A stretch of 64,000 nucleotides of DNA from an uncultured Hormoscilla sp. GTDB taxonomy: Bacteria > Cyanobacteriota > Cyanobacteriia > Cyanobacteriales > Desertifilaceae. Position 1 is the stretch's first letter. Each line of letters begins with the position of its first letter. The stretch is from NCBI GenBank assembly GCA_963921275.4, contig OZ001293.3, positions 1,632,001-1,696,000 of the forward strand. Direction: 5' to 3'. The translations under genes were made by a program, and so were the position numbers. The notes under the pieces are model-generated. The model made no database searches and was not told the origin of the DNA. It worked only from the letters and a program-made list of their open reading frames with translations. Below, one piece after another: positions 1-64,000 of this stretch.

Positions 1-255
1 AACGAGGCTTGCACATGTTTGCCTGCTCTAACCTTGGATATCTTTCCTAGCGGCGTCACCGGCTTAGGCTGCCAGTTATCCTACATTTGAGTCCTCGCTT
101 AGCACCACGATGATGTCGCTTCGTAGCACCGAGGACCGGTGTCACCCCCGTACCTGGGGGGAGGGGAATTTAACCCCCATGCGGTCAGAGTTCCCGGCTA
201 ATGAAACCGGGCTAGCGTTCCGTGTTTGACCACGTTAGGCTAGAACGAATCGCAC
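1..255 (-). mobile_element. 5' part of an ORF-less group II intron (continues beyond the window start)
   Basis: The minus strand begins GTGCGATTCGTT at 255. The reverse complement of 1-255 matches 33452-33706 (identical by eye). Confidence 0.9.
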
Positions 256-399
256 AAACTCCATAGAGGTTAGAGGAACCTGGATATTTTTAATACTACC
301 GTCCGGCTGCACTTGCTCTTCATATCGCTAGCCAGTTTCAGCCAGATCCGCAGCCTGTTCCGTTTGTACAGTGGGCGATCGTAACCCAGACTTGACCAT
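256..399 (-). pseudogene. 5' exon of the gene hosting the intron; possibly a Uma2-family N-terminus, with an internal TAG
   Basis: ATG at 399 and 48 codons to the intron junction (MVKSGLRSP...ETG*RYEEQVQPDG...VPLTSMEF), with TAG at 328-330. The family call is by resemblance only. Confidence 0.4.
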
Positions 400-464
400 T
401 TTACATCCTCCTTACTAATCTCTCATTTAATTATAACCATTCCTGCCTCTCAACTGCCTATTCT

Positions 465-643
465 CAATACTTCTCGGTTAAGCGTCTTATTTGTCATTGC
501 GAGGGGGGTACGTAGCGATTAACTTATGCCGAACCGAGTTAATCCCCCGCTGCGCTAACCGGGGGGGATCCTGGCGGTAAGCCCTAAAATGTCGGTTTGG
601 GCTCCCCCCCTCGCAATGACAGATTATTAACCGAGAAGTATTG
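465..643. mobile_element. IS4-like MITE
   Basis: 17-bp TIR CAATACTTCTCGGTTAA/TTAACCGAGAAGTATTG. Flanks TGCCTATTCT/TGCCAATTCT form a 10-bp target duplication with 1 mismatch. Internal inverted repeat GTCATTGCGAG/CTCGCAATGAC. Confidence 0.75.
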
Positions 644-1011
644 TGCCAATTCTCTCATCCCAGCCAAAATTAGGGCACAGGCACCACCGGCGATCGCCTT
701 CAATCTTTCTCATTATACAGTGCCCGATCGCTTAAAAAAATTTAAAACGAAAAAAATTTAAAATGTATTCGTTCCGCCCACCCCTCCCCCATCCGATCGC
801 CCAAGACCCCCTGTACCCCAACGGTATGCGATCGCCAATATAATGTATGGATGCGATCGCTCAACGGGCGATGGCCAGGGCGATCGATGAATCATGAAGC
901 GGAAAATGCTCGCGCCCGCCATAGATGCACCTTAACGGGAGATGTTATAATGAATAAGTTATACCAAATATATCTGTTATCGGCGACGGCGGCAAAAAAT
1001 ACCAAAGGGCT

Positions 1012-1395
1012 ATTTCTATTTTCTTTCACGAACAACTTCACAGAACTCCAGCATCCACTCCTGCCCCCAGATGAAAGATTTCCCCGTAACCATTTGCGGT
1101 GCGGGGGCGCTGGGTGCTAATATTACCGAAAACTTGGCGCGGGCTGGGTTTGCTCAGATGAGAGTAATCGATCGCGATCGTATTGAAGAACGCAACCTCT
1201 CCACCCAGCCTTACTACAAGTCAGATGTTGGTGCTTATAAAGCGAAAATGATCGCCAATACCCTCTACCGCGCCTTGGGAGTAGCTGTAGATGGACGTAC
1301 CAAAGAATTAACCTCAGCTAATGCCTCGCAGTTGTTAAAGGGAAGCGCGATCGCGATCGATACCTTTGATAATAGCGTCGGGCGTCAAGCGATTT
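1012..1395 (+). pseudogene. ThiF/MoeB-family adenylyltransferase, truncated
   Basis: Motifs CGAGALG, IDRDRIEERNLSTQ and IDTFDN are present. Recognisable homology stops near 1395 and the 5' end looks frameshifted. Confidence 0.7.
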
Positions 1396-1619
1396 TGCGG
1401 TCAAACCCTTTGAATTATGAAAATATTTGCTATTTCCCGCCAATATATACTATGATAGAAATAACCCGCAGCCTAACCCTAGGAGCTTACATACTTCTGA
1501 ACAAAGTACAACGAAATGGCTCCGGGAACTTCTGCGGGTTTTGCGAGAGCGCGTGTTTGATCAAAAAAATCCCTCTTCCAATTTGGGAGAGGGGTGAGGG
1601 GTTAGGGGAAAATTGTCAA

Positions 1620-3269
1620 TTAAGACCGAGGAGTTTTATCTCCCTTGAGGGCTGCTAGCCATTCATTGAGTTGATCGCCAGCAATATCGCGCGCGCCCAG
1701 ACCAAAGGCCAGGGCGATCGCCACAGCAATAGCACCCAACAGCAGGCCAAAAGCCAAATTAACAATGTCAGGAGCAATTCCCATCCGTTGCAGTGCCATC
1801 GCGCCGACCAAGATGATAATCGCAATGTAAGCAGCCTGACCTAAAAACGTCCCTTGGCTACTGCCAGAACTGATAATTAAGTTTTTGACGAAGTTAGCGC
1901 AAGCCAGACCAATGGCAAACACCACTACCCCTATGAGAACCTGGGCAGCTATCTGCAGAATCGTCCCCAGAATCAATGTCAGTGCATTTAAGCCCAGGAT
2001 ATCAGTTGCCGTAATTGTGGCAAACAGCATGATGGCCACCAGCACTATCGTACCCACAATTTCTGAAGGTGTTTTGGTCTGGGTCTTTTGCAGCAGAGTC
2101 TGTTCGCCATCGGGTGACGACTGAGTCTCACTTGCCTGTGCTGATTGCAAACCTAACCAAGAAAAGATCTTGTTGAACCCAAACCCAGTGAGGATATTTG
2201 TCACTAAATCTGAGACAAACCTGCCGATCACGTAAGATATCACCACAATCAACCCCGCCACAAACAGTAAGGGGATAATGCCGAGAATATCCTCTAGCAT
2301 CGCTACCGCTGGGGCAGAGATGGCCTCAATACCGACATTGTTTAAGGCCGCGATCGCAAAGGGAATCAAAACCAAAACATACACGATCGTACCCACCAGC
2401 CAGGAAAGGGTTTGGCTACCACTGCTCGGATAAAGTCCAAACCTCGACCCCAATTGGTCTACGTTGGTTGCCAGCAACAGATTAGTGACAATCCGACGCA
2501 CCACCGTCGCTACCAACCAGCCTGCCGCAGCAATCAGTCCCGCCCCCACCATGTCGGGCAGGATCGAGAGGAATTCATCCAGTAGCCCCTGTACCGGTTC
2601 TAATGTGCCCTCTAACTGCAAAGTGCTGAGAATGGACGGTAGAAATAGCAGGAATATGAACCAGTACAGGGCATTTGCCAGGGTGTTACTCACCGCCAAC
2701 TGGTTGTCACCAGTTTGAGAACAGACTTGCTGACCCAAACGCCGATCCAAATTCAAGGCATTCAGCGCCTGCGTCACCACCATCTTGACGATGGTTGCTA
2801 GCACCCAAGCGACCGCCAACAAAATTCCTGCACTGGCTATCCTGGGTAAGTATATGAGAATCTGACTGAGGAAATTATTCAGGGGCTGAGAAACCACCTG
2901 TAGCTTCAGGGCGTCCAAAAATCCCACGAACGCGAAAATCAGGATCAGCCAGAACACCAGATCCGAGATCCATTTCTCAGTCTGTAGCGTTGACGGTTGA
3001 TCGGTACGACCCGCGACCCATCCTGCGATCTTGTTATCCAGTTTGGTCCTTTTCAGTATTCCTCTGGTCACTCCTGCCATAATTTTAGCCACTATAAGGC
3101 CGACTACGAGAATCAGCACCGCCATGGCGATATCCTGCAGACGTGGGAAGAAGCTTGCAATGTCAGAGGTTTTTATTTGTGCCAGGGTCGGTGGCACCGA
3201 CATCCGATCTGTTCCCATTATTTGGCCTAAGCCCACTGATGGGGTTATGCCTTGCCACATTTCATTCAT
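1620..3269 (-). CDS. TM-helix-repeat membrane protein (CmpX / mechanosensitive-channel-like)
   Basis: 549 aa with repeated LP..AxxILxxGW TM units and C-terminal ALAFGLGARD. Confidence 0.8.
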   Translation of the reverse strand: MNEMWQGITPSVGLGQIMGTDRMSVPPTLAQIKTSDIASFFPRLQDIAMAVLILVVGLIVAKIMAGVTRGILKRTKLDNKIAGWVAGRTDQPSTLQTEKWISDLVFWLILIFAFVGFLDALKLQVVSQPLNNFLSQILIYLPRIASAGILLAVAWVLATIVKMVVTQALNALNLDRRLGQQVCSQTGDNQLAVSNTLANALYWFIFLLFLPSILSTLQLEGTLEPVQGLLDEFLSILPDMVGAGLIAAAGWLVATVVRRIVTNLLLATNVDQLGSRFGLYPSSGSQTLSWLVGTIVYVLVLIPFAIAALNNVGIEAISAPAVAMLEDILGIIPLLFVAGLIVVISYVIGRFVSDLVTNILTGFGFNKIFSWLGLQSAQASETQSSPDGEQTLLQKTQTKTPSEIVGTIVLVAIMLFATITATDILGLNALTLILGTILQIAAQVLIGVVVFAIGLACANFVKNLIISSGSSQGTFLGQAAYIAIIILVGAMALQRMGIAPDIVNLAFGLLLGAIAVAIALAFGLGARDIAGDQLNEWLAALKGDKTPRS

Positions 3270-3494
3270 AGATTTTTTCTATCCTCAACGGTACTCAATT
3301 GCAAAAATTGCTCCAGATAGAAGCTATTACTGAGAATTATCCTAACTTAGCCTCCGTTTTCTCACTGTTACCGAGCTATTTAAGCGACTAGCGATAATTT
3401 TCAGCTCCTGACCTGGGGGACCGGGCATTACCATATTACGGTAAGAACCGCTTTTTGATATCGCCCAGCAGCATTTCATACCTATATCCCAACC

Positions 3495-3959
3495 ATGTCA
3501 TCTAGTCAAGTTTTTGAACAATCAATCCAAATTCAGGCCAGTGCTACTGTAGTTGAGCGCTGTATTACAGAGCGGGATTTGATGCACCGATGGCTTAACC
3601 CCATGCTCCGGTGTGAGCCAGTGGGTACTACTGGAGATGAGGGTATTTGGGATACCAGCATCGGTGCCAGAGGTCGCTTTATTATCCAGATTCCTCTGTG
3701 GCAGCTTACCTTAGAAACTGTGGTGGTGTCCCGATCGCCCGGCAAGGTGGTCTGGGGGTTTTCCGGATTTTTCCGAGGACAAGATCTCTGGGAATGTCAA
3801 CCCACAGAAGTCGGAACCCATCTGCTGAATCAATTTTCCTTTGAAATTCCCAACCCCCTGATCCGCTTTGGTTTCAATACTTTTGCCTCTCGCTGGACTC
3901 AAGGGGACATGCAGGCCCAACTGCAACGCCTCAAGCTAGTTGCAGAAAGTCTTCAGTAA
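3495..3959 (+). CDS. SRPBCC/polyketide cyclase family protein
   Basis: 154 aa; FEQSIQIQAS...RWLNP...GFFRGQDLWEC pattern. Confidence 0.75.
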   Translation: MSSSQVFEQSIQIQASATVVERCITERDLMHRWLNPMLRCEPVGTTGDEGIWDTSIGARGRFIIQIPLWQLTLETVVVSRSPGKVVWGFSGFFRGQDLWECQPTEVGTHLLNQFSFEIPNPLIRFGFNTFASRWTQGDMQAQLQRLKLVAESLQ

Positions 3960-4879
3960 GCACAGGTGGGTTCCGATAGACTCACCATCAGTAAATGAGC
4001 TACCGGTCTATTCCCGATCGCTCCTGGCATTGGTAAGTAGTTAGACAAAAAGGCGTTGCACATTTTGGGGATGATAAGTACTTGGACCGACTTATTTACA
4101 AATTACTTTCTTGCAGGATATGGCGCTTCGCGCCTCAATTATATGTAATTAATTTTGTCATACTACTTAAGTGACCAGCGATCGGTGAACAGTGACCAGC
4201 GATCGGCATAGCTTATGTATGAAATTTATATATGACTAGATACTGATATTAGCAATTAGCAATTAGAACTAGCCTAAATCTCTGGTGTAAAAATTATGAG
4301 GTATCGCGGCTGAAACCCTGGCAGGGTAACGACTTCAGCAAACCTATATTGCACAACTCATTTAGGGGAGCTATAGCAATTAGCAACCATCATCCCGAAA
4401 ATATGCAACGCCAACTTAATTATGCCAAAACCCAGGTACGACGAATACGAAGTGCGCAACCCAGGAGCGCTAGAGTAAAACCTGTCTCGTCATGCAGCGA
4501 TCGACGAGGGAGGCTGGGAGGAGATGGAACGTAAATAGGGTCTATTTGTATACAGGGCGACGCCGGAGCGCTAGCGGATTGAACAAATACGGTCCGATCC
4601 AATCTTTAAAGTTGATTGCGTTTTTGAAGGTCAAACCGAATTACCTCTATCTTACGGCGACTATAGCACTTCTGGTGATTAGCCCAGGGAAAACGCATCT
4701 AAATCCTGGAAGCCTTTCCCAGTAAGCATTATGGAATTATATAAGTATAAATACTCTGGATGCTCAAACCCTTGTCCTGTAAGCGTTTCAAAAATAAGAT
4801 GCGTTTACCCTGGTGATTAGCCACCCCCACCCTAAAGGGTGGGGCTACAGGAACAAAGCCCGCCTGCGCGAGCAAAAGA

Positions 4880-5505
4880 GTTGGATCGATGTTGGCTATT
4901 CCTGTGAAGAAATCAACTTCGGAAAACTCGGATTTTAATGCTTCTGCTTCTGGTTGTGGGATGGGGGCGAGGGGGTCGCGAAATGGTACATTCAGATGGA
5001 CTACCCCAGGGGTAGGAAACAGGTACATTCCCAGGCATGAATTACTGTTTGTCCCAGATATGCTAACATTTCCATTTCTAATGATGGCAATGCTAACTCG
5101 GCTTGCCAGTTCGGGTAATTGCCATATAATTTTACTTGGTAGATCGCCTGTCCGGCATGGCAGTTCCGCAGTTCCGGAGGGTGATCGGCTGTTAAAATCA
5201 ATAGAGGTACTCGATTTTCTCGCGCCTCGATCGCTGCTGGATAAAAGTTCGCACCCGCCGTTCCCGAAGTACAAACCAATGCTACTGGCAATCCCGTTCC
5301 CTTGGCAATTCTTAGGGCAAAAAATGCCGCTGAACCTTCGTCCAACACTGGAATAGCTTCGATTTGGGGGTTTTGGGCAAAAGCTACCGTCAGGGGGGTC
5401 GAGCGCGAACCCGGACAGGCGATCGCCGTTTTCAATCCCAGTCGCTTTAATGTTTCTGCTAAAATTGAAGCCTAAACTAAATTTACATTGCGGAATAAGA
5501 GCATT
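4880..5505 (-). pseudogene. menD: SEPHCHC synthase N-terminal fragment
   Basis: Motifs [32 protein letters not shown] and VHLNVPFRDPL. Has an early stop, a frameshift near 5010 and no C-terminus. Confidence 0.85.
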
Positions 5506-6445
5506 TTCTTACTTAGGGCTTGCTGAATAAAGTCGGCAGAGCGAATAATGATGCCACACAGCGCCGAATTATGGTAGTTTTGTCGCCAATGGAACCCAAG
5601 AAACCCGACGATTTCCTGCGAAAGTGTAAGGTTTTGAGTCCTCCGATGTCAATCAAGAGCACTTGTAAGCTTCTCAAAATGCCTGAAAGCCTTGCCTGAT
5701 AATGCTTTCACTCTTTTTCAGTCAGCCATACTTATATATGTTGTTCCTCAGCGGTTAAAACCCGTTGGTAATTCCTTGAATTGCTGACTTCTTAACCTGT
5801 CCCTTGTTCTCCCTTGCCTTTTCCCTGACCCATGCTGTATAATACCAGTAGAGTTCCTCTCGTCAAACCGCCCTGGTTTTGGGATAGGAGTAAAAAGTTA
5901 CCAACTCTCTCCTTGAGGACAAGGCTGAATAGGTAACGTTATGAGATGAATAAACCCATGAAGACTAGTAGAAATCATGTTAAAAGCATCACCCAAAAGT
6001 AAGTATTATCCTCCATCTAGATTGCCGGTGCCGCCCGACCCCAAAACCAAAGGCCGATGTCTGGTTTTCGCCGTGCGTCCGGGAGACATCGCCAGGCCGG
6101 TTTAGCTGCTGTCAATGGGCCAGTGCCGCTGGCGGTGGCAGCAGGGCGGGCGGTTAAGCTGACTGCTATCAGCTTACTAACAGGACTGCTTACCACTGGC
6201 CTAGCACTGCCCGCTCGCGCCTTAACGATGCTTCAGCCCACTTCTGTCTTCTATCCCAGAAGAGCCTCCAGAGGTCGGTTACGCTCTAATCAACCTGATT
6301 AACCAAACCGGGTTGTCACAAGGTTATACCAGTGGGGTGACTGACTTTGATACCTATATCATCCACGACTCACCCTAACGGTCGTTTCGATGTTTCGTGG
6401 GGAGGCGTTAATGAGGTATTTACAGGTGAGGGCGGGTGTAGCTGC

Positions 6446-7858
6446 TTAAAGCTGCTTCACTTCGCCAACGATCTTAGTCACCATATCCTTAGCGCTGCCA
6501 AACAGCATCATCGTCTTGTCCTTGTAAAACAGATCGTTATCAATCCCAGCAAAGCCTGTATTTAGACTACGCTTGATCACGATCGTGTGTCCAGCCTTGT
6601 CTACCTCCAGAATGGGCATCCCATAAATTGGGCTACCAGCATTATCCCGCGCTGCTGGGTTGACCACGTCGTTCGCCCCAATTACCAAGGCTACATCCGT
6701 GCGATCGAAATCTGGATTAATGTCCTCCATATCGTACAGCTGCTCGTAAGGCACGTTCGCCTCGGCCAGCAACACGTTCATATGTCCGGGCATCCGTCCG
6801 GCCACTGGGTGAATGGCATACTTCACCTCAACCCCGAGGCGTTCCAACTGGTCAGCCAACTCCCGCACCGCATGCTGTGCCTGGGCTACAGCCATGCCAT
6901 AACCGGGAACGATCGCCACAGAGCGAGCATAACCCAACATCATCGCACTCTCTTCCGGGTCGATGCTATGGACAGTTTTATCGACCTTGCCACCAGCAGC
7001 AGTCGCAGCTGTGCCGCCACCCGTACCAAAGCCAGCGAACAACACATTGGTGAGGGAGCGGTTCATCGCCTTACACATAATCACGGTCAGGATGATACCG
7101 GAAGCACCCACCAAGGCACCAGCGATAATCAGCATATTGTTCACCACCACGAAGCCCGCAGCAGAAGCAGCTAACCCAGAGAAGGAGTTCAGCAGGGAAA
7201 TTACCACGGGCATGTCGCCGCCACCAATAGGAATGACAAACATCACTCCCAGTACCAGGGAAATACCCGCCAATGCCAGGAAAACTGGCGTGTTCAAGGG
7301 GTTCAGGCAGATATAAACACAACCTGCCAGAAAGCTGCCGAGGAGGAGGGCGTTAAAGGGTTGCTGCAAGGGGAAGAGGATGGGGGAACCACTCATAATC
7401 CCTTTCAGCTTCGCAAAGGCGATCAAAGATCCCGTGAAGGTCACGCCACCAATTAACACCCCTAGCAATACCGTAATTGTAGTGTCTAATGGTGGGCGAT
7501 CGAAGCTGGCGAAATAGCGCCAAAATTCTCCTACGGCGACCAGGGCGGAAGCAGCCCCCCCTAAACCATTGAATAAACCTACCATTTCTGGCATGGCAGT
7601 CATTTCTACTTTGTAAGCCCCGATCGCCCCTATTACCGAACCGATCGCAATGCCGATCAGAATCATCTGATAGTTCAGCACTTCCTGATCAAGCAGCGTC
7701 ACCGCGATCGCTAGCAGCATCCCGACGACAGCCCACAGATTACCATTGCGAGCCGTTGCTGGAGAACCCAGCTTTTTCAGACCGACAAAGAATAACGATG
7801 CTGCCAGCAAATAGGTCAGTTGTATGCTGGTCGGGATATATTCGCTGATACTGCTCAT
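6446..7858 (-). CDS. pntB: NAD(P) transhydrogenase beta subunit
   Basis: Motifs PGYGMAVAQAQH, HPVAGRMPGHMNVLLAEA and GANDVVNPAA. Confidence 0.97.
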   Translation of the reverse strand: MSSISEYIPTSIQLTYLLAASLFFVGLKKLGSPATARNGNLWAVVGMLLAIAVTLLDQEVLNYQMILIGIAIGSVIGAIGAYKVEMTAMPEMVGLFNGLGGAASALVAVGEFWRYFASFDRPPLDTTITVLLGVLIGGVTFTGSLIAFAKLKGIMSGSPILFPLQQPFNALLLGSFLAGCVYICLNPLNTPVFLALAGISLVLGVMFVIPIGGGDMPVVISLLNSFSGLAASAAGFVVVNNMLIIAGALVGASGIILTVIMCKAMNRSLTNVLFAGFGTGGGTAATAAGGKVDKTVHSIDPEESAMMLGYARSVAIVPGYGMAVAQAQHAVRELADQLERLGVEVKYAIHPVAGRMPGHMNVLLAEANVPYEQLYDMEDINPDFDRTDVALVIGANDVVNPAARDNAGSPIYGMPILEVDKAGHTIVIKRSLNTGFAGIDNDLFYKDKTMMLFGSAKDMVTKIVGEVKQL

Positions 7859-8148
7859 GCCTTAATCTCCTTCTTCTTAAACATTTGCAACATCCTGTCC
7901 GTTACCAGGAAACCGCCCACCACATTAATCGTGGCAAAAACCACAGCAATTAAGCCCAAAATCACCGTCACATTCCAATCCTTATCCCCCGCAATAATCA
8001 AGGCACCTAAAATTGCAATGCCCGAGATCGCATTGGCCCCAGACATCAAGGGCGTATGCAGGGTTGGCGGCACCTTGTTAATCACCTCGAACCCGGCAAA
8101 TGAAGCCAGGACAAAAACGAACAAAGCCGAAATCAATGCTTCAGTCAT
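7855..8148 (-). CDS. pntA2: NAD(P) transhydrogenase alpha subunit, part 2
   Basis: Motif KVPPTLHTPLMSGANAISG; overlaps the pntB start. Confidence 0.95.
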   Translation of the reverse strand: MTEALISALFVFVLASFAGFEVINKVPPTLHTPLMSGANAISGIAILGALIIAGDKDWNVTVILGLIAVVFATINVVGGFLVTDRMLQMFKKKEIKA

Positions 8149-8214
8149 CGGACTAAAATCTCCTTTCTTTATCCTTTGGATGTAGGGTGGGCACCGCCCA
8201 CCAACCGCTTGCGA

Positions 8215-9360
8215 CTAGACGTTAACTACTACCTGTTCTAGAGCATCCTTGACCCGTTGGTTGCGAATTTCTCCTCCATGGGTGACGCAAGTCCCGCTAA
8301 TGATATCATCGGCAAAATCCAGCTTTAATTCCCCCTCTTTAATCAGGGTTTGCAACAGCGTGGAAATGTTCTTGGCATACATCTGAGAAGCATGGACTGG
8401 CATGGAGGAAGGCAAATTAATCGGACCGATGATCGTAATGCCATTACGCACCACATCCTTGCCAGCTTCCGTCAGGGCGCAGTTACCACCTTGTTCGGCT
8501 GCCAAGTCAACAATTACTGCACCAGGTTTCATCTTCGCGACCGTTTCTTCCGTAACCAGCAGCGGCGCTTTCTTGCCAGGAACCTGGGCAGTGGTAATCA
8601 CTACATCGGCGGCGGCCACAGTATCAGTCACTAATTTTTGAGTGCGTTTCTTGGACTCCTCGGAAATTTCCTTAGCGTAGCCACCTGCGGCTACTGTATC
8701 TTCCTCTAATTTCACCTCTACGAACTTGGCACCGAGGCTTTGCACTTCTTCTTTTACTGCTGGGCGGATGTCAAAAGCTTCTACCACCGCACCCAAGCGT
8801 CGCGCAGTGGCGATCGCCTGCAAACCTGCCACTCCAGCACCCATCACAAACACTTTCGCCGGGCGGATAGTACCAGCTGCCGTTGTCAACATGGGGAAGA
8901 ACTTAGGCAAAGCCGCTGCGGCCAGCAGTACTGCTTTATACCCAGCCACACCCGCCTGAGAGGACAAAGCATCCATACTCTGGGCCCGACTGGTACGAGG
9001 TATCATTTCCATACTGAAAGCCGTCACCCGACGTTCTGCCAGCTTTCCTATCAATTCTGGCGAACCCAGGGGATTGAGGAAGCTAATCAAGACTCCTTCG
9101 GCCCGTAGCTGGTTAATTTCGGACTCTTTGGGCGTCCCCACCTTCAGCAGCACATCTGCTTCCCCCCAGAGATATCCGATATCTTCGATTATCTTGGCAC
9201 CCGCAGCTTCATAGGCGCTGTTCGGGAAGAATGACTGTTCCCCTGCCCCCGACTCTACCCATATTTCTAAGCCCTGCTTTGTCAACCGGGAGACGATATC
9301 GGGAATCAAAGCCACGCGGCGTTCGCCGAATTCTACTTCTTTGGCAACTGCTATTTTCAT
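8215..9360 (-). CDS. pntA: NAD(P) transhydrogenase alpha subunit, part 1
   Basis: Motifs RAQSMDALSS, GAGVAGLQAIATA and GGYAKE. Confidence 0.97.
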   Translation of the reverse strand: MKIAVAKEVEFGERRVALIPDIVSRLTKQGLEIWVESGAGEQSFFPNSAYEAAGAKIIEDIGYLWGEADVLLKVGTPKESEINQLRAEGVLISFLNPLGSPELIGKLAERRVTAFSMEMIPRTSRAQSMDALSSQAGVAGYKAVLLAAAALPKFFPMLTTAAGTIRPAKVFVMGAGVAGLQAIATARRLGAVVEAFDIRPAVKEEVQSLGAKFVEVKLEEDTVAAGGYAKEISEESKKRTQKLVTDTVAAADVVITTAQVPGKKAPLLVTEETVAKMKPGAVIVDLAAEQGGNCALTEAGKDVVRNGITIIGPINLPSSMPVHASQMYAKNISTLLQTLIKEGELKLDFADDIISGTCVTHGGEIRNQRVKDALEQVVVNV

Positions 9361-9768
9361 TTACGCTCCTTTTCCCTTTTCTCGAAAACTCTCAGAAGTT
9401 TTACTTGATTGCATTGGATTTGGGCATCTCCATTCTGCATCCTATGTTAATTTCTCTAAATCGCTGCCCTTCTTTAACTTTTTTATACATTTAGCTGTTC
9501 CCACTCGCTCTTCTGTATTCGATCGGACCAAATTATCCCTTATCTCTGGAGTTAGCAACTGATTCTTTCAGTATTTAAACTGATTTGCCTATCTTTAGAT
9601 TGTCTTTAGATTTTTTCCCTTGCAGAGCGAGTAGGGAATGCTATAATTGAAGCTGTCCGCAGACAGCAAAAAATAACGGACTGGTAGAGACAGTCCGCGG
9701 TCAGTAGTCAGTTGTATTAGAGGTAGGTGGTCAACAAACAACAAACAACAAACAACATTAATATTTTG

Positions 9769-10416
9769 TTATTGCTCTGTGGAGTCGTTATCTTGAGGAC
9801 AGAACACGTGCTCTAAAATGCGGCGGTTTTCAACCTGTAAGCCTCTGATCTCAGATTGCATTTCTCTGATTTCAACTGTTATCTTTCTGATCTCATTCAC
9901 AATTTCCTCAAAATTGCGCTGATGGATCTCAACTATCTGCACCAAAGAACTAACTGTGGCGCGTAATTCGGCCATTTCCCGCCGGTCAGCTTCTCGCTCG
10001 CGCCGGTCAGCGGCGCGTAATTCGGCCATTTCCCGCCGGTCAGCTTCTCGCTCGCGCCGGTCAGCGGCGCGTAATTCGGCCATTTCCCGCTGGTCAGCTT
10101 CTCTGATCTGCACCAAAGAACTAACTGTGGCGCGTAATTCGGCCATTTCCCGCCAGTCAGCGGCGCGTAATTCGGTCATTTCCTGTTGGTCAGCTTCTCT
10201 GATCTGCACCAAAGAACCAACTGTGGCGCGTAATTCAGCCATTTCCCGCCGGTCAGCGGCGCGTAATTCGGCCATTTCCCGCTGGTCAGCTTCTCTGATC
10301 TGCACCAAAGAACTAACTGTGGCGCGTAATTCGGCCATTTCGCGCCGGTCAGCTTCTCTGTCTAGGGCGATTTGTTCCAGAACGGCTTCAATCCGGTCTA
10401 GTCTGTCTGTACTCAT
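9769..10416 (-). CDS. Coiled-coil protein built from nested tandem repeats
   Basis: Repeated READRREMAELR and ATVSSLVQI units, mirrored as DNA repeats at about 9930-10360. Confidence 0.7.
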   Translation of the reverse strand: MSTDRLDRIEAVLEQIALDREADRREMAELRATVSSLVQIREADQREMAELRAADRREMAELRATVGSLVQIREADQQEMTELRAADWREMAELRATVSSLVQIREADQREMAELRAADRREREADRREMAELRAADRREREADRREMAELRATVSSLVQIVEIHQRNFEEIVNEIRKITVEIREMQSEIRGLQVENRRILEHVFCPQDNDSTEQ

Positions 10417-10531
10417 ATCATATTCCTCTCACTTCCCTTCTCATATTATCACAAATTTAGGGCGATCGCACTTTTAACTTTATACTGTTTGTAGTGCGAT
10501 CGCCCCGACAACTGAACCTCTAAATTTACAT

Positions 10532-11010
10532 TTAAAGCACCTGCGCCAATATCTTCTCCATATCCTCTAGCGGAACTGCGCCAGAGAAATCTTTCCCATT
10601 CATCACGAAGAAAGGCGTGCCGGAAACACCAAGTTTTTGACCTAGCTGCATATCCTGCTGAATGGCACTATCCGCCAAATTCCGATCGCGATTAAACTGC
10701 TCTAAACATGCAAACTTTGGGCAATCCTCACCCAATTTATCTTGCTGGGTAAATAGGGCGTCCTGGTACTCCCAGAACTTACCTTGCTGAGTAGCAAGCA
10801 GCCCAAGCAGCGCCTTTTGTTGAATATTCTCCAACAATACGCTAGCAGAGCGCAACTCCACCAAAAAATCTGGGCAAAGCGGCACATATTTTTGCCGCTG
10901 CACCGCAGTCAGCGCTGAGTAACGTTCCTTTCTCACCCAAGCAGCATCAGGAGAACGGATAGCGCTATTCGGGAGTATGAAACCGTTAGAAGCATCAAAG
11001 GCCACCCCTC
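10532..11010 (-). pseudogene. Chimeric remnant: Uma2 fragment fused to DsbA/thioredoxin fragments
   Basis: N-terminal part FDASNGFILPNSAIRSPDAAWV...CPDFLVELRS resembles Uma2. C-terminal part QGKFWEYQDALF...LGVSGTPFFVMNG resembles DsbA. Confidence 0.7.
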
Positions 11011-11202
11011 GATCGCTCTGACTGCAATGTAATCTAGCCCGCGCTGGCAGGCGAAGGTTTGTCTAGCCTCACCCTTTAGGGTTCCGGCTTAGCCCTGTCA
11101 AGGTGGGTCTGATGGGTGCTCTCTGCGTATATACGGTAGTGATCGGCATATTGCATCATTTTTTCTGTAGAGTCTCCAGTTTTTTATGTCAGTTATTTAC
11201 AA

Positions 11203-11424
11203 CAATAGTCCGGACCGTTTTGGCTGTACGTAGCTGCAAGCCTTGCGATGCACTCGGGGCGCGCTACTCGCACTACCCCTCGCGCATCGCAGCGTCAGCC
11301 TTTGCTCGATAGAGCAATTTTAGGCAAGTTAGCCCTGGGGCAGACATTGAAAAAAATAAGGCGCTTTTGGCTGCAACCCTTGTGTTGTAGTCGAAATAGG
11401 GTCTAAAAACTGTCCGGAGTATTG
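11203..11424. mobile_element. MITE
   Basis: TIR CAATAGTCCGGACCGTTTTT/AAAAACTGTCCGGAGTATTG with TTACAA on both flanks. A similar right end occurs near 61640-61661. Confidence 0.6.
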
Positions 11425-11539
11425 TTACAACAAATATACATTTTTATTCCAAATAGAGAGCCCGAGGGTGATTAATGCGGCAATGTCTGCTATGTATAAG
11501 AGAGTGTCGTAGCCTATCAATGGAAGTTGGGGGGGTGAA

Positions 11540-11830
11540 ATGCTGAATGTCATAGCAGAAGCGTTTTGTGCAAGAAAGTCCTGTTAGTGTCATGATGCGT
11601 GGCCTAATGGAACACATTTTTAATAGTAGGCATATAGACTCAATCTTTGAGCAACACGCTCTCAACCAATACACGGGAGAGTTGATGTTCTCAAATCTAG
11701 TAGATTTGATGAGAAAGCGTGGTCTGTGGCATTTTCAAGAGTGTAAATGCTACCTAGAGAGCTAAAGCAAAAGAGCTCCAATCGCCCATCGCGTAGCGTG
11801 CAACCATGGGCGCGCAATTGCAAGTTTGAT
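11540..11830 (+). pseudogene. IS4-family transposase remnant
   Basis: FVQESPVSVMMRGLMEHIF...QYTGELMFSNLVDLM resembles the N-terminus of cyanobacterial IS4 transposases. Confidence 0.55.
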
Positions 11831-12239
11831 GCCGACTGACGCTGCTTTGGGATAGACCGGTTGCCGATGATATCGCTAGTCAAGGTTTTGACACCCTCTT
11901 TCTGGAGACATTTGGCTACGGCAGAACACCGTTGTCGTATAGTCATCGTTTCCGATTTGAAGATTTACTTCGAATACGATACCAATCCCTGTGACCTGTC
12001 GCAGGGATTTTTTTCGAGAGTGTTTTTTTCTACACGTCCGGAAGCTGGATTTTTTGTCCCGCTTTACGTTGGTAGCCCATAAATTTATATTTTGGAGAGG
12101 TCTACTGCTGAAGCAGCAGGTCAACTTTCAGAAGAAAAAATGCGGCAAGGCGGTGACGGCGACACAAAATTGAGATGTACCCATAAGGTGGGCGATGCCC
12201 ACCCTACTTTGGTAGCGTACAGCTACAATAGAGACAGGC

Positions 12240-13037
12240 GTGATTAAGACAAAAACTATGCACTTAACTTGGTTAGACAGCAACTCCTGGCTGATAGAAA
12301 TAGGAGATAAACGCATACTCCTCGACCCCTGGTTAGTGGGAGACTTAGTCTTTGGCAACCTCACCTGGTTATTCAAAGGTTACCGACATCAGACCCGCGC
12401 CATTCCCGAAAACATTGATTTGATTCTCTTATCTCAGGGATTGGAAGACCACACCCATACCCCCACTCTCAAGCTGCTGGACAAGAATATTCCTGTGGTT
12501 GCTTCTCCTAATGCTGCTAAAGTAGTGCAAAAATTGGGATATAATCTGATTATATCCCTCGCTCACGGAGAAACATTCACTTATAATCAGACTGTGGAAA
12601 TCAAAGCTGTGCCCGGTTCACTCGTTGGTGTAAATATGGTGGAAAATGGCTATATACTCAAGGAAAGAGACCGGGGCTTGACGATCTATTATGAACCTCA
12701 CGGTTCTCATGATCCCAAACTGAAGTCCGCTGCGCCAATAGATGTAGTGATGACTCCGATAGTTGACGTAGCACTGCCCCTGGTGGGACCAATAATTAAG
12801 GGAACGTCGAGTGCCCTAGAACTGGCAAAATGGGTACAACCCCAAGTGATGCTCCCCACTGCTGCTGGCGGGGATGTAGTTTTTGAGGGATTGCTGAATT
12901 CTCTGTTACGTGCTAAAGGAAGTATTGAGGAATTTCGCGAGCAGCTGAAGGCAAATGGTCTGGATACCAGGGCGATCGCACCAGAACCAGGTGATCGCAT
13001 TGAACTAAAATTAGATCTGGTTCGTAGTAAGGACTAA
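12240..13037 (+). CDS. MBL-fold metallo-hydrolase
   Basis: Motifs ILLDPWL, LSQGLEDHTH and YYEPHG. Confidence 0.85.
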   Translation: MIKTKTMHLTWLDSNSWLIEIGDKRILLDPWLVGDLVFGNLTWLFKGYRHQTRAIPENIDLILLSQGLEDHTHTPTLKLLDKNIPVVASPNAAKVVQKLGYNLIISLAHGETFTYNQTVEIKAVPGSLVGVNMVENGYILKERDRGLTIYYEPHGSHDPKLKSAAPIDVVMTPIVDVALPLVGPIIKGTSSALELAKWVQPQVMLPTAAGGDVVFEGLLNSLLRAKGSIEEFREQLKANGLDTRAIAPEPGDRIELKLDLVRSKD

Positions 13038-13229
13038 AGTCCTTCAGGTTCGTAGTAAGGACTAAAGTCCTTACCAGCGTGAACCGGCTCCGGACATGGG
13101 TGGCTAGTAGGTGAAGTTGGGCAAGAGGAGGGAGATGGAACAGCAACCCTAGGGGAAGGGAAACAAATACGGTGCTGCTGTGTCAGTAGTAAGGAATAAT
13201 AGGATAAAGACAACCTGAGTACAAGTACC

Positions 13230-14180
13230 ATGAAAGCTGAACCCATTATGTTGTCTGTGATGTCTGCCTGGTTGCTCGCTGCTCCCCAGGTAATCAGCGC
13301 CCACCCGCCCACCATGCTAGCCCAATTCGGTGGGGTCGAAGAGCAGACGAGCATAGATGTCTATCAAAAGGCTAGCCCGGGTGTGGTGACAATTAAAGCT
13401 GGTAGGAGTTCTGGGTCTGGAAGTATTATCGCTGCTGAAGGGCTGGTTTTAACCAACGAACATGTGGTCAGAGACTCTCGCAGTGGTCGAGTTTCGGTGA
13501 AAACTGCTAACGGGAGGGCCTACACGGGTCAGGTAATTGCCACAGACAAAAAGAACGATCTGGCCCTGGTGCGACTGAATGCCAATCAGCGTTTACCGAT
13601 CATTTCTCTGGCCAATGCTAATAGCATTCGCGTGGGTCAGCAGGTTTATGCGATCGGGAGTCCCTTTGGACTAGAGGGAACCTTGACTACCGGAATTCTC
13701 AGCCGCATAGATGAGAAAGATGGAGATTTGCAAACGGATGCGGCCTTGAACCAAGGGAACTCCGGAGGACCGCTGCTGAATTCCCGGGGTGAACTGATTG
13801 GGGTGAACAAATCGATTATTAGCTCCAGCCGCGAGGGAGGTAATATTGGGATTGGGTTTGCTACCAGTGTGCGCGTAGCCCGAGATTTTATTGCCCGCAA
13901 CGCTAGTATCGATATTAATCCAGATCGACTTTATGAATCTGCAGGCGATCGCCCTCGCCTGGGGGTGACTGTAAATCAGAGAATGATGGTGCTGCAGGTA
14001 GATCGGGGATCGCCAGCAGAGAGGGCGGGACTGATGGACGGCGACAGGCTGGTAGGAATTAACGGCCAGAGGGTGAGAAATATAGATGATGTCAAGAGTT
14101 TTCTCGATCGCCGTCCCGGGTCCATTGTGTTAATATACATCCGTAATGGTAGTCGCGCTCGGACTCAGGTCAATTTTTAA
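13230..14180 (+). CDS. Trypsin-like S1C serine protease with PDZ domain
   Basis: Triad motifs LTNEHV, DLAL and NQGNSGGPL; C-terminal GSPAERAGL PDZ signature. Confidence 0.92.
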   Translation: MKAEPIMLSVMSAWLLAAPQVISAHPPTMLAQFGGVEEQTSIDVYQKASPGVVTIKAGRSSGSGSIIAAEGLVLTNEHVVRDSRSGRVSVKTANGRAYTGQVIATDKKNDLALVRLNANQRLPIISLANANSIRVGQQVYAIGSPFGLEGTLTTGILSRIDEKDGDLQTDAALNQGNSGGPLLNSRGELIGVNKSIISSSREGGNIGIGFATSVRVARDFIARNASIDINPDRLYESAGDRPRLGVTVNQRMMVLQVDRGSPAERAGLMDGDRLVGINGQRVRNIDDVKSFLDRRPGSIVLIYIRNGSRARTQVNF

Positions 14181-14188
14181 GTAAAACT

Positions 14189-15352
14189 ATGGGCATCGCC
14201 AAGGCAATTGCTGACTGGTTAGAAGGTCGTTGGGTGACTCCCGCCTATGCGGGTTGGCTGCTAGCAGGACTGACCCTCTGTTTCTTGGCAGCAGCAGCTA
14301 ACACAATGGTAGGCTGGCTCTACGTGCTGAGTGGGATCGCGATAGCTCTGTTGGCAATTGCGGCGATATTGCCTCCCCGATCGCTCGTCGGCATTCAGGT
14401 CAAGAGAAGTCCCATCCCCCCGGTGAGTACGGGCGATCGCCTGACGATCTCCATCGCGATTGAAAATCAGACTCTGCAACCGAAAACTCTGCTGGAAGTT
14501 CGCGACATTCTGCCCTTTGTCCTGGGGGAACCAGCAGAAGAGGCGATCGACCTAATTCCTCCCCAAGGGGTCTTCAAGTGGGTTTACTACTATCAGACCC
14601 AAAAACGGGGGATTTACCGCTGGCATCGGCTAGATTTGAGAACAGCAACCCTTCTAGGGTTGTTTTGGTGTCGGCGATCGCGGGATGCTGAAGCCAGGGC
14701 AATTGTATATCCTCAGGTATTACTCCTGAGCAATTGCCCAATTATCGATCGCATGGGCGAAAAAGATGCCCTCAAATTTAGGAGCGATCGGCGAGGTTTC
14801 CAAAACGCCAGCGAAGGACTAACACGTGCCTTACGACCTTACCGGGTCGGGGATCCCTTTCGTTTAATCCATTGGCGTACCAGTGCTCGTCACGGGGAAC
14901 TGTTAGTGCGAGAATTAGAAGTAATGACGGGCGGTCAAGAAGTAATCATCTGCTTGGATACAGCTTTTACCTGGAATAGCGATGATTTTGAACAAGCAGT
15001 AATAGCTGCTGCATCTCTATACTTTTATGCTTCGCGGCGTCAGATGAACGCGAGACTCTGGACAGCAGCAACAGGTTTACTGCAAGGATATCGGGTAGTG
15101 TTAGAAGCTTTGGCAGCAACTAATTTTAATGAAGAAGTGAAAACTGATAGTTACTTACCCGATCAGCCTGCAGTATGGTTGACACAAAATCCTGATAGTT
15201 TAAATGGGTTGCCCATAGGGAGTCGCTGGGTATTGTGGAGACCAGATGACTCAGAACCTACCGAGACAAACTTGGTGAATAATGATTATCTCGGTTTGAC
15301 GATCTATCGAGAAGAAGAACTAGCAACTCAGCTGCAAAAGCGGCTATGGTAA
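14189..15352 (+). CDS. DUF58 domain protein
   Basis: Motif LRPYRVGDPFRLIHWRTSARHGELLVRE; N-terminal TM segments. Confidence 0.88.
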   Translation: MGIAKAIADWLEGRWVTPAYAGWLLAGLTLCFLAAAANTMVGWLYVLSGIAIALLAIAAILPPRSLVGIQVKRSPIPPVSTGDRLTISIAIENQTLQPKTLLEVRDILPFVLGEPAEEAIDLIPPQGVFKWVYYYQTQKRGIYRWHRLDLRTATLLGLFWCRRSRDAEARAIVYPQVLLLSNCPIIDRMGEKDALKFRSDRRGFQNASEGLTRALRPYRVGDPFRLIHWRTSARHGELLVRELEVMTGGQEVIICLDTAFTWNSDDFEQAVIAAASLYFYASRRQMNARLWTAATGLLQGYRVVLEALAATNFNEEVKTDSYLPDQPAVWLTQNPDSLNGLPIGSRWVLWRPDDSEPTETNLVNNDYLGLTIYREEELATQLQKRLW

Positions 15353-15545
15353 TGGAACAAAATCGCGCTTTTGAACAAACTAATCTCCTCTTGATTCTTC
15401 CCGGATAAAAGCCCAAGCAATTATGCCCAGCAGCAACAGGCCAATAATAATAGGAATGCCGATGCTAATCACTGTCACTTACTCCTGTTAACTCGATTAA
15501 CTCGTTAACTCGTTGCCTGGTTAGACTCGTTCTATCACATTTCCA

Positions 15546-15917
15546 CTACTTGCTAGCTCTCCCAACTAAGTAACTGAGAAGACTGCTGACCGTTGCAGTA
15601 AGAGCAGCAATAGCAAACCTCACTTTACTTTCTGAAGATGTATCTAGCTGAAGAATTGTGAAAGCATAAATGTCAATACGCAAAACGATCAAAACTGCCA
15701 GCAAAAAGATAATAATATCCTTGCTTTGGTTTAAGATGAAGATAAACCACTCTTTCCTAAGCTCCTGTCCTGCCTTAATCTCTCGCAGCTTGCGATCAAA
15801 ATCTGCTTCCTCTTGAGACTGAGCAGCTAATTGAATAGAAAGATCATCTTTGCTACTCTGTTTGTCTCGGACAACTTGGTCGAAAAAAAATTTAACTTTG
15901 TCGGGAATGTTTTGCAC
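15546..15917 (-). CDS. Hypothetical membrane protein
   Basis: 123-aa ORF with two C-terminal hydrophobic segments; abuts the upstream ORF. Confidence 0.55.
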   Translation of the reverse strand: MQNIPDKVKFFFDQVVRDKQSSKDDLSIQLAAQSQEEADFDRKLREIKAGQELRKEWFIFILNQSKDIIIFLLAVLIVLRIDIYAFTILQLDTSSESKVRFAIAALTATVSSLLSYLVGRASK

Positions 15918-16144
15918 TATGATACCAATGAATGTGTTTGTTCAACTTGCTCTGGCTCGATAATTTTGATTTCCTTGCCCTCTTCTAAAGCTTTTACTGC
16001 TACCTCAAACAAAGAGATAGCCTTTTGCAGGACATCAGCTTTGTCACTATCTATCTTTTGAGCAAGACTGTCTAAAGTAGCATAAAGTTGGGGTGACATT
16101 TCCATAATGAGCTTGATTTTTTCTTGTGTAGCCATTGGCTCCAC
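15917..16144 (-). CDS. Ribbon-helix-helix (CopG-like) protein
   Basis: LIMEMSPQLYATLDSLAQ...KADVLQKAISL pattern. Confidence 0.65.
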   Translation of the reverse strand: MEPMATQEKIKLIMEMSPQLYATLDSLAQKIDSDKADVLQKAISLFEVAVKALEEGKEIKIIEPEQVEQTHSLVS

Positions 16145-16664
16145 CTCTCCTTGCTAATATACATTCTGTCCGCGAGTCCAGCACGGATATTTCCGAGAGC
16201 GCGTTCATTTTCATTTTAGCAATCGTCCCCATAGATATCAAGTCTGGTTATATAGCACTCCTATCGGATCGCGCAGCGTAGCGACAGCGTGCAGCCATGT
16301 CTTTATGCAATAGGTCCCGATCTGCTACCGATGTTCCGGGCCCGCAACAGCACTTCATCGTCAGAACTCGCCGTCCCAATCCACTCAGGAGTTACCAGGT
16401 TTCTCGGTTTTCATGATTGTCGATTGCTATAATTATATTATCACTGTTTGCAAAAAATTTGTCAACCAGACATATTTTTCCAGAGCGATCGCTCCCACGA
16501 GATGCCGATCGCAGCGTGGCGCAGCCATAGGCGGGCTGACAGCGAAGTCGGAGAACTTTCGCGGAATAAGTGTAGTAACCTTTTTTATAAATGGTATAAT
16601 TACCTCACTTCGCTATCCGCCGGGGTTGAAACCCGGGATGACAACAAACTAATATTATCGGATG

Positions 16665-17546
16665 TTATTTGGGCGGCGAGGGTTCGGGGCTGAGAATCAT
16701 CAGTTGATTCCCCTTACCGCTGTGCTGAATGACTACTACTGGGGGACGCGCTTCTGGCGGGGCGTCTTTGGGAAGAGTAGGGAAAATATAAAACTGACTG
16801 TTGCTGTTTATCAGTAAGCGCCACACAATGATATCGGAGGAGTTGGAGTCAGTTGTATTGTTAAGTTCTCGTCCTATCAACTGTTCGTATAATCGCCTGT
16901 CCCCTATTACCCGGAAGTTTTTGGGAAAGGGGTCTATTGTTTCGTTGTTGAGTTGGCGTCCTAATCCTAAACTATCCTCTTTGGTGACGAGAGTAATAAC
17001 AGGTAAGGTAGAAGTATCGTTGACCGCATCCCGTCGGGCGTCAAGATATCCCTGGGTACGGGCGAGGAAAAATAGGACAGTTAATACCCAAGCTACTACT
17101 ACGATCTCCCGGAAGAAAGCCCGATCGTAACTGATGGGCTGAACTTGTGGCAACCTTTGCAGTAGGCGAGTTATCCGACGATGTCCTTGGTTCAGACTCC
17201 ATTGACTGAGGGTCCACCGCCACTGCATGAAAATTCTGGCTGGTTTGGTAGTGACGAACTGAATTACCCGTAAGGTCAGTTTAATTAGATTAGGTGTTAA
17301 AATCAGCGCTAGAATAGTCCTGAAGAGGGTGCTGAAATCTCCCATAGCGAAGTTGCCAAATAATACCTGGATCGGAACGATAAAAAATGACTCAATGGGC
17401 AGATCGAAGCTGGTAACATTTACCTTGAAAAAGGCGAAGTAAGCCCAGCGATATATCCAGCCAGTAAAGTAGAGGGCTGCTGCAAGTAAGCCGACGATAC
17501 TGGTAAATTTACCTAAGAGATTCGATGATTCGTTGGATGTAGACAC
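16665..17546 (-). CDS. Hypothetical membrane protein
   Basis: 293-aa ORF; LYFTGWIYRWAYF and several TM segments. Confidence 0.7.
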   Translation of the reverse strand: MSTSNESSNLLGKFTSIVGLLAAALYFTGWIYRWAYFAFFKVNVTSFDLPIESFFIVPIQVLFGNFAMGDFSTLFRTILALILTPNLIKLTLRVIQFVTTKPARIFMQWRWTLSQWSLNQGHRRITRLLQRLPQVQPISYDRAFFREIVVVAWVLTVLFFLARTQGYLDARRDAVNDTSTLPVITLVTKEDSLGLGRQLNNETIDPFPKNFRVIGDRRLYEQLIGRELNNTTDSNSSDIIVWRLLINSNSQFYIFPTLPKDAPPEARPPVVVIQHSGKGNQLMILSPEPSPPK

Positions 17547-17856
17547 AGAAGGAATAATAATCTATATTAGAAACAGTATAGTAGTGCAAAGGCAAGTCAA
17601 TATCATGAAAGTATTCTTCGAGATACTCGTCATTGTCATGCTCGCGACCACGTCGGGATCCTGTTATAACTGGACATCTTCGCCTGTAACAGAGCCTGTA
17701 ACAGAGAAAGAGAATGTCAGGGAAGCACCCAGCCACCGCAACAGTCCCACTGTAGCGCAGAATAGACGAGAAAAACCCCCTATTCCCCTGTCCTTGCCGA
17801 AGAATGCACGAGTTTCCTGGATGATGGAACCTCCCGATCGGGTCAGGTGGTAGGGA

Positions 17857-18453
17857 TTGATGGGGCAAGAGTTAACAATTGAGGCAGGGAATAGCCGTCG
17901 CTCACTTCCCATTGACCAAATTGACCATGTCAAGCTTGAAGGTGATATGTCGTTTCCTAAGCCTGATCGGCCTCTTAAGGTTCCTGATGTCATCTATGAC
18001 GATCCGATGCCGAGTCTCTATGACCCAGATGAGGAATTGACACTACAGGAAAGGCGGCCTAATTCAACTGAAGGTGATATGTGGTTTTCTAAGCCTGATC
18101 CGCCTCTTAAGGTTCCTGATGTCATCTATCACGGTCCGATGCCGAGTCTCTATGACCCAGATGAGGAATTGACACTACAGGAAAGGCGGCCTAATTCAAC
18201 TGAGGTTTTTCTAGTCAAATTTCTAGTCCGAATAGATGGGTTTGAATGGGAAGACTCCGAACGTGGTATTGCCAGGATCAAGCCAGAAGCGGTGGTGCAA
18301 GTCGATGGGCGATCGGGGATTCCTCGTGCAATGCAGGGACGTATCCTCCGTGGTGACAGCCGCTATGTGGTGAGGGAGATGCGGTTTTTCCCAGAAGAGG
18401 GACAGATGAAGATTACAGCGGCTCTTCTGCGTCCTCGCCTGGGAGACTCTTAG
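17857..18453 (+). CDS. Hypothetical protein with a 132-bp (44-aa) tandem duplication; likely the 3' part of a broken gene starting near 17605
   Basis: Repeat copies start at 17938 and 18070. The upstream ORF has a lipoprotein-like signal. Confidence 0.5.
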   Translation: MMGQELTIEAGNSRRSLPIDQIDHVKLEGDMSFPKPDRPLKVPDVIYDDPMPSLYDPDEELTLQERRPNSTEGDMWFSKPDPPLKVPDVIYHGPMPSLYDPDEELTLQERRPNSTEVFLVKFLVRIDGFEWEDSERGIARIKPEAVVQVDGRSGIPRAMQGRILRGDSRYVVREMRFFPEEGQMKITAALLRPRLGDS

Positions 18454-18530
18454 CCTTAGGAAATCCCGTTCCTTCAGAACCGCAACATCTGCCAGGGGCT
18501 GAGGAAGAAGCCAGAAAAATTCATCAAATC

Positions 18531-19031
18531 ATGGCCGGAAAATTACTTCCCGGCTTCCACGCCACCCTGGACGCCTTCAAGCTGGAAGCACCTCAGTCTC
18601 AGTTACTGCATCTGGCGACTCACGGCTGTTTTCAAAAGGCCGGTTGTCCCAAATTGCAGATGGAAGAGAATACCTTGCTATTTGCCGATCGAAAACTCAA
18701 CATTAGCGATGCGGCGCTGCTGGGACTAGAAAACGTTGATTTAATCGCCCTCAGCGCCTGTCAAACCGCAATGGAAGCGGACTCCAACGGGGAAGAAATA
18801 GCGGGACTAGCCTATCTATTTGAACGGGCGGGTGCGGGTGCGGTGATGGCGAGTCTCTGGAATGCCGACGACGAAATCACCAAGGAAATGATGGTGGAGT
18901 TTTACCAGCATCTGAAAGATGGGAAGATGAGCAAAGCGGAAGCGCTGCAAAAGGCGAAGCTTGCCCAGATTGACAAGTACCAGCATCATTCCTCTTGGTC
19001 CCCGTTTATTCTGATTGGTAATGGAAGCTAA
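18531..19031 (+). pseudogene. CHAT domain (caspase-like) C-terminal fragment
   Basis: Motifs LHLATHG, ALSACQTA, ASLW and WSPFILIGN; no N-terminal region. Confidence 0.75.
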
Positions 19032-19154
19032 GCAATTCAAAATTCTAAATCGTAGGTTGGGTTGAGGCACGAAACCCAACCATCATACATTTCTGAATAT
19101 ATCGCCATCCATTCCCAATTTACCATTCTCAATTTACCATTTAGGATAAAAAAT

Positions 19155-19526
19155 ATGTCATTACCAGCGGAATTTTGGCAAGGGATCGAGCAATTCAACC
19201 AGCAAGCGTTCTACGCCTGTCACGATACTCTGGAAGCCTTATGGATAGAAGCCTCAGAACCAGAGAGAACTTTTTATCAAGGCATTCTGCAAATTGCTGT
19301 CGCCATCTATCATCTCGGCAATGATAACTGGCGGGGTGCCGTTCTCCTCCTGGGAGAAGGCATTTCTCGCCTCAGCCGTTACCTACCTGACTATGCAGGA
19401 CTTGATATCAATGAATTGCTAACTGAGAGTAAAGAACTCCTAAAGCAGTTGCAACAAGCCGGACCGGAAAATGTTAATTCAACTACTTGGAAATATCCCC
19501 AAATTGTTAAGATAGTTGATAGATAG
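19155..19526 (+). CDS. DUF309 protein
   Basis: Motif FNQQAFYACHDTLEALW...FYQGILQIAVA. Confidence 0.88.
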   Translation: MSLPAEFWQGIEQFNQQAFYACHDTLEALWIEASEPERTFYQGILQIAVAIYHLGNDNWRGAVLLLGEGISRLSRYLPDYAGLDINELLTESKELLKQLQQAGPENVNSTTWKYPQIVKIVDR

Positions 19527-19636
19527 TAGGGTGGGCACCAGAAGCTATCTGTAACGAATAGTCGGGATGCGCCCATTCTGTCAGAATTGGTAACATCAGT
19601 TTACACTAGAACTTAAAGTCAAATCCCAAAAATCAC

Positions 19637-19954
19637 ATGGCACTCGCACAAACAGAACATAGGTATATACAACTAAGAGAGCCTGGGGTTCCGATCGTTG
19701 AGGGAACTTCTATGAAAGTAGCAGAACTGATTACCTCCGTCAAAGCCTACGGCTGGAGTCCCGAAGAATTGCTCTCAAATTACCCACACCTAACCATGAG
19801 CAAGATCTACTCAGCTTTAGCCTACTACTAGGACCACAAAGAGGAAATTGATGCTGACATAGACAGGCGGGAGCAGTATGTTAAGCAGTTAGAACTAGAA
19901 GCGGGCGAATCAGCCTTTGCAGCCCACCTCCGCGCCCAAGGGTTACTACAATTA
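19637..19954 (+). pseudogene. DUF433 antitoxin with a premature stop
   Basis: Motifs GVPIVEGT...GWSPEEL...YPHLT...SALAYY. TAG at 19829-19831, after which the frame continues as DHKEEID. Confidence 0.8.
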
Positions 19955-20298
19955 GTTTATCGCTCTATATGGATGAAAACGTCCCCATCGCCATTACAAG
20001 AGGATTGCGATCGCGAAATGTCGATGTTCTGACAGCCCAAGAAGATGGACTTACTAGCTTTCCCGACAATGTTATATTCGATCGGGTAACTGAACTAGGA
20101 AGGCTAGTCTTTTCACAAGATAGAGACTTTTTAGTTGAGGCAAGACGCCGTCAAGCTGAAGGGATCGATTTTCCGGGAGTCATCTATGCCCGTCAATTTC
20201 GCGTCGCCGTTGGTGATTCTGTACGTGACTTGAAGATGATTGCCAAATTGGGTAATCCTCAAGAGTTTGCCAATCAGGTTATATATCTGCCTTTATAG
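19951..20298 (+). CDS. DUF5615 PIN-like toxin; original start codon apparently mutated to ATT
   Basis: (I)SLSLYMDENV...DVLTAQEDG...FSQDRDF. Confidence 0.75.
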   Translation: MSLSLYMDENVPIAITRGLRSRNVDVLTAQEDGLTSFPDNVIFDRVTELGRLVFSQDRDFLVEARRRQAEGIDFPGVIYARQFRVAVGDSVRDLKMIAKLGNPQEFANQVIYLPL

Positions 20299-20444
20299 CA
20301 CGATCGCGATCCTAAGAGAGTAGCCCATCTCCTGCATGGCATTTCGTAATGACATTGCTTTGTTTGTGTAGCCCTACTCTAGCTGCTGCGCAGCAGTTTC
20401 CTATGATTGTTGGGGCCTGGTGGTAGCTTGATGGCGATTAACAA

Positions 20445-21484
20445 TTAACAATCTCCAGGTTTATAAACTGCCCCCAAAGAACGAGCGCGATTAATTTCCA
20501 CTACTAAATCTACCAACTCGGGATTGCTAATCAGAGGTTTAACGAACAGTTCGGGATGGAGACTGCGCCAAAAATATTGCACGAATTCATCAATTATAGC
20601 ATCGGTCATTCCTGACTTGCCAGCCGCGATCGCTTCCCGTTCGGCCTGCTGGCGCCATTCCCTAGAGAGACGGTAATCAGTCGGGTACAGCACTAGCAAA
20701 CGGTCTAAATATTCCCAGAGGGGTAAATACTCCTGTAGCCTTTCATTCATGTCGCGGGCAAATTGGCGATCGCCTGCTGTAATAATAGGCGAAGGTGGAG
20801 AAGCGAAAGCCCCAGGGTCGATCGGCCTGACACCCACAAACCAACCTTCAAACAAGACAATATCAATATCTTGTCCAACTTCTGGTGCAGTGCGATCGCC
20901 CTCGCCTCCCCAAGCAGACTTATCAAAGCGAGGAATTTCCACCTGGCCTTTTGCGTCACGCAGCTGCTGCAAAACTGCCATTCCCAACTTAACATCATGG
21001 GTTCCCGGGGGACCGCGCCAGACCAGACAGGGGTCTTGTTGCTTCAACTGTTGGCGTTCGGCATAGGTTAAATACAAATCATCGATGGAAAGACTGAGGC
21101 TATTGTATCCCAGTTGCTGTAGAATTAACTTCAGCACAGATCCTAGGGTCGTTTTGCCAGTGCCCGTCCTCCCAAAATGCCCTGGACTAGGGGCCGATCG
21201 CTCTGTTGTCTGGCTGTTCCTAGCTGCATCCCTAAAGGTAACCACAGGTTCCAGAGAGTTGACAGCAGCAGATTTTCCGGGATCTGGGGACATAACCGCT
21301 GCACTTCGGGATATACTGAACGTAAAAGCTGCGATCGCCCTTTAACGATCGTACTCGCATTTGCTGGGGTAATGCCAAAGGCCCGGGCCCTGGACTCATC
21401 TGCGATCGCCTCTAGTCCCAGCACCTGCCAGTCCGCTAAATTTAATTGTTCTCCTGTTACCAACTGTATGAGAATATCTAACAT
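20445..21484 (-). pseudogene. Plant-type glycerate 3-kinase, frameshifted in the P-loop
   Basis: GILGG in one frame and GTGKTT in another (1-nt loss near 21166). Also SIDDLY, RGPPGTHD and FEGWFVG. Confidence 0.85.
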
Positions 21485-21819
21485 CAGGAATTCAGCTTAA
21501 AAGCCTCAACGAACAAACCGTAAGTCAGACCAATTTTCAGCCCATTCAGCACCTCCGCCCATAAAATGCCCCTCAGTTGCTGCCCGCGACCGTAAATAAT
21601 CCTACTGGCCAACTCTGTTAATAGTACCATAATTGCGGCCACCACCATATCCTGCTCAGCCCTCTGTCCCGAGAAACTAGACACCACCGATGCCAGTAGG
21701 AAACCGAACAGCAAACTAATTACCAGCAAGGATAAGCGCCGCCAAGGATTGCGCAATCCTCTATTGAGCCGATCGCCCGCGTCATCTATAATTCTATTGA
21801 GGCGGGTATTCTGTGTCAT
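21484..21819 (-). CDS. DUF565 / Ycf20-like protein
   Basis: Motifs QNTRL...NPWRR...KIGLTYGLFVEAFKL. Confidence 0.88.
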   Translation of the reverse strand: MTQNTRLNRIIDDAGDRLNRGLRNPWRRLSLLVISLLFGFLLASVVSSFSGQRAEQDMVVAAIMVLLTELASRIIYGRGQQLRGILWAEVLNGLKIGLTYGLFVEAFKLNS

Positions 21820-21863
21820 GCCAATTTATGGGTAGAATGAGAAACTAATGACTGGTAAAAACA

Positions 21864-23630
21864 TTGATGAACTATAGGTACTGGTTACAGCATTGGGAAA
21901 AACATCCACTAGTTGCTTGGACCCTGTCGATTTTCTGCTTATCTCTAGTAACTTGGCTGGCCTTTTTGCAGAATTTGGGCAGTATCGGTCTGATTGACGA
22001 GACCGAACCCCTATTTGCCGAAGCTGCCCGCCAGATGACAGTGACAGATGATTGGATCACTCCCCATTATAATGGTCGCGCTCGCTTTGATAAGCCCCCA
22101 TTAATCTACTGGCTAATAGCAATAGCATACAAAGTTATCGGTGTCAATGAATGGGCAGTGCGCTTGCCCTCGGCCCTGGCGGCGATCGCCCTTACAGGCT
22201 TTTGCTTCTACAGTTTAATAGTCATTAGTCAGTGGCAAAAGCAGGACCGGTTTCTGCCCCAGAAAGTCTGGTTATGGGCAGGGTTTGGTGCCACCATGAC
22301 CGTTTTCAATATCCATAGCATTGCTTGGGGAAGAAGCGGCGTCTCTGATATGCTACTCAGTGGCTGCATGGGGACGGCACTGCTAGCATTTTTTCTCGGC
22401 TACGCTGGAGGCAAACCCCAGGTAAAAAAGCGTTGGTATTTGACTTTTTACCTGCTGAGTGCCCTGGCAGTGCTGGCCAAGGGACCGGTAGGAATTGTGC
22501 TGCCAGTGCTGATTATCGCTAGCTTTCTACTTTACCTGGGTAAGGCTAAGGAAGTCTTGCGGGAAATGCAGCTGCGGCGCGGTCTGTTGATTTTTCTGGC
22601 GATCGCTCTACCTTGGTATATGATGGTAACTTGGGTGCATGGTTTAGATTATCTGGAATCTTTCTTTGGCTATCATAACCTAGAACGCTTTACCACTGTC
22701 GTGAATAAGCATTCAGCCCCTTGGTACTTTTACGTGATAGTGGTACTCGTCGGTTTTGCTCCCTGGTCCCTTTACTTGCCAGTGGCGATCAGGCAAACGA
22801 AATTCTGGCAGCGTCGATGGTGGCGTCATCAACCCCGCTGCTACCATCTGAGTCTGTTTGCCCTGTTCTGGTTTGCCTCAATATTCGGCTTCTTCACTAT
22901 CGCCGTCACCAAACTTCCCAGTTATGTATTGCCCTTAATGCCTGCTGCTGCTATCCTGGTATTACAGCTAGTGCGTCATCCATATGAGCCTTCTGGGAAA
23001 AACTACCCCATGTTGTTGAGCGCGATCGCCAATGTCCTGTTTGCCTGTGCTGTTGCTGGGGTGCTTCTCTATAGTCCTCGCTGGCTAGGAGAGGATCCTG
23101 CCATGCCCAACTTACCCCAAGCACTGCTGGAGTCGGGGTTAATTATCAGGGCCGTCTCGATCTTGATCTTAGCCGCCGCTGCTGCTACAATATTTATCCT
23201 GGCACGCAGAATAACTTGGCTTTGGGGAGTAAACCTCTTGGCTTTTATTGCTATAACGATTTTTGCGATCGCGCCACTATTTTCCCTGATCGACGGCCAG
23301 CGTCAGCTGCCCTTGCGGCAGTTAGCCCAGACAGTAGTCGAGGTAAGACGGCCAGCAGAAAAGTTGCTCATGATTGGCTTTGAAAAACCCAGTTTAGTAT
23401 TTTACACTGGGCAGCCTGTAAAATACTATCTGCAAGCTAGAAAAGCGGTCAGACGCATGAAACAAATGGCAATTATAGAACCCACCCCGGAGACAGTCTT
23501 GATTTTGGGCTACTCCAAAGAAATTGCGAAAATCGGATTGGGCGATCGCCAGGATCAGGATTTAGGTCAAGCTGGAGCTTATCAACTCCTGCGCGTATCC
23601 AAGCATAAATTGCTGAATTTGTCAAGGTAG
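21864..23630 (+). CDS. ArnT/GT39-like membrane glycosyltransferase
   Basis: Motifs DETEPLFAEAARQM, RFDKPPL, LAKGPVG and TKLPSY. Confidence 0.9.
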   Translation: MMNYRYWLQHWEKHPLVAWTLSIFCLSLVTWLAFLQNLGSIGLIDETEPLFAEAARQMTVTDDWITPHYNGRARFDKPPLIYWLIAIAYKVIGVNEWAVRLPSALAAIALTGFCFYSLIVISQWQKQDRFLPQKVWLWAGFGATMTVFNIHSIAWGRSGVSDMLLSGCMGTALLAFFLGYAGGKPQVKKRWYLTFYLLSALAVLAKGPVGIVLPVLIIASFLLYLGKAKEVLREMQLRRGLLIFLAIALPWYMMVTWVHGLDYLESFFGYHNLERFTTVVNKHSAPWYFYVIVVLVGFAPWSLYLPVAIRQTKFWQRRWWRHQPRCYHLSLFALFWFASIFGFFTIAVTKLPSYVLPLMPAAAILVLQLVRHPYEPSGKNYPMLLSAIANVLFACAVAGVLLYSPRWLGEDPAMPNLPQALLESGLIIRAVSILILAAAAATIFILARRITWLWGVNLLAFIAITIFAIAPLFSLIDGQRQLPLRQLAQTVVEVRRPAEKLLMIGFEKPSLVFYTGQPVKYYLQARKAVRRMKQMAIIEPTPETVLILGYSKEIAKIGLGDRQDQDLGQAGAYQLLRVSKHKLLNLSR

Positions 23631-23680
23631 TTGCGAGAAAAATTCACAATGATTAATTAGCAATGAAGGAGGAGAAAATT

Positions 23681-24070
23681 ATGACATTCCATAACCCGCC
23701 AACAGAGAAATAAGGTATCTATCTTTACGATCCGACCAGCATCAAAACAGGGGGACCAGCGCGGATATTTTCCCAGGTGGGAGAAGATGGAATCCGGCGT
23801 TATATTGTGGAAAAGATGCGGAAAAATTTTGTAGAGAAAGGTCATGTTTCAGAACCTTTAAGGCAGATGCTGGAAGGAATAGAGGAAATAGGTAAGAGTA
23901 TAAAACAGGGGTGGGGGAAAGTAACGACATTACTGGCAGATTGGGAATTCATCAATTCCGGGTGGCTGAACTTTGACCTGCCTCCGGGAGAGCAGTTCAA
24001 TACTAGCTATGCTGTAGATCGTGACAAGGGAGTCTCGGTCTACATCGGTGCTAGCAGGTGGCGAGAGTGA
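23681..24070 (+). pseudogene. Hypothetical gene with an early in-frame stop; its 3' end runs into the repeat array
   Basis: AAGGAGG RBS and ATG at 23681; TAA at 23711-23713; in frame with ORF 23777-24070. Confidence 0.45.
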
Positions 24071-24125
24071 GTAATAACCTCGCAGCTCCGGAGCCTGTCT
24101 ACACCGGTGCCAGCAGGTGGCGAGA

Positions 24126-24967
24126 GCGAGCCATAACCTCCCAGACTGCTCGCAGTAAGGTTACACCGTGCCAGCAGTAAGGTTACACGGTGTGAGCAGT
24201 AAGGTTACACCCTGCGAGCAGTAAGGTTACATCGTGTGAGCAGTAAGGTTACACCCTGCGAGCAGTAAGGTTACACTCTGCGAGCAATAAGGTTACACTC
24301 TGCGAGCAGTAAGGTTACACCGTGTGAGCAGTAAGGTTACACCCTGCGAGCAGTAAGGTTACACCCTGCGAGCAGTAAGGTTACACCGTGCCAGCAGTAA
24401 GGTTACATCGTGTGAGCAGTAAGGTTACACTCTGCGAGCAATAAGGTTACACTCTGCGAGCAATAAGGTTACACTCTGCGAGCAATAAGGTTACACTCTG
24501 CGAGCAGTAAGGTTACACCGTGTGAGCAGTAAGGTTACACCGTGTGAGCAGTAAGGTTACACCCTGCGAGCAGTAAGGTTACACTCTGCGAGCAGTAAGG
24601 TTACACTCTGCGAGCAGTAAGGTTACACTCTGCGAGCAGTAAGGTTACACTCTGCGAGCAGTAAGGTTACACTCTGCCAGCAGTAAGGTTACACCGTGCG
24701 AGCAGTAGGGTTACACCGTGCGAGCAGTAGGGTTACACCGTGCGAGCAGTAAGGTTACACCGTGCGAGCAGTAAGGTTACACCGTGCGAGCAGTAAGGTT
24801 ACACTCTGCGAGCAGTAAGGTTACACCGTGTGAGCAGTAAGGTTACACCGTGTGAGCAGTAAGGTTACACCGTGTGAGCAGTAAGGTTACACCGTGCCAG
24901 CAGTAAGGTTACAGACTGCGAGCCATAACCTCCCAGACTGCGAGCCATAACCTCCCAGCTTGCGAGC
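24126..24967. repeat. 22-bp tandem array: 35 type-A units plus flanking type-B units
   Basis: CAGTAAGGTTACA-type motif recurs every 22 nt from 24153 to 24901. GCGAGCCATAACCTCCCAG units occur at 24126, 24918 and 24940. Confidence 0.95.
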
Positions 24968-25031
24968 AAGTTAAAAACCTACCTTTGTAAGCAATACGCC
25001 CCCCGGACGGGCGAGACGCCCGTCCTACGAA

Positions 25032-27665
25032 CTAACCAGCTGCGGCCATCTGAATTACCTGCAACAATGTAGAAGATGCTAGCAGAGAACCAGTTGGGAC
25101 TAGACAGGGAAATACTGAAAGACCCTTGACTTGATTAGCAGCCTGAGTAGTTGACTGACTTACTGTTACTAAAGGCAGAGAAGCAAGCGTTTCGTTCTCG
25201 CTTAACTCCTGCAACAAAGCCAGAGGGTTTAATAATCCAGTATCGTTGAGTAGGATGACATCAGGCTTCCAGATTTTTGCCAATAGTGAAGCCTGATCCA
25301 GATCCGAAGCTTCGATAATTCTGTGCTCCGGCGTGGAGTTTGACCCCCAGTTAAACAGGCTGCAACAACCCGTATTTACAGCATCATCACTTAAGCAGAG
25401 AATTGTCAACTGCCGATACTCAGTTTCTGGTAGCGGGGCAGGTTGTCCCATCAGACGAGATAGCTGCTTATGCAATACCTGGCTTTCTACAGGCAGGCTC
25501 AAAACATCATCAACTATGATATCATCCAGGTTAGCTGTGCTGGCGCTGGCGATCGCGATCGCCCTCATATGGCAAGTTGCTCTCTCAGATTTAAGTTGCT
25601 TGAGTACCTCTGCCCCCGATAGCAGGGGGTTCGTCACATTCAGGAATATCACACTCGGTTGCATGCACCGAGCTTTCTGCAGGGCTTCCGCCTGAGAACG
25701 GGCAACCAGGCAGTAGTAGCCTAACTCCCGCAGTTGCTCTGTCAAAGAAGAAATTAACTCCGGGTTTGTCTCTAGGATTAAGATTAAGGAACTCCTGGTC
25801 ATTGGGAATTCTACCCTAGATGCCAGATCGCCTGCTGCGGGTAACAGCAGAGTAAACTCGCTACCTTTGCCTTCTGTAGAAATAAAAGTAACTTCGCCAC
25901 CATGTAGTTGCGCCAGACCTTGAGTTAAAACCAGTCCCAAACCCGTGCCAGCACTGCTTTGAGTGAGGGGATTGTCTAGTTTTGATAATTTTTGCAAGAT
26001 TAACTGCTGCGAAAGAGCCTGAATACCCACACCTGTATCCCACACCGTAAAGCCAATCCAATTATTACTCCAGTTGCTGACTCGTAAGCCAATTTCACCT
26101 GTGGTATCTGTAAACTTGAGAGCGTTCTCCAGCAGGTTAAGCAGCATCTGTTCCAGACGCAACTCGTCAGCCATGATCGCCTCTAAATTGGGTGCGATTT
26201 CCAGGGTAAAACGCCGATCCCCCCCCACCTCGGAAAGTGACTGCTGTACATGCTCTTTGGCACCCTGGCAAACTTTGGCGATATCAACATAGTCAGGTTT
26301 CAGCAATAGTTGCCCAGTTTCTAGGCGACTCAAATCCACTAAATTGTTGACTATCTTCATCAGCTGACGCCCGCTTTCACGGATCAGTCCGGCGTACTGG
26401 GCTTGCCGTTGAATTAATGGGTGTTGCCCATTCAACAGCAGACTGGACAAACCGAGAATTGCAGTGATCGGCGTCTTGAGTTCGTGACTGATGCTGAGTA
26501 AAAATTCATCTTTGCGGACCTGCTCCATCTCGGCATTTTCAGCCTCCATTTTCTGTGCTTCTGACTGTGGTGACCTAACAGTCGTCGCCAGCACTAGCCA
26601 CAGGGGTTCTAGACCACGAGATGAGACTTTACATGTTCTGCCTTGACTCGTGACTGCTCTATTATACTCGTCACCGCTCGCCCCTACCCTTGTCAGCACC
26701 GGGCTACAAACCGCTTGCTCCCATGAAGCTGCATGTATGCTACATAAACTGGCTAACTCTGGGTAGGAGTAAGGGATATTGTCCAGAGGAATTTTCACGA
26801 ACTGCCATGACCCCACTGTTTCTTCTAGGACTGGGTCAAATTCCATACTCACCGGGCAACACAGAGGTGAAAACAAGGCGGTAGCTGTCTGTGCTAGACT
26901 TATCTGGGCCGCATAGGACGGGGGAGTTAACTTCTGTGATGCAGTTTCTAGTCCGATCCAGTCTCGATCGGGAATTGCTCCGACCACCAAGCTACGCCAT
27001 GCCATATTTTCGCTCAAGACTTCCCCTGTATTGCTTTGCAGCCTCAGGGGCATAGGTAAAATCTCCAACAGTTCCACCAGAGAATTGGCGCTAGATGTTG
27101 GCTCTGGCCGCAAGAGTCTGATACCCGGATTCTGGTATAATATATTTGACCCTGCTGTCGGGGTCGGTGCTGGACATTCCTGGTCTTTACTGACTAGGTA
27201 TTTCAACAGGCTGTGATAATCGAGCAGTCCTAAGAACTCTCCATCTGGCTTTACCAAGGCTACCGGACCAGTGCCAGTTTGGATTCGCTGGTAGTCCCGA
27301 CAGAATTCCGACCAGCTCAGGTCAGCCGGTATGGTCGCGATCGCTTCCACGATCGGGGTTTGCCATAGGGGCCGCTGCCAATCTAGTGCCTTTCCCATCA
27401 GGTAGGGCATGAACTTGGAGAGATTTACCAATCCCACTGGTTGCCGGTGGTCATTGACTACTATGATGCGTTCCCAATCCCCCTGACCAAATATCCTCGT
27501 GACTTCTGCGGCGGCAGCAGTCTGGAGGCAGACGGGAACTGGAGTGATAAAGTCGGGCAGTAGAGGGGTGCTATTCATTGACATGGCCTGACAGCGTTCG
27601 CTAGCTAATTGCTTGCCTAGCCGTAGCGAGTCGAACCGGGGATCGCCCAGAGGCAAACGCTTCAA
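25032..27665 (-). CDS. Hybrid histidine kinase with a CBS-like N-terminus and two pseudo-receiver domains
   Basis: H-box SHELKTP, N-box LLNLLENALKFT, G-boxes DTGVGI and GTGLGL. Receiver-like segments have Asn at the expected phospho-Asp position. The start may be the ATG at about 27584. Confidence 0.88.
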   Translation of the reverse strand: MKRLPLGDPRFDSLRLGKQLASERCQAMSMNSTPLLPDFITPVPVCLQTAAAAEVTRIFGQGDWERIIVVNDHRQPVGLVNLSKFMPYLMGKALDWQRPLWQTPIVEAIATIPADLSWSEFCRDYQRIQTGTGPVALVKPDGEFLGLLDYHSLLKYLVSKDQECPAPTPTAGSNILYQNPGIRLLRPEPTSSANSLVELLEILPMPLRLQSNTGEVLSENMAWRSLVVGAIPDRDWIGLETASQKLTPPSYAAQISLAQTATALFSPLCCPVSMEFDPVLEETVGSWQFVKIPLDNIPYSYPELASLCSIHAASWEQAVCSPVLTRVGASGDEYNRAVTSQGRTCKVSSRGLEPLWLVLATTVRSPQSEAQKMEAENAEMEQVRKDEFLLSISHELKTPITAILGLSSLLLNGQHPLIQRQAQYAGLIRESGRQLMKIVNNLVDLSRLETGQLLLKPDYVDIAKVCQGAKEHVQQSLSEVGGDRRFTLEIAPNLEAIMADELRLEQMLLNLLENALKFTDTTGEIGLRVSNWSNNWIGFTVWDTGVGIQALSQQLILQKLSKLDNPLTQSSAGTGLGLVLTQGLAQLHGGEVTFISTEGKGSEFTLLLPAAGDLASRVEFPMTRSSLILILETNPELISSLTEQLRELGYYCLVARSQAEALQKARCMQPSVIFLNVTNPLLSGAEVLKQLKSERATCHMRAIAIASASTANLDDIIVDDVLSLPVESQVLHKQLSRLMGQPAPLPETEYRQLTILCLSDDAVNTGCCSLFNWGSNSTPEHRIIEASDLDQASLLAKIWKPDVILLNDTGLLNPLALLQELSENETLASLPLVTVSQSTTQAANQVKGLSVFPCLVPTGSLLASSTLLQVIQMAAAG

Positions 27666-27989
27666 GGGGTAGGCTACATATCAATTATGGATCTGGAGAC
27701 GCACCAACAGATACCATGTCATGATAATTTGTTACAATTATTGTTTAAATACTTAAAATAATGTAAAGTAACCTAAGTTGCTACCTATAGAAACTTAACA
27801 CCAAAATTAGCCAAAATCGGCGAAAATCGCCTTATAATTTACCCCCAAATGGCATTTTTGCGGATATATTTACCAAAAATGGCTGTTTGAGAGGTATAAT
27901 TTTTTATAGGTAGCAACTTGAGTTAAAGTATTATTAAGAAAACTCCCATAAACGGGGTTTTTCTGGTCCACGCAGCAACTGACGCAAAG

Positions 27990-28916
27990 GTGTCCCATAC
28001 GGTCTCACGTTCTCCCCTGTCAATCTGTACTTTCCTCCGCTCTGAGGCCCTGGAGCGGTCGGTGCTCCAATGCTTGAGTGCCGATCGCTATCAGGTCATC
28101 CCGATCGCGGCAGAGCTGGAATTTTTCCGCGTGCTGTCCCAGTCCAAGCAGCAGATCGATTGCCTGATTTTGCAAGAGGTGCCGGAGTTGCCTCAAGTTG
28201 TCCATCAGCTGAGTCAACTGCGTACCTTGCTACCAATAGTGGTGATCTCCCGCTCGCCAGCATCAAATTCTGCTAGGCATGCCACTGGCGCGACCGCTCG
28301 CTTGGGAGCAACTGACGATCGCTCAGAGACACCAGGATTATATGATAGTTACTATAGGACTGCCATCCGAGTGTCGGTAGCTGAACTGGAACAGATTCCT
28401 GATGCGATCGAACTGGCGATCGCCGAATTTCTCAAGCTCTCTGCTCTTGGTGTTGACTTGTCCGATAGTAAATATTCCTTAGATGCTCTGACTACCCAGA
28501 GCTTGTTAACAGTTCAGCAGCGGCGTCTAGCCCAGAAGCTGAAGGAGCGACTAGGATATCTAGGCGTGTATTACAAAAGAGACCCCAAAAACTTCTTCCG
28601 CTATCTGCCACTGGCACAAAAACGGGAGTTGCTAGGGAACCTGAAAGCGGATTATAGAGAAATTATCTTAAGTTATTTTGATAATGATAATAGTCTGAAT
28701 CAAACAATTGATGAATTTGTTAACCTCTGTTTTTTTACCGATATTTCTGTTTCTCAAATTGTGGAAATTCACATGAATTTAATGGATGAATTTTCTAAAC
28801 AATTACAACTGGAAAATCGCAGTGAAGATATATTACTTGACTATCGCCTGACCTTAATTGATATCATAGCTCATTTATGTGAAATGTATAGGAGATCGAT
28901 TCCCAGAGAATCATAA
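27990..28916 (+). CDS. kaiA: Circadian clock protein KaiA
   Basis: Motifs KLKERLGYLGVYYKR and LLDYRLTLIDIIAHLCEMYRRSIPR. Confidence 0.97.
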   Translation: MSHTVSRSPLSICTFLRSEALERSVLQCLSADRYQVIPIAAELEFFRVLSQSKQQIDCLILQEVPELPQVVHQLSQLRTLLPIVVISRSPASNSARHATGATARLGATDDRSETPGLYDSYYRTAIRVSVAELEQIPDAIELAIAEFLKLSALGVDLSDSKYSLDALTTQSLLTVQQRRLAQKLKERLGYLGVYYKRDPKNFFRYLPLAQKRELLGNLKADYREIILSYFDNDNSLNQTIDEFVNLCFFTDISVSQIVEIHMNLMDEFSKQLQLENRSEDILLDYRLTLIDIIAHLCEMYRRSIPRES

Positions 28917-28979
28917 TTAAGGAGTGATTAGTTGGGCAATAAATGAATATAAAGGAAAAAGGAGAAAGGAAAAAAGATT

Positions 28980-29294
28980 ATGAGCCCGCTAAAAAAAACA
29001 TACATTCTCAAGCTGTACGTGGCGGGAAATACTCCCAACTCGGTACGGGCGTTGAAAACGCTGAATGATGTCCTGGAACAGGAGTTTCAAGGGGTATACG
29101 CCCTGAAGGTGATTGATGTGCTGAAAAACCCCCAACTGGCGGAAGAAGATAAGATATTAGCTACGCCAACCCTGGCGAAAATCTTACCACCACCGGTGCG
29201 GAAGATAATCGGCGATCTATCAGACCGAGAAAAGGTGCTGATTGGACTAGATCTGTTGTATGATGAACTACGAGAGGATGAGCGCAACAGTTGA
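28980..29294 (+). CDS. kaiB: Circadian clock protein KaiB
   Basis: Motif [14 protein letters not shown]...[23 protein letters not shown]. Confidence 0.98.
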
Positions 29295-29386
29295 ATTATA
29301 ATAGAGAAAAATTAACCAAATGCAGCGGCCCAGGTAAAAATTGACAAAAATTATCTACCTGTGGACAAGGAGAATGACAAAAAGGA

Positions 29387-30940
29387 ATGAATAAAGTTAA
29401 TAAAAATCAACAGCAAGAAGAAGAGGTTCTGACTGGGGTAAAAAAGATTCGCACCCTGATAGAGGGCTTCGATGATATCAGTCATTCCGGTCTGCCAGTG
29501 GGTAGAAGCACCCTAGTCAGCGGCACATCTGGTACTGGGAAGACTTTATTGGCAGTTCAGTTTATCTATAATGGCATCATCCATTTTCAGGAACCGGGGG
29601 TGTTTGTCACTTTTGAAGAGTCCCCCTCGGACATTATTAGAAATGCTCAAAGTTTTAATTGGGATTTGCAACGGTTAATCGATGAGGGAAAGTTGTTCAT
29701 TCTGGATGCTTCCCCGGATCCAGAAGGACAGGATATCGTCGGTAATTTTGACCTGTCGGCCCTGATCGAACGCTTGCAATACGCGATTAGAAAATATAAG
29801 GCGAAGCGGGTGTCGATCGACTCGGTGACGGCTGTGTTTCAGCAGTATGACGCGGCATCGGTAGTGCGCCGGGAAATATTTCGCCTGGTGGCACGCCTGA
29901 AACAAGTAGGGGTGACTACCATCATGACTACAGAACGGGAGGGGGAGTATGGACCAGTCGCCAGGTTTGGGGTGGAGGAGTTTGTCTCAGATAATGTGGT
30001 GATAGTCCGGAATGTGTTGGAAGGGGAACGCCGACGCCGGACGATCGAGATCTTGAAGTTGCGGGGTACGACTCATATGAAAGGGGAGTACCCCTTTACC
30101 ATTACCAATGATGGCATAAATATTTTCCCACTGGGGGCCATGCGACTCACTCAACGATCTTCCAATATTCGGGTTTCCTCTGGGGTGAAAACTTTGGACG
30201 AAATGTGTGGCGGCGGTTTCTTCAAGGATTCCATTATTCTGGCCACGGGGGCGACGGGTACGGGTAAGACTTTGTTGGTGAGCAAGTTCTTACAAGATGG
30301 CTGTACCAGGGGCGATCGGGTAATCCTGTTTGCCTACGAAGAATCCCGGGCCCAACTGTTCCGCAATGCTTCTTCCTGGGGGATAGATTTTGAAGATCTA
30401 GAACGCCAAGGATTGTTAAAACTCTTCTGCGCCTACCCGGAATCAGCAGGGTTGGAAGACCACCTCCAGATGATTAAATCGGAGATTACTGAGTTTAAAC
30501 CCTCTCGCATCGCGATCGACTCTCTATCAGCTTTAGCTAGGGGAGTAAGTAACAATGCCTTTCGCCAGTTTGTAATTGGCGTCACCGGGTATGCCAAGCA
30601 GGAGGAAATTACAGGCTTTTTCACCAATACCACCGACCAGTTCATGGGGTCTCATTCGATTACTGATTCCCACATTTCCACGATCACGGATACAATTTTG
30701 ATGTTGCAGTACGTGGAAATCAGAGGTGAAATGTCCCGTGCCATCAACGTATTCAAAATGCGGGGTTCCTGGCACGATAAAGGCATCCGCGAGTATACCA
30801 TCAGCGCCCACGGTGCGGAAATTAAAGATTCCTTCCGCAACTATGAAGGGATTATCAGTGGTTCTCCTTCTAAGATATCTGTGGACGAAAGGGGCGAACT
30901 TGCCCGCATTGTCAGAGGGGTGCAGCAGAAAATAGATTAA
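29387..30940 (+). CDS. kaiC: Circadian clock protein KaiC
   Basis: Two P-loops (GTSGTGKT, GATGTGKT) and the phosphosite motif SHISTITD. Confidence 0.98.
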   Translation: MNKVNKNQQQEEEVLTGVKKIRTLIEGFDDISHSGLPVGRSTLVSGTSGTGKTLLAVQFIYNGIIHFQEPGVFVTFEESPSDIIRNAQSFNWDLQRLIDEGKLFILDASPDPEGQDIVGNFDLSALIERLQYAIRKYKAKRVSIDSVTAVFQQYDAASVVRREIFRLVARLKQVGVTTIMTTEREGEYGPVARFGVEEFVSDNVVIVRNVLEGERRRRTIEILKLRGTTHMKGEYPFTITNDGINIFPLGAMRLTQRSSNIRVSSGVKTLDEMCGGGFFKDSIILATGATGTGKTLLVSKFLQDGCTRGDRVILFAYEESRAQLFRNASSWGIDFEDLERQGLLKLFCAYPESAGLEDHLQMIKSEITEFKPSRIAIDSLSALARGVSNNAFRQFVIGVTGYAKQEEITGFFTNTTDQFMGSHSITDSHISTITDTILMLQYVEIRGEMSRAINVFKMRGSWHDKGIREYTISAHGAEIKDSFRNYEGIISGSPSKISVDERGELARIVRGVQQKID

Positions 30941-30983
30941 TAAGTGTTAAAGCGTAGTAAGCGCTTACTACAAACGGATATTA

Positions 30984-31806
30984 TCAGCTTAAAAGAGTCA
31001 AAATACCCTCGTACATCTCAATTACCTTGTCTTCACCACCATCAGCAACAATATGGGCAAAAGCGGGGGATGAATTTGCCTCAATCAGCCACCATTGGTT
31101 ATTCTCATCAATAGCAATATCTAAACCACAAAATAAAATCATCTTTTTGACAAAAATTGGCGCACAAAATTGTTTTATTTGGGCTAATAATGTCCCATCC
31201 TCGATTAAAATTGCCTTGGCCCCCTCCCAATGTAACGGACTTAAATTTCCCTGGAACTTGGCCCCGCGTATACTCTTTTCATAAGCAAAAGATAATTCAC
31301 CATTAACATAAACTGCCCGGTGCTCTGTTCTGATGCGCAGATAGTCTTGCGCTATGGCTATTTGATCGAAGTCTTTACTGTTGATATTAAATATTGCCTT
31401 GATCGCCTCATTCAGTTCTGATTTACTATTTACTTTAAAAACATTCGTACCGGTTGTGCCGCTATTTTTCTTAACTATCAAAGGGTATTGAAACTTCTCT
31501 TGCCTCTAATATTTTCTCTAGGTCTTTTTCTTTTAGATACCGGGCAGATTTCGGATTACAGTCGGGGTTCAGAAATCCTTTGGTACGAGGCATATTGATT
31601 ACATCCTTGAAAAAGGTGTAAAAGTAATCTTTATCTTTACATAATTTAGACACTGCCTGTGAGTTTAACGGAGTTTAAAAATTAATAAACAGGTAGGAAT
31701 TATGATTGCCTAAAACCTCAACTATATTCTGGGACTTGTGGTAGACTTTATAGTCAACCCCCATCCTCTGACAAGCTTTAATCAAGGCTTTGAGATTTGT
31801 GTTCAT
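30984..31806 (-). pseudogene. RimK-like ATP-grasp ligase with a stop and a frameshift
   Basis: Motifs LCKDK, IVKKNSG, GLDIA and LIEANSSP. TAA near 31677 and a frameshift near 31495. Confidence 0.75.
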
Positions 31807-31908
31807 GAGCATAAGCGAGCGCTCGTCACTGTGGTCACTGTGTACTGTCTACTGTCCACTGCTGAGCGATCGCCGATCGCTGGTCACTGTTCACTGGTAA
31901 CTGTTAAA

Positions 31909-31981
31909 CGAGCACGGAGGGATTTGAACCCCCGGCACCCAGAACCGGAATCTGGTGCTCTATCCACTGAGCTACGTGCCC
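31909..31981 (-). tRNA. trnR: tRNA-Arg(CCG)
   Basis: GGGCACGTAGCTCAGTGGATAGAGCA-CCAGA-TTCCGGT-TCTGG...GGTTCAAATCC-CTCCGTGCTCG, 73 nt. Confidence 0.97.
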
Positions 31982-32062
31982 TGATATTTTCCTACTATAG
32001 CACTCTGGGGTAAAATTGCAACAATTTTTGGTCAGGATTGACGAGAATTTAAGATTATTAAA

Positions 32063-34711
32063 CTAAGCTAGGGGGTCGCCCCCCCGACTCGTCTTCAGAA
32101 CCGGACGTGAGACTTTCACCTCATCCGGCTCCTCAGTGACGCCACCCTTGTCACGGGTACGGCTGTGACTGCCGTCGCTGGCAGTTTTTATGTAGTGACA
32201 GTGCTTGTGTAATAACTGTAGGTTGTCATACCGGTCTTTACCTCCTAATGAAAGGGGCTTGATGTGGTCAACTTCCCACTTGTCACTGTCCAAGAACGTT
32301 AGTTCGCAGTGTTGGCATTTTCCCTTTTGCCTCTTTAGTAGCGTTGCTACTCTCTTACTTAGCTCGGGGTTTTTGCCTAGTCTCGTACTCCAATATGTAA
32401 GGTTCCCGTCATATGGGCTTGCTGTTCCTTTCACTTTTATGTGTCTGACTATCTCAGTTTCAGAGTGTTTGTACAGCGTTATCTCTCCCTCTCCTGCCTT
32501 GTACCGGAATCGCCATTTACCACCCTGGTCTACAGACCAGTACTTATAGGCTATCCAGTGACTTGACTTATTGGGATGTCTCTTTTTGGCCCATTGCCAT
32601 AGGATGTTCCATAGGTAGGTATCCATGTCTGTGTAAGTTTCCTTACTCACCACGGTCCTGTAGTAGTTGGACCATCCCCGTATTATCGGGCCTAGCCTGC
32701 TTATCAGGGTCGCTTGTGGTGCTGCTTTATGGCTGGCTACCACCTCTGCTAGCCGTTCTTTATGCTTCCCTATGGACTTTTTACTGGGTTTGATTAGGGT
32801 TTTGAATCCTAGGGGTGTTCCGTTAGTTGATTTACCGGTTCTGTATTCACCCACCTCATATTGCCTTATGTTGAACCCCAGGAAATCAAATCCCGGTTTT
32901 TCTCCCTTTAGCGTATGAGTTATTTTTGTCTTTTCGGCTTTCAACTCTAGCCCCATTCCTTTTAGCCACTCTGCCACCACCATCTGCGCTTTGTCTATCA
33001 TCTCCTTGCTCTCATGCATTACAACAAAGTCATCGGCATATCTGACTATCGTCAGTATCTACTTTTCCTTTTGTGTCCTGACGAGTTTCTTCACTGCCTC
33101 CTCTAACCCGTGGAGGGCTATGTTGGCTAGTAATGGTGATATGACTCCCCCTTGGGGAGTACCCGCCTCGGTTGCATGCCAGTTCCCTTTGTCCATTACC
33201 CCGGCTTTTAGCCATGCCCGTATTTGCTTACGGATTGGTGATATGGTATTCAGTTTTTCCAGTAACGCTCTGTGGTCTATCTTGTCGAAGCATTTCGCGA
33301 TGTCAGCATCCAATACCCACTTGGGTTTATATCTGATGCTTAAGAATATCGCTTCGATTGCATCGTGGCATCCCCTTCCCGGTCTGAACCCGTAGGAGTT
33401 CCCTTCCATATACGCTTCCCACTCGGGTTCGAGCGCAATCTTAAGGAGTCCGTGCGATTCGTTCTAGCCTAACGTGGTCAAACACGGAACGCTAGCCCGG
33501 TTTCATTAGCCGGGAACTCTGACCGCATGGGGGTTAAATTCCCCTCCCCCCAGGTACGGGGGTGACACCGGTCCTCGGTGCTACGAAGCGACATCATCGT
33601 GGTGCTAAGCGAGGACTCAAATGTAGGATAACTGGCAGCCTAAGCCGGTGACGCCGCTAGGAAAGATATCCAAGGTTAGAGCAGGCAAACATGTGCAAGC
33701 CTCGTTATAAGGAACCAGCGAAATAAGGCTATATGCGCTGGCCTAAAAAGGAAATGGTAGCTAGTATTAGTTTTAGACTCTGGCTAATATAGTACTCAAA
33801 TAGCTCCCGGGGTATAGTGTGGACCTAAAGGTATCGCGAAATGTTGTTAGGGAACGAAGTAACCTCTCGTGTGCTGTCCATCAGGACAAGTTAGATGTTA
33901 AGCGCAAGCCACGGGGGGAGGGATGGCCCAAGAAGCGAATGCCCGGGGTAATTCCTGGGATAACATCTACAGTAATGTAGATGATGCTGGGTAGCCAGCG
34001 CTGACGTGGGTCGGTGATACTAGGAAGCTGCTGGAATGAGTAATCCTAAAAAGCCACGGAACTAATCCGAAACGCAAGTGGAGGATAAGGTATGGATAAC
34101 TGGTAAAACTGACTTGAAAATGGTGATACTAACGGTTATCAGAACAACCACTCGCTAAACCAGGAAAGGGAAGAAAAGACAGGCGGCAAGGGCTAACGGA
34201 AGTAATTCCTATTAAGTCTACCTATGAAAAGGGCCTAGTACCCAGTAGCCGGATGCGGTGAAAATCGCAAGTCCGGTTCCGAAAGGGAGGGTCGGGAAGC
34301 GATTCCCGGCTCGACCCCATCCCTGTGTCGCGCGGTCATACATCGTTGGTATTCCTAAAGGACGCTTTTCCTCTCTCCCTGGCTTCGGTATCCATACACG
34401 CCGTGTAGGTTTGGCCTTGTTTGAGATTTCAATCTGTCCTACCAGTTCTAGGCGTTGCTTCGGGGTCAGTGCTTTCACACCGTCCACTCCAGCCGTCTTT
34501 TTTCCCTGGTTATCTTGTGTTACCTGTCGTACCGCTAGACTTTTGGCAGCCCGGGATTTTACCAGTAACCTTTGGAGTCTGCGAACTGGTCGCTTATTAC
34601 GCCTTCCATTGCCGCTCTGTAAATTCGCTTTTGCAACTTAAAGACTACCCGCTCTAGCTTTCGCCAGGGGGTATCCTTCCATTCATTCATCGATTTTGAC
34701 ATCGTGCTCAT
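32063..34711 (-). pseudogene. ltrA: Group II intron RT/maturase/HNH, inactivated three times
   Basis: Motifs RPLGIP, PQGGVISPLLAN, YADD and HNH (DHIKP...NLQLLH). Carries a 2-nt insertion near 34598, the nested intron from 33452, and TAG at 33059-33061. Confidence 0.92.
33452..34322 (+). mobile_element. ORF-less group II intron inserted antisense in the RT gene
   Basis: 5' GTGCG at 33452; domain V AGCCGGATGCGGTGAAAATCGCAAGTCCGGTTC at about 34247-34279; domain VI ending GACCCCAT at 34320. Removing 33452-34322 restores DRATQGLLKIALEPEWE. Confidence 0.92.
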
Positions 34712-36337
34712 GACGTATGCATTGCTACTTACAACTTCACAATTGACGTTACCGTGAGGGCGTCAGCATATCCTATCCATTACAGATAGGCGTTAGCTTC
34801 TCCACGAAATCTCTCCCAGATACAACCTGCCTAATGAAAGCAGATGTTGCGCCTGTGGTGGCTACTCAACCTATCGACCGGCGGTTGAGAGTATGTACCT
34901 GGTTTACTTCGTTCCTCTAGATGATTGGTCGTAGTTTTAGGTGGGCTCTCTATGCCGGGTTTTATTGTCAGTGCTTATTGGTCGGAGTCAAAACCGCCAA
35001 TGACCGATATCCTTTCCCTTTTGGACCAGCGTTTCAGCCTTTTCGCTGGTTCCAAGTGACGACACTTATGAGCCTTCACTTTCGTTCATCATGACTACTT
35101 GCTTGACGATGACCGGCTTAGGCTGCTAGTCAGGGCGCCTTTCCTACCCGCTTCACAGATTGATGCCATCGCTACTGTGGGGTAAGTGCTGTCACGAGAG
35201 CACCTGGAGGGGTGGGCTTTCACCACCATCATCTAAAAGTTGTCAGGGCTAATGGAACCCTGCTAATGGTCCCCCACCGGTGTCCCTCTGTTGGTTCACC
35301 GGTAGTTTACACTAAACGAATCGCACTCGACTATCTGTGGCCATAAGGTGGGCATGGCCCACCCGACAACAGTTATTTCAGCTGAAAGCTAGTACCCCGG
35401 TAGCATCCTTGAAAAGAAGTCAGTTTGGTACTAGTGTACTGCTCCAGTCTCTGCACTAGCAAAGGCTTGTATTCCAAGGTATTGAGCCATTTATAGGAGA
35501 AATGACCTGGACGATACCTAATCCTTTTATGAATATACTTGTCAACGGGAACTCCGTCAACCCCTGAGATGCTTTGCTGGTGGTATCCATTGAGCATGAT
35601 GTACTCGACTTCCACTCCTGGGGACAGGGTGACATTCCAATGTACCGGTTCATAGGAGGACAGAGCCAGAATAATAGGTTTCTCTTGACGCTGCACCTTC
35701 ACCTCCACCAGTCCCGTGGGATGATATCCAGCACTATGGTCCGATCGCGCCTCATATACACTAATTACATGTAGCTCTTTAGAACCCATAGTTCGGGCAA
35801 AATAGGCCGAAAAATCTCCTGAACCACCGTCACCGCAGGCGACTATGGGAGTTTCTGTTGCAGCTTGCTGCTGTTGCAGGATCGGCTTTAACCAATACCA
35901 ACCACCGACACCCACAGCAGCGATCAAAGCCGCACCCACCCCGATCGGGATAATATTTTTCAGGTTGCGGAAACCCTCAGAGTTTGTGAAGCGCTCCAGG
36001 TTATTCTTGAGCGCGTCACCTGTTTCTTGGAATAAATTATTGTTGCCATCCAGAGAGGCTAACAAGGCCAAACTTTCCGGCGCTTCCAGTAGACTTTGCA
36101 CATCCGGACCCAGACCTACATAAAGATTTCTGCTGTGCCGGTCTAAAAGGAGCCAGTATTGGTCTGCTGCGCCCAGGTTATAGTCTTGCACTGAGGGACT
36201 GACTTGGGGGTGTTGCAGGAAAACCTGCCAGGCCACACCGTTACCGGTGCCGATATTTTCCCCATCATTGTACATGACTTGGTTGAGTTGGGGTTCCCAG
36301 TGCCAAGCTACCCAACGACTATTAGCTTGATAGCCTA

Positions 36338-37349
36338 ACTCAAGTTGCGACCTATAAAAATTGGATACAAAAAGCTATGATAAAGAGAATTATTTTCAAC
36401 TCTAATCCCTTAGATGTAACAGCATGAATTGACTTGGGAAACAAATTGGTGATTCGACTAAAACAGGTTTCAACTTGTTTTCTTGTTACTTTTTGTATAT
36501 ATTCAAAACAAGAATATTCTTTTCTTTTTGAGTTCTTTTTTCGCAAAGGTTTTAACATTAAACTTGACGACTCTTTTAGTAAATCCTCTAATTGATAATC
36601 ATTATAAGCTTTATCTCCATAAACTATTGAATTTGATGGTAAGTCAAAGCCAAAAGATTGCAAAACTTTAACATCATTATAACTACCAGGATCTAGATAA
36701 AATTCTATTGGCTTTCCATTTTTGTTTACCAACATATGAACTCTTAATCCATAAAAATAACGTTTTTTACTGGCAATATACCCTCGATATTCTTCCTTGT
36801 TATAAATTTGGCATCTATCAATCCTAATATTATCACATACTGGCACCGGGAAACTATCAAGAATATATTCTTGACCCGGATTGAGCTCTTTAAATGTTTG
36901 AGCTATAACTTGAAAGAAAAACATCCAAATTGGTTCGTCAATATTGTGTAATCGACGATTGAACCTACTTTTACTTAACAGATTTTTTATATACTTGTGT
37001 TGGACCATAAATTGACAAGAGCGATCGTGGTGTCCTCCGAAAAAATATGCAGCAACTAATCCGACTGTCATCACTTCAGCATTGTTCATTTTTACTTGTG
37101 GATCTTCTTTTATATTTAACGCTTTTAGTAGCTCGTCACAAAGAACAAAAATTGTTGTAATCATATCTTCCATCATCTACATCCCCCAGCAATTAACTAT
37201 TATTTTAGTACATTATAACCTATAAACAGCCAACCCGCCGTCTAGCACAAAAAAAATATAATTTTGTATCAAAAGCTACGAAATATCCCAAATATCTGTA
37301 AAGTCTAAGTGGGTAATTCATATTTTTTTTAATAGGTCGCAACTTAGGT
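36338..37349 (-). mobile_element. IS982-family element
   Basis: TIRs ACTCAAGTTGCGACCTAT/ATAGGTCGCAACTTAGGT; 7-bp TSD TAGCCTA at 36331-36337 and 37350-37356; AT-rich. Confidence 0.92.
36352..37176 (-). CDS. IS982 DDE transposase, apparently intact
   Basis: Motifs ILDSFPVPVC, FYGLRVH, YGDKAY and RKQVETCFS. Confidence 0.92.
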   Translation of the reverse strand: MMEDMITTIFVLCDELLKALNIKEDPQVKMNNAEVMTVGLVAAYFFGGHHDRSCQFMVQHKYIKNLLSKSRFNRRLHNIDEPIWMFFFQVIAQTFKELNPGQEYILDSFPVPVCDNIRIDRCQIYNKEEYRGYIASKKRYFYGLRVHMLVNKNGKPIEFYLDPGSYNDVKVLQSFGFDLPSNSIVYGDKAYNDYQLEDLLKESSSLMLKPLRKKNSKRKEYSCFEYIQKVTRKQVETCFSRITNLFPKSIHAVTSKGLELKIILFIIAFCIQFL

Positions 37350-37689
37350 TAGCCTAGAGTTCTTTCCAGTCGGGGATGGGCCGTAGCGTTTAAGCGTTCA
37401 ACTAAATTGGACATCTCGCTTCCAGGCTGTTTATGGTTTTGTCTATGATAGCTTCTTTTGCCCTGAGTCGGGCAGAGGCGATCGTAGGTTGGGTTCCCCA
37501 CGTTACCCAACCTGAGGTTGCTGCCGCTTGGGAGCACCATCACCCTAAAGGATTCTGTTGACGAATGGGGGCGAAGCCCCCATTGTACCCCAAGGAGAGC
37601 CAATCAGCAGGTGTTGAGTTACGATAGACAGGAAAACTCACGCGGAGACATGGGAGAGTGAGCTATACAAACCCATACCGCCCCAATTA

Positions 37690-38110
37690 CTTATGACCCT
37701 TCATCCCTCACTACAATGGATTGTGCCCCCAGAAACAGTCGCAGTGGCGAAAGCATCGTTTCCCAAAGGGAACATATACATGACAATGCACAAACAATTA
37801 GGAGAAATATAAACAGATAACGACTTTGAGTCTCTTGAGCCCAGATGTGGACAATCGGCAATGTCACAGAGCCAAGTTAGCGCTAATTACAATTATGCAG
37901 GAAGCCGTTGGTCGTTCCAGATAGACAAGCCGCTGATGCCGTGGGTTCAATGTATTGATTGGAAGTATGCTTTAGGCCTAGAATTAACTGGGGAAGGTTT
38001 TGACTATACAGTGTTGACGGAATTTCGCGAGGGTCTGATAGCGAAAAAACAAGAAAATCAACTACTAGATTTAATGCTGACAAAATTGAGAGAGCAATTT
38101 TGGCTCCGTT
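37690..38110 (+). pseudogene. IS1182-like transposase remnant
   Basis: PETVAVAKASFPKGN...IDWKYALGLELTGEGFDYTVLTEFR, with stops and frameshifts. Confidence 0.7.
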
Positions 38111-38428
38111 CTCGAGTTGGAGCTGCTGACCAGGGGGTAATCCCCGACCTTCGCCAACAGAATCCTAAAGGGTGGGGCTACATGAACAAAGCAATTGTCT
38201 CAGCGAGCGCAGCGTGGCAACCTTCCGGCGCGGGCTAAATTTATCGAGAAGATCGCGTATTATCTCGTATTATTTCGTTGCCAGGTTCTACCTGGCAATG
38301 GACGCGGGAGGCAGAGCCTCCAGTTGCTGGCACAGGAGGCTCTGCCTCGAGTACTGGCGTTCCCAGGCAGAGCCTGGCAATGTACGCGGGAGGCAGAGCC
38401 TCCAGTTGCTAGATCGTCGGGCCATTAA

Positions 38429-40826
38429 ATTAAACTAAGCCAGTCCGTCACCGGACCGACTCGTCTTCAAAACCGGACATGAGACTTTCGCCTCATCCTG
38501 CTCCTCGGTCACGCCACCCTTGTCATGGGTACGGCTACTGCCATCGCTGGCAGTCTTTTTGTCGTGGCAGTGTTTGTGTAGCAACTGTAGGTTGTCATAC
38601 CGGTCCTTACCTCCTAGTGAAAGGGGCATGATATGGTCAACTTCCCATTTGTCACTATCCATAAACGTTAGTCCGCACTGTTGGCATTTTCCCTTTTGCT
38701 GCTTGAGTAGCGTTGCTACCCTTTTACTCAGTTCGGGGCTTTTGCCTAATCTTGTGCTCCAATATGTGAGGTTCCCGTCGTATGGGCTTGCGGTCCCTTT
38801 CACTTTTACGTGTCTGATTATCTCAGTTTCGGAGTGTTTGCGTATCTTCATATCACCCTCTTTTGTCTTGCTTCGGAATCGCCATTTAGCATCCTGGTTT
38901 ACAGACCAGTATTTATAGGTTATCCAGTTACTTAACTTGTTAGGGTGCCTCCTTTTGGCCCATTGCCATAGGATGTTTTATAGGTAGTTGTCCATATCGC
39001 TGTAAGTTTCCTTGCTTACCACTGTCCTAAAGTAGTTTGACCATCCCCTTATTATCGGGTTTAGCCTGCTTATTAGGGCCGCTTGTGGTGCTGTTATATG
39101 GCTAGTTACCATTTCTGATAACCGTTCTTTATGCTTCCCTATGGACTTATTACTGGGTTTGATTAGGGTTTTGAATCCTAGGGGTGTTCCGTTTGTTGAT
39201 TTGCCGGTTCTGTATTTTCCCTCTTTATATTGCCTTATATTGAATCCTAGGAAGTCGAATCCCGGGTTTTCTCCATTTAGCCTGTGGGCTATCTTTGTCT
39301 TTTCGGCCTTCAACTCAAGCCCTATTCTTCTTAGCCACTCTGCCACCACTGTTTGCGCTCTGTCTATCATCTCCCTGTCTTCATGCATGATCACAAAGTC
39401 GTCTGCGTATCTGACTACCGTCAGCTTTTGCTTTTCCCTTTGTGTCTTTGCTAATTCCATTACTGCTTCCTCTAACCCCTGTAGGGCTATATTGGCTAGC
39501 AGTGGGGATATGACACCCCCTTGTGGCGTTCCTGCCTCAGTTGTGTGCCATATCTTCTTGTCAATCACCCCGGCTTTTAACCATGCCCGTACTTGTTTAC
39601 GGATTGGTGACGTAGTATTTAATTTTTCGACTAGCGCTTTGTGGTCTATCCTGTCGAAACATTTCGCAATATCTGCATCTAATACCCATTTGGGTTTCTG
39701 TTTAATGCTGCTGAATATTGCCGCAATTGCATCGTGGCATCCCCGACCCGGTCTGAATCCGTATGAGTTCCCCTCCATATATGCTTCCCATTCGGGTTCG
39801 AGCGCAATCTTGAGGAGCCCTTGATTCGCGCGGTCGTGCATCGTGGGTATTCCTAAAGGACGTTTTTCTTCTCTCCCTGGCTTAGGAATCCATACACGAC
39901 GTGTAGGCTTAGCCTTGTTTGAGATTTCAATCTGTCCTACCAGTTCTCGGCGTTGCTTTGGGGTTAGTGATTTCACACCATCCACACCGGCTGTCTTCTT
40001 TCCCTGGTTATCTTGTGTAACCCGTCGTACCGCTAGACATTTGGCAGCCCGGGAGCTTACCAGTAACCTTTGGAGCCTGCGAACTTTTTGCTTATTGCCT
40101 TCTTGTGCCGCTCTGTAAATTCGTTTTTGCAACTTAAAGACTACCCGTTCCAGCCGAGGCCAGGGGATATCCTTCCATTCATTCATCGATTTTGACATCG
40201 TGCTCATGACGTATGTATTGCTACTTACAACTTTACAATTGACGTTACCGTGAGGGCGTCAGCATATCCCATCCATTACAGAAAGGCGTTAGCTTCTCCG
40301 CGAAATCTTTCCCAGATATAACCTGCCGAATGTAAGCAGATGTTGCGCCTTTGGTGGCTGCTCAACCTATCGACCGGTGGTTGAGAGTATGTACCTGGTT
40401 TACTTCGTTCCTCTAGATGATTGGTCGTAGTTTTAGGTGGATTCCTTATGCCGGGTTTATTGTCGGTGCTTATTGGTCGGAAAAGGAACCGCCAATGACC
40501 ATTATCCTTTCCCTTTTGGGCCAGCGTGTTTAGCCTTATTACGCTGGTTTGTCGTAACGACACTGTAAATCTTTGCTTTCGCTCACCGTGACTACTTGCA
40601 CGCTGCGCGAAAAATCGGCGATGACCGGTTTAGGCTACCAGCCAGGGCGCCTTTCGTACCCGCTTCACGGATTGATGCCATCGCTACCGTGGGGTAAGTG
40701 CTGTCACTCCTGCACCTGGAGGGGTGGGCTTTCACCACCATCATCTAAAAGTTATCAAGGCTAATGGAGCCTTGCCAGTGGTCCCCCTTCGGTTATCACC
40801 GGTGGTTTACACTGAACGAGTCGCAC
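38429..40826 (-). mobile_element. Group II intron B, sibling of intron A
   Basis: 5' GTGCG at 40826; domains V/VI at about 38435-38505; 3' end CTTAGTTTAAT at 38429; co-linear with intron A. Confidence 0.92.
38435..40207 (-). pseudogene. ltrA: Group II intron RT/maturase/HNH with one in-frame stop
   Basis: Complete RT motifs including YADD. TAA at 38978-38980 where intron A has TGG; the downstream HNH ORF is in the same frame. Confidence 0.92.
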
Positions 40827-41003
40827 TAAAACGCCGACATTTTAACAACTCAAAGAGCGACTATAATCGATCTGATATCCTCTGGCCCCTCTCTAGGCGC
40901 GAAGCGCCTGGGAAGCACGCTTCGTGCTTACTACGAACCTAATTCTGTTGTCCTTACTACGAACCTAATTCTGTTGTCACGTCTATGAATACTTCAACTT
41001 CAC

Positions 41004-42374
41004 GGCTCTTCTCAATCTAGTATGCTAAAATAGGTCTTAAATGGGGGTTAATGCGTCCGGTCAACGGGAGCTTCTGAAAACCGGAAAACATTGCCGGACT
41101 TGACATGTAGAGTTGTGGTATGATCTAGCTTTATAGAAAAACAGGGAGAATTTATAAGATGCCGCGTTCAAATCTAAAAATACTAACAACATTTTTAAGG
41201 CTTCCAGGGGTGAAAGTTGTCTGGTATACCGAGGTGAATTTAACAGAAGTGATAATGACGATAGAGGCAGAAAAACAAGAAGCAATTTGCCCTAGATGTA
41301 ACCAGAAAAGTTGGCATCAAAATCATAATTACTTAATTAATGATTTACCCTGGGGAGAAAAGAAGGTTTTTATCCAAATCAACCGCCAGTGCGATCATTG
41401 TTCAAAACCCTTTAGCGAAGAATTGTCATATGTAGAAGCTCGGCTATACAAAGAGATTGTCTGAACAAGTGGTTCGAGAAGTATTAAATGGTGATATTCG
41501 TTTGGGTAGCAACCCGGTATAGATTAAAAGAATCCGATGTTCAACAAATGCTGTCGGGAAAGTTAAAAATTGAACCACTGAACTAAAAAAGTTAGGTATC
41601 ATTGCCTTGGTAAAAGGTAAAGGAAATTATGCAGCAGTTTTAGCCGTGTCTCCTGGGAGCGCTATTCGCACTACCCAGGAGACGTGGACATTGATAATAG
41701 CAAACTTTTGGAAATCGTCCCGTCTCGACGACAAGAAGATTTGCGAGAAGTCTTGCTATCATGATGATGTCTTAAATGGTATAGAAGAAGTAAGTATCGA
41801 CCTGTGGAAACCGTATAAAAGTTTAGTGACAGAGTTGATGCCGAATGCTGAAGTTGTCGCCGAGCGTTTTCACGTAACAGGTAAATGAAGAACTAGATGC
41901 TGAAAGAAAAAAGATCAAAAATGCCACTAATAAAATTAAAAATAAGCGTCAAGGCGATCTGATCAGGGTTGAACAAAAGTAAAGTTGCTAAAAAATGAGA
42001 AAGATTTGAACAATGAACAAAAAAATTGAGAGAAATTCAAGAAAAAATCCTTAGGGGAAATGCACCGCATCAAGGAACAGCTACGGAATATTTACGAGAG
42101 ATCTGAAAAAGAGGCAAATCCTATCTTACTTTTAATTGATTGGCTCGGCCAAAGAGTATTTTTGTGTGTGAAGACAATTATTCGATGGTTTGGAGAAGTG
42201 GTTGGTTATTTTGAATCGGGGACAACTCAAGGAACTGTAGAAGGAATAAATAACCGTCTCAAGTTAATTAAGCGTCAGGGATATGGGTTTAAAAATTTGG
42301 ATAATTTTCGCTTGCGTAGTCTACTTCGCTGGTGCTTTTAGCATCAATGCCCGCATACTAAATTGAGAAGAGCC
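41004..42374 (+). mobile_element. Degenerate ISL3-family element
   Basis: TIRs GGCTCTTCTCAAT/ATTGAGAAGAGCC. Fragments CPRC, VSIDLWKPY, ERFHV and EGINNRLKLIKRQGYG with many frameshifts. Confidence 0.88.
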
Positions 42375-42484
42375 ATTATATTGAACGCAATCGCATTCCC
42401 GAAGAGTTGGTGCATCAGGCGGTTAAAGCGGCGCTTAAATAGCTACGATCGCTCGTTCACTCGTTCCCTGGGGTCGCCCATTGG

Positions 42485-43124
42485 TGACAACTTAAGGTTA
42501 AAATATAGCTATCAAGCCAGCTCTAGAGGAGGTGTCTGATCGTGAGTCGCCCTCGCAAAAACAACCCAGATCATGCTCGCCTCCGATGTGCTCTGCGCAG
42601 AGCACATCGTCACAACATGCCCGCTCCCAGTAGCAAAGCTATTGAAGCTCACCTGAGTAATCTGTTGACCCCTTTGGTGAACAATCAATTGGGCTCGGGA
42701 TCGCCAATTGGGGTTACGTGCGAGGATTTTGGGACTGCCACTGATGGTGGCGGCGGTATTAACCCTGCTGTGGCGCCAGTTACCAACTGGCTTATCTCTG
42801 GACGGAGTCGCTCAATGGCGTCAAGCTGCCTCTCTGGGCAACCTGGCGGTTCGGCAGCTGTGTTGCTAGACCTGGCGGATGAAGTCGCTGATTGTCTAGA
42901 ATTACCCACAGAGCGTATTTCCTTATAAATGATATTTCAAGGGTTTTATCATTTCACAGTCGCCAAGACCAGGGGCAATAATCAGTCTCTGGTAGAGTAT
43001 TTCTGCGACCCCAAAAATAATGCTCTGGGCATTGTCAAAGTTTTGCCCAAAACCAAGGGAAAGCAAGGGTTATACCTCTCTCCTTTCCCCGACTTGACTT
43101 TGGCGGAATCTTCTTAAGTTGTCA
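42485..43124 (+). mobile_element. Internally deleted IS4-like element
   Basis: TIR TGACAACTTAAG/CTTAAGTTGTCA; only the N- and C-terminal transposase fragments remain. Confidence 0.7.
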
Positions 43125-43520
43125 TCCCGCTCAAAGGCAATAGCCCAGAGGAATTCGGACAGCAGTTGCGACTAGCTGCGGTAATATACTGGTAAGCAAT
43201 TCAAAATTATTTCTTCAAAATTCAAAATATGGCTGCACGCTATCGCTACGCTGCGCGAAGGGGAAAGTCTTTGAGAACAAGGAGCGAGCGCGGATCGGCC
43301 TATGCAATTTAAATGCGCGACTGCGGAGTAACGGGACAACGACGATCTGAAACGGGAGTTAGAACGTGCATGAACGTCCAGCAATTAACCACCTTTAATT
43401 ATTGATGCAGGCTTGCTAAACTATTACGAAAGGTTGTGAACAAGGAAGATAACTTGCTACAATATTTCAAACACTGGTAACTGGTAACCGATCGCTGATA
43501 ACTGACAATAGGCGCTCGCC

Positions 43521-44162
43521 ATGAATAAATTAAAGAAAAAAATTCCGAGAGATACCTGGGTTAAAGCTAGTTGGAAGGAATACATCGAAGTGCTTGAAGA
43601 TGAGGCCGATCGCAAAGGAAAAGGTTACTATTACAACCGAGAACTGAGAATTGAAATGTCACCAGTAGGTAATGACCATGCCAATGACCATTCATTTATT
43701 ACCATTGCGATCGGCTTATTAACTATTACTAAAGGCATTAATCTCAATGTCAAAGATAACTGCACGTACCGCAAAACAGGGATTAAAGAAGCTCAACCTG
43801 ATGTATCCTGTTATATAGGCGAAAACGCCGATGTCGTGCCTTGGGGAACTTCTATTATCGATCTAGACAGATATCCACCGCCGACCTTAGTGATAGAAGT
43901 GGCTAACACCTCACTTGTTGATGATAAAGGAAAAAAGCGCCAGCTTTATCAAGAACTTCAAGTTGCTGAATACTGGATCGTTGACGTGGTAAACGTGCAA
44001 GTTATTGCTTTTGCTATTGCTGATGGCGATAGCAAGGAAATTAGAGAGTCAAGAGTATTGCCCGGATTAGAAATTTTTTTGCTAAATGAAGCCTTTCGCA
44101 TGAGTCGAAGGATGAGTCAAAGTCAAGTTTTAAATTGGTTATTCACCCAATTGCAACAATAG
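43521..44162 (+). CDS. Uma2-family endonuclease
   Basis: Motifs EMSPVGNDH, QPDVSCY, VIEVANTSL and EYWIVDV. Confidence 0.9.
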   Translation: MNKLKKKIPRDTWVKASWKEYIEVLEDEADRKGKGYYYNRELRIEMSPVGNDHANDHSFITIAIGLLTITKGINLNVKDNCTYRKTGIKEAQPDVSCYIGENADVVPWGTSIIDLDRYPPPTLVIEVANTSLVDDKGKKRQLYQELQVAEYWIVDVVNVQVIAFAIADGDSKEIRESRVLPGLEIFLLNEAFRMSRRMSQSQVLNWLFTQLQQ

Positions 44163-44542
44163 CACGATCTGGTCAGGTGGGCATCGCCCACCTGACCCAT
44201 TATATAGGGAACCTAAATGAGTTGTGTAACGGGTGATTGCTGAAATTTAGGCACCGCAAGGGTTTCAGCGCTGTCACCCCCATAATAGTTGCACAAATGA
44301 TTTAGACTTACTATAGTAGTTCAAAGCTATCATAAACTGTCCCCATATCCTCGAAGTTACGTGAGCTGCCTTCGTCAGAAAAGGAGAGATTTGAGTGCGA
44401 TAGGGCGAATAATTAGTAGAGATCGGCTATGCCCAGAAACCATGTTTCTTGAAAAAACATGGTTTCTCAATTTGCAAAAAATATTTGTAATTGTTATAGT
44501 AAGATAAGTAAAAGATGTCAAAACTAACATCTTGTACCTTTA

Positions 44543-44646
44543 CCGATACAACCCCGGGATCAAGACTCAAGTCCTGACAGAAAAAGTTTTTAGACCAATA
44601 CAACCCCGGGCTTAAGACTCAAGTCCTGACAGAAAAAGTTTTTAGT
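44543..44646. repeat. ~52-bp direct repeat, two copies
   Basis: ATACAACCCCGGG...AAGACTCAAGTCCTGACAGAAAAAGTTTTTAG occurs twice. Confidence 0.8.
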
Positions 44647-44852
44647 CGGTATAAGACCGACTTTAGTTATTAGCCGGGGGTTTGAACCCTCCGTGTATCG
44701 TGGGTAGTGCGAATAGCGCTCCCACGATACACGGAAGGCGGGCCTCCTGCGAAGATGCTATAATAATTCTCAATGAACAATTCTCAATGAACGATTCTCA
44801 CGCGATCGAAATCATGTAGGATAGAAAAAAGTAGGCTAGCTCACAGCAGAGA

Positions 44853-45914
44853 ATGAACAGAACCTTAATCCCCGTTATCCTCGCCGGTGGCAAAGGAGAA
44901 CGATTTTGGCCTCTCAGCCGCAAAGATCGACCCAAACAGTTTCTCAGTCTGGATGGCAGCGGAAAGAGTCTGCTGCAAGAGACCGCAGACCGACTATTAA
45001 ACATCGCCGGGGGCTGGGAAGGCTTGTGGGTATGTACTTCCAGGCAACTAGCAGACGGGGTACTCCAACAACTACCTCAATTACCCCAGAGTAACTTGCT
45101 AGCGGAACCGGAAGAACGGGATACGGCACTAGCAGTGGCTTGGACGACTTTGAAGATCGCCCAGCGTGAAGGCCAAGAACAGGCGATCGGGTTTTTCCCG
45201 GCGGACCACTGGATCGCAGACCGAGAAGCTTTTGTGCAAACCATCAATGCCGCAACTCAGCTTGCATCGGACCAAGCAGCCATTGTCACCCTGGGAGTAA
45301 AGCCAGCATATCCGGCCACGGGCTACGGGTATATCGAACAAGGTCAACAGACAGGCACTTTTGCCGGGTTGCCTGTATATAAGGTAAAGCAGTTTACCGA
45401 AAAGCCAGATGAAAAGACAGCCGCCGAGTTTATTGCCACAGGTCGTTTTAGCTGGAATAGTGGTATGTTTATCTTCCGGGCTGGGGTGCTGCTAGAGGAG
45501 ATGAGCAAACATGCTCCTGCGATCGTCACCTTGCTGCGATCGCGTGGGGAAGCCGCTTACAGTCAGCTACCCAAAATTTCCATCGACTATGCTTTAATGG
45601 AGAAGACCGATCTAGCTTACGTGCTGCCAGCAGATTTTGGCTGGGATGACTTAGGAGACTGGAATGCCCTATCACGCTTGCTGCAAAGGGACAAGCCCAA
45701 CTTGGAGTTAACCGAGCATGTGGGCATGGATACCAAGGGAGCAATTCTCTACGACACCGATGCCGAGGGAGTTATTGTCACCATTGGCATGTCCGATGTA
45801 GTAGTAGTGCGGGATGGTAAGGTCACCCTGCTAGTGAAAAAAGACCGCACCCAGGAGATCAAAAAGGTACTGGCAATGCTGAAAAATGACCCGAAATTTG
45901 AGCATCTGCTGTAA
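44853..45914 (+). CDS. manC: Mannose-1-phosphate guanylyltransferase
   Basis: Motifs LAGGKGERFWPLSR, PKQFL, PADH, WNSGMF and WDDLGDW. Confidence 0.93.
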   Translation: MNRTLIPVILAGGKGERFWPLSRKDRPKQFLSLDGSGKSLLQETADRLLNIAGGWEGLWVCTSRQLADGVLQQLPQLPQSNLLAEPEERDTALAVAWTTLKIAQREGQEQAIGFFPADHWIADREAFVQTINAATQLASDQAAIVTLGVKPAYPATGYGYIEQGQQTGTFAGLPVYKVKQFTEKPDEKTAAEFIATGRFSWNSGMFIFRAGVLLEEMSKHAPAIVTLLRSRGEAAYSQLPKISIDYALMEKTDLAYVLPADFGWDDLGDWNALSRLLQRDKPNLELTEHVGMDTKGAILYDTDAEGVIVTIGMSDVVVVRDGKVTLLVKKDRTQEIKKVLAMLKNDPKFEHLL

Positions 45915-45951
45915 TGACTAATGACAACGAACAATTAGCAACGAACAAAAG

Positions 45952-47073
45952 ATGCTTTCATTAACAAAGACAAGTTCGCGACAGCGAGAAATACTAGAGG
46001 TACTGTTCCGGAATGGCTGGGACTACATCGAAGGACTGATGAAAGGTAGTAAAGGTGGCGAACCCAGACTGCCAACACCTGCCGTCCTACGAAATATTCT
46101 GGTAGAATTGGGTCCAGTATATGTCAAGCTGGGGCAACTGCTGAGTACCCTGAGGTATCTCCCGGGAGCGCTAAAAGCACTACCCGGGAGATACCTCCCT
46201 GACATTCTGCCCTCAGCCTACATAGAAGCATTATCCTCGCTACAAGCGAAAGTGCCGCCAGTAGCATGGTCCCAGATAGAAGTAATGTTGCGGCAAGAGT
46301 TACCCGGACCCCTGCACGAGACATTTTCTGCCATTAATAATCAACCAGTTGCCGTAGGTTCGATCGGTCAAGTGCATCGGGCAACATTAGCAGATGGTCG
46401 GGAAGTGGCCCTGAAAATTCAGCTTCAATGTCTCCTGTCGGAGTCCGGTCAGTCAGTAAATTTGGATCCCTTGGAAAACGACTACGATCGGATGCTGCGC
46501 AAGTATTATAATCTCAGCCTGTCGGAGATATATTTCAGTGAAGTATTCTACGAGTTCTTGGAAATTTCGCGCAAGAATAAAATTAAATTGCCAGGGAATA
46601 TGGGTTTGTACGCTAAAGCCCTAGCCAATTTAGAAGGAGTAGCCCGTAGTTTCAATTCGGAGGTAAATTTACTGGATGAAATAAAGCCATTGATGACAGA
46701 TTTATTTCGGCGTCAGCTGCTGGGAGATAAGCCGATCGAAACCCTACCCTATTGCAAACGGCGTTGGACCTGAAGAGTTTATCCTTGCAATCTCCGCGCA
46801 TGGTAGAGTTACTCCTAGACCGAATAACTTCGGAAACCCTGAAGTGGAATTTAACCATCAAAGATCTAGATCCGTTACGTCGGAGTATAGATGATTCGGC
46901 AAACAGGCTCTCCTTTAGTATTGTAGTAGGTTCCTTGAGGGGCAGCAATTATTTCTAGTAATGCCCAGACGCCGCAAATGTCGGTGGTGAGTGACGTGTT
47001 GTTTGCAGCGGCTAGTATTTTGGGGTTGTGGTTGGCAATCAGTATTCTGCGATCGGGGAGATTACGGTCTTAA
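45952..47073 (+). pseudogene. AarF/ABC1/UbiB kinase with a core deletion, a hairpin insertion and frameshifts
   Basis: Motifs ELGPVYVKLGQLLST and GSIGQVHRA...VALKIQ, followed by a jump to the C-terminal region. Frameshifts near 46745 and 46935. Confidence 0.85.
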
Positions 47074-47151
47074 AAATGTCAGTCAGGGAAATATAGTATA
47101 AACTAAGTAAGTGAAAAGTTAGTAGAGAACAGGGAGGTTAACGAAGAAAAA

Positions 47152-48675
47152 ATGACTAGCAACAAGTCAAAATTATCGGTCAGAGTTCAAGGGGATATAC
47201 GCGAACGGTTAAGAACATTCCAAGCAGAGCATCAGCTCAAGTCCTTGTCCGGTGCGATCGGAGTAATTCTGGAAAATTACTTTGAAACGATCTCATCGGT
47301 CCCATCCGAAGTAGAACAGGCAGATGTTCTGCCAGCCAGCGACAGCATGACCAATATTCTACTGAAGCGGATAGAAAAGCTGGAAACAAGATTAGTCGAA
47401 ACAGAAAAACACAGCAACGAGCTGGAAGTAAGATTAGTCGAAACAGAAAAACACAGCAACGAGCTGGAAGTAAGATTAGCAGTGGCGGAAGCAGAACTGG
47501 GAAACTATCGTCGGACTGCCAGCACACAAGGACTTAAGTCTCTGAAACCGATACAAGCATCAACAAAACCACACAACTCTATATATGGGCGAGGCGAAGC
47601 TGCCTCTATATATCCAGGATGGGAACTTTCTGCCAATGTCTCCTACGTATTCAGTAGAATTCAGACGCTGAACACGGATGAAGCCAGGGCGGCCTTTGCG
47701 GATAAGTGGATAGGTTTGTGCGCCCAAAGCATTGATACAGCTTGGGTTGTATGTTACCAACTCCTGAGCATCATCAAGGAAAAACAGATGTATAAAATTC
47801 CGCAATGGATGGAAGGGAACAAGACCTACGATTCATTCAGCGACTACTTCGAACAGCGATTCAAGCAGCCCTTCGAGAAGTGGTTGCAACTGGAGCGTAC
47901 TTACAAGTTTGTGGTCGAAACTTGTCCGGAACTGCTAGAGGGACTATTACATCTAGAGTCCAGCCCTGATTTTTCCAGAACGGTGGAAGCTCAAAACGAC
48001 AGTGGTAATGGGGTGATTCCCAGTAAGACAAAGCGCAAGACTCGAAGCCCGCGCAGCCAGAAGCTTCCACAGCCAGAGGCACAGCCAGAAGCACAGCCAG
48101 AACAGCCCCTTGATAGCGTAGAAACCGCTTCAATGTCTCCTGGGAGCGCTAAAAGCACTACCCAGGAGACATTGCCGACACCTGAAGCCGCAAATCAGGT
48201 TGAGAACGACAGTGGTCATGGGGTGATTCCCAGTAAGACAAAGCGCAAGACTCGAAGCCGGCCCAGCCAGAAGCTTCCACAGCCAGAGGCACAGCCAGAA
48301 GCACAGCCAGAACAGCCCCTTGATAGCGTAGAAACCGCTTCAATGTCTCCTGGGAGCGCTAAAAGCACTACCCAGGAGACATTGCCGACACCTGAAGCCG
48401 CAAATCAGGTTGAGAAAGACTCTGATGTACAAGTCACGCCCGATTTTTCCGGAACGGTAGCCCAGAAGCTAGAAACTCAAGAGTCTAGCACTTCCGATCC
48501 CCTATCTGAAATAATGACGACCAGAGAAATATCGGAATTACTAAACTGGCACCGTGATAAATTAGAAGGCCGCAAAAAACGTGGGAATTTGCCGATACAA
48601 GAGGGTGGTTACGTCATCGACTGCATTGGCAAGGAAGGGCGGAAGCTGATTTGGACTGTTAAGCGCCTGAAATAA
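47152..48675 (+). CDS. Hypothetical DNA-binding protein (RHH-like N-terminus, coiled coil, C-terminal HTH-like) with 42-bp and 210-bp internal duplications
   Basis: 507-aa ORF with a GGAGG RBS. Repeats at about 47388-47480 and 47995-48415. Confidence 0.75.
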   Translation: MTSNKSKLSVRVQGDIRERLRTFQAEHQLKSLSGAIGVILENYFETISSVPSEVEQADVLPASDSMTNILLKRIEKLETRLVETEKHSNELEVRLVETEKHSNELEVRLAVAEAELGNYRRTASTQGLKSLKPIQASTKPHNSIYGRGEAASIYPGWELSANVSYVFSRIQTLNTDEARAAFADKWIGLCAQSIDTAWVVCYQLLSIIKEKQMYKIPQWMEGNKTYDSFSDYFEQRFKQPFEKWLQLERTYKFVVETCPELLEGLLHLESSPDFSRTVEAQNDSGNGVIPSKTKRKTRSPRSQKLPQPEAQPEAQPEQPLDSVETASMSPGSAKSTTQETLPTPEAANQVENDSGHGVIPSKTKRKTRSRPSQKLPQPEAQPEAQPEQPLDSVETASMSPGSAKSTTQETLPTPEAANQVEKDSDVQVTPDFSGTVAQKLETQESSTSDPLSEIMTTREISELLNWHRDKLEGRKKRGNLPIQEGGYVIDCIGKEGRKLIWTVKRLK

Positions 48676-48802
48676 TGGTTACAAGAGTTCGCATACTTCT
48701 GGGGGCTTTGGGAACCAGGAGTACTACCAATGATCGCCAAGCTCCCATCACCCTTTTGGGTAGAGTTCCGTGCAAATAGGCGAGAGTCAATGTAGCATCC
48801 AG

Positions 48803-51527
48803 ATGTCACTAGCTCGCACCAAGCTGAAGCTCAGGCAAATACGCAGCGAGCTAATCGAGAAAACCTTGAGGAAATTACCAGGAGTTGTACCAGTGAAAAA
48901 CTTAGGAAAGGAAAAAGTGGGAGTGTCCAAGCCAACCTGGATGTCACAACAACAGTGGCGAGATTTACTGGCATCGTATGACGATCAGCCGCAATGCCAG
49001 TACACAGACAAAACTGCCTCTGAAGCCAAGCTGGTTGTTGACCATATCGTGCCTCGATCGCAAGGAGGCAAGAACGAAGTCAGAAACTACCAGTTCCTGT
49101 GCGAAGATCAAAATCTTCAGAAAGGGGTAAAGCCGGACAGGTATTGGTCGCAGGAGTTATACTACGACAAAGATCACGATCCAAACAACTTCCGCTATGC
49201 TCAGTATTTCCTGGCTTATCTGAAAATTTTGACTCAGGCAGAACACTTCCAACGTCCCTGGTCGCAAATCAACCGAGTAGTCTATCTGCTGGCGTGGATC
49301 ACTGGAGCAGGTAAGACAATGGCTATTCATGCAATTTGCTTTGCGCTCAACCAAATTTTGAAAAGGGATAAAGGAGTTGCTTACCCCAGAGTCGATCGGA
49401 TTTTAGTCTTGGTGAAAGAGCAAGCTCTACGGGACCAACTAGCGAATGAACTGGAAAAGGATGTAGTTGACTATGGAATCTGCAAGATTCCCCCAAAGGT
49501 GGGAGTAGTAGAAAGCAGTGATAAGTTGGAAAATGATTGGTGGCTTGAACAATATGATATAGTTGTTGCCTGTTTACAACAGGATGGGAACGTAAGAATG
49601 GTATTCCTCGCGATAATATTGAGCATATTTTAGGCAAGTTTGCCGTTGTCTTCTTCGATGAACCCCATTACGCTGTAGAGCAGGTGGCTCAGTTAGCAGA
49701 GCAAGGGACCAGAAGCCTTTGTTTTGGGCTGACCAGCACGCCAATCAATGCCAAAGGTGAGGTTTTAGCGTCTTATGTACTGTTTTCGCTCTGTGGTTTG
49801 CAGGAAGCTTATGAGTACCAGCAAAACCTTAAATACCTGTCTTCATCGGAAGCATCAATTATCGAATCAAAGATGGTTGACTATGTGGATGAGGTTGATG
49901 CACGAGAGCATTTTTGTGGCCAGCGTATTGAAATAGAGGGAAGTCCGGACACACCTGACTATAACACGCAGCTCGAACCAGCAAAAACTGTAGCTGAGAA
50001 AATTGTGTCTTATGTGGTTGAAGCTGACCGCTTGTGTAAAAAGGTGTTTTCTGGAGAAATCACTCCTAAACCTGCATCGCACAGAAATGCCAGTGAAGTT
50101 ATACCTGATTTAATTTACCCCATGCACGCCATGATTGCTGTGAGGAGCAAGCATGACGCGGAGGTCTTAGCAAAGCATCTAAATGATAATGTTTTTGAAA
50201 GCAACCCTATGAATATCCACCAGAACAAGGCTTTAGAGTCAAGGTTGTTTTCAGTGCTGGAGTGGATGAGGACGGCAAACCAGTCCCAGGGTACAAACTG
50301 GATACAGAGCATCCCTGGCTAAAGTGCTGGAAAACCAAGAACTTCAAAATGACTGGGCAGGGTTGGGAGCTTCCGAAAGACTGCGCTCGCTTTCTCATTG
50401 TTGTTGGCATGGCCCGCGAGGGAATCAATAACCCGTTCTGTGGAGTAATCGGATTAGGCAATAGAACCGAATCAATCATTGAGGTAATTCAGCGGTTGAT
50501 TGGTCGGCAAATCCGGTCATACCAAGAAACACTCAGAGTTCCTCCAGCACAACTGGACAGTATCAAGATCTGGATGCACAGAGCTTGGGATTATCCCAAG
50601 GCTGGAGATGCACCGGACTATGCTACTACTAAATGTATAAAGGATAGTCTCCACTTCTACGAACACATGGATGAGTGGTTGACTGGTATAACTACATTGG
50701 AAGACTTAATAGAAAAAGGTAAGGAACTAGATCCGGAAACTGAAGTAACAGATCGAGGAACCTTAACAATCGAGGATAAGTTAGACATAGCATATCATGT
50801 AGGCGAGCATCAACTCAAGGATGAAGAAGTTCCTGAAGATGACATTATTGATAATTTGTGCGGTCGCAATAATAAGAAAAGAGAACTTGGCAAGCAGTGG
50901 ATTAACCTGGTTCAGAACGATCCGGATCTGGCTAAGTCTGAACTTAACCAAAAGGTAGTGCTTCGCAAGCTGCATGTGATTGAGTACGAAAGACCGAAAA
51001 TAAATCCTAGTATAACGGATTTGCGTTGGTTCTATGAAGTGCATAATCCTGGCAGTCTTCCACTGCTTGAGACTCTGGAAAACTCGGCAACCGATAGCAC
51101 AACAAAGGAAGCACTGCGTTCTAATATGAATTTTACCTACGAGCAATACATGGCGAAGTTCCATTCATTTGCTGATTTGCCAAAAGTTACGGACTTTGAT
51201 AAGATTCGCACAAAGTTAGTGAGTCAACTGTACAGTCAGCTACGTTTCAACAGTCCTGGTAGTTTCATTGAGGGAGAAGTTAAGGAGATAAAAACTGAGG
51301 CTTGGAAGCAGATTGGATATGCTGTAAAAACTGTACTGGGGTTAAAGAAAGCAGAAAAAGGTAGCGAACACGATACGCCACAATACCACGCTGTCCTGTC
51401 AGATCCCGGTATTGTCAGAAATATTCTAGGGTATGCACGTCAGAAACTATTGGAACAGTTTGCTCGACCTCCTATAGCTAGAAGCTTGCAAATCTCTGAT
51501 GCTGCTCCAGATCCGGAAGTTGATTAA
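48803..51527 (+). pseudogene. HNH endonuclease-SF2 (ResIII-like) helicase fusion split by two frameshifts
   Basis: HNH: CQY..DHIVPRSQGG..NYQFLC...N. Helicase motifs: TGAGKT, DEPH, TSTP, MAREGIN and QRLIGRQIR. Frame changes near 49583 and 50208. Confidence 0.8.
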
Positions 51528-51723
51528 AGAAGAATAAATACCCTGAGTCCTACCACGGGGGTTAGGGTTTGGTATCCCGTTTGCTCGCGATCGCCTGATC
51601 GGATGGTGTTTCCCTTCCGCTACCACGGGGAGTGGTAGCATAGTGTAAGGGGCGATCGCCACCCCGCCCGAACCCGTGCATGATCCGGCTACTCCGCAAC
51701 ATTGCCTGCCCTATAACTGCTCT

Positions 51724-51755
51724 AACTCCGAACTCCGAACTCCGAACTCCGAACT
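51724..51755. repeat. Heptamer tandem repeat (AACTCCG)n
   Basis: About 4.5 copies; STRR-like. Confidence 0.8.
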
Positions 51756-51896
51756 TCATTGGGTGTGGTCTTGCGCCCGTTGGCAACCGTTCACCGTTTT
51801 CTGTGAAGCGCATCCCGAAGCACGAGCGCCTAAGCAGCGCATTCCGAAGCACGAGCGCTCTTTGCGAGTGCGGAGAGGAGAGCATGCGGAGAGGAG

Positions 51897-51968
51897 CAAG
51901 TGATGTACTTCTGGCCATAATTGAGGATGCTCTAAATATGGGTCCATACCCGGAAATGGAGATAGCAT
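51897..51968 (-). pseudogene. DUF4058 5' fragment
   Basis: MLSPFPGMDPYLEHPQLWPEVHHLL is nearly identical to the start of 55067-55867, then truncated by repetitive DNA. Confidence 0.75.
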
Positions 51969-52139
51969 TGTTATAACTCCAGATGAATTCTGTTTCTTCT
52001 TTCATCATACTTCTATAAATCTCACGCGCAAGGTGGAAAGGTACCCTCGCGCTTGGTTGGTGGGCACCGCCCACCCTACGAGTATTATTAGTCCCGGAGG
52101 CCCCTACACAATTTTACTTGCGATCGACCGGATGTATTA

Positions 52140-52589
52140 TTATGTTTCCGAGACCACTTCAGATGTTTTGGTAGATAAAAGTTGCCTGACTCCAACTGTG
52201 ATAAAATGAGACAGCAAACCCAGGGGGCCGACAAATAAACACAACACCAAAGAGTGCGCAGTCCATACTCCGGTTCCCTGTCCTTCTAAATAGATCCAGC
52301 GTCCTACAAATAGATCCATGACGAGGAAATGAACCCATCCTGCTGCTGTGACTTGCAGGTTGCCAAAGGCGCTAGCAAGATCGGCTAATTTGGGGTTGGA
52401 CAGGGCTTTAGCGGTTTCTGGATCTATAGCACCTGAAAGCAAGTAAAGATACAGTGCCGCCAGTAACATAAAAGGAATAGGGGAACCGATAATCCGCCGA
52501 GTCACGTTCCAGTTGGGAAGGAGGATAATTAAAGCCCAAAAGGGTAAAACGAACAGGTTAGCACTGGTAAATAACAGATCGAGATTCAT
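52140..52589 (-). CDS. ABA4-like (DUF4281) membrane protein
   Basis: Motifs VLPFWALIILLPNW, WVHFLVMDLFVGRW and GPLGLLSH. Confidence 0.88.
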   Translation of the reverse strand: MNLDLLFTSANLFVLPFWALIILLPNWNVTRRIIGSPIPFMLLAALYLYLLSGAIDPETAKALSNPKLADLASAFGNLQVTAAGWVHFLVMDLFVGRWIYLEGQGTGVWTAHSLVLCLFVGPLGLLSHFITVGVRQLLSTKTSEVVSET

Positions 52590-52830
52590 TATCTTTTTTG
52601 TAACCGCAGATCGCGCCGTTGTTTTCAAGTATGATATCACATATAGAAAAAAATGCTACGCTGTCCAGCATCTTTCATTGCATAAAATTCGCTCAAACCT
52701 TCCGTTAAGCCACCGTGGAGCCCTTAAAACTCACATCTTGCACTTTGACCGATCGCCATTAAGTTGAAATCTAGGCATTTGGACTTTTCCCACGAGCGAT
52801 CGGGTAGCACCATCCCTTTCCTCGGGAAAT

Positions 52831-53478
52831 TCACTTAGACCACCCCAAATTTTCGATCGCCTGTTCAATGTCAACTTCTAAGGCCCTAAAAGCAGACAAA
52901 GCCCGCAGGCGTGTAAAATCATTAATCAGTTGAGCTACTCGATGAACTTTTTCGTTGACATTGAATTTCTTCAGCCGTTTGGGTCCCAGTTCGCTGGCTT
53001 GGCGCAAAACTGTGTATAGAATGTTTTTGGGATCGGATAGTTCTTCAACTTTAGCGAGGTCTGGCAATTTTAATGCCTGTCGTCCGCCCGGATTACCAGA
53101 TGCTCTTCGGATTGCTTTTTCGTCAAATAATAACCAAGCTTCTTGCATCCGTACCGGAATAACACAAACTGCGGGGACGGACAGTGATTTTTCATCTGAC
53201 TCTATCGCTTTTCTAATTTCATCCACACGCTTTTGTCGCGGTTCTTTTTCGGCATCTCTATGCACGAATAATAGATCGCAAGGGTAAAGTTCAAGGCTCT
53301 TTTTGATGCGATCGGGCAACTTTTTGGGCGGTTTAGATAACCTTCCTAAATATGCCCATTCAGACTGGATAGCACAGTTAACAACAATATGTTCTCGCAA
53401 TAACCATGTCAGAACATATTGTAACGCTTTGTCTGAACTACCATCAGACAGTAAAGTGTAGCGAAGTTCTTCTTTCAT
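52831..53478 (-). CDS. DUF4276-like / TOPRIM-like protein
   Basis: Motifs LLSDGSSD, FVHRDAE, PVRMQEAWLL and DPK. Confidence 0.7.
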   Translation of the reverse strand: MKEELRYTLLSDGSSDKALQYVLTWLLREHIVVNCAIQSEWAYLGRLSKPPKKLPDRIKKSLELYPCDLLFVHRDAEKEPRQKRVDEIRKAIESDEKSLSVPAVCVIPVRMQEAWLLFDEKAIRRASGNPGGRQALKLPDLAKVEELSDPKNILYTVLRQASELGPKRLKKFNVNEKVHRVAQLINDFTRLRALSAFRALEVDIEQAIENLGWSK

Positions 53479-53487
53479 AGCAAGTCA

Positions 53488-55023
53488 CTAGGAAAACCGG
53501 GAATCAACGGTTGCAGGTCTTTTCTGTCCCGCAACTCGGCGTTTCTTGGACGATGTATCCGGCGATCGCTGGTAGCTTGCTGCCTCTCCATTTTCATCAG
53601 ATTCTGATTCTTGCGGCATAACTGGATTCAGATAAGCAAGTAGTTTACCTTTAGAAACAACACTAACTCTTTCAGGGGCTTTAACTCGCCAAGTATCAGG
53701 CAAACAGCTAAAACACACCCGCTTAAACCGCTGGTTTGAACTAACCGTTTCCTTCAACTCAGCCACCAAAAGGCTATCATCCCTAACCTGACTGACAACT
53801 CCTGGAGAGTGAGTGTTGACGATTACTTGACGAAGGGGATTGTCAAAACCAATCTCTTCTTCCACATCAGTTGCAATGTCTTGAAGTAGTTCGATCATCT
53901 TCGGGATGCGTTCGGGATGAATGCCGTTTTCCGGTTCTTCTAAGCACAAAACACCCTGTGCTTCTGAATCGAGTTCCAGCACTGCTAATGCCAGAAATCG
54001 CATGGTGCCATCCGATAATGCCCGCGCCGGATGGGATGTCCCGTCTCGATCGGTGACCATTAAGGTGAGGAGTTCGCGGCGATCGTCGCGGTCAATCCAT
54101 ACTTCATCTACATCCTCAATCAATTCTGCCAGACGATTAGCAACTTGAGCATAAACTCGTGCTTCTGCTGCCTCTACATTCTCTGATTGCCCATTAATTT
54201 GGTGATTTTTCGTATGACGTGCTAAATGATAGAGTGTTGAAGCTAGATGAGATCCGTCTGTCCCTAATTTTGTAGGAGCAATAAATTCGCTACTGTGACG
54301 CAAAGATGAAGGTTCGAGCTGAAGTAGGCGCCAGGATTGCATTTCCCGCCGCGCTAACAGCGCCGTAGGACTTTCGGCAGCATTCGTTACAGAAAGTACA
54401 GTCCGGGGCAGATTGACTGCTGACCTAGATAGAGCTCTGCCACTGCTACCACCGTCTTGATGGAGCTTAATGACTCTCTCTGTCCCCTCACCTCCAGTGG
54501 AAATAAAAGGGGCTCCTCTCCGTTCACCGTTTACTACGGACTTACGCCATGTTTTAGCTTTGTGAGGAAACAGTAAGTGCTTGGCAGCTTCACCGATGTT
54601 GATGTGAACTAATTCTTCTTTCAAGAGTTCCAGCGTTCCTAGGGACCGGAGACTATCATCTGCTTTGTAGGCTAGGATAACAGAGTATCTGAGAAAGGTA
54701 ATAGTAGCTTTTGCCTTTTGTCCGAGATCGTCTACTCCCTCATAAGGCACGATCATTTCTGCTTCAAAGGACATTTGCTCAGCATATCGATCGCCGACGC
54801 GGAGGAACAAGCTTCGGACATCACCGGTTTTACCGCTTTCATCCCGCACGGATAAAGCAGCTTCGATGAGAGACCGATCGGCCAAGGCACTCAAAAACCT
54901 AATAGCATCAAACAGATTAGATTTTCCCACCCCATTTGCCCCCGCTACACAGGTGAATGGTCCAAAGCGGACATCAACATCGACGAGGTTCTTAAAACCT
55001 GAAACTTTTAACCTGGTTAGCAT
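53488..55023 (-). CDS. AAA_21 / ABC-type ATPase
   Basis: Walker A GANGVGKS, signature LSDGT, Walker B LEEPENGIHP and H-loop NTHSP. Confidence 0.9.
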   Translation of the reverse strand: MLTRLKVSGFKNLVDVDVRFGPFTCVAGANGVGKSNLFDAIRFLSALADRSLIEAALSVRDESGKTGDVRSLFLRVGDRYAEQMSFEAEMIVPYEGVDDLGQKAKATITFLRYSVILAYKADDSLRSLGTLELLKEELVHINIGEAAKHLLFPHKAKTWRKSVVNGERRGAPFISTGGEGTERVIKLHQDGGSSGRALSRSAVNLPRTVLSVTNAAESPTALLARREMQSWRLLQLEPSSLRHSSEFIAPTKLGTDGSHLASTLYHLARHTKNHQINGQSENVEAAEARVYAQVANRLAELIEDVDEVWIDRDDRRELLTLMVTDRDGTSHPARALSDGTMRFLALAVLELDSEAQGVLCLEEPENGIHPERIPKMIELLQDIATDVEEEIGFDNPLRQVIVNTHSPGVVSQVRDDSLLVAELKETVSSNQRFKRVCFSCLPDTWRVKAPERVSVVSKGKLLAYLNPVMPQESESDENGEAASYQRSPDTSSKKRRVAGQKRPATVDSRFS

Positions 55024-55066
55024 AATCTTACTCTTGCGATTACATTTTTTCGCCATTCCCCATTAA

Positions 55067-55867
55067 CTACCGCAGTCCTTTCTCGCGCAACCAAGCGTCC
55101 GCCCAAACTGCATTCACCTCTGATAGCGGTGGTTCTGGGTTTTTGCTGTAATCTATTACCATAGTGTAATCCGATAGGTCATATATCTCATTTAACAACC
55201 TCTGCAAATCTATAACTGGCTCCACATCTCCTGACTGCAAGGGTAATGGAAATGGGGGAATCACCTCTGGTAAGTTAAAGGCATATAAATCAGCCTGGGG
55301 ACGCCGAGAATCTCTACTCACCAAAATCCGATAATCTGAGTCAATATTATCGCCAAAAATTGGCATAGATTTGCCTCCACGCAGTAAATCTATTTCTACT
55401 AAATTTGTTGCACTCCCCAACACTCGCTGTCGCTTCCTGTGATAAGTATCCCATCCTTCACCCGATCGCTTATTTTTCGGAGACAAAATTTCCAGTGCCG
55501 TCACCACCTCACCTGTTTCCACATTTTTCACTGTTAAATACCCTTCTGAGATCGTCTCTGGCATAGGAGTTGTCACTGACACCGGCTGGGCTGGTGGTAA
55601 CAACACAGCCACCTGAGACGTAGAAGATTTGCTTGCCGTCCGATTTTTCCGGAACGGATCGCGTTTTACCGTCACATCAGGAATTCCCACAAGAAATGAC
55701 TGTTCCCCACTGATTTCATACACGCGCACTTCTAGGGCGACTCGATATTTAGGACGCAGTTGGGGGGACAAAAACCTAAAAATCTCACTAATCAGCAGAT
55801 GATGTAATTCTGGCCATACTTGAGGATGTTCTAAATATGGGTCCATACCCGGAAATGGAGATGGCAT
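55067..55867 (-). CDS. DUF4058 family protein
   Basis: Motifs MPSPFPGMDPYLE, EILSPKNK and LVEIDLLRGG. Confidence 0.9.
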   Translation of the reverse strand: MPSPFPGMDPYLEHPQVWPELHHLLISEIFRFLSPQLRPKYRVALEVRVYEISGEQSFLVGIPDVTVKRDPFRKNRTASKSSTSQVAVLLPPAQPVSVTTPMPETISEGYLTVKNVETGEVVTALEILSPKNKRSGEGWDTYHRKRQRVLGSATNLVEIDLLRGGKSMPIFGDNIDSDYRILVSRDSRRPQADLYAFNLPEVIPPFPLPLQSGDVEPVIDLQRLLNEIYDLSDYTMVIDYSKNPEPPLSEVNAVWADAWLREKGLR

Positions 55868-56134
55868 TGTTCTAACTCCAGATGATGTTTGCTCTTACTT
55901 GTAATCTACCATAATCTCTGGGTCTACTGCCAATTATATCTTGACCCAGCAACATCTCTAGGTTGGGTTTCGTGCCTCTACCCAACCTACAACATTACTT
56001 AACACCCCGGGCGATCGGGAACCTACCAGCAGACTGATTTTAAAGTTATATTGCAAGATTTTAAGAAAAATTAAGAACTCGTTCCAAATATAGTCAGAGC
56101 TGTAACATGAAAAATAAAGATAGCGAGGAAGATC

Positions 56135-56443
56135 ATGGAAAAATTTAACAAATATAATTTCCGCTGCACCCTCACCTTTGGGGACATCTACGCTCAAATT
56201 GTCGTCTGGTTAATCGTGATCATGATCAGCTTGGCCTCCGCAATGGCATTGATGGGCACCACTCGTCCTGCATACGCATTAGCTGCCGTAGGAGTCATCC
56301 TGGTATTGTCTCTGCCCTTTTTGCTGTTTGCCTTCGTCACCACCTTACTCAATCACATCGAGTTAATACCCGTACAGGAAACTGCAACGGCAACCGCTGG
56401 TGAAACCATGCCCACAGGCAAACCGGCCCAAGCTACAAGCTAA
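56135..56443 (+). CDS. Small hypothetical membrane protein
   Basis: 102 aa; CTLTFGDIY...LSLPFLLFAFVTTL. Confidence 0.75.
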   Translation: MEKFNKYNFRCTLTFGDIYAQIVVWLIVIMISLASAMALMGTTRPAYALAAVGVILVLSLPFLLFAFVTTLLNHIELIPVQETATATAGETMPTGKPAQATS

Positions 56444-56470
56444 TCGAGTTTTGCTGTCTCAAATCTCAAC

Positions 56471-56502
56471 AAATTCCCTGCCTGTGGGCAGGGAATTTTT
56501 TT
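56471..56502 (+). terminator. Intrinsic terminator
   Basis: AAATTCCCTGCC-TGTG-GGCAGGGAATTT followed by a T tract. Confidence 0.75.
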
Positions 56503-56549
56503 GGCGATCGCGATAGACTCAACAAAGAACAGGAGACACCAAACCCAAA

Positions 56550-58277
56550 ATGCTCCAACATGATGTGATTATCGTCGGCGGTGGACTAGCAGGATGTCGG
56601 GCCGCTGTAGAAATTGCCCATATCGATCCCAGCTTAAATGTGGCCATAGTTGCCAAAACCCACCCCATTCGTTCCCACTCGGTGGCGGCCCAGGGAGGTA
56701 TTGCCGCTAGTCTCAAAAATGTAGATTCTCATGACAGTTGGGAAGCCCATGCCTTTGATACGGTCAAAGGTTCCGACTATCTAGCAGACCAAGATGCCGT
56801 AGAAATATTAACACGAGAAGCTCCAGACGTCATCATCGATCTGGAACATATGGGAGTGTTATTCTCCCGCTTACCAGATGGCAGAATTGCCCAACGCCCC
56901 TTTGGCGGTCATAGCCACGATCGCACCTGCTACGCCGCCGATAAAACAGGTCACGCCATTCTCCACGAATTGGTTAACAACCTGCGGCGGAATGGAGTCC
57001 AGGTCTATGAAGAATGGTACGTGATGCGCCTGATTTTAGAAGCTGGTCAGGCTAAAGGCATTGTCATGTACCGCATTTTGGATGGCAAGCTAGAGGTAGT
57101 ACGGGCCAAAGCAGTCATGTTTGCCACAGGGGGCTATGGCCGAGTCTTCAATACCACTTCCAATGACTTTGCCTCCACTGGAGATGGTCTGGCCATAACC
57201 GCAGTTGCTGGCGTCCCCCTAGAAGATATGGAATTTGTCCAGTTTCATCCCACTGGATTGTATCCTGTCGGAGTGCTGATTTCTGAAGCAGTCCGGGGAG
57301 AAGGTGCCTATCTGATTAACTCCGAAGGCGATCGGTTTATGGCCAACTACGCTCCCAGCAAGATGGAACTAGCCCCCCGAGACATTACCTCCAGGGCGAT
57401 CGCTCGGGAACTTCGGGCCGGTCGCGGCATCGATCTTGAGGGCAATGCCGGTGGTCCCTTCGTCTATCTGGACTTGCGCCACATGGGACGGGAGAAAATC
57501 ATGTCTCGGGTGCCCTTCTGCTGGGAAGAAGCCCACCGACTAGCAGGGGTAGACGCCGTAGAACAACCCATTCCCGTGCGTCCCACAGCACATTACTCGA
57601 TGGGGGGCATCCCCGTCAATACCGACGGTCAGGTCCGCAGCAGCAATAGCAGTCTAGTGGATGCCTTCTTTGCCGCCGGTGAATCAGCCTGTGTCTCCGT
57701 ACATGGTGCCAATCGTCTCGGCAGTAATTCTCTGCTAGAATGTGTCGTTTACGGTAAACGGACCGGTACTTCTATAGCCAATTTTGTCCAAAACCGCAAG
57801 CTTCTCGAAGTAGACGAACAATTCTATTTAACAGAAGCCCGAAACCAAATTCAAGGTTTATTAGACCAGCAAGGGGAGTATCGAATTAACCAAGTTTGTC
57901 AAGCCTTTCAAGATTGCATGAGTCAGTATTGTGGCGTCTTTAGAACCGAAGAACTGATGCATGAGGGGTTAAACAAACTGCAACAGTTGCAACAGCAATT
58001 AAGCCAAATCTATTTAGATGATAAAAGTAGTCTTTGGAACACCGAAATCATCGAAGCCTTAGAACTACGCAGCATCATGATTGTCGGACAGATGATACTC
58101 ACATCAGCTATAAACCGACAAGAAAGTCGGGGGGCTCATTACCGTGAAGACTATCCCCAGCGAGACGACAGTAAGTTTGGACAGCATACAATGGCTTACT
58201 ATTCCCCCGCAGGCATAGAATTGAATTATCTACCCGTAACTATGACCATGTTTGAGCCCCAAGAACGGAAATATTAA
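56550..58277 (+). CDS. sdhA: Succinate dehydrogenase / fumarate reductase flavoprotein
   Basis: Motifs GGGLAG, RSHSVAAQGG, QFHPTG, HGANRLGSNSL and ESRGAH. Confidence 0.96.
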   Translation: MLQHDVIIVGGGLAGCRAAVEIAHIDPSLNVAIVAKTHPIRSHSVAAQGGIAASLKNVDSHDSWEAHAFDTVKGSDYLADQDAVEILTREAPDVIIDLEHMGVLFSRLPDGRIAQRPFGGHSHDRTCYAADKTGHAILHELVNNLRRNGVQVYEEWYVMRLILEAGQAKGIVMYRILDGKLEVVRAKAVMFATGGYGRVFNTTSNDFASTGDGLAITAVAGVPLEDMEFVQFHPTGLYPVGVLISEAVRGEGAYLINSEGDRFMANYAPSKMELAPRDITSRAIARELRAGRGIDLEGNAGGPFVYLDLRHMGREKIMSRVPFCWEEAHRLAGVDAVEQPIPVRPTAHYSMGGIPVNTDGQVRSSNSSLVDAFFAAGESACVSVHGANRLGSNSLLECVVYGKRTGTSIANFVQNRKLLEVDEQFYLTEARNQIQGLLDQQGEYRINQVCQAFQDCMSQYCGVFRTEELMHEGLNKLQQLQQQLSQIYLDDKSSLWNTEIIEALELRSIMIVGQMILTSAINRQESRGAHYREDYPQRDDSKFGQHTMAYYSPAGIELNYLPVTMTMFEPQERKY

Positions 58278-58283
58278 AGTGAA

Positions 58284-58360
58284 TGGTCAGTTGTTAGTGG
58301 TCAGTTGTTAGTGGTCAGTTGTTAGTGGTCAGTTGTTAGAGGACAGTTGTTAGTGGTCAG
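58284..58360. repeat. 14-bp tandem repeat (TGGTCAGTTGTTAG), about 5.5 copies
   Basis: Directly visible between two convergent genes. Confidence 0.85.
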
Positions 58361-58381
58361 CGTCACGGTACTGGCCACTGG

Positions 58382-59260
58382 TCACTGTTCGCTGGTTACT
58401 GCCGTTGGGGGATTATCATCCACTGCTAGCTGATTGATTTGCTCCTGATACTGGGCCGGTGCCAAGGAAGCCGCTTGAGAAAACAGAAGTTGAGCCTCAT
58501 CAGTTTTACCCTGAGTTTTGAGGACAATAGCCTTAGCTAGCACGGGTCGAAAATCATTGCGGTCCTCTTCTATGGCCTGATCGTAGACCGCGATCGCCTC
58601 TGGGTAGCGTTGGTCCGACGCATAAACCCATCCCAGCAGCAGTTTGATCGAGATAGTGTCCGCAGTTCCCGGTTGCAGCTGGTTCGCTTGGGTAGCCTGC
58701 TTGAGGCTATCTTCAAGCAACTCGATCGCCCCGTTAAAATCTCCAGCGGACAGCCGCAGGTTCACCAGACCTTGGAGAGCATTCATCTGGCCGGGATGAG
58801 CAGCCAACACCTGACGATAGGCATTGGATGCCCCCTGGCGATCGCCTATGTACTCCTGAGCCTGAGCCAGCAGCAGTCCGTAATTCGCCTCCTCGGGATG
58901 CAACTCGGCCAGTTTTGTCAAAGGCGCGATCGTCCCGGGAATATCAACCAACTCCAGGCGCACCTCTAGTAGACCCCGGAGGGCCGTCTGATTTTCCGGC
59001 TCTCGTTCTAGGACCAGTTCATAGCCACGGGCTTGAGATTCTAACTCTCCTCGCCGTCTGGGAGTGAGGGCGGGAGTTCCTGTCCCTGCTGCGGTCGTCT
59101 GGACTGACTGATTAGCTAGCTGTTTAGCCATCAAGGCATTACCAAACACCGGAATCATCGAAGACCCCACTAAGGCAGTAATTGCCACCACCAACATCAG
59201 ATAGACTATCCAGTTAATGCGCTTTTTGCTCACGCAATACCCCTTGAACTCTGATGTCAT
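58382..59260 (-). CDS. Membrane-anchored TPR protein
   Basis: N-terminal TM segment; GYELVLEREPENQTALRGL and DFRPVLAKA. Confidence 0.85.
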   Translation of the reverse strand: MTSEFKGYCVSKKRINWIVYLMLVVAITALVGSSMIPVFGNALMAKQLANQSVQTTAAGTGTPALTPRRRGELESQARGYELVLEREPENQTALRGLLEVRLELVDIPGTIAPLTKLAELHPEEANYGLLLAQAQEYIGDRQGASNAYRQVLAAHPGQMNALQGLVNLRLSAGDFNGAIELLEDSLKQATQANQLQPGTADTISIKLLLGWVYASDQRYPEAIAVYDQAIEEDRNDFRPVLAKAIVLKTQGKTDEAQLLFSQAASLAPAQYQEQINQLAVDDNPPTAVTSEQ

Positions 59261-59725
59261 TTTAGCTCCTGTACCTTCGGCAGTTACCCCTGTAGTTGAA
59301 AAATTGTCTAAATCTGCCGGATAACTCTGGCATCACTTGCATTCAGAAGATAATCCCACTCGTCGAGCCGTTGTTGAGCAGAGCGCGATCGGTAGTTCTT
59401 AGTTCTGCGTTGCACTTCGGACGGGATGATAGACATAGTTGCAATAGTTTTAAACCTAGACTACAAGCGACTTTCAGTAGCGTAGCCTGTGCAAAAAGAG
59501 TATCATCCCCAAAATGTGCAACGCCCTTAGTTCTTCGGGCTGTGTTGGTAGTTTGAATAATAATGCTCGAAATTCCCACAGCCAAAGGGTTTGAACTAAG
59601 TTTACAAAACTTTACACGCCAGAGTCAAACTGATGTCCGACTGCGAAGGTAAGTGAGCGTTCTCCCTCAAGAACGGTACAATAGGCAGACTGACGTAATC
59701 ATCCTGACCGCTTGAATTCAAGTCT

Positions 59726-60598
59726 ATGACTTCTGAGTCTTTATCCAAGGAAGAAAAATCTCGGGAATCTCAGCCAGCTGACGGTGGCCTCTTGGCCAAG
59801 GTCAGCCCGCCCGTGAAGGAAAAGCCAGCTCCACGGCATCCGGCACCGCCAAGACCTCGGCCACAACCGATTTCTCCTCCCAGCGAACCGAAGCAGTACC
59901 GAGCCATTGGCTTAGTCCGGGGTCGATATACCCCCATGCCGACACAATTCACCCAAGGCACCCTGACAGCCTCTGATGGCACTCAGATCAATGCAGTGCT
60001 ACTCGGTCGGATCATAAGTCTGTTGAGGAAGCACATGAATCTAGAGGAAGAACACCTGTGGGTGGTCTATCCCCGCACCCGAGATAAGGAACAAGATTTG
60101 CATACCCAAATTGTCGGAGTCTGGGAGCCAGAAACACTGGTAAAAAATAAGGTCATCGATAAAACCAAGATAGCCGATACCGCCCATTTTGAAGATGGCT
60201 ATTTTTCGATTCGGGGTGAGGTGGTCTATAGTTCCCAAGAAAAGGAGGAGGTAGTTGTCAAGCTTCATCAGGCCCCCCGCAAAAAAGAAGAGTGCCCCAA
60301 GTCGTTCAAGCTGAAGCTCAAGGGCGTGCTCACGGGCAAGGTTTTGAATAACTTCTGGGAATTTGATGTTCAGCGACAGGGGAATGACCTGGGAATTCAG
60401 TCGGGCACTGCTATTGCTGCTCTGGCCAGCAAGTTCAAGCAGAAAAATAATTTTTCCAAGAAGAAGGGCCCCGGCGGTTTCAAAAAGCCCAAAGGCTCTC
60501 CACGTTTACCCGATACTGACGAGTTACAATCATCTTCTGAGCCTCGCAAACCCATCCCTAAACCCTCCCGCTCCCGCAAGCAAAACACTCCCGAATAG
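59726..60598 (+). CDS. Conserved hypothetical protein
   Basis: Motifs PISPPSEPKQYRAIGLVRG, HLWVVYPRT and VGVWEPETL. Confidence 0.8.
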   Translation: MTSESLSKEEKSRESQPADGGLLAKVSPPVKEKPAPRHPAPPRPRPQPISPPSEPKQYRAIGLVRGRYTPMPTQFTQGTLTASDGTQINAVLLGRIISLLRKHMNLEEEHLWVVYPRTRDKEQDLHTQIVGVWEPETLVKNKVIDKTKIADTAHFEDGYFSIRGEVVYSSQEKEEVVVKLHQAPRKKEECPKSFKLKLKGVLTGKVLNNFWEFDVQRQGNDLGIQSGTAIAALASKFKQKNNFSKKKGPGGFKKPKGSPRLPDTDELQSSSEPRKPIPKPSRSRKQNTPE

Positions 60599-60732
60599 TT
60601 AATTATGCCTGAAATGCGATCGGCCTGGGGCCTGGGCCATAAATAACAGATGGGGCAGCCAAAAATCTGCTGCCCCATCTGCTATGTGCGATCGCCACGC
60701 TGCCAGAGGCAAGCAGAGGCGCTAACCTCAAG

Positions 60733-61209
60733 CTACGCTGTCAATATAGAGAGTAGCTTTTGCTCTGTTAACTCTTCTGTTTCCGCCACCGACTCAAGGC
60801 TAGCAACCACGCTCTTTTCAATCCCTAAAATCTCCGCAGCTTTATAAACAGCTGCTTTTTCCTTTTCGTGGTATATTCCATCAGCGCGGCTCATCTTTAT
60901 AGCTTGGTACAAGATCGTGCGGCGAGCATTGAGGGAAAAATCAAACTTCACCTCAGCCAATTGCTCCTCAATGTTAACATTCTTCCAATCTATGTTACGG
61001 ATCGCTTCAATGTACTCTTTTGTTGCTCCCGTCAAAATTCATTCGTCAAGATACCACTGTAATTCCTCCTCTGCTAGCTCTCCATCCGCACCCGCGATCG
61101 CCAATAATGCCCCACTGTACTTCAGTCCAACTTCAACATCTACCGGTTTGTTGCCGTTATATTTCCGCTGGGCATATTTGCTCGGGTATAGTTTTTTGCT
61201 ACTGCTCAT
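60733..61209 (-). pseudogene. TerB-like protein with an in-frame stop
   Basis: Motifs AIAGADGELAEEE and ADGIYHEKE; TGA near 61040. Confidence 0.6.
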
Positions 61210-62430
61210 ATTTTCCTCCTTTTCTTCTTTGAAAATAGCCTTTCACTTAATCATACCAACTTCAGATGAGATTTTCAACCCCGCCTTGCCTCAAATAATC
61301 AGCGACGGCCAGCGCTAATTTTATATCTCACTTATCAACCCTCGTCTATCACTATACTACTATTAACATTTTGTCTAAAAAACTAAATTCGTACCGCAGG
61401 AGATTAACGACTTAAAGATAACATTAAATTACCTCCTGTAAATATTTCATAGTCAAATTTATCATTGGATATTTAATTTCTTGTTGTTGCGAGTGAATTA
61501 ATATCTACATATTTGTTAATTATCCCATATCTGTTGATAGGAAATATTCTTACCTCTCCTTTACTTACACGTAATAATTCTCAAACCGCCTGAAGATGAA
61601 AATCGTAATTAAACTTCTTGCTATATCGTGGTTCTGGGGTCTAAAAACTGTCCGGACTATTAAATTCGCCGATCTGTATGAATCTACCGGAAATGGATGG
61701 CCAGTAACGTTTTTAGTTGGGTGTGATGCTCTCCATGATCGCGCTCGTGGAATGGTTGGCAGGGTATTTAAGCCATAGCTTGGCCCTGCGATCGGATGCC
61801 TGGCACATGGTTGCAGATGCGGGCGCAATTTTGCTGGCGAAGAAGTGCGAGTTGGTTGACGGCTAATGTCGGCCGTCTAGATGCGATCGCCGCTAACCAC
61901 AGTGAAATCATCTCCATTAATCAGGGTCTCATCAATCCCCTGCAGGGTGGCCAGGGTTCCCCTTCAAAATTAATCCAGGTATCGAGGCCCTGAGAGACGA
62001 TCGCCAAATTGGCGGAACTCAAACCTTTTGTTAGCGCGATCGCCTGACGGCGCGGCGCGCAGCGCGATCGAGTCCGTGCCATCTTCAAAGTCTATGATAG
62101 TATCCCAGCCCATGCCCGTTCATGCCATTATTAGTAGGCGCCCTCGCAGCGCTCACTTTGGAAGGAACTGAGACCCAAACCACCGGTACTCCCTCGCATT
62201 TGAGAGAAGCTTCAGGTATCGACAAATCCGACAAGTCTGTAAAGCTTTGCCTAGTCACCGGTGGTTCCTTGTCTCCTCTGCAGGGCGATCGCCCTGCAGA
62301 GGAGCGTTACAATGGCCACAAGAGCGATAAAACCGCAACCCTTAGGCCTCCAAAGCTTTTGCAGAACAACCCCACATAGCATATCACAACTCTGGCCAAG
62401 GCAGGTTGGGGGTTGGGGGTGAAGACCTTG

Positions 62431-62720
62431 AATAAATCTATTCCGATCCAGAATAAATCTATTCCGACATATATAATATATATTATGACATATATATTAT
62501 ATTATGACATATATAATATATTATGACATATATAATATATTATGACATATATAATATATATTATGACATATATAATATATATTATGACCCAAAATAAGTC
62601 AATTTTAGTTCAAAATAGGCTTATTATTGGCTATAATAAGTCAATTTTATCTCATATTAAGCTTATTTTTGCCAAGAATACGTCAATTATCTCTCACATA
62701 AAGTATTTTTTTGGGCAAGC
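62431..62720. repeat. AT-rich, roughly 21-bp periodic array
   Basis: AATAAATCTATTCCGA twice, GACATATATAATATATATTAT units, then degenerate AATAAGTCAATT units. Confidence 0.75.
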
Positions 62721-62928
62721 TTACTCAATACCCCTAACCACTCGTGGCCTGAACTACCCTCCGTGGATCGACCAGCATGGTTAGAAGCCGGCTGTCAATG
62801 GCCTCTGAAATCACGATAAGATCCTGTCTGCAGAGCAAATTTTTCATTTTTTTGTCTATTCTACAAGAAAGGACTAGAGATAAAGAAAACAGGAGGCCAA
62901 AATTTTGGTACTTAATCCACGCGGAAAG

Positions 62929-63195
62929 TTAGGGGTTGGAGGTTGGGGGTTGGGGAGTGTTGCTGAGGTTGAGGTCGGTAGGAGATTCGGTAACATTGTT
63001 CACGTTAATAGTCAAGGTCTCCGAGTAACTGGCCCCAGTCGAGTCGGTAGTCTGGACGAATATCCTGTAAATCGACTGGGTCTCAAAGTCCAAAGAACTG
63101 TTAGTTAGCAGTTGGTCCCCTACTATGGTGAAGGCGTTGTTGCCGGAGACTAACTGGTAAGTAAAGGGATCTCCCAGGTTGGGGTCGGCCCAAGC
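62929..63195 (-). pseudogene. Cadherin-like repeat fragment
   Basis: DPNLGDPFTYQLVSG...LDFETQSIY...INVNNVTESPTDL. Confidence 0.7.
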
Positions 63196-63718
63196 CTGCC
63201 AGAAAGTCCCCACGAATACGACAATGCTGCTGTTGGTCGATCTGCTGCTTCCAGTATCAGGTAGTTTCTCCTGCTTTTTCCCAGAAAGTAGCCCAGTTGC
63301 ACCCCGCTGGCCCAGCACCTACTATCAAATAATCAAATTCTGTCCTTGAGTTCATGTATAATCTGTCTTTGACAATTATACTTTTAGCGGTCAGCTCTCA
63401 GAGCTAAGGCTGATATAGCGTTTCTCAGATAGATGCGATCTAATATCTGAGAAATGAGGTACGCTAAATTGCATGAGCTGAGATGCATTCAAATTGCATA
63501 GTCCCAAATTGCCATTATGGCTGAAACTCTTATAGGTCGAGGGTTGTCTCTATTTTACCCTCAGCCCTAATATGCAGTTTAGAGGCGCGACAGCTTACAG
63601 CATAAGGGTTTCAACGTTTTACTCATATATCGCACGGGCGAAAGAGAAATGCTATACTGTCCGCCAAAAGGCCAGTTTATGCCCAAGGTCAGTATAACAT
63701 AATCTCTTCTTATGTGGT

Positions 63719-64000
63719 CTATTCAATTTCCATCTCCTGAGAATTCAACTTGTCTTGAGGTAAAAAAGACCGGTCCATTGGAATTGGGGCTACGGGTTCG
63801 GTAAGGGTAAATTTGCCAGCTGTAATCCATTCTTTTAATTCTAGGGCAACTTGACGGGAGAGAAAGATACTGGCAAGGGGGGCAACTCTAACTGCTTTGC
63901 CATCAATGGCAATCTTCCCGCTTTTCAGCTGGGCGTAGCTGACCAGTCCGAAGGTGGGACGGACCCGACGGGGAATGGAAAAATCTACTACGGGGGCGAC
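63719..64000 (-). CDS. C-terminus of a DUF39 homocysteine-biosynthesis protein (partial)
   Basis: VAPVVDFSIPRRVRPTFGLVSYAQLKSG...APLAS...LKEWI; stop at 63719-63721. Confidence 0.75.
   Translation of the reverse strand, partial: VAPVVDFSIPRRVRPTFGLVSYAQLKSGKIAIDGKAVRVAPLASIFLSRQVALELKEWITAGKFTLTEPVAPIPMDRSFLPQDKLNSQEMEIE

Follow-up and report, generated by a model that had tools for sequence, protein, structure and literature searches.

In the 64,000-nt stretch of DNA from an uncultured Hormoscilla sp. analysed here (the window), we found an 871-nt group II intron without a protein gene of its own lying antisense within the reverse transcriptase (RT) gene of a second group II intron, intron A. 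The best explanation, which we hold to be very probable, is that this non-autonomous intron, probably of subgroup IIB, entered intron A's RT gene in antisense orientation by RNA-guided reverse splicing. The analysis shows directly what the element is, where exactly it ends and which target rule it follows, and also that it recurs at paralogous sites and that the RT gene already had lesions.

The insert is confirmed as a full group II ribozyme that lacks an ORF and runs antisense to its host RT gene, as an earlier note made from the sequence had proposed. When both strands were searched with Rfam models, a step which that note had suggested, the model for domains V and VI (Intron_gpII, RF00029) matched the + strand of the insert only (34244-34320; 46.4 bits, gathering score 40), and no Intron_gpII match was found on the minus strand of 33452-34322. 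Through this match the insert has a domain V with the 34-nt hairpin, AGC triad, 2-nt bulge and GNRA loop, and its 5' end, GTGCG at 33452, fits the group II sequence GUGYG. The candidate branch-point A is the bulged A at 34314, the ninth base from the 3' end, as placed by the Rfam alignment and by conservation in 20 families; the usual distance in group II introns is 7-8 nt. The longest ORF within the insert has 53 aa and no Pfam match, and none of the 139 family copies in the genome contained an RT HSP by tblastn. The consensus fold predicted from 20 family representatives comprises 169 pairs, of which 84 show one or more compensatory changes, and the single-sequence fold of the insert has z = -5.8. 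We took the support for a six-domain fold from this covariation and left out of the evidence the Rfam models of domains I-IV (D1-D4), the best of which reached 22 bits where the gathering score is 36; the plastid domain V model RF04356 gave 31.7 bits, under its gathering score of 61. Catalytic splicing and lariat formation are putative activities of the insert. The element is in all likelihood a mobile non-autonomous group II intron, probably a IIB intron of chloroplast-like type.

A census of genomic copies, likewise suggested by the earlier note, identified 139 full-length copies of at least 97% identity, bounded by GTGCG...CCCCATCC in unrelated flanks, with one copy differing in its last two bases. 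Self-insertions at AAGTCT/ACCTATG (slashes mark junctions) make the end positions unambiguous. At the paralogous RT positions, 33 empty sites, reading GAGTCC/CTGTG, attest to a precise insertion, and over these and four occupied sites the gap is exactly 0, 871 or 1742 nt. Since 139 copies have common ends and 33 RT sites are empty, the unit is exactly 871 nt long, with the 3' end ...AUCC. The note had been undecided between an unusual 3' end and a 2-nt duplication; the ...AUCC end is a trait of the lineage, and the copy ends and exact 871-nt gaps rule out the duplication. It departs from the AY terminus of group II introns, and the ends of sister families are CU, CC or AU, the final base always being a pyrimidine. 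Altered 3' termini are listed among known group II variants in the available part of a review (PMC4424553). The Rfam model ends at an internal AU, short of the true 3' end of the insert.

On the minus strand the ORF pieces flanking the insert have Pfam matches to RVT_N, RVT_1, GIIM and HNH, which bears out the proposed nesting in the RT ORF of intron A. Intron A itself matches Intron_gpII (minus strand, 32031-32133) and exceeds the gathering score of RF04357 (64.9 bits against 53). The insert is located in its domain IV, leaving the outer ribozyme domains untouched, and it entered the strand antisense to RT motif 2. When 33452-34322 was excised in silico, the two sides of the junction came to lie in one minus-strand ORF, 235 codons long here and 567 codons long at the sister locus, which read ...DRATQG/LLKIALEPEW, matching sibling intron B as the note had said; the equivalent site of intron B is empty (GAGCCC/TTGATT). 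The further claim that the insert disrupted the RT gene stood in part: the ORF is split at the junction, but the lesions it carries suggest that the gene was probably dead before the insertion. A 2-nt GT insertion at RT codon 37 (34600-34599) is common to nine loci, four occupied and five unoccupied, and the presence of this frameshift in the unoccupied paralogues indicates that it is older than the insertion; in addition, the window copy has a premature TAG (33061-33059), which the sister copy lacks. Intron A sits between an ORF and a tRNA gene of the same strand and is plausibly transcribed. Coordinates are collected in Table 1.

Table 1. Features of the nested introns and their surroundings, in window coordinates.
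Feature	Position	Strand	Basis or remark
ORF-less group II intron, "GA" variant of 139-copy family	33452..34322	+	871 nt; family copies, Rfam D5/D6, covarying fold, no RT HSP
5' splice-site consensus GUGCG	33452..33456	+	Sequence; GTGCGA invariant in 20 family representatives
EBS2, AAGGUU	33672..33677	+	Complementary to -15..-10 consensus AACCTT of 114 distinct sites
EBS1, AGACUC, loop closed by covarying stem	33775..33780	+	Complementary to -6..-1 consensus GAGTCT
Domain V of insert	34246..34279	+	Rfam alignment
Domain VI of insert	34285..34318	+	Rfam alignment; GA bulge conserved in 20 families
Family-specific 3' tail AUCC	34319..34322	+	Other families GACU, GACC, UAAU, GGCU, AGCU, AACC
Window target site	33437..33451	+	IBS2 AATCTT 33437-33442, IBS1 GAGTCC 33446-33451; IBS3 = C at 34323
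Outer RT-encoding group II intron A	32057..35326	-	3270 nt with insert, 2399 nt without; GTGCG at 35326; 3' end ...GTTTAAT as in family ends
RT ORF piece 1 (RVT_N)	34559..34711	-	Ends at shared 2-nt GT insertion 34600-34599
RT ORF piece 2, to ...DRATQG at junction	34323..34487	-	ORF list/sequence
RT ORF piece 3 (RVT_1), LLKIALEPEW to premature TAG 33061-33059	33059..33451	-	ORF list, Pfam
RT ORF piece 4 (end of RVT_1, GIIM, HNH)	32063..33019	-	Frame continues through domains V and VI
tRNA-Arg(CCG)	31909..31981	-	75 nt downstream of intron A
Sibling intron B	38429..40207	-	RT ORF 40207-38978 + 38851-38435; D5/D6 38429-38505; 5' ribozyme part further upstream, outside these coordinates

The family occupies 114 distinct insertion sites with the common motif AACCTT-N3-GAGTCT/A; 25 of the 139 copies have the same target site as another copy, so that some copies may have arisen when a composite was duplicated and not by a fresh insertion. 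In a position matrix of the distinct sites, information is confined to -15..-9, -6..-1 and +1. Pairing with EBS1 at five or six of the six positions was found at 97/114 sites compared with 1.5% of 200,000 random positions, and pairing of at least 5/6 with both EBS1 and EBS2 at 53/114 sites compared with 156/200,000. The EBS1 loop is hypervariable between families in the 20-representative comparison. At +1 (IBS3) the base is A at 83/114 sites and G at 17/114, which fits a putative U at EBS3. The window site pairs 6/6 to EBS2 and 5/6 to EBS1; its IBS3 is a non-consensus C, seen at 7/114 sites, and its IBS1 has C rather than T at -1. At the window RT position, IBS1 reads GAGTCY at all four occupied sites compared with 7 of the 33 empty ones (Fisher ~0.005, the paralogues not being independent). 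Such complementarity of the target motif to EBS2 and EBS1 points to entry by RNA-guided reverse splicing, and we think it highly likely that target choice is almost wholly a matter of ~13 nt of RNA-DNA pairing, with gene orientation ignored.

The same arrangement recurs, which disposes of the idea of a one-off accident: of the 37 paralogous sites of the window RT position, 4 carry the intron, always antisense, and a second antisense RT position is occupied at 13 loci. Altogether 17-18 copies lie antisense in RT-bearing introns, at just three positions, and 2-3 lie there in sense. At the window RT position the "TC" variant is found at C1:614359 and C1:825805 and the "GA" variant here and at C1:3400469; in the three distinct occupied loci the outer RT flanks are only ~90% alike and the inserts 99.7-100% alike. 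On these sequences it is very likely that two intron variants entered this position independently. With a spanning ORF of at least 100 codons as the test (ORF length alone, no annotation), 41 of the 139 copies are sense, 42 antisense and 56 without such an ORF, next to 1690, 1716 and 1594 for 5000 random positions, and outside introns the orientation is ~1:1. Sense nestings of the family elsewhere comprise five self-insertions at position 768/769 and two insertions at RT codon 176/177. There are also head-to-tail arrays, one tandem pair and one triple; one of the four occupied loci of the window type carries a tandem pair. A search for replication-strand bias of the copies found no clear switch in 500-kb bins, the GC skew of the 6.88-Mb contig being weak.

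We found ~424 domain V hits of at least 25 bits in the genome, and introns make up 7.5% of it. RT loci number 96, of which ~23 keep ORFs of at least 540 codons, and these 23 long ORFs are the candidate helpers. Lacking an RT gene, the 871-nt family has recently spread by transposition to a large number of sites, and 92 of its 139 copies agree at every one of the 19 shared variable columns. The domain V type of this ORF-less lineage was found in none of the genome's RT-encoding introns, and the D4a comparison of the inner intron with intron A showed no similarity (score 17 against 16.4 +/- 2.3 for shuffles). The earlier note held that the intron probably borrows this type of maturase in trans; the RT family of intron A is a putative helper. 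In the mechanism that we propose, the intron RNA, with an RT supplied in trans, would reverse splice into the + strand of DNA at a site pairing with EBS2 and EBS1, and the insertion would be completed by target-primed reverse transcription (TPRT); reverse splicing with TPRT and the trans-supplied RT are our inference. Conserved RT-coding sequence in dozens of paralogues would offer repeated landing sites, and a target choice that depends on pairing and is blind to orientation would lead to this sequence being struck again and again. A ribozyme fold is strand-specific, and the inner and outer introns lie on opposite strands, unlike the same-strand introns of a twintron. Since the outer RNA carries only the complement of the insert, the insert would not be spliced from it and the RT frame would stay split. 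This is what established group II biology leads one to expect; the earlier note, too, had held that the insert cannot be spliced out of the host RNA, and the lack of an Rfam match on the minus strand agrees with it.

A different history, possible but considerably less likely, is that intron A and its antisense passenger moved here together as one 3.27-kb non-autonomous intron, with the RT acting in trans. Domain IV of group II introns, where the insert lies, tolerates cargo. The genome has a second composite, C1:3399444-3402736, which matches over 3294 nt (window 35348..32055) with 99.67% identity, the identity stopping at the borders of intron A plus 22 nt of upstream target, and at the second RT position the insert is present in eight near-identical outer copies and missing from one more of them. 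However, all 11 differences between the two composites fall in the 2423 nt of outer sequence. The 871 nt of the insert have none, where ~4 would be expected at equal rates (Poisson chance of none ~0.02), although gene conversion among the 139 copies could wipe out differences between inserts. No private variants are common to just the two inserts, which are both identical to 10 other copies, and the other variant hit the same RT position independently. We consider it very improbable that the arrangement is an assembly artefact in which a repeat copy was misplaced in an RT gene. The element is a 139-copy repeat, and in public runs the unitigs built from short reads stop where it begins and ends, but the 6.88-Mb contig resolves all copies, the arrangement is found at four loci with different flanks and exact junctions, one of them with a tandem pair, and the target site follows the pairing rule of the family. 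Part of the stretch is present in 20 of the 24 public sequencing runs listed (17 studies); in the four examined, all short contigs, there was no record bridging a junction with at least 31 bases on each side. A 135-nt public record over 34296-34430 has 27 nt on the intron side with three differences and may come from a paralogous locus, and 0.05 of the sampled words were present in the single RNA run listed.

The antisense copies might also be functional, the 871-nt complement repressing the family as a trap locus and the RT knock-outs cutting the supply of helpers, so that together they brake the burst. The excess of antisense over sense copies in RT-bearing introns and the plausible transcription of intron A are in keeping with this, but the antisense copies sit at only three positions, orientation outside introns is balanced, the burst looks unchecked given the many identical copies, and long RT ORFs remain; we regard such a function as quite unlikely. 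Hardly more probable is a conflict of parasite upon parasite, in which a gene-less lineage without an RT-bearing relative of its ribozyme type, having reached ~140 copies, lands repeatedly, antisense and unspliceable, in the RT motifs of the helpers it needs, and its burst limits itself through helper loss and antisense trap loci. Were that so, the transcripts of outer introns would contain long stretches perfectly complementary to every member of the family, and the conflict would be the equivalent in bacteria of that between SINEs and LINEs and of transposon-trap clusters.

Orientation-blind reverse splicing, the reading we prefer, makes the intron act like a retrotransposon that strikes genes in either orientation about equally, with the RT-gene family of autonomous introns damaged at recurrent antisense positions. 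Group II intron proliferation is the standard model for the intron flooding of early eukaryotic genomes, and to our knowledge the natural bacterial examples are few and small. The 114 sites form a natural data set of the requirements for integration of a non-autonomous, probably IIB, intron: beyond ~13 nt of pairing, no further requirement could be detected.

The closest parallel is Thermosynechococcus elongatus, whose 28 introns include the ORF-less TeI3 and the RT-encoding TeI4 (Mohr, Ghanem and Lambowitz 2010, PMC2882425). In the available part of that paper a cyanobacterial IIB family has ORF-less derivatives that outnumber and depend on RT-encoding relatives; the family here is probably IIB too and would have a like dependence. 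In both genomes EBS differs between families and base pairing accounts for nearly all of target recognition, and ORF-less introns enter a conserved site in the RT ORF of other introns, with identical inner and diverged outer copies read as independent insertions. Nesting of ORF-less introns in the RT ORFs of other introns is thus an already known kind of arrangement. The T. elongatus inner intron, however, can be spliced, being oriented like its host and placed between the first two ATGs, whereas the Hormoscilla insert is antisense; the word "antisense" is absent from the available text (PMC2882425). Moreover, the ~424 domain V hits here contrast with those 28 introns, and unlike TeI3/TeI4 the ORF-less lineage has a domain V type that no RT-encoding intron here shares (PMC2882425). 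The Trichodesmium group II twintron, for which sequential splicing of nested introns was shown (Pfreundt and Hess 2015, PMC4649490), is likewise a case of one intron nested in another in a cyanobacterium, where ORF-less introns are reliant on trans-supplied maturases, but here antisense placement would exclude sequential splicing. What appears new is the recurrent antisense hits in RT genes, a configuration that the available parts of these twintron papers do not describe (PMC2882425, PMC4649490). Methanosarcina acetivorans has nested twintrons (Dai and Zimmerly 2003, as summarised in the available part of review PMC4424553), whereas here the hits in RT genes are mostly antisense.

Arthrospira platensis, too, has a genome of filamentous-cyanobacterium size that is rich in group II introns, both chloroplast-like and ORF-less, their number being reported as at least 150 (71 with RT, 79 without; Fujisawa 2010, PMC2853384) or as 101, the top of 2,086 representative genomes (Miura 2022, PMC8919778). 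The load here, 7.5% of the genome with 424 domain V hits, 96 RT loci and a single family that has reached 139 copies, exceeds both surveys, and antisense nesting is not mentioned in the available parts of either (0 occurrences in PMC8919778). The exact head-to-tail pairs resemble the tandem integration of EcKTE56.groEL, in which a second copy enters the 5' junction of the first and EBS3 (U) forms a wobble pair with the G that opens the intron (Gomes et al. 2025, PMC12584367, available part); that case is experimental, in E. coli and at one homing site, whereas the tandem pair and triple here are natural. We had considered RT template switching or intron circles as the origin of the arrays and dropped them in favour of this re-insertion at the 5' junction through the EBS3 U-G wobble, which is experimentally known (PMC12584367). 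With its simple target rule, the 871-nt intron, together with the intact RTs of the same cell, is a candidate cyanobacterial gene-targeting system.

Searching the 871-nt insert against the Rfam group II models gave a domain V/VI match on its plus strand (46.4 bits; gathering score, 40); a permissive scan found no extra match on its minus strand. The insert starts with GTGCG, and its longest ORF (53 aa) had no Pfam family. The minus-strand ORF pieces flanking it contained RVT_N, RVT_1, GIIM, and HNH domains, and in-silico removal of 33452-34322 put ...DRATQG and LLKIALEPEW into a single frame (235 codons in the window, 567 in the sister composite, a second copy of the outer intron A carrying the same insert), as in the sibling, intron B, which has no interruption. 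Based on the ribozyme match, the lack of an ORF, the RT flanks, and the restored frame, the earlier note was correct that an ORF-less ribozyme lies on the plus strand inside the minus-strand RT ORF of intron A and that its excision restores the sibling frame; the nested insert is real and well bounded. The single-sequence fold beat 20 of 20 shuffles (z = −5.8), and a consensus fold from 20 family representatives (69–92% identical in blastn terms) had 169 pairs, 84 of which kept pairing through two-sided changes in at least one sequence. The AGACUC loop has a covarying closing stem and is hypervariable among families, as expected for EBS1, an intron segment that pairs with the target.

Coordinates of the features (unprefixed, window positions; C1, the large contig of the same genome; slash, insertion point)
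Feature	Position	Strand	Description
871-nt intron	33452-34322	+	ORF-less insert
Its Rfam domain V/VI	34244-34320	+
Other Rfam domain V/VI matches	32031-32133; 38429-38505	−
AAGGUU (EBS2)	33672-33677	+	complementary to −15 to −9 consensus, AACCTTA
AGACUC	33775-33780	+	complementary to −6 to −1 consensus, GAGTCT
Variant split	34281-34282	+	domain V-VI linker; 118 'TC', 21 'GA'
Bulged A	34314	+	ninth base counted from 3' end
Intron A	35326 (GTGCG) to 32057 (...GTTTAAT)	−	host of insert
Stretch with GC-rich hairpin GGTGGGCCATGCCCACC	35327-35372	−	hairpin after upstream ORF stop; intron A ~14 nt beyond hairpin
GT insertion	34600-34599	−	RT frame shifted after codon 37
TAG in intron A RT	33061-33059	−	CAA in intron B
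RT frame through domains V/VI, introns A and B	32063-32133; 38435-38505	−	stop 6 nt before 3' end
Partial 871-nt copy	1-255	−	first 255 nt of C1:1631385-1632255 (−)
Sister composite	C1:3399444-3402736		second intron A copy with insert
RT position, codon 130/131		antisense	motif 2, window's position; 4 loci, 5 copies, one tandem pair
RT position, codon 191/192 of C-terminal piece		antisense	before HNH; 13 loci, two with further nested copy
RT position, codon 176/177		sense	2 loci
Tandem pair	C1:824934-826675	−	exact head-to-tail
Tandem triple	C1:5447656-5450268	+	exact head-to-tail
Self-insertions	C1:1325884-1327625; 4741852-4743593; 5180205-5181946; 6029574-6031315; 6410256-6411996	sense	own position 768/769 (AAGTCT/ACCTATG)
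LRR-gene locus	C1:2173255-2177125	antisense	plus five paralogous loci
Copies in other ORF-less introns	C1:5991126-5991996 (−); 4875572; 5732318; 2265002	antisense	in ribozyme parts

Within the genome that holds the window (7.03 Mb, 7 contigs), blastn found 139 full-length copies of the intron at a minimum of 97% identity, all but five of them >99.4% identical. Every copy begins with GTGCGATT and 138 end with TCGACCCCATCC, the remaining copy differing in its last two bases; their flanks are unrelated. Five copies are nested in another copy at a site where the empty sequence is known, and there flank and intron end have no base in common. When we probed the genome with 150 nt from either side of the window insert, we found 37 paralogous RT sites (33 empty, three with 871 nt, and one with 1742 nt), the empty ones reading ...GAGTCC/CTGTG... 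and variants. Because of the uniform copy ends, the self-insertions, and the empty RT sites, the mobile unit is 871 nt long, ending in ...AUCC. The suspected 2-nt duplication at the 3' end is excluded on the same grounds, while the other option raised in the earlier note, an unusual end, stood. Across 20 ORF-less families of the genome, CGACCCC closes domain VI and is followed by four family-specific bases (GACU, GACC, UAAU, AUCC, GGCU, AGCU, or AACC), the last always a pyrimidine; the odd 3' end is a lineage trait.

The copies occupy 114 distinct insertion sites, and the site matrix was informative only at −15 to −9, −6 to −1, and +1 (A at 83/114), with nothing seen beyond these stretches among the 114 sites. 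Pairing with EBS1 reached 5 or 6 of 6 at 97 of the 114 sites (1.5% of 200,000 random positions) and with EBS2 at 58 (4.9%), both together at 53 sites versus 156 of the 200,000. The window site pairs 5/6 with EBS1 and 6/6 with EBS2, and has a non-consensus C at +1. This pattern is characteristic of RNA-guided reverse splicing, by which the 871-nt intron RNA would have entered the DNA under the guidance of EBS1/EBS2 pairing. The same pairing-based targeting is described for T. elongatus introns in the text of Mohr et al. (PMC2882425), and the A's at −15/−14 of the targets here recall A-15/A-14 of TeI3c/4c.

Apart from the insert, the RT of intron A has two other lesions, a GT insertion and a TAG. 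The GT insertion is common to nine loci, four occupied and five empty, and since it is also in the five empty loci the frameshift is older than the insertions; the TAG is absent from the sister copy, whose ORF continues 462 codons. The insertion in the window therefore probably struck an RT gene that was already non-functional. The 5' end of intron A lies ~46 nt past the upstream ORF's stop and a hairpin, and tRNA-Arg(CCG) lies 75 nt beyond its 3' end; 22 nt of sequence upstream of intron A are common to the sister copy.

The two composites are 99.67% identical over 3294 nt, ending at the intron A borders, and their 11 differences all fall in the outer part, the 871-nt insert having none. On this count two later insertions are slightly more likely than a move of the whole composite, and gene conversion could also have made the inserts identical. 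Using the RT pieces of the window as queries, tblastn found 96 RT loci (23 with ORFs of at least 540 codons), and counting the copies within RT ORFs gave three positions, with 4 + 13 antisense and 2 sense loci. At the window's position IBS1, the target segment, is GAGTCY at 4/4 occupied sites versus 7/33 empty ones; most empty sites, including intron B, read GAGCCC or GTAACCC, mismatched to EBS1. The window and sister copies are the 'GA' variant, and those at C1:614359 and C1:825805, with outer flanks only ~90% identical to the window's, are 'TC'. Because the variants differ and the outer flanks are only this alike, we infer that the same RT position was hit independently at least 2–3 times. 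Across the family, the 19 shared variable columns all read the same in 92 of 139 copies; such a star-like pattern is what a very recent burst typically leaves.

Almost all 'AGGAG'-type domain V copies (60 of ~61) adjoin an RT ORF. There were ~337 'AGTAG'-type copies, and another 19 matches began within domain V; not one of the 356 had its own RT, and three of the 337 merely adjoin an RT intron. Local alignment of the inner intron with intron A scored 60 in domain I (shuffles, 21 ± 2.5) and 51 in domain V (shuffles, 16) and detected no D4a similarity; the cores are homologous. The 871-nt intron plausibly depends on the RT family in which it is inserted.

After in-silico excision, and by ORF length only, 41 of 139 copies lay sense in a spanning ORF of at least 100 codons (1690 of 5000 random positions), 42 antisense (1716), and 56 had no such ORF (1594); the intron is indifferent to gene orientation. 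GC skew is weak, so replication-strand bias of the copies cannot be read from it. The copy entering the window at its start, once excised in silico, sits sense in a 246-codon ORF.

The tandem pair occupies the window copy's antisense RT position. Such arrays fit a second entry at the 5' junction, where EBS3 (U) would pair with the first G of the resident copy, a route demonstrated experimentally for EcKTE56.groEL (text of PMC12584367); we note beside this that 17 of the 114 sites have G at +1. The five sense self-insertions are true twintrons, and two lie in copies antisense in an RT gene, making three nesting levels. Six copies lie antisense at one position of a multi-copy gene that encodes a large leucine-rich-repeat protein (ORF >900 codons); their flanks, AGGATCT/AAACTCAG, are identical, through either repeated homing or post-insertion duplication. 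Among the four copies in ribozyme parts, one is near domains V/VI and three are at ~64-90 of domain I.

A domain V profile search gave 480 matches at E ≤1, of which 424 scored ≥25 bits; the genome-wide Rfam search scored 150 of 867 candidates. By blastn the 871-nt family has 139 copies and by clustering 145; next come an 835-nt ORF-less family (72) and smaller ones (~40), the ~356 ORF-less domain V copies falling in ~43 families. Intron-like sequence totals 529,868 bp, or 7.5% of the assembly, and lies entirely on C1, with none on the six small contigs. The lineage is present in 4/4 other species of the genus (closest copies 92% identical), with 8 to 198 first-look candidates versus 465 here, several of those assemblies being fragmented. 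The 424 matches exceed the counts published for Arthrospira platensis in the texts consulted: Miura 2022 (PMC8919778) gives 101, the top value in a set of 2,086 representative genomes, and Fujisawa 2010 (PMC2853384) gives 150 or more for strain NIES-39. Our literature search, limited to main texts, found no larger count and no antisense nesting, and the word 'antisense' is absent from the main texts of PMC2882425 (Mohr 2010), PMC8919778 (Miura 2022), PMC4424553 (a 2015 review), PMC4649490 (Pfreundt 2015), and PMC12584367 (Gomes 2025). The mechanism appears to be the ordinary group II route; the ORF-less family that uses it is unusually prolific and has a short target read purely by RNA. The novelty lies in antisense and presumably unspliceable nesting at RT positions hit more than once, in the lineage-wide non-AY 3' end, and in the size of the burst. 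The 871-nt element is widespread in related strains. Runs X5-X19 (15 other organism codes, different studies) contained ~40–70% of sampled words, and the element's share of the query is about the word share found in them; X5 and X6 have the 'TC' variant but lack the flanks seen in the window.

Follow-up and report, generated by a model that had tools for sequence, protein, structure and literature searches.

To our knowledge, all known ATP-dependent restriction motors depend on a methyl mark, which is either written or read. The Type IV enzyme SauUSI combines a PLD nuclease with an SRA reader, and Hachiman (HamAB), DdmDE, Druantia III and Gabija are two-gene defence systems involving a helicase. 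The locus described here, part of a 64,000-nt cyanobacterial stretch (the window), belongs to a family that combines a motor and nuclease of restriction-like type with a small, constant partner and has no methyltransferase, which poses the question of how such an enzyme avoids attacking self DNA. The large protein consists of an HNH nuclease, an SF2 motor with two RecA-like domains and a helical tail, with active sites conserved family-wide, and together with its partner it forms a real two-gene module that is horizontally mobile, patchily distributed and often broken. The copy in the window is a relic, and the module is dead in this genome (Table 1).

Table 1. Features of the helicase-nuclease and partner locus in the window
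Feature	Position	Strand	Remarks
Partner gene	47152..48675	+	Intact ORF, 507 aa; RHH and C-terminal HTH read from alignment pattern
42-nt tandem duplication in partner	47378..47461	+	In frame; missing from X5 and X6 alleles
Conserved helical core of partner	47584..47946	+	Common to genes 3' of distant helicase homologues (alignment A9)
210-nt tandem duplication in partner linker	47995..48414	+	In frame; missing from X5 allele
Decayed RHH domain	48700..48860	+	Fused to helicase N-terminus in P0002, P0004, P0006 and P0007 (PF01402)
Helicase-nuclease piece 1	48893..49583	+	GTG start; HNH (DHIVP at 49040, both Asn intact); Walker A (GAGKT, 49304)
Frameshift 1	49583..49584	+	One base lost vs L009 and X5; window state also in X1 and X3
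Helicase piece 2	49585..50204	+	Walker B DEPH (49657); motif III TSTP (49732); second RecA-like domain begins
Frameshift 2	50204..50207	+	One base lost vs L009, X5 and X6; window state also in X1 and X3
Helicase piece 3	50208..51527	+	Motif V region (MAREGINN, 50409); motif VI QRLIGRQIR (50490); helical C-terminal region

The initial annotation had joined three open reading frames across two frameshifts into one protein with an N-terminal HNH domain, SF2 motifs and a long C-terminus that it did not recognise, and each of these points was borne out. Three-frame translation gives a single HNH plus SF2 (ResIII-type) gene interrupted by two 1-bp deletions, with one reading path spread over three frames in which all the motifs were located, and alignment to L009, an intact copy of the same locus, agrees, placing the missing bases after 49583 and at 50204-50207. 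Other gaps relative to L009 are a single base at 48850, 5' of the start, and two at 48968-48971 that compensate each other. The probable start is the GTG at 48893, preceded by AGGAG at 48880-84, in place of the 48770 given by the ORF caller. Piece 1 matches HNH_5 (E 2e-8), HNH (5e-7) and ResIII (1e-5) in Pfam, and the tail of piece 3 is an all-helical region of about 280 aa in which no Pfam match was found and for which an atlas search returned no usable match. Intact cyanobacterial homologues are 875-955 aa long, the nearest (P0001, 882 aa) being 93% identical across the C-terminal piece.

Both break sites, which had been singled out for checking, are present in contigs of runs X1 (48387-51753) and X3 (49390-51753), which show zero differences from the window across the two breaks, these being contigs, which drop rare variants, from two samples of one study, one of which may be the source sample. 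Because both breaks occur in contigs from two samples and the helicase is intact in a same-genus genome, the window helicase is a real pseudogene, and no second copy was found in the window's genome, where other HNH domains alone were detected. An RHH remnant just upstream carries several small indels and is broken both in the window and in L009; judging from this comparison of sequences, the helicase RHH domain would have been lost first in this lineage, followed by the two helicase deletions. The earlier reading of a decaying module is thus upheld by the helicase pseudogene and the decayed RHH domain. Two other explanations of the breaks were considered and ruled out: assembly error, given the X1 and X3 contigs, and programmed frameshifting, given that neither site has a slippery run and that the extra base is present in relatives.

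The partner comprises an RHH-like N-terminus (aa ~5-47), a coiled coil, a helical core (aa ~145-265), a low-complexity linker and an HTH-like C-terminus, and each copy of the 210-nt linker duplication holds a hairpin repeat dispersed in the genome (80 matches of at least 35 nt, 85%). The initial annotation had defined this gene as an RHH/HTH protein; its link to the helicase stood, but what is conserved family-wide is its helical central part, and only one cyanobacterial clade has added the RHH and C-terminal HTH domains, for which the window partner gave no Pfam match. Searches with the partner as a whole likewise yielded no Pfam match and no PDB sequence match, nothing in its PDB fold search exceeded noise, and no search run supported a nuclease, an Argonaute or an OLD ATPase. 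In the model of homologue P0194, the core aligned with Spo0J (Z 4.8), KorB (4.2/3.7), ParB (3.9) and Raf1 (5.3/5.1/3.9) at rmsd 3.9-6.8 over 82-100 residues, values within noise for helical proteins, so that any ParB/KorB-type HTH likeness of the predicted structure would be weak. A ParB CTPase domain is absent, the model being all-helical and the 53 members having no ParB Pfam match. Clusters of partner look-alikes are 59-88% viral. The viral fold list is headed by three uncharacterised Caudovirales proteins.

The helicase family has 193 representatives at E<=1e-30. Among 114 members, G140/K141, D256/E257 and motif VI Q534 and R539 are invariant (114/114 each), and the HNH residues are retained in most (His 106, Asn65 106, Asn74 107); Walker A, DExx, motif III and motif VI are thus conserved, and the fold is that of SF2. 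Pfam assigned PF01844 to 41, PF04851 to 39 and PF18766 to 11 of 44 members. A structural comparison over the motor with VIA-align ranked FANCM (Z 17.4), RadD (17.0), INO80 (16.7) and the TFIIH helicase chain (16.4) ahead of LlaBIII (15.7) and EcoP15I (15.2), and the whole-chain TM-score to HsdR was only 0.25-0.31, so the fold identifies an SF2 translocase and not restriction as such.

The two-gene proposal was strengthened by the homologues, since 20 of the 21 loci that could be assessed encode the partner core beside the helicase. This holds for either gene order and even at helicase identities of about 30%, and the adjacency is carried by the helical core and not by RHH. The paired partners are helical proteins of ~230-280 aa, and helicase-first copies overlap or nearly abut, with stop and start codons overlapping in L018-L022 and 5 nt between the genes in L006. 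Intact pairs are present in L017, L006, L020 and L021. Disrupted helicases were found in the window, L008, L011, L012 and L048, and in a 401-genome sample a helicase without a partner occurred only where the helicase itself was broken; two near-complete genomes have intact partners without a helicase. In L009 the helicase is intact and a 2,403-nt group II intron sits inside the partner gene; as the insertion is precise, splicing could rescue the partner. A housekeeping helicase, named beforehand as the outcome that would overturn the proposal, is not what was found, as 9 of the 401 genomes sampled from the order carry the family; none of 251 genomes of another phylum gave a match, an uninformative result since the search had no positive control. 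The dN/dS values of 0.13-0.19 for intact cyanobacterial helicases and 0.15-0.16 for the partner core point to selection maintained outside any phage.

Three cyanobacterial copies (genomes G137, G643 and G661) are cargo of V-K CAST elements. L048 lies with both transposon ends, tnsB, tnsC, cvkR, a cas12k remnant and tRNA-Ala, and L006 and L007+L066 are likewise within such elements; the Cas12k label comes from NCBIfam, and the genes labelled tnsB, tnsC, tniQ and cvkR are presumably these, going by sequence and order. At the window locus and in its genome no CAST genes or ends were found. Defence genes are described as enriched among Tn7-like cargo (PMC8649781) and R-M systems as frequent V-K cargo (PMC9938897). 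Distant copies lie in tailed phages that are uncultured (six IMG/VR elements), within early/replication operons; there the partner is matched less strongly, with E 7e-8 to 8e-16, and in 3 of the 6 mostly over a short HTH-like stretch. The expected linkage of homologues to the partner gene was therefore found, but the setting of the loci examined is an early operon in phages or the cargo of a V-K CAST element, not a classical defence island. Beside the loci no known defence system scored, apart from an AAA ATPase in the window, which lies 2 kb downstream and stays below the cut-off. The family looks like a phage early-operon cassette that two cyanobacterial clades, differing in the order of the two genes, acquired as cargo of the host or of transposons. 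Rfam detected tRNAs and a group I intron only at 11 homologue loci, no repeat array was found in six loci, a promoter and terminator scan was at chance level, plasmids searched with P0011 gave HNH-domain matches only, and viral scans with alignments A5 and A4 gave no match.

Two further observations of the initial annotation concern the surroundings of the genes. HIP1 (GCGATCGC) is indeed missing between 45536 and 51587, but as an argument for horizontal acquisition this is weak, because 11.6% of 20,000 random 4,376-bp chromosome windows are also HIP1-free. It had also reported no adjacent methyltransferase, and we found none among the flanking ORFs scanned.

The reading that we favour, at about even chances, is a restriction-like ATP-driven motor-nuclease that is loaded or restrained by its partner and used against rival DNA, and we infer a function in defence. 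The motor would load onto double-stranded DNA and translocate with ATP while the HNH domain nicks or cuts, in the mode of ATP-dependent restriction motors such as HsdR, Type ISP and SauUSI. The partner would bind DNA via its HTH-type domain as well as the motor tail, and may either load the motor on target DNA or keep it off self DNA; because no methyltransferase or specificity subunit travels along, control most likely comes from the partner. Phages would direct the pair at DNA of competing phages, of plasmids or of the host, and cyanobacteria may have acquired it as defence cargo, with RHH domains added in one clade for autoregulation.

The most serious alternative, to which we give a minor share of the probability, is a phage replication or recombination accessory, that is, a motor that remodels forks or junctions and nicks with its HNH domain, working in the manner of RadD, UvsW or ZRANB3. 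Here the partner would bring the motor to phage DNA, and the cyanobacterial copies would be passengers or repair helpers. The phage copies neighbour genes for exonuclease VIII, RecT/Erf, SSB, RuvC/RusA, primase-helicase and initiator proteins, a primosomal-protein gene lies immediately upstream in L075, and the pair directly follows a repressor/cro-like switch in L074 and L076, so that lytic DNA processing fits these surroundings equally well; the lead of FANCM and RadD in the motor comparison and the viral share of partner look-alikes point the same way. However, the pair sits beside several unrelated replication modules, which argues for an exchangeable cassette, purifying selection acts on it in cyanobacterial chromosomes and CAST elements where phage genes are absent from the loci examined, and 50,697 cultured phages searched with P0011 gave HNH-domain matches only and no full-length match.

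A toxin-antitoxin-like addiction or abortive-infection pair, in which binding by the partner would keep the nuclease-motor from killing or stalling the cell, so that the carrying element is stabilised or the cell dies on infection, appears improbable. The tight gene coupling, the RHH domains added in one clade and the occurrence, in the small 401-genome sample, of lone partners without lone intact helicases would suit it, but an ATP-driven enzyme of 850 aa would make an unusual toxin and the L009 helicase has stayed intact beside an interrupted partner, with the reservation about splicing given above. Least probable is a restriction enzyme that depends on modification (Type IV, like SauUSI) or is blocked by it, in which the tail reads a DNA modification and the partner is only a regulator. 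The nuclease-motor-tail layout, the lack of a cognate methyltransferase at most loci and the modification-type genes close by in 2 of 6 phage elements (L069 with methyltransferases, L083 with a gene resembling queuine tRNA-ribosyltransferase) would agree with it, but reader families such as SRA or PUA are missing from the Pfam matches of 44 members, and a conserved partner is dispensable for Type IV enzymes, whereas here the core of the partner is retained whichever gene comes first.

A bolder form of the restriction-like reading, which we regard as unlikely, is a methylation-free restriction system, invented by tailed phages and recruited by CAST elements, in which an HsdR-like motor carries an HNH warhead and the partner decides between self and non-self. 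The partner would then be a small sequence-specific DNA-binding protein acting as a protein mark or a protein loader, and, if true, this would be a class of ATP-dependent restriction enzyme that might be retargeted by swapping the DNA-binding domain of the partner.

We found no description of the helicase-partner pair in the literature, where candidate lists in bioRxiv supplements could hold the family, and the earlier statement that it matches no named system holds, as no PADLOC 2.0 or NCBIfam family fits. PADLOC-DB 2.0 gave weak matches only, in 1-3 of 44 helicases (best PtuB, 6e-7, 3/44) and in none of 53 partners. The two-gene helicase systems named at the outset share with this one a helicase or helicase-nuclease plus one partner on mobile elements, but no PADLOC model scores above the level of an HNH domain here, and no search run made the partner a nuclease, an Argonaute or an OLD ATPase. 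BpuC likewise joins a helicase and an HNH domain in one chain, but there the HNH is C-terminal and the gene is encoded with cas1/cas2/cas7 (bioRxiv 10.1101/2025.09.30.679098), genes not seen here. RadD, FANCM and ZRANB3 resemble the family in the motor, and the ZRANB3 HNH domain is among its weak sequence matches, whereas the family is patchy and mobile rather than housekeeping, has its HNH at the N-terminus and occurs in phage and CAST contexts.

Among restriction enzymes, Foldseek gave HsdR of EcoR124I (E 2e-10), LlaBIII and SauUSI as best PDB matches, and sequence matches include an HsdR fragment (3h1t) and SauUSI (7clg). Type ISP (LlaBIII) and Type III Res (EcoP15I) enzymes similarly couple an SF2 motor to a nuclease, but in the present family the nuclease class and domain order are different and no methyltransferase or target-recognition domain is fused or adjacent; none of 44 members has a methyltransferase domain, and the sole adjacent case is the L068/L069 phage, where the gene right 3' of the partner belongs to another PHROG family than HsdM. 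SauUSI shares the order nuclease, SF2 motor and C-terminal domain in one chain without a methyltransferase, and differs from the helicase described here, in which sequence profiles found no PLD or SRA family match, in that the latter has an HNH, a helical tail without a family match and a partner gene. With HsdR (EcoR124I, EcoAI-type) the family has in common an N-terminal nuclease, an SF2 ResIII-type motor and a helical C-terminal region, but no hsdM or hsdS was found among the flanking ORFs scanned or the remaining ORFs, which were read by eye, sequence profiles gave no Pfam match to the HsdM-binding C-terminal domain in the tail or to the HsdR N-terminal family, and the EcoAI R model scored 14.8 bits against a cut-off of 550. 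In place of the PD-(D/E)XK nuclease of HsdR and its companion subunits, this family has an HNH nuclease and a conserved, unrelated partner.

Directly behind the 507-aa ORF (the partner), frame translation of the window revealed three overlapping pieces, all of one gene, hereafter the helicase. The initial annotation had joined them across two frameshifts, which is borne out: the motifs fall in successive pieces, and the gene is intact in L009, a same-locus copy (titled Hormoscilla sp. GM7CHS1pb) collinear with the window on either side. Aligned with L009, the window is one base short after 49583 and again at 50204-50207. Contigs from four of 18 sequencing runs were compared at these two sites: those of X1 and X3, two samples of one study, bridge both sites with zero differences from the window, those of X5 carry the extra base at both, and those of X6 carry it at the second, the first not being bridged. 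The breaks are real and the helicase copy in the window is a pseudogene; a whole-genome search found no second copy elsewhere in the genome.

Features of the window and of homologous loci
Feature	Record	Position	Remark
Partner ORF	window	47152-48675	507 aa, by ORF reading
Helicase start	window	48893	likely GTG, preceded by AGGAG
Helicase piece 1	window		HNH domain, Walker A
Helicase piece 2	window		DEPH, TSTP
Helicase piece 3	window		motifs V and VI, long tail
Group II intron copies	window	38429-40785; 32057-35273	~73-75% identical to partner-interrupting intron
Partner-interrupting intron	L009	6368-8770	
Hairpin in partner	window	48131-48174; 48341-48384	14-bp inverted repeat, in frame within coding sequence
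ABC1/UbiB kinase gene	window	45952-47073	flanking, broken; split in L009 too
AAA ATPase gene and 215-aa gene behind it	window	52831-55056 (-)	
tRNA-Ala(CGC) beside HAD hydrolase gene	L048; L011; L012	5800-11790; 15688-15760; 1175-1247	shared insertion site
TnpB gene between two ORFs	L011	12321-15635	adjoins broken helicase
Helicase internal deletion	L012	858-1151	~500 codons; first motor domain joined to extreme C-terminus
Queuine tRNA-ribosyltransferase-like gene	L083	8460-9248	two genes before helicase
Two DNA methyltransferases	L069	3-1055; 9988-10788	near pair

Between the window and L009, dN/dS was 0.97, 0.14 and 0.57 for the helicase pieces (small counts), 0.16 and 0.21 for two core genes and 0.34-1.24 for four other neighbour genes; since neighbours also reach such values, relaxed selection extends beyond the helicase gene. 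The RHH domain found at the helicase N-terminus in relatives is already broken in the window genome and L009 alike. It is the partner, not the helicase, that is interrupted in L009, by a 2,403-nt group II intron (GTGCG...AT) whose insertion falls exactly at a codon boundary. The partner hairpin has 80 matches in the genome (35 nt or longer, 85% identity or higher). The AAA ATPase (MAD3 model 136 bits, cut-off 420; PtuA 43 bits) is followed by a 215-aa gene that has no NCBIfam match, with dN/dS of 0.65 and 1.24 against L009, and the two are possibly a second defence-type pair, 1.3 kb downstream of the helicase. The HIP1 octamer, whose absence had been taken as a sign of horizontal acquisition, is indeed lacking from 45536-51587, but this is weak evidence for transfer, given that 11.6% of random same-size windows also lack it. 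HIP1 is absent from all six small contigs C2-C7 of the assembly, among which C3 (31.4 kb) has a GC content of 17.6%, and some of them may be foreign to the window's organism.

The proposal of a two-gene system was upheld by its homologues. Among 23 distinct helicase loci, with duplicate viral records counted once and L012 and L023 left out at contig edges, 21 were assessable, and the partner adjoins the helicase in 20. It lies upstream in eight (the window, L008, L009, L011, L017, G252, G548 and G661), where adjacency in G661 is deduced from a 53-nt end shared on both sides of a contig break and the near-identical L017 and G548 are not independent, and downstream in 12 (L006, L018-L022 and six viral elements). 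The sole exception, L048, has a truncated helicase. The best match to the partner profile in each of the six viral elements immediately follows the helicase (E 7e-8 to 8e-16), and in three it is carried mostly by the HTH-like part. A single sample of 401 genomes from the order contained 12 with a match to the helicase profile (nine beyond the HNH domain), 12 with the partner core (ten strong) and eight with both; in G600 and G570 (98% and 99% complete) the partner is present and the family helicase absent, and G455 and G643 have broken helicases only. Among four other same-genus genomes, one has the helicase and another a partner remnant of ~30 codons. The two-gene module is real and apparently undescribed, no description of the pair having been found in the literature searched.

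A profile built from 14 full-length homologues, retrieved with the C-terminal piece, matched 193 representatives at E<=1e-30 among 1.84 billion, and the best 150 of these are mostly 800-900 aa long. Across 114 rows (those of 760-1000 aa among the best 150 of 193, plus eight earlier proteins), no row departs from the Walker A GK, the motif II DE or the motif VI Q/R, and 106-107 rows retain the HNH His and Asn residues. Pfam matches in 44 members were limited to HNH and ResIII/DEAD/SWI2_SNF2 families, and the tail (~aa 600-882) gave no match in Pfam or the Atlas search. Intact cyanobacterial helicases show dN/dS of 0.13-0.19. For the closest intact helicase, P0001, modelled from the 14-sequence alignment (pLDDT 76, pTM 0.55), Foldseek placed HsdR of EcoR124I, LlaBIII and SauUSI on top with low TM-scores, and VIA-align ranked FANCM, RadD and INO80 slightly above restriction motors; the modelled fold therefore reads as an SF2 translocase and does not indicate restriction.

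By alignment, the 507-aa protein and 15 other homologues begin with an RHH-like region and end in one or two HTH-like domains, with a helical core between them; of these parts, only the core is general. In L006 and L018-L022, whose helicases are distant (~30% identical), the core profile picks out the next gene downstream (E 1e-19 to 1e-26), and the stop and start codons of the two genes there overlap or nearly abut. A further search gave 65 proteins. No convincing family was found in Pfam, PHROG, PADLOC or PDB; Atlas neighbours are unnamed clusters, 59-88% viral. The model of the homologue P0194 is all-helical (pLDDT 85), and the recurrence of Spo0J, KorB, ParB and Raf1 among its weak matches (Z 3.7-5.3) may serve as a lead only.

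The trees contain two cyanobacterial clades, both with strong support and opposite to each other in gene order, set among non-cyanobacterial rows. L048 sits inside a pair of transposon ends together with tnsB, tnsC, cvkR and a cas12k remnant, and tRNA-Ala(CGC) lies upstream. The order in L006 is cas12k remnant, cvkR, helicase, partner, ORF, tnsB remnant and end, and G661 carries tnsC, tniQ, partner, helicase, cvkR, a cas12k piece and tRNA-Pro. Cas12k was assigned by NCBIfam match; the tns and cvkR labels are presumptive and follow sequence and gene order. The tRNA-Ala site of L048, a decayed type V-K CRISPR-associated transposon (CAST) in G643, is shared by L011 and L012, the helicase relics of two Prochloron-type genomes, which sit behind this tRNA with no detectable ends. 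The L011 ORFs flanking TnpB resemble the two parts of a single longer gene. No CAST trace was found in the window. The place of the module genes in L048, L006 and G661 is the V-K CAST cargo position described in PMC9938897.

In six IMG/VR elements (L069, L072, L074, L075, L076 and L083) and metagenomic L018 and L023, the pair lies near repressors, exonuclease VIII or lambda-type exonuclease, RecT/Erf, SSB, resolvases, primase-helicases, initiators, and integrase or terminase, and the replication genes beside it vary between phages. A search with one protein query yielded no full-length helicase from cultured phages or plasmids. The queuine-type and methyltransferase genes near the pair may point to modification of the phage DNA.

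The large protein combines two conserved active sites and has a constant partner; the module is mobile, is under purifying selection and has decayed repeatedly. We consider it an even chance that the pair acts against rival DNA, in which case the motor would move along DNA driven by ATP, the HNH domain would cut it and the partner is predicted to control the motor-nuclease. A role in phage replication or recombination is the main alternative, less likely but supported by the position in phage early operons. Retention of the pair in phage-free chromosomes and on CASTs, whose cargo is enriched in defence genes according to PMC8649781, favours a conflict role. Addiction or abortive infection is unlikely, and modification-dependent restriction still more so.

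The pair had been matched to no named system, and PADLOC 2.0 and NCBIfam indeed hold no family for either protein. By analogy, the motor may act like those of HsdR, Type ISP and SauUSI, whereas membership is a different matter: no HsdM/HsdS/Mod accompanies the module among the flanking ORFs scanned, no SRA family was matched in the helicases, and their nuclease, unlike that of all three, is an HNH domain.
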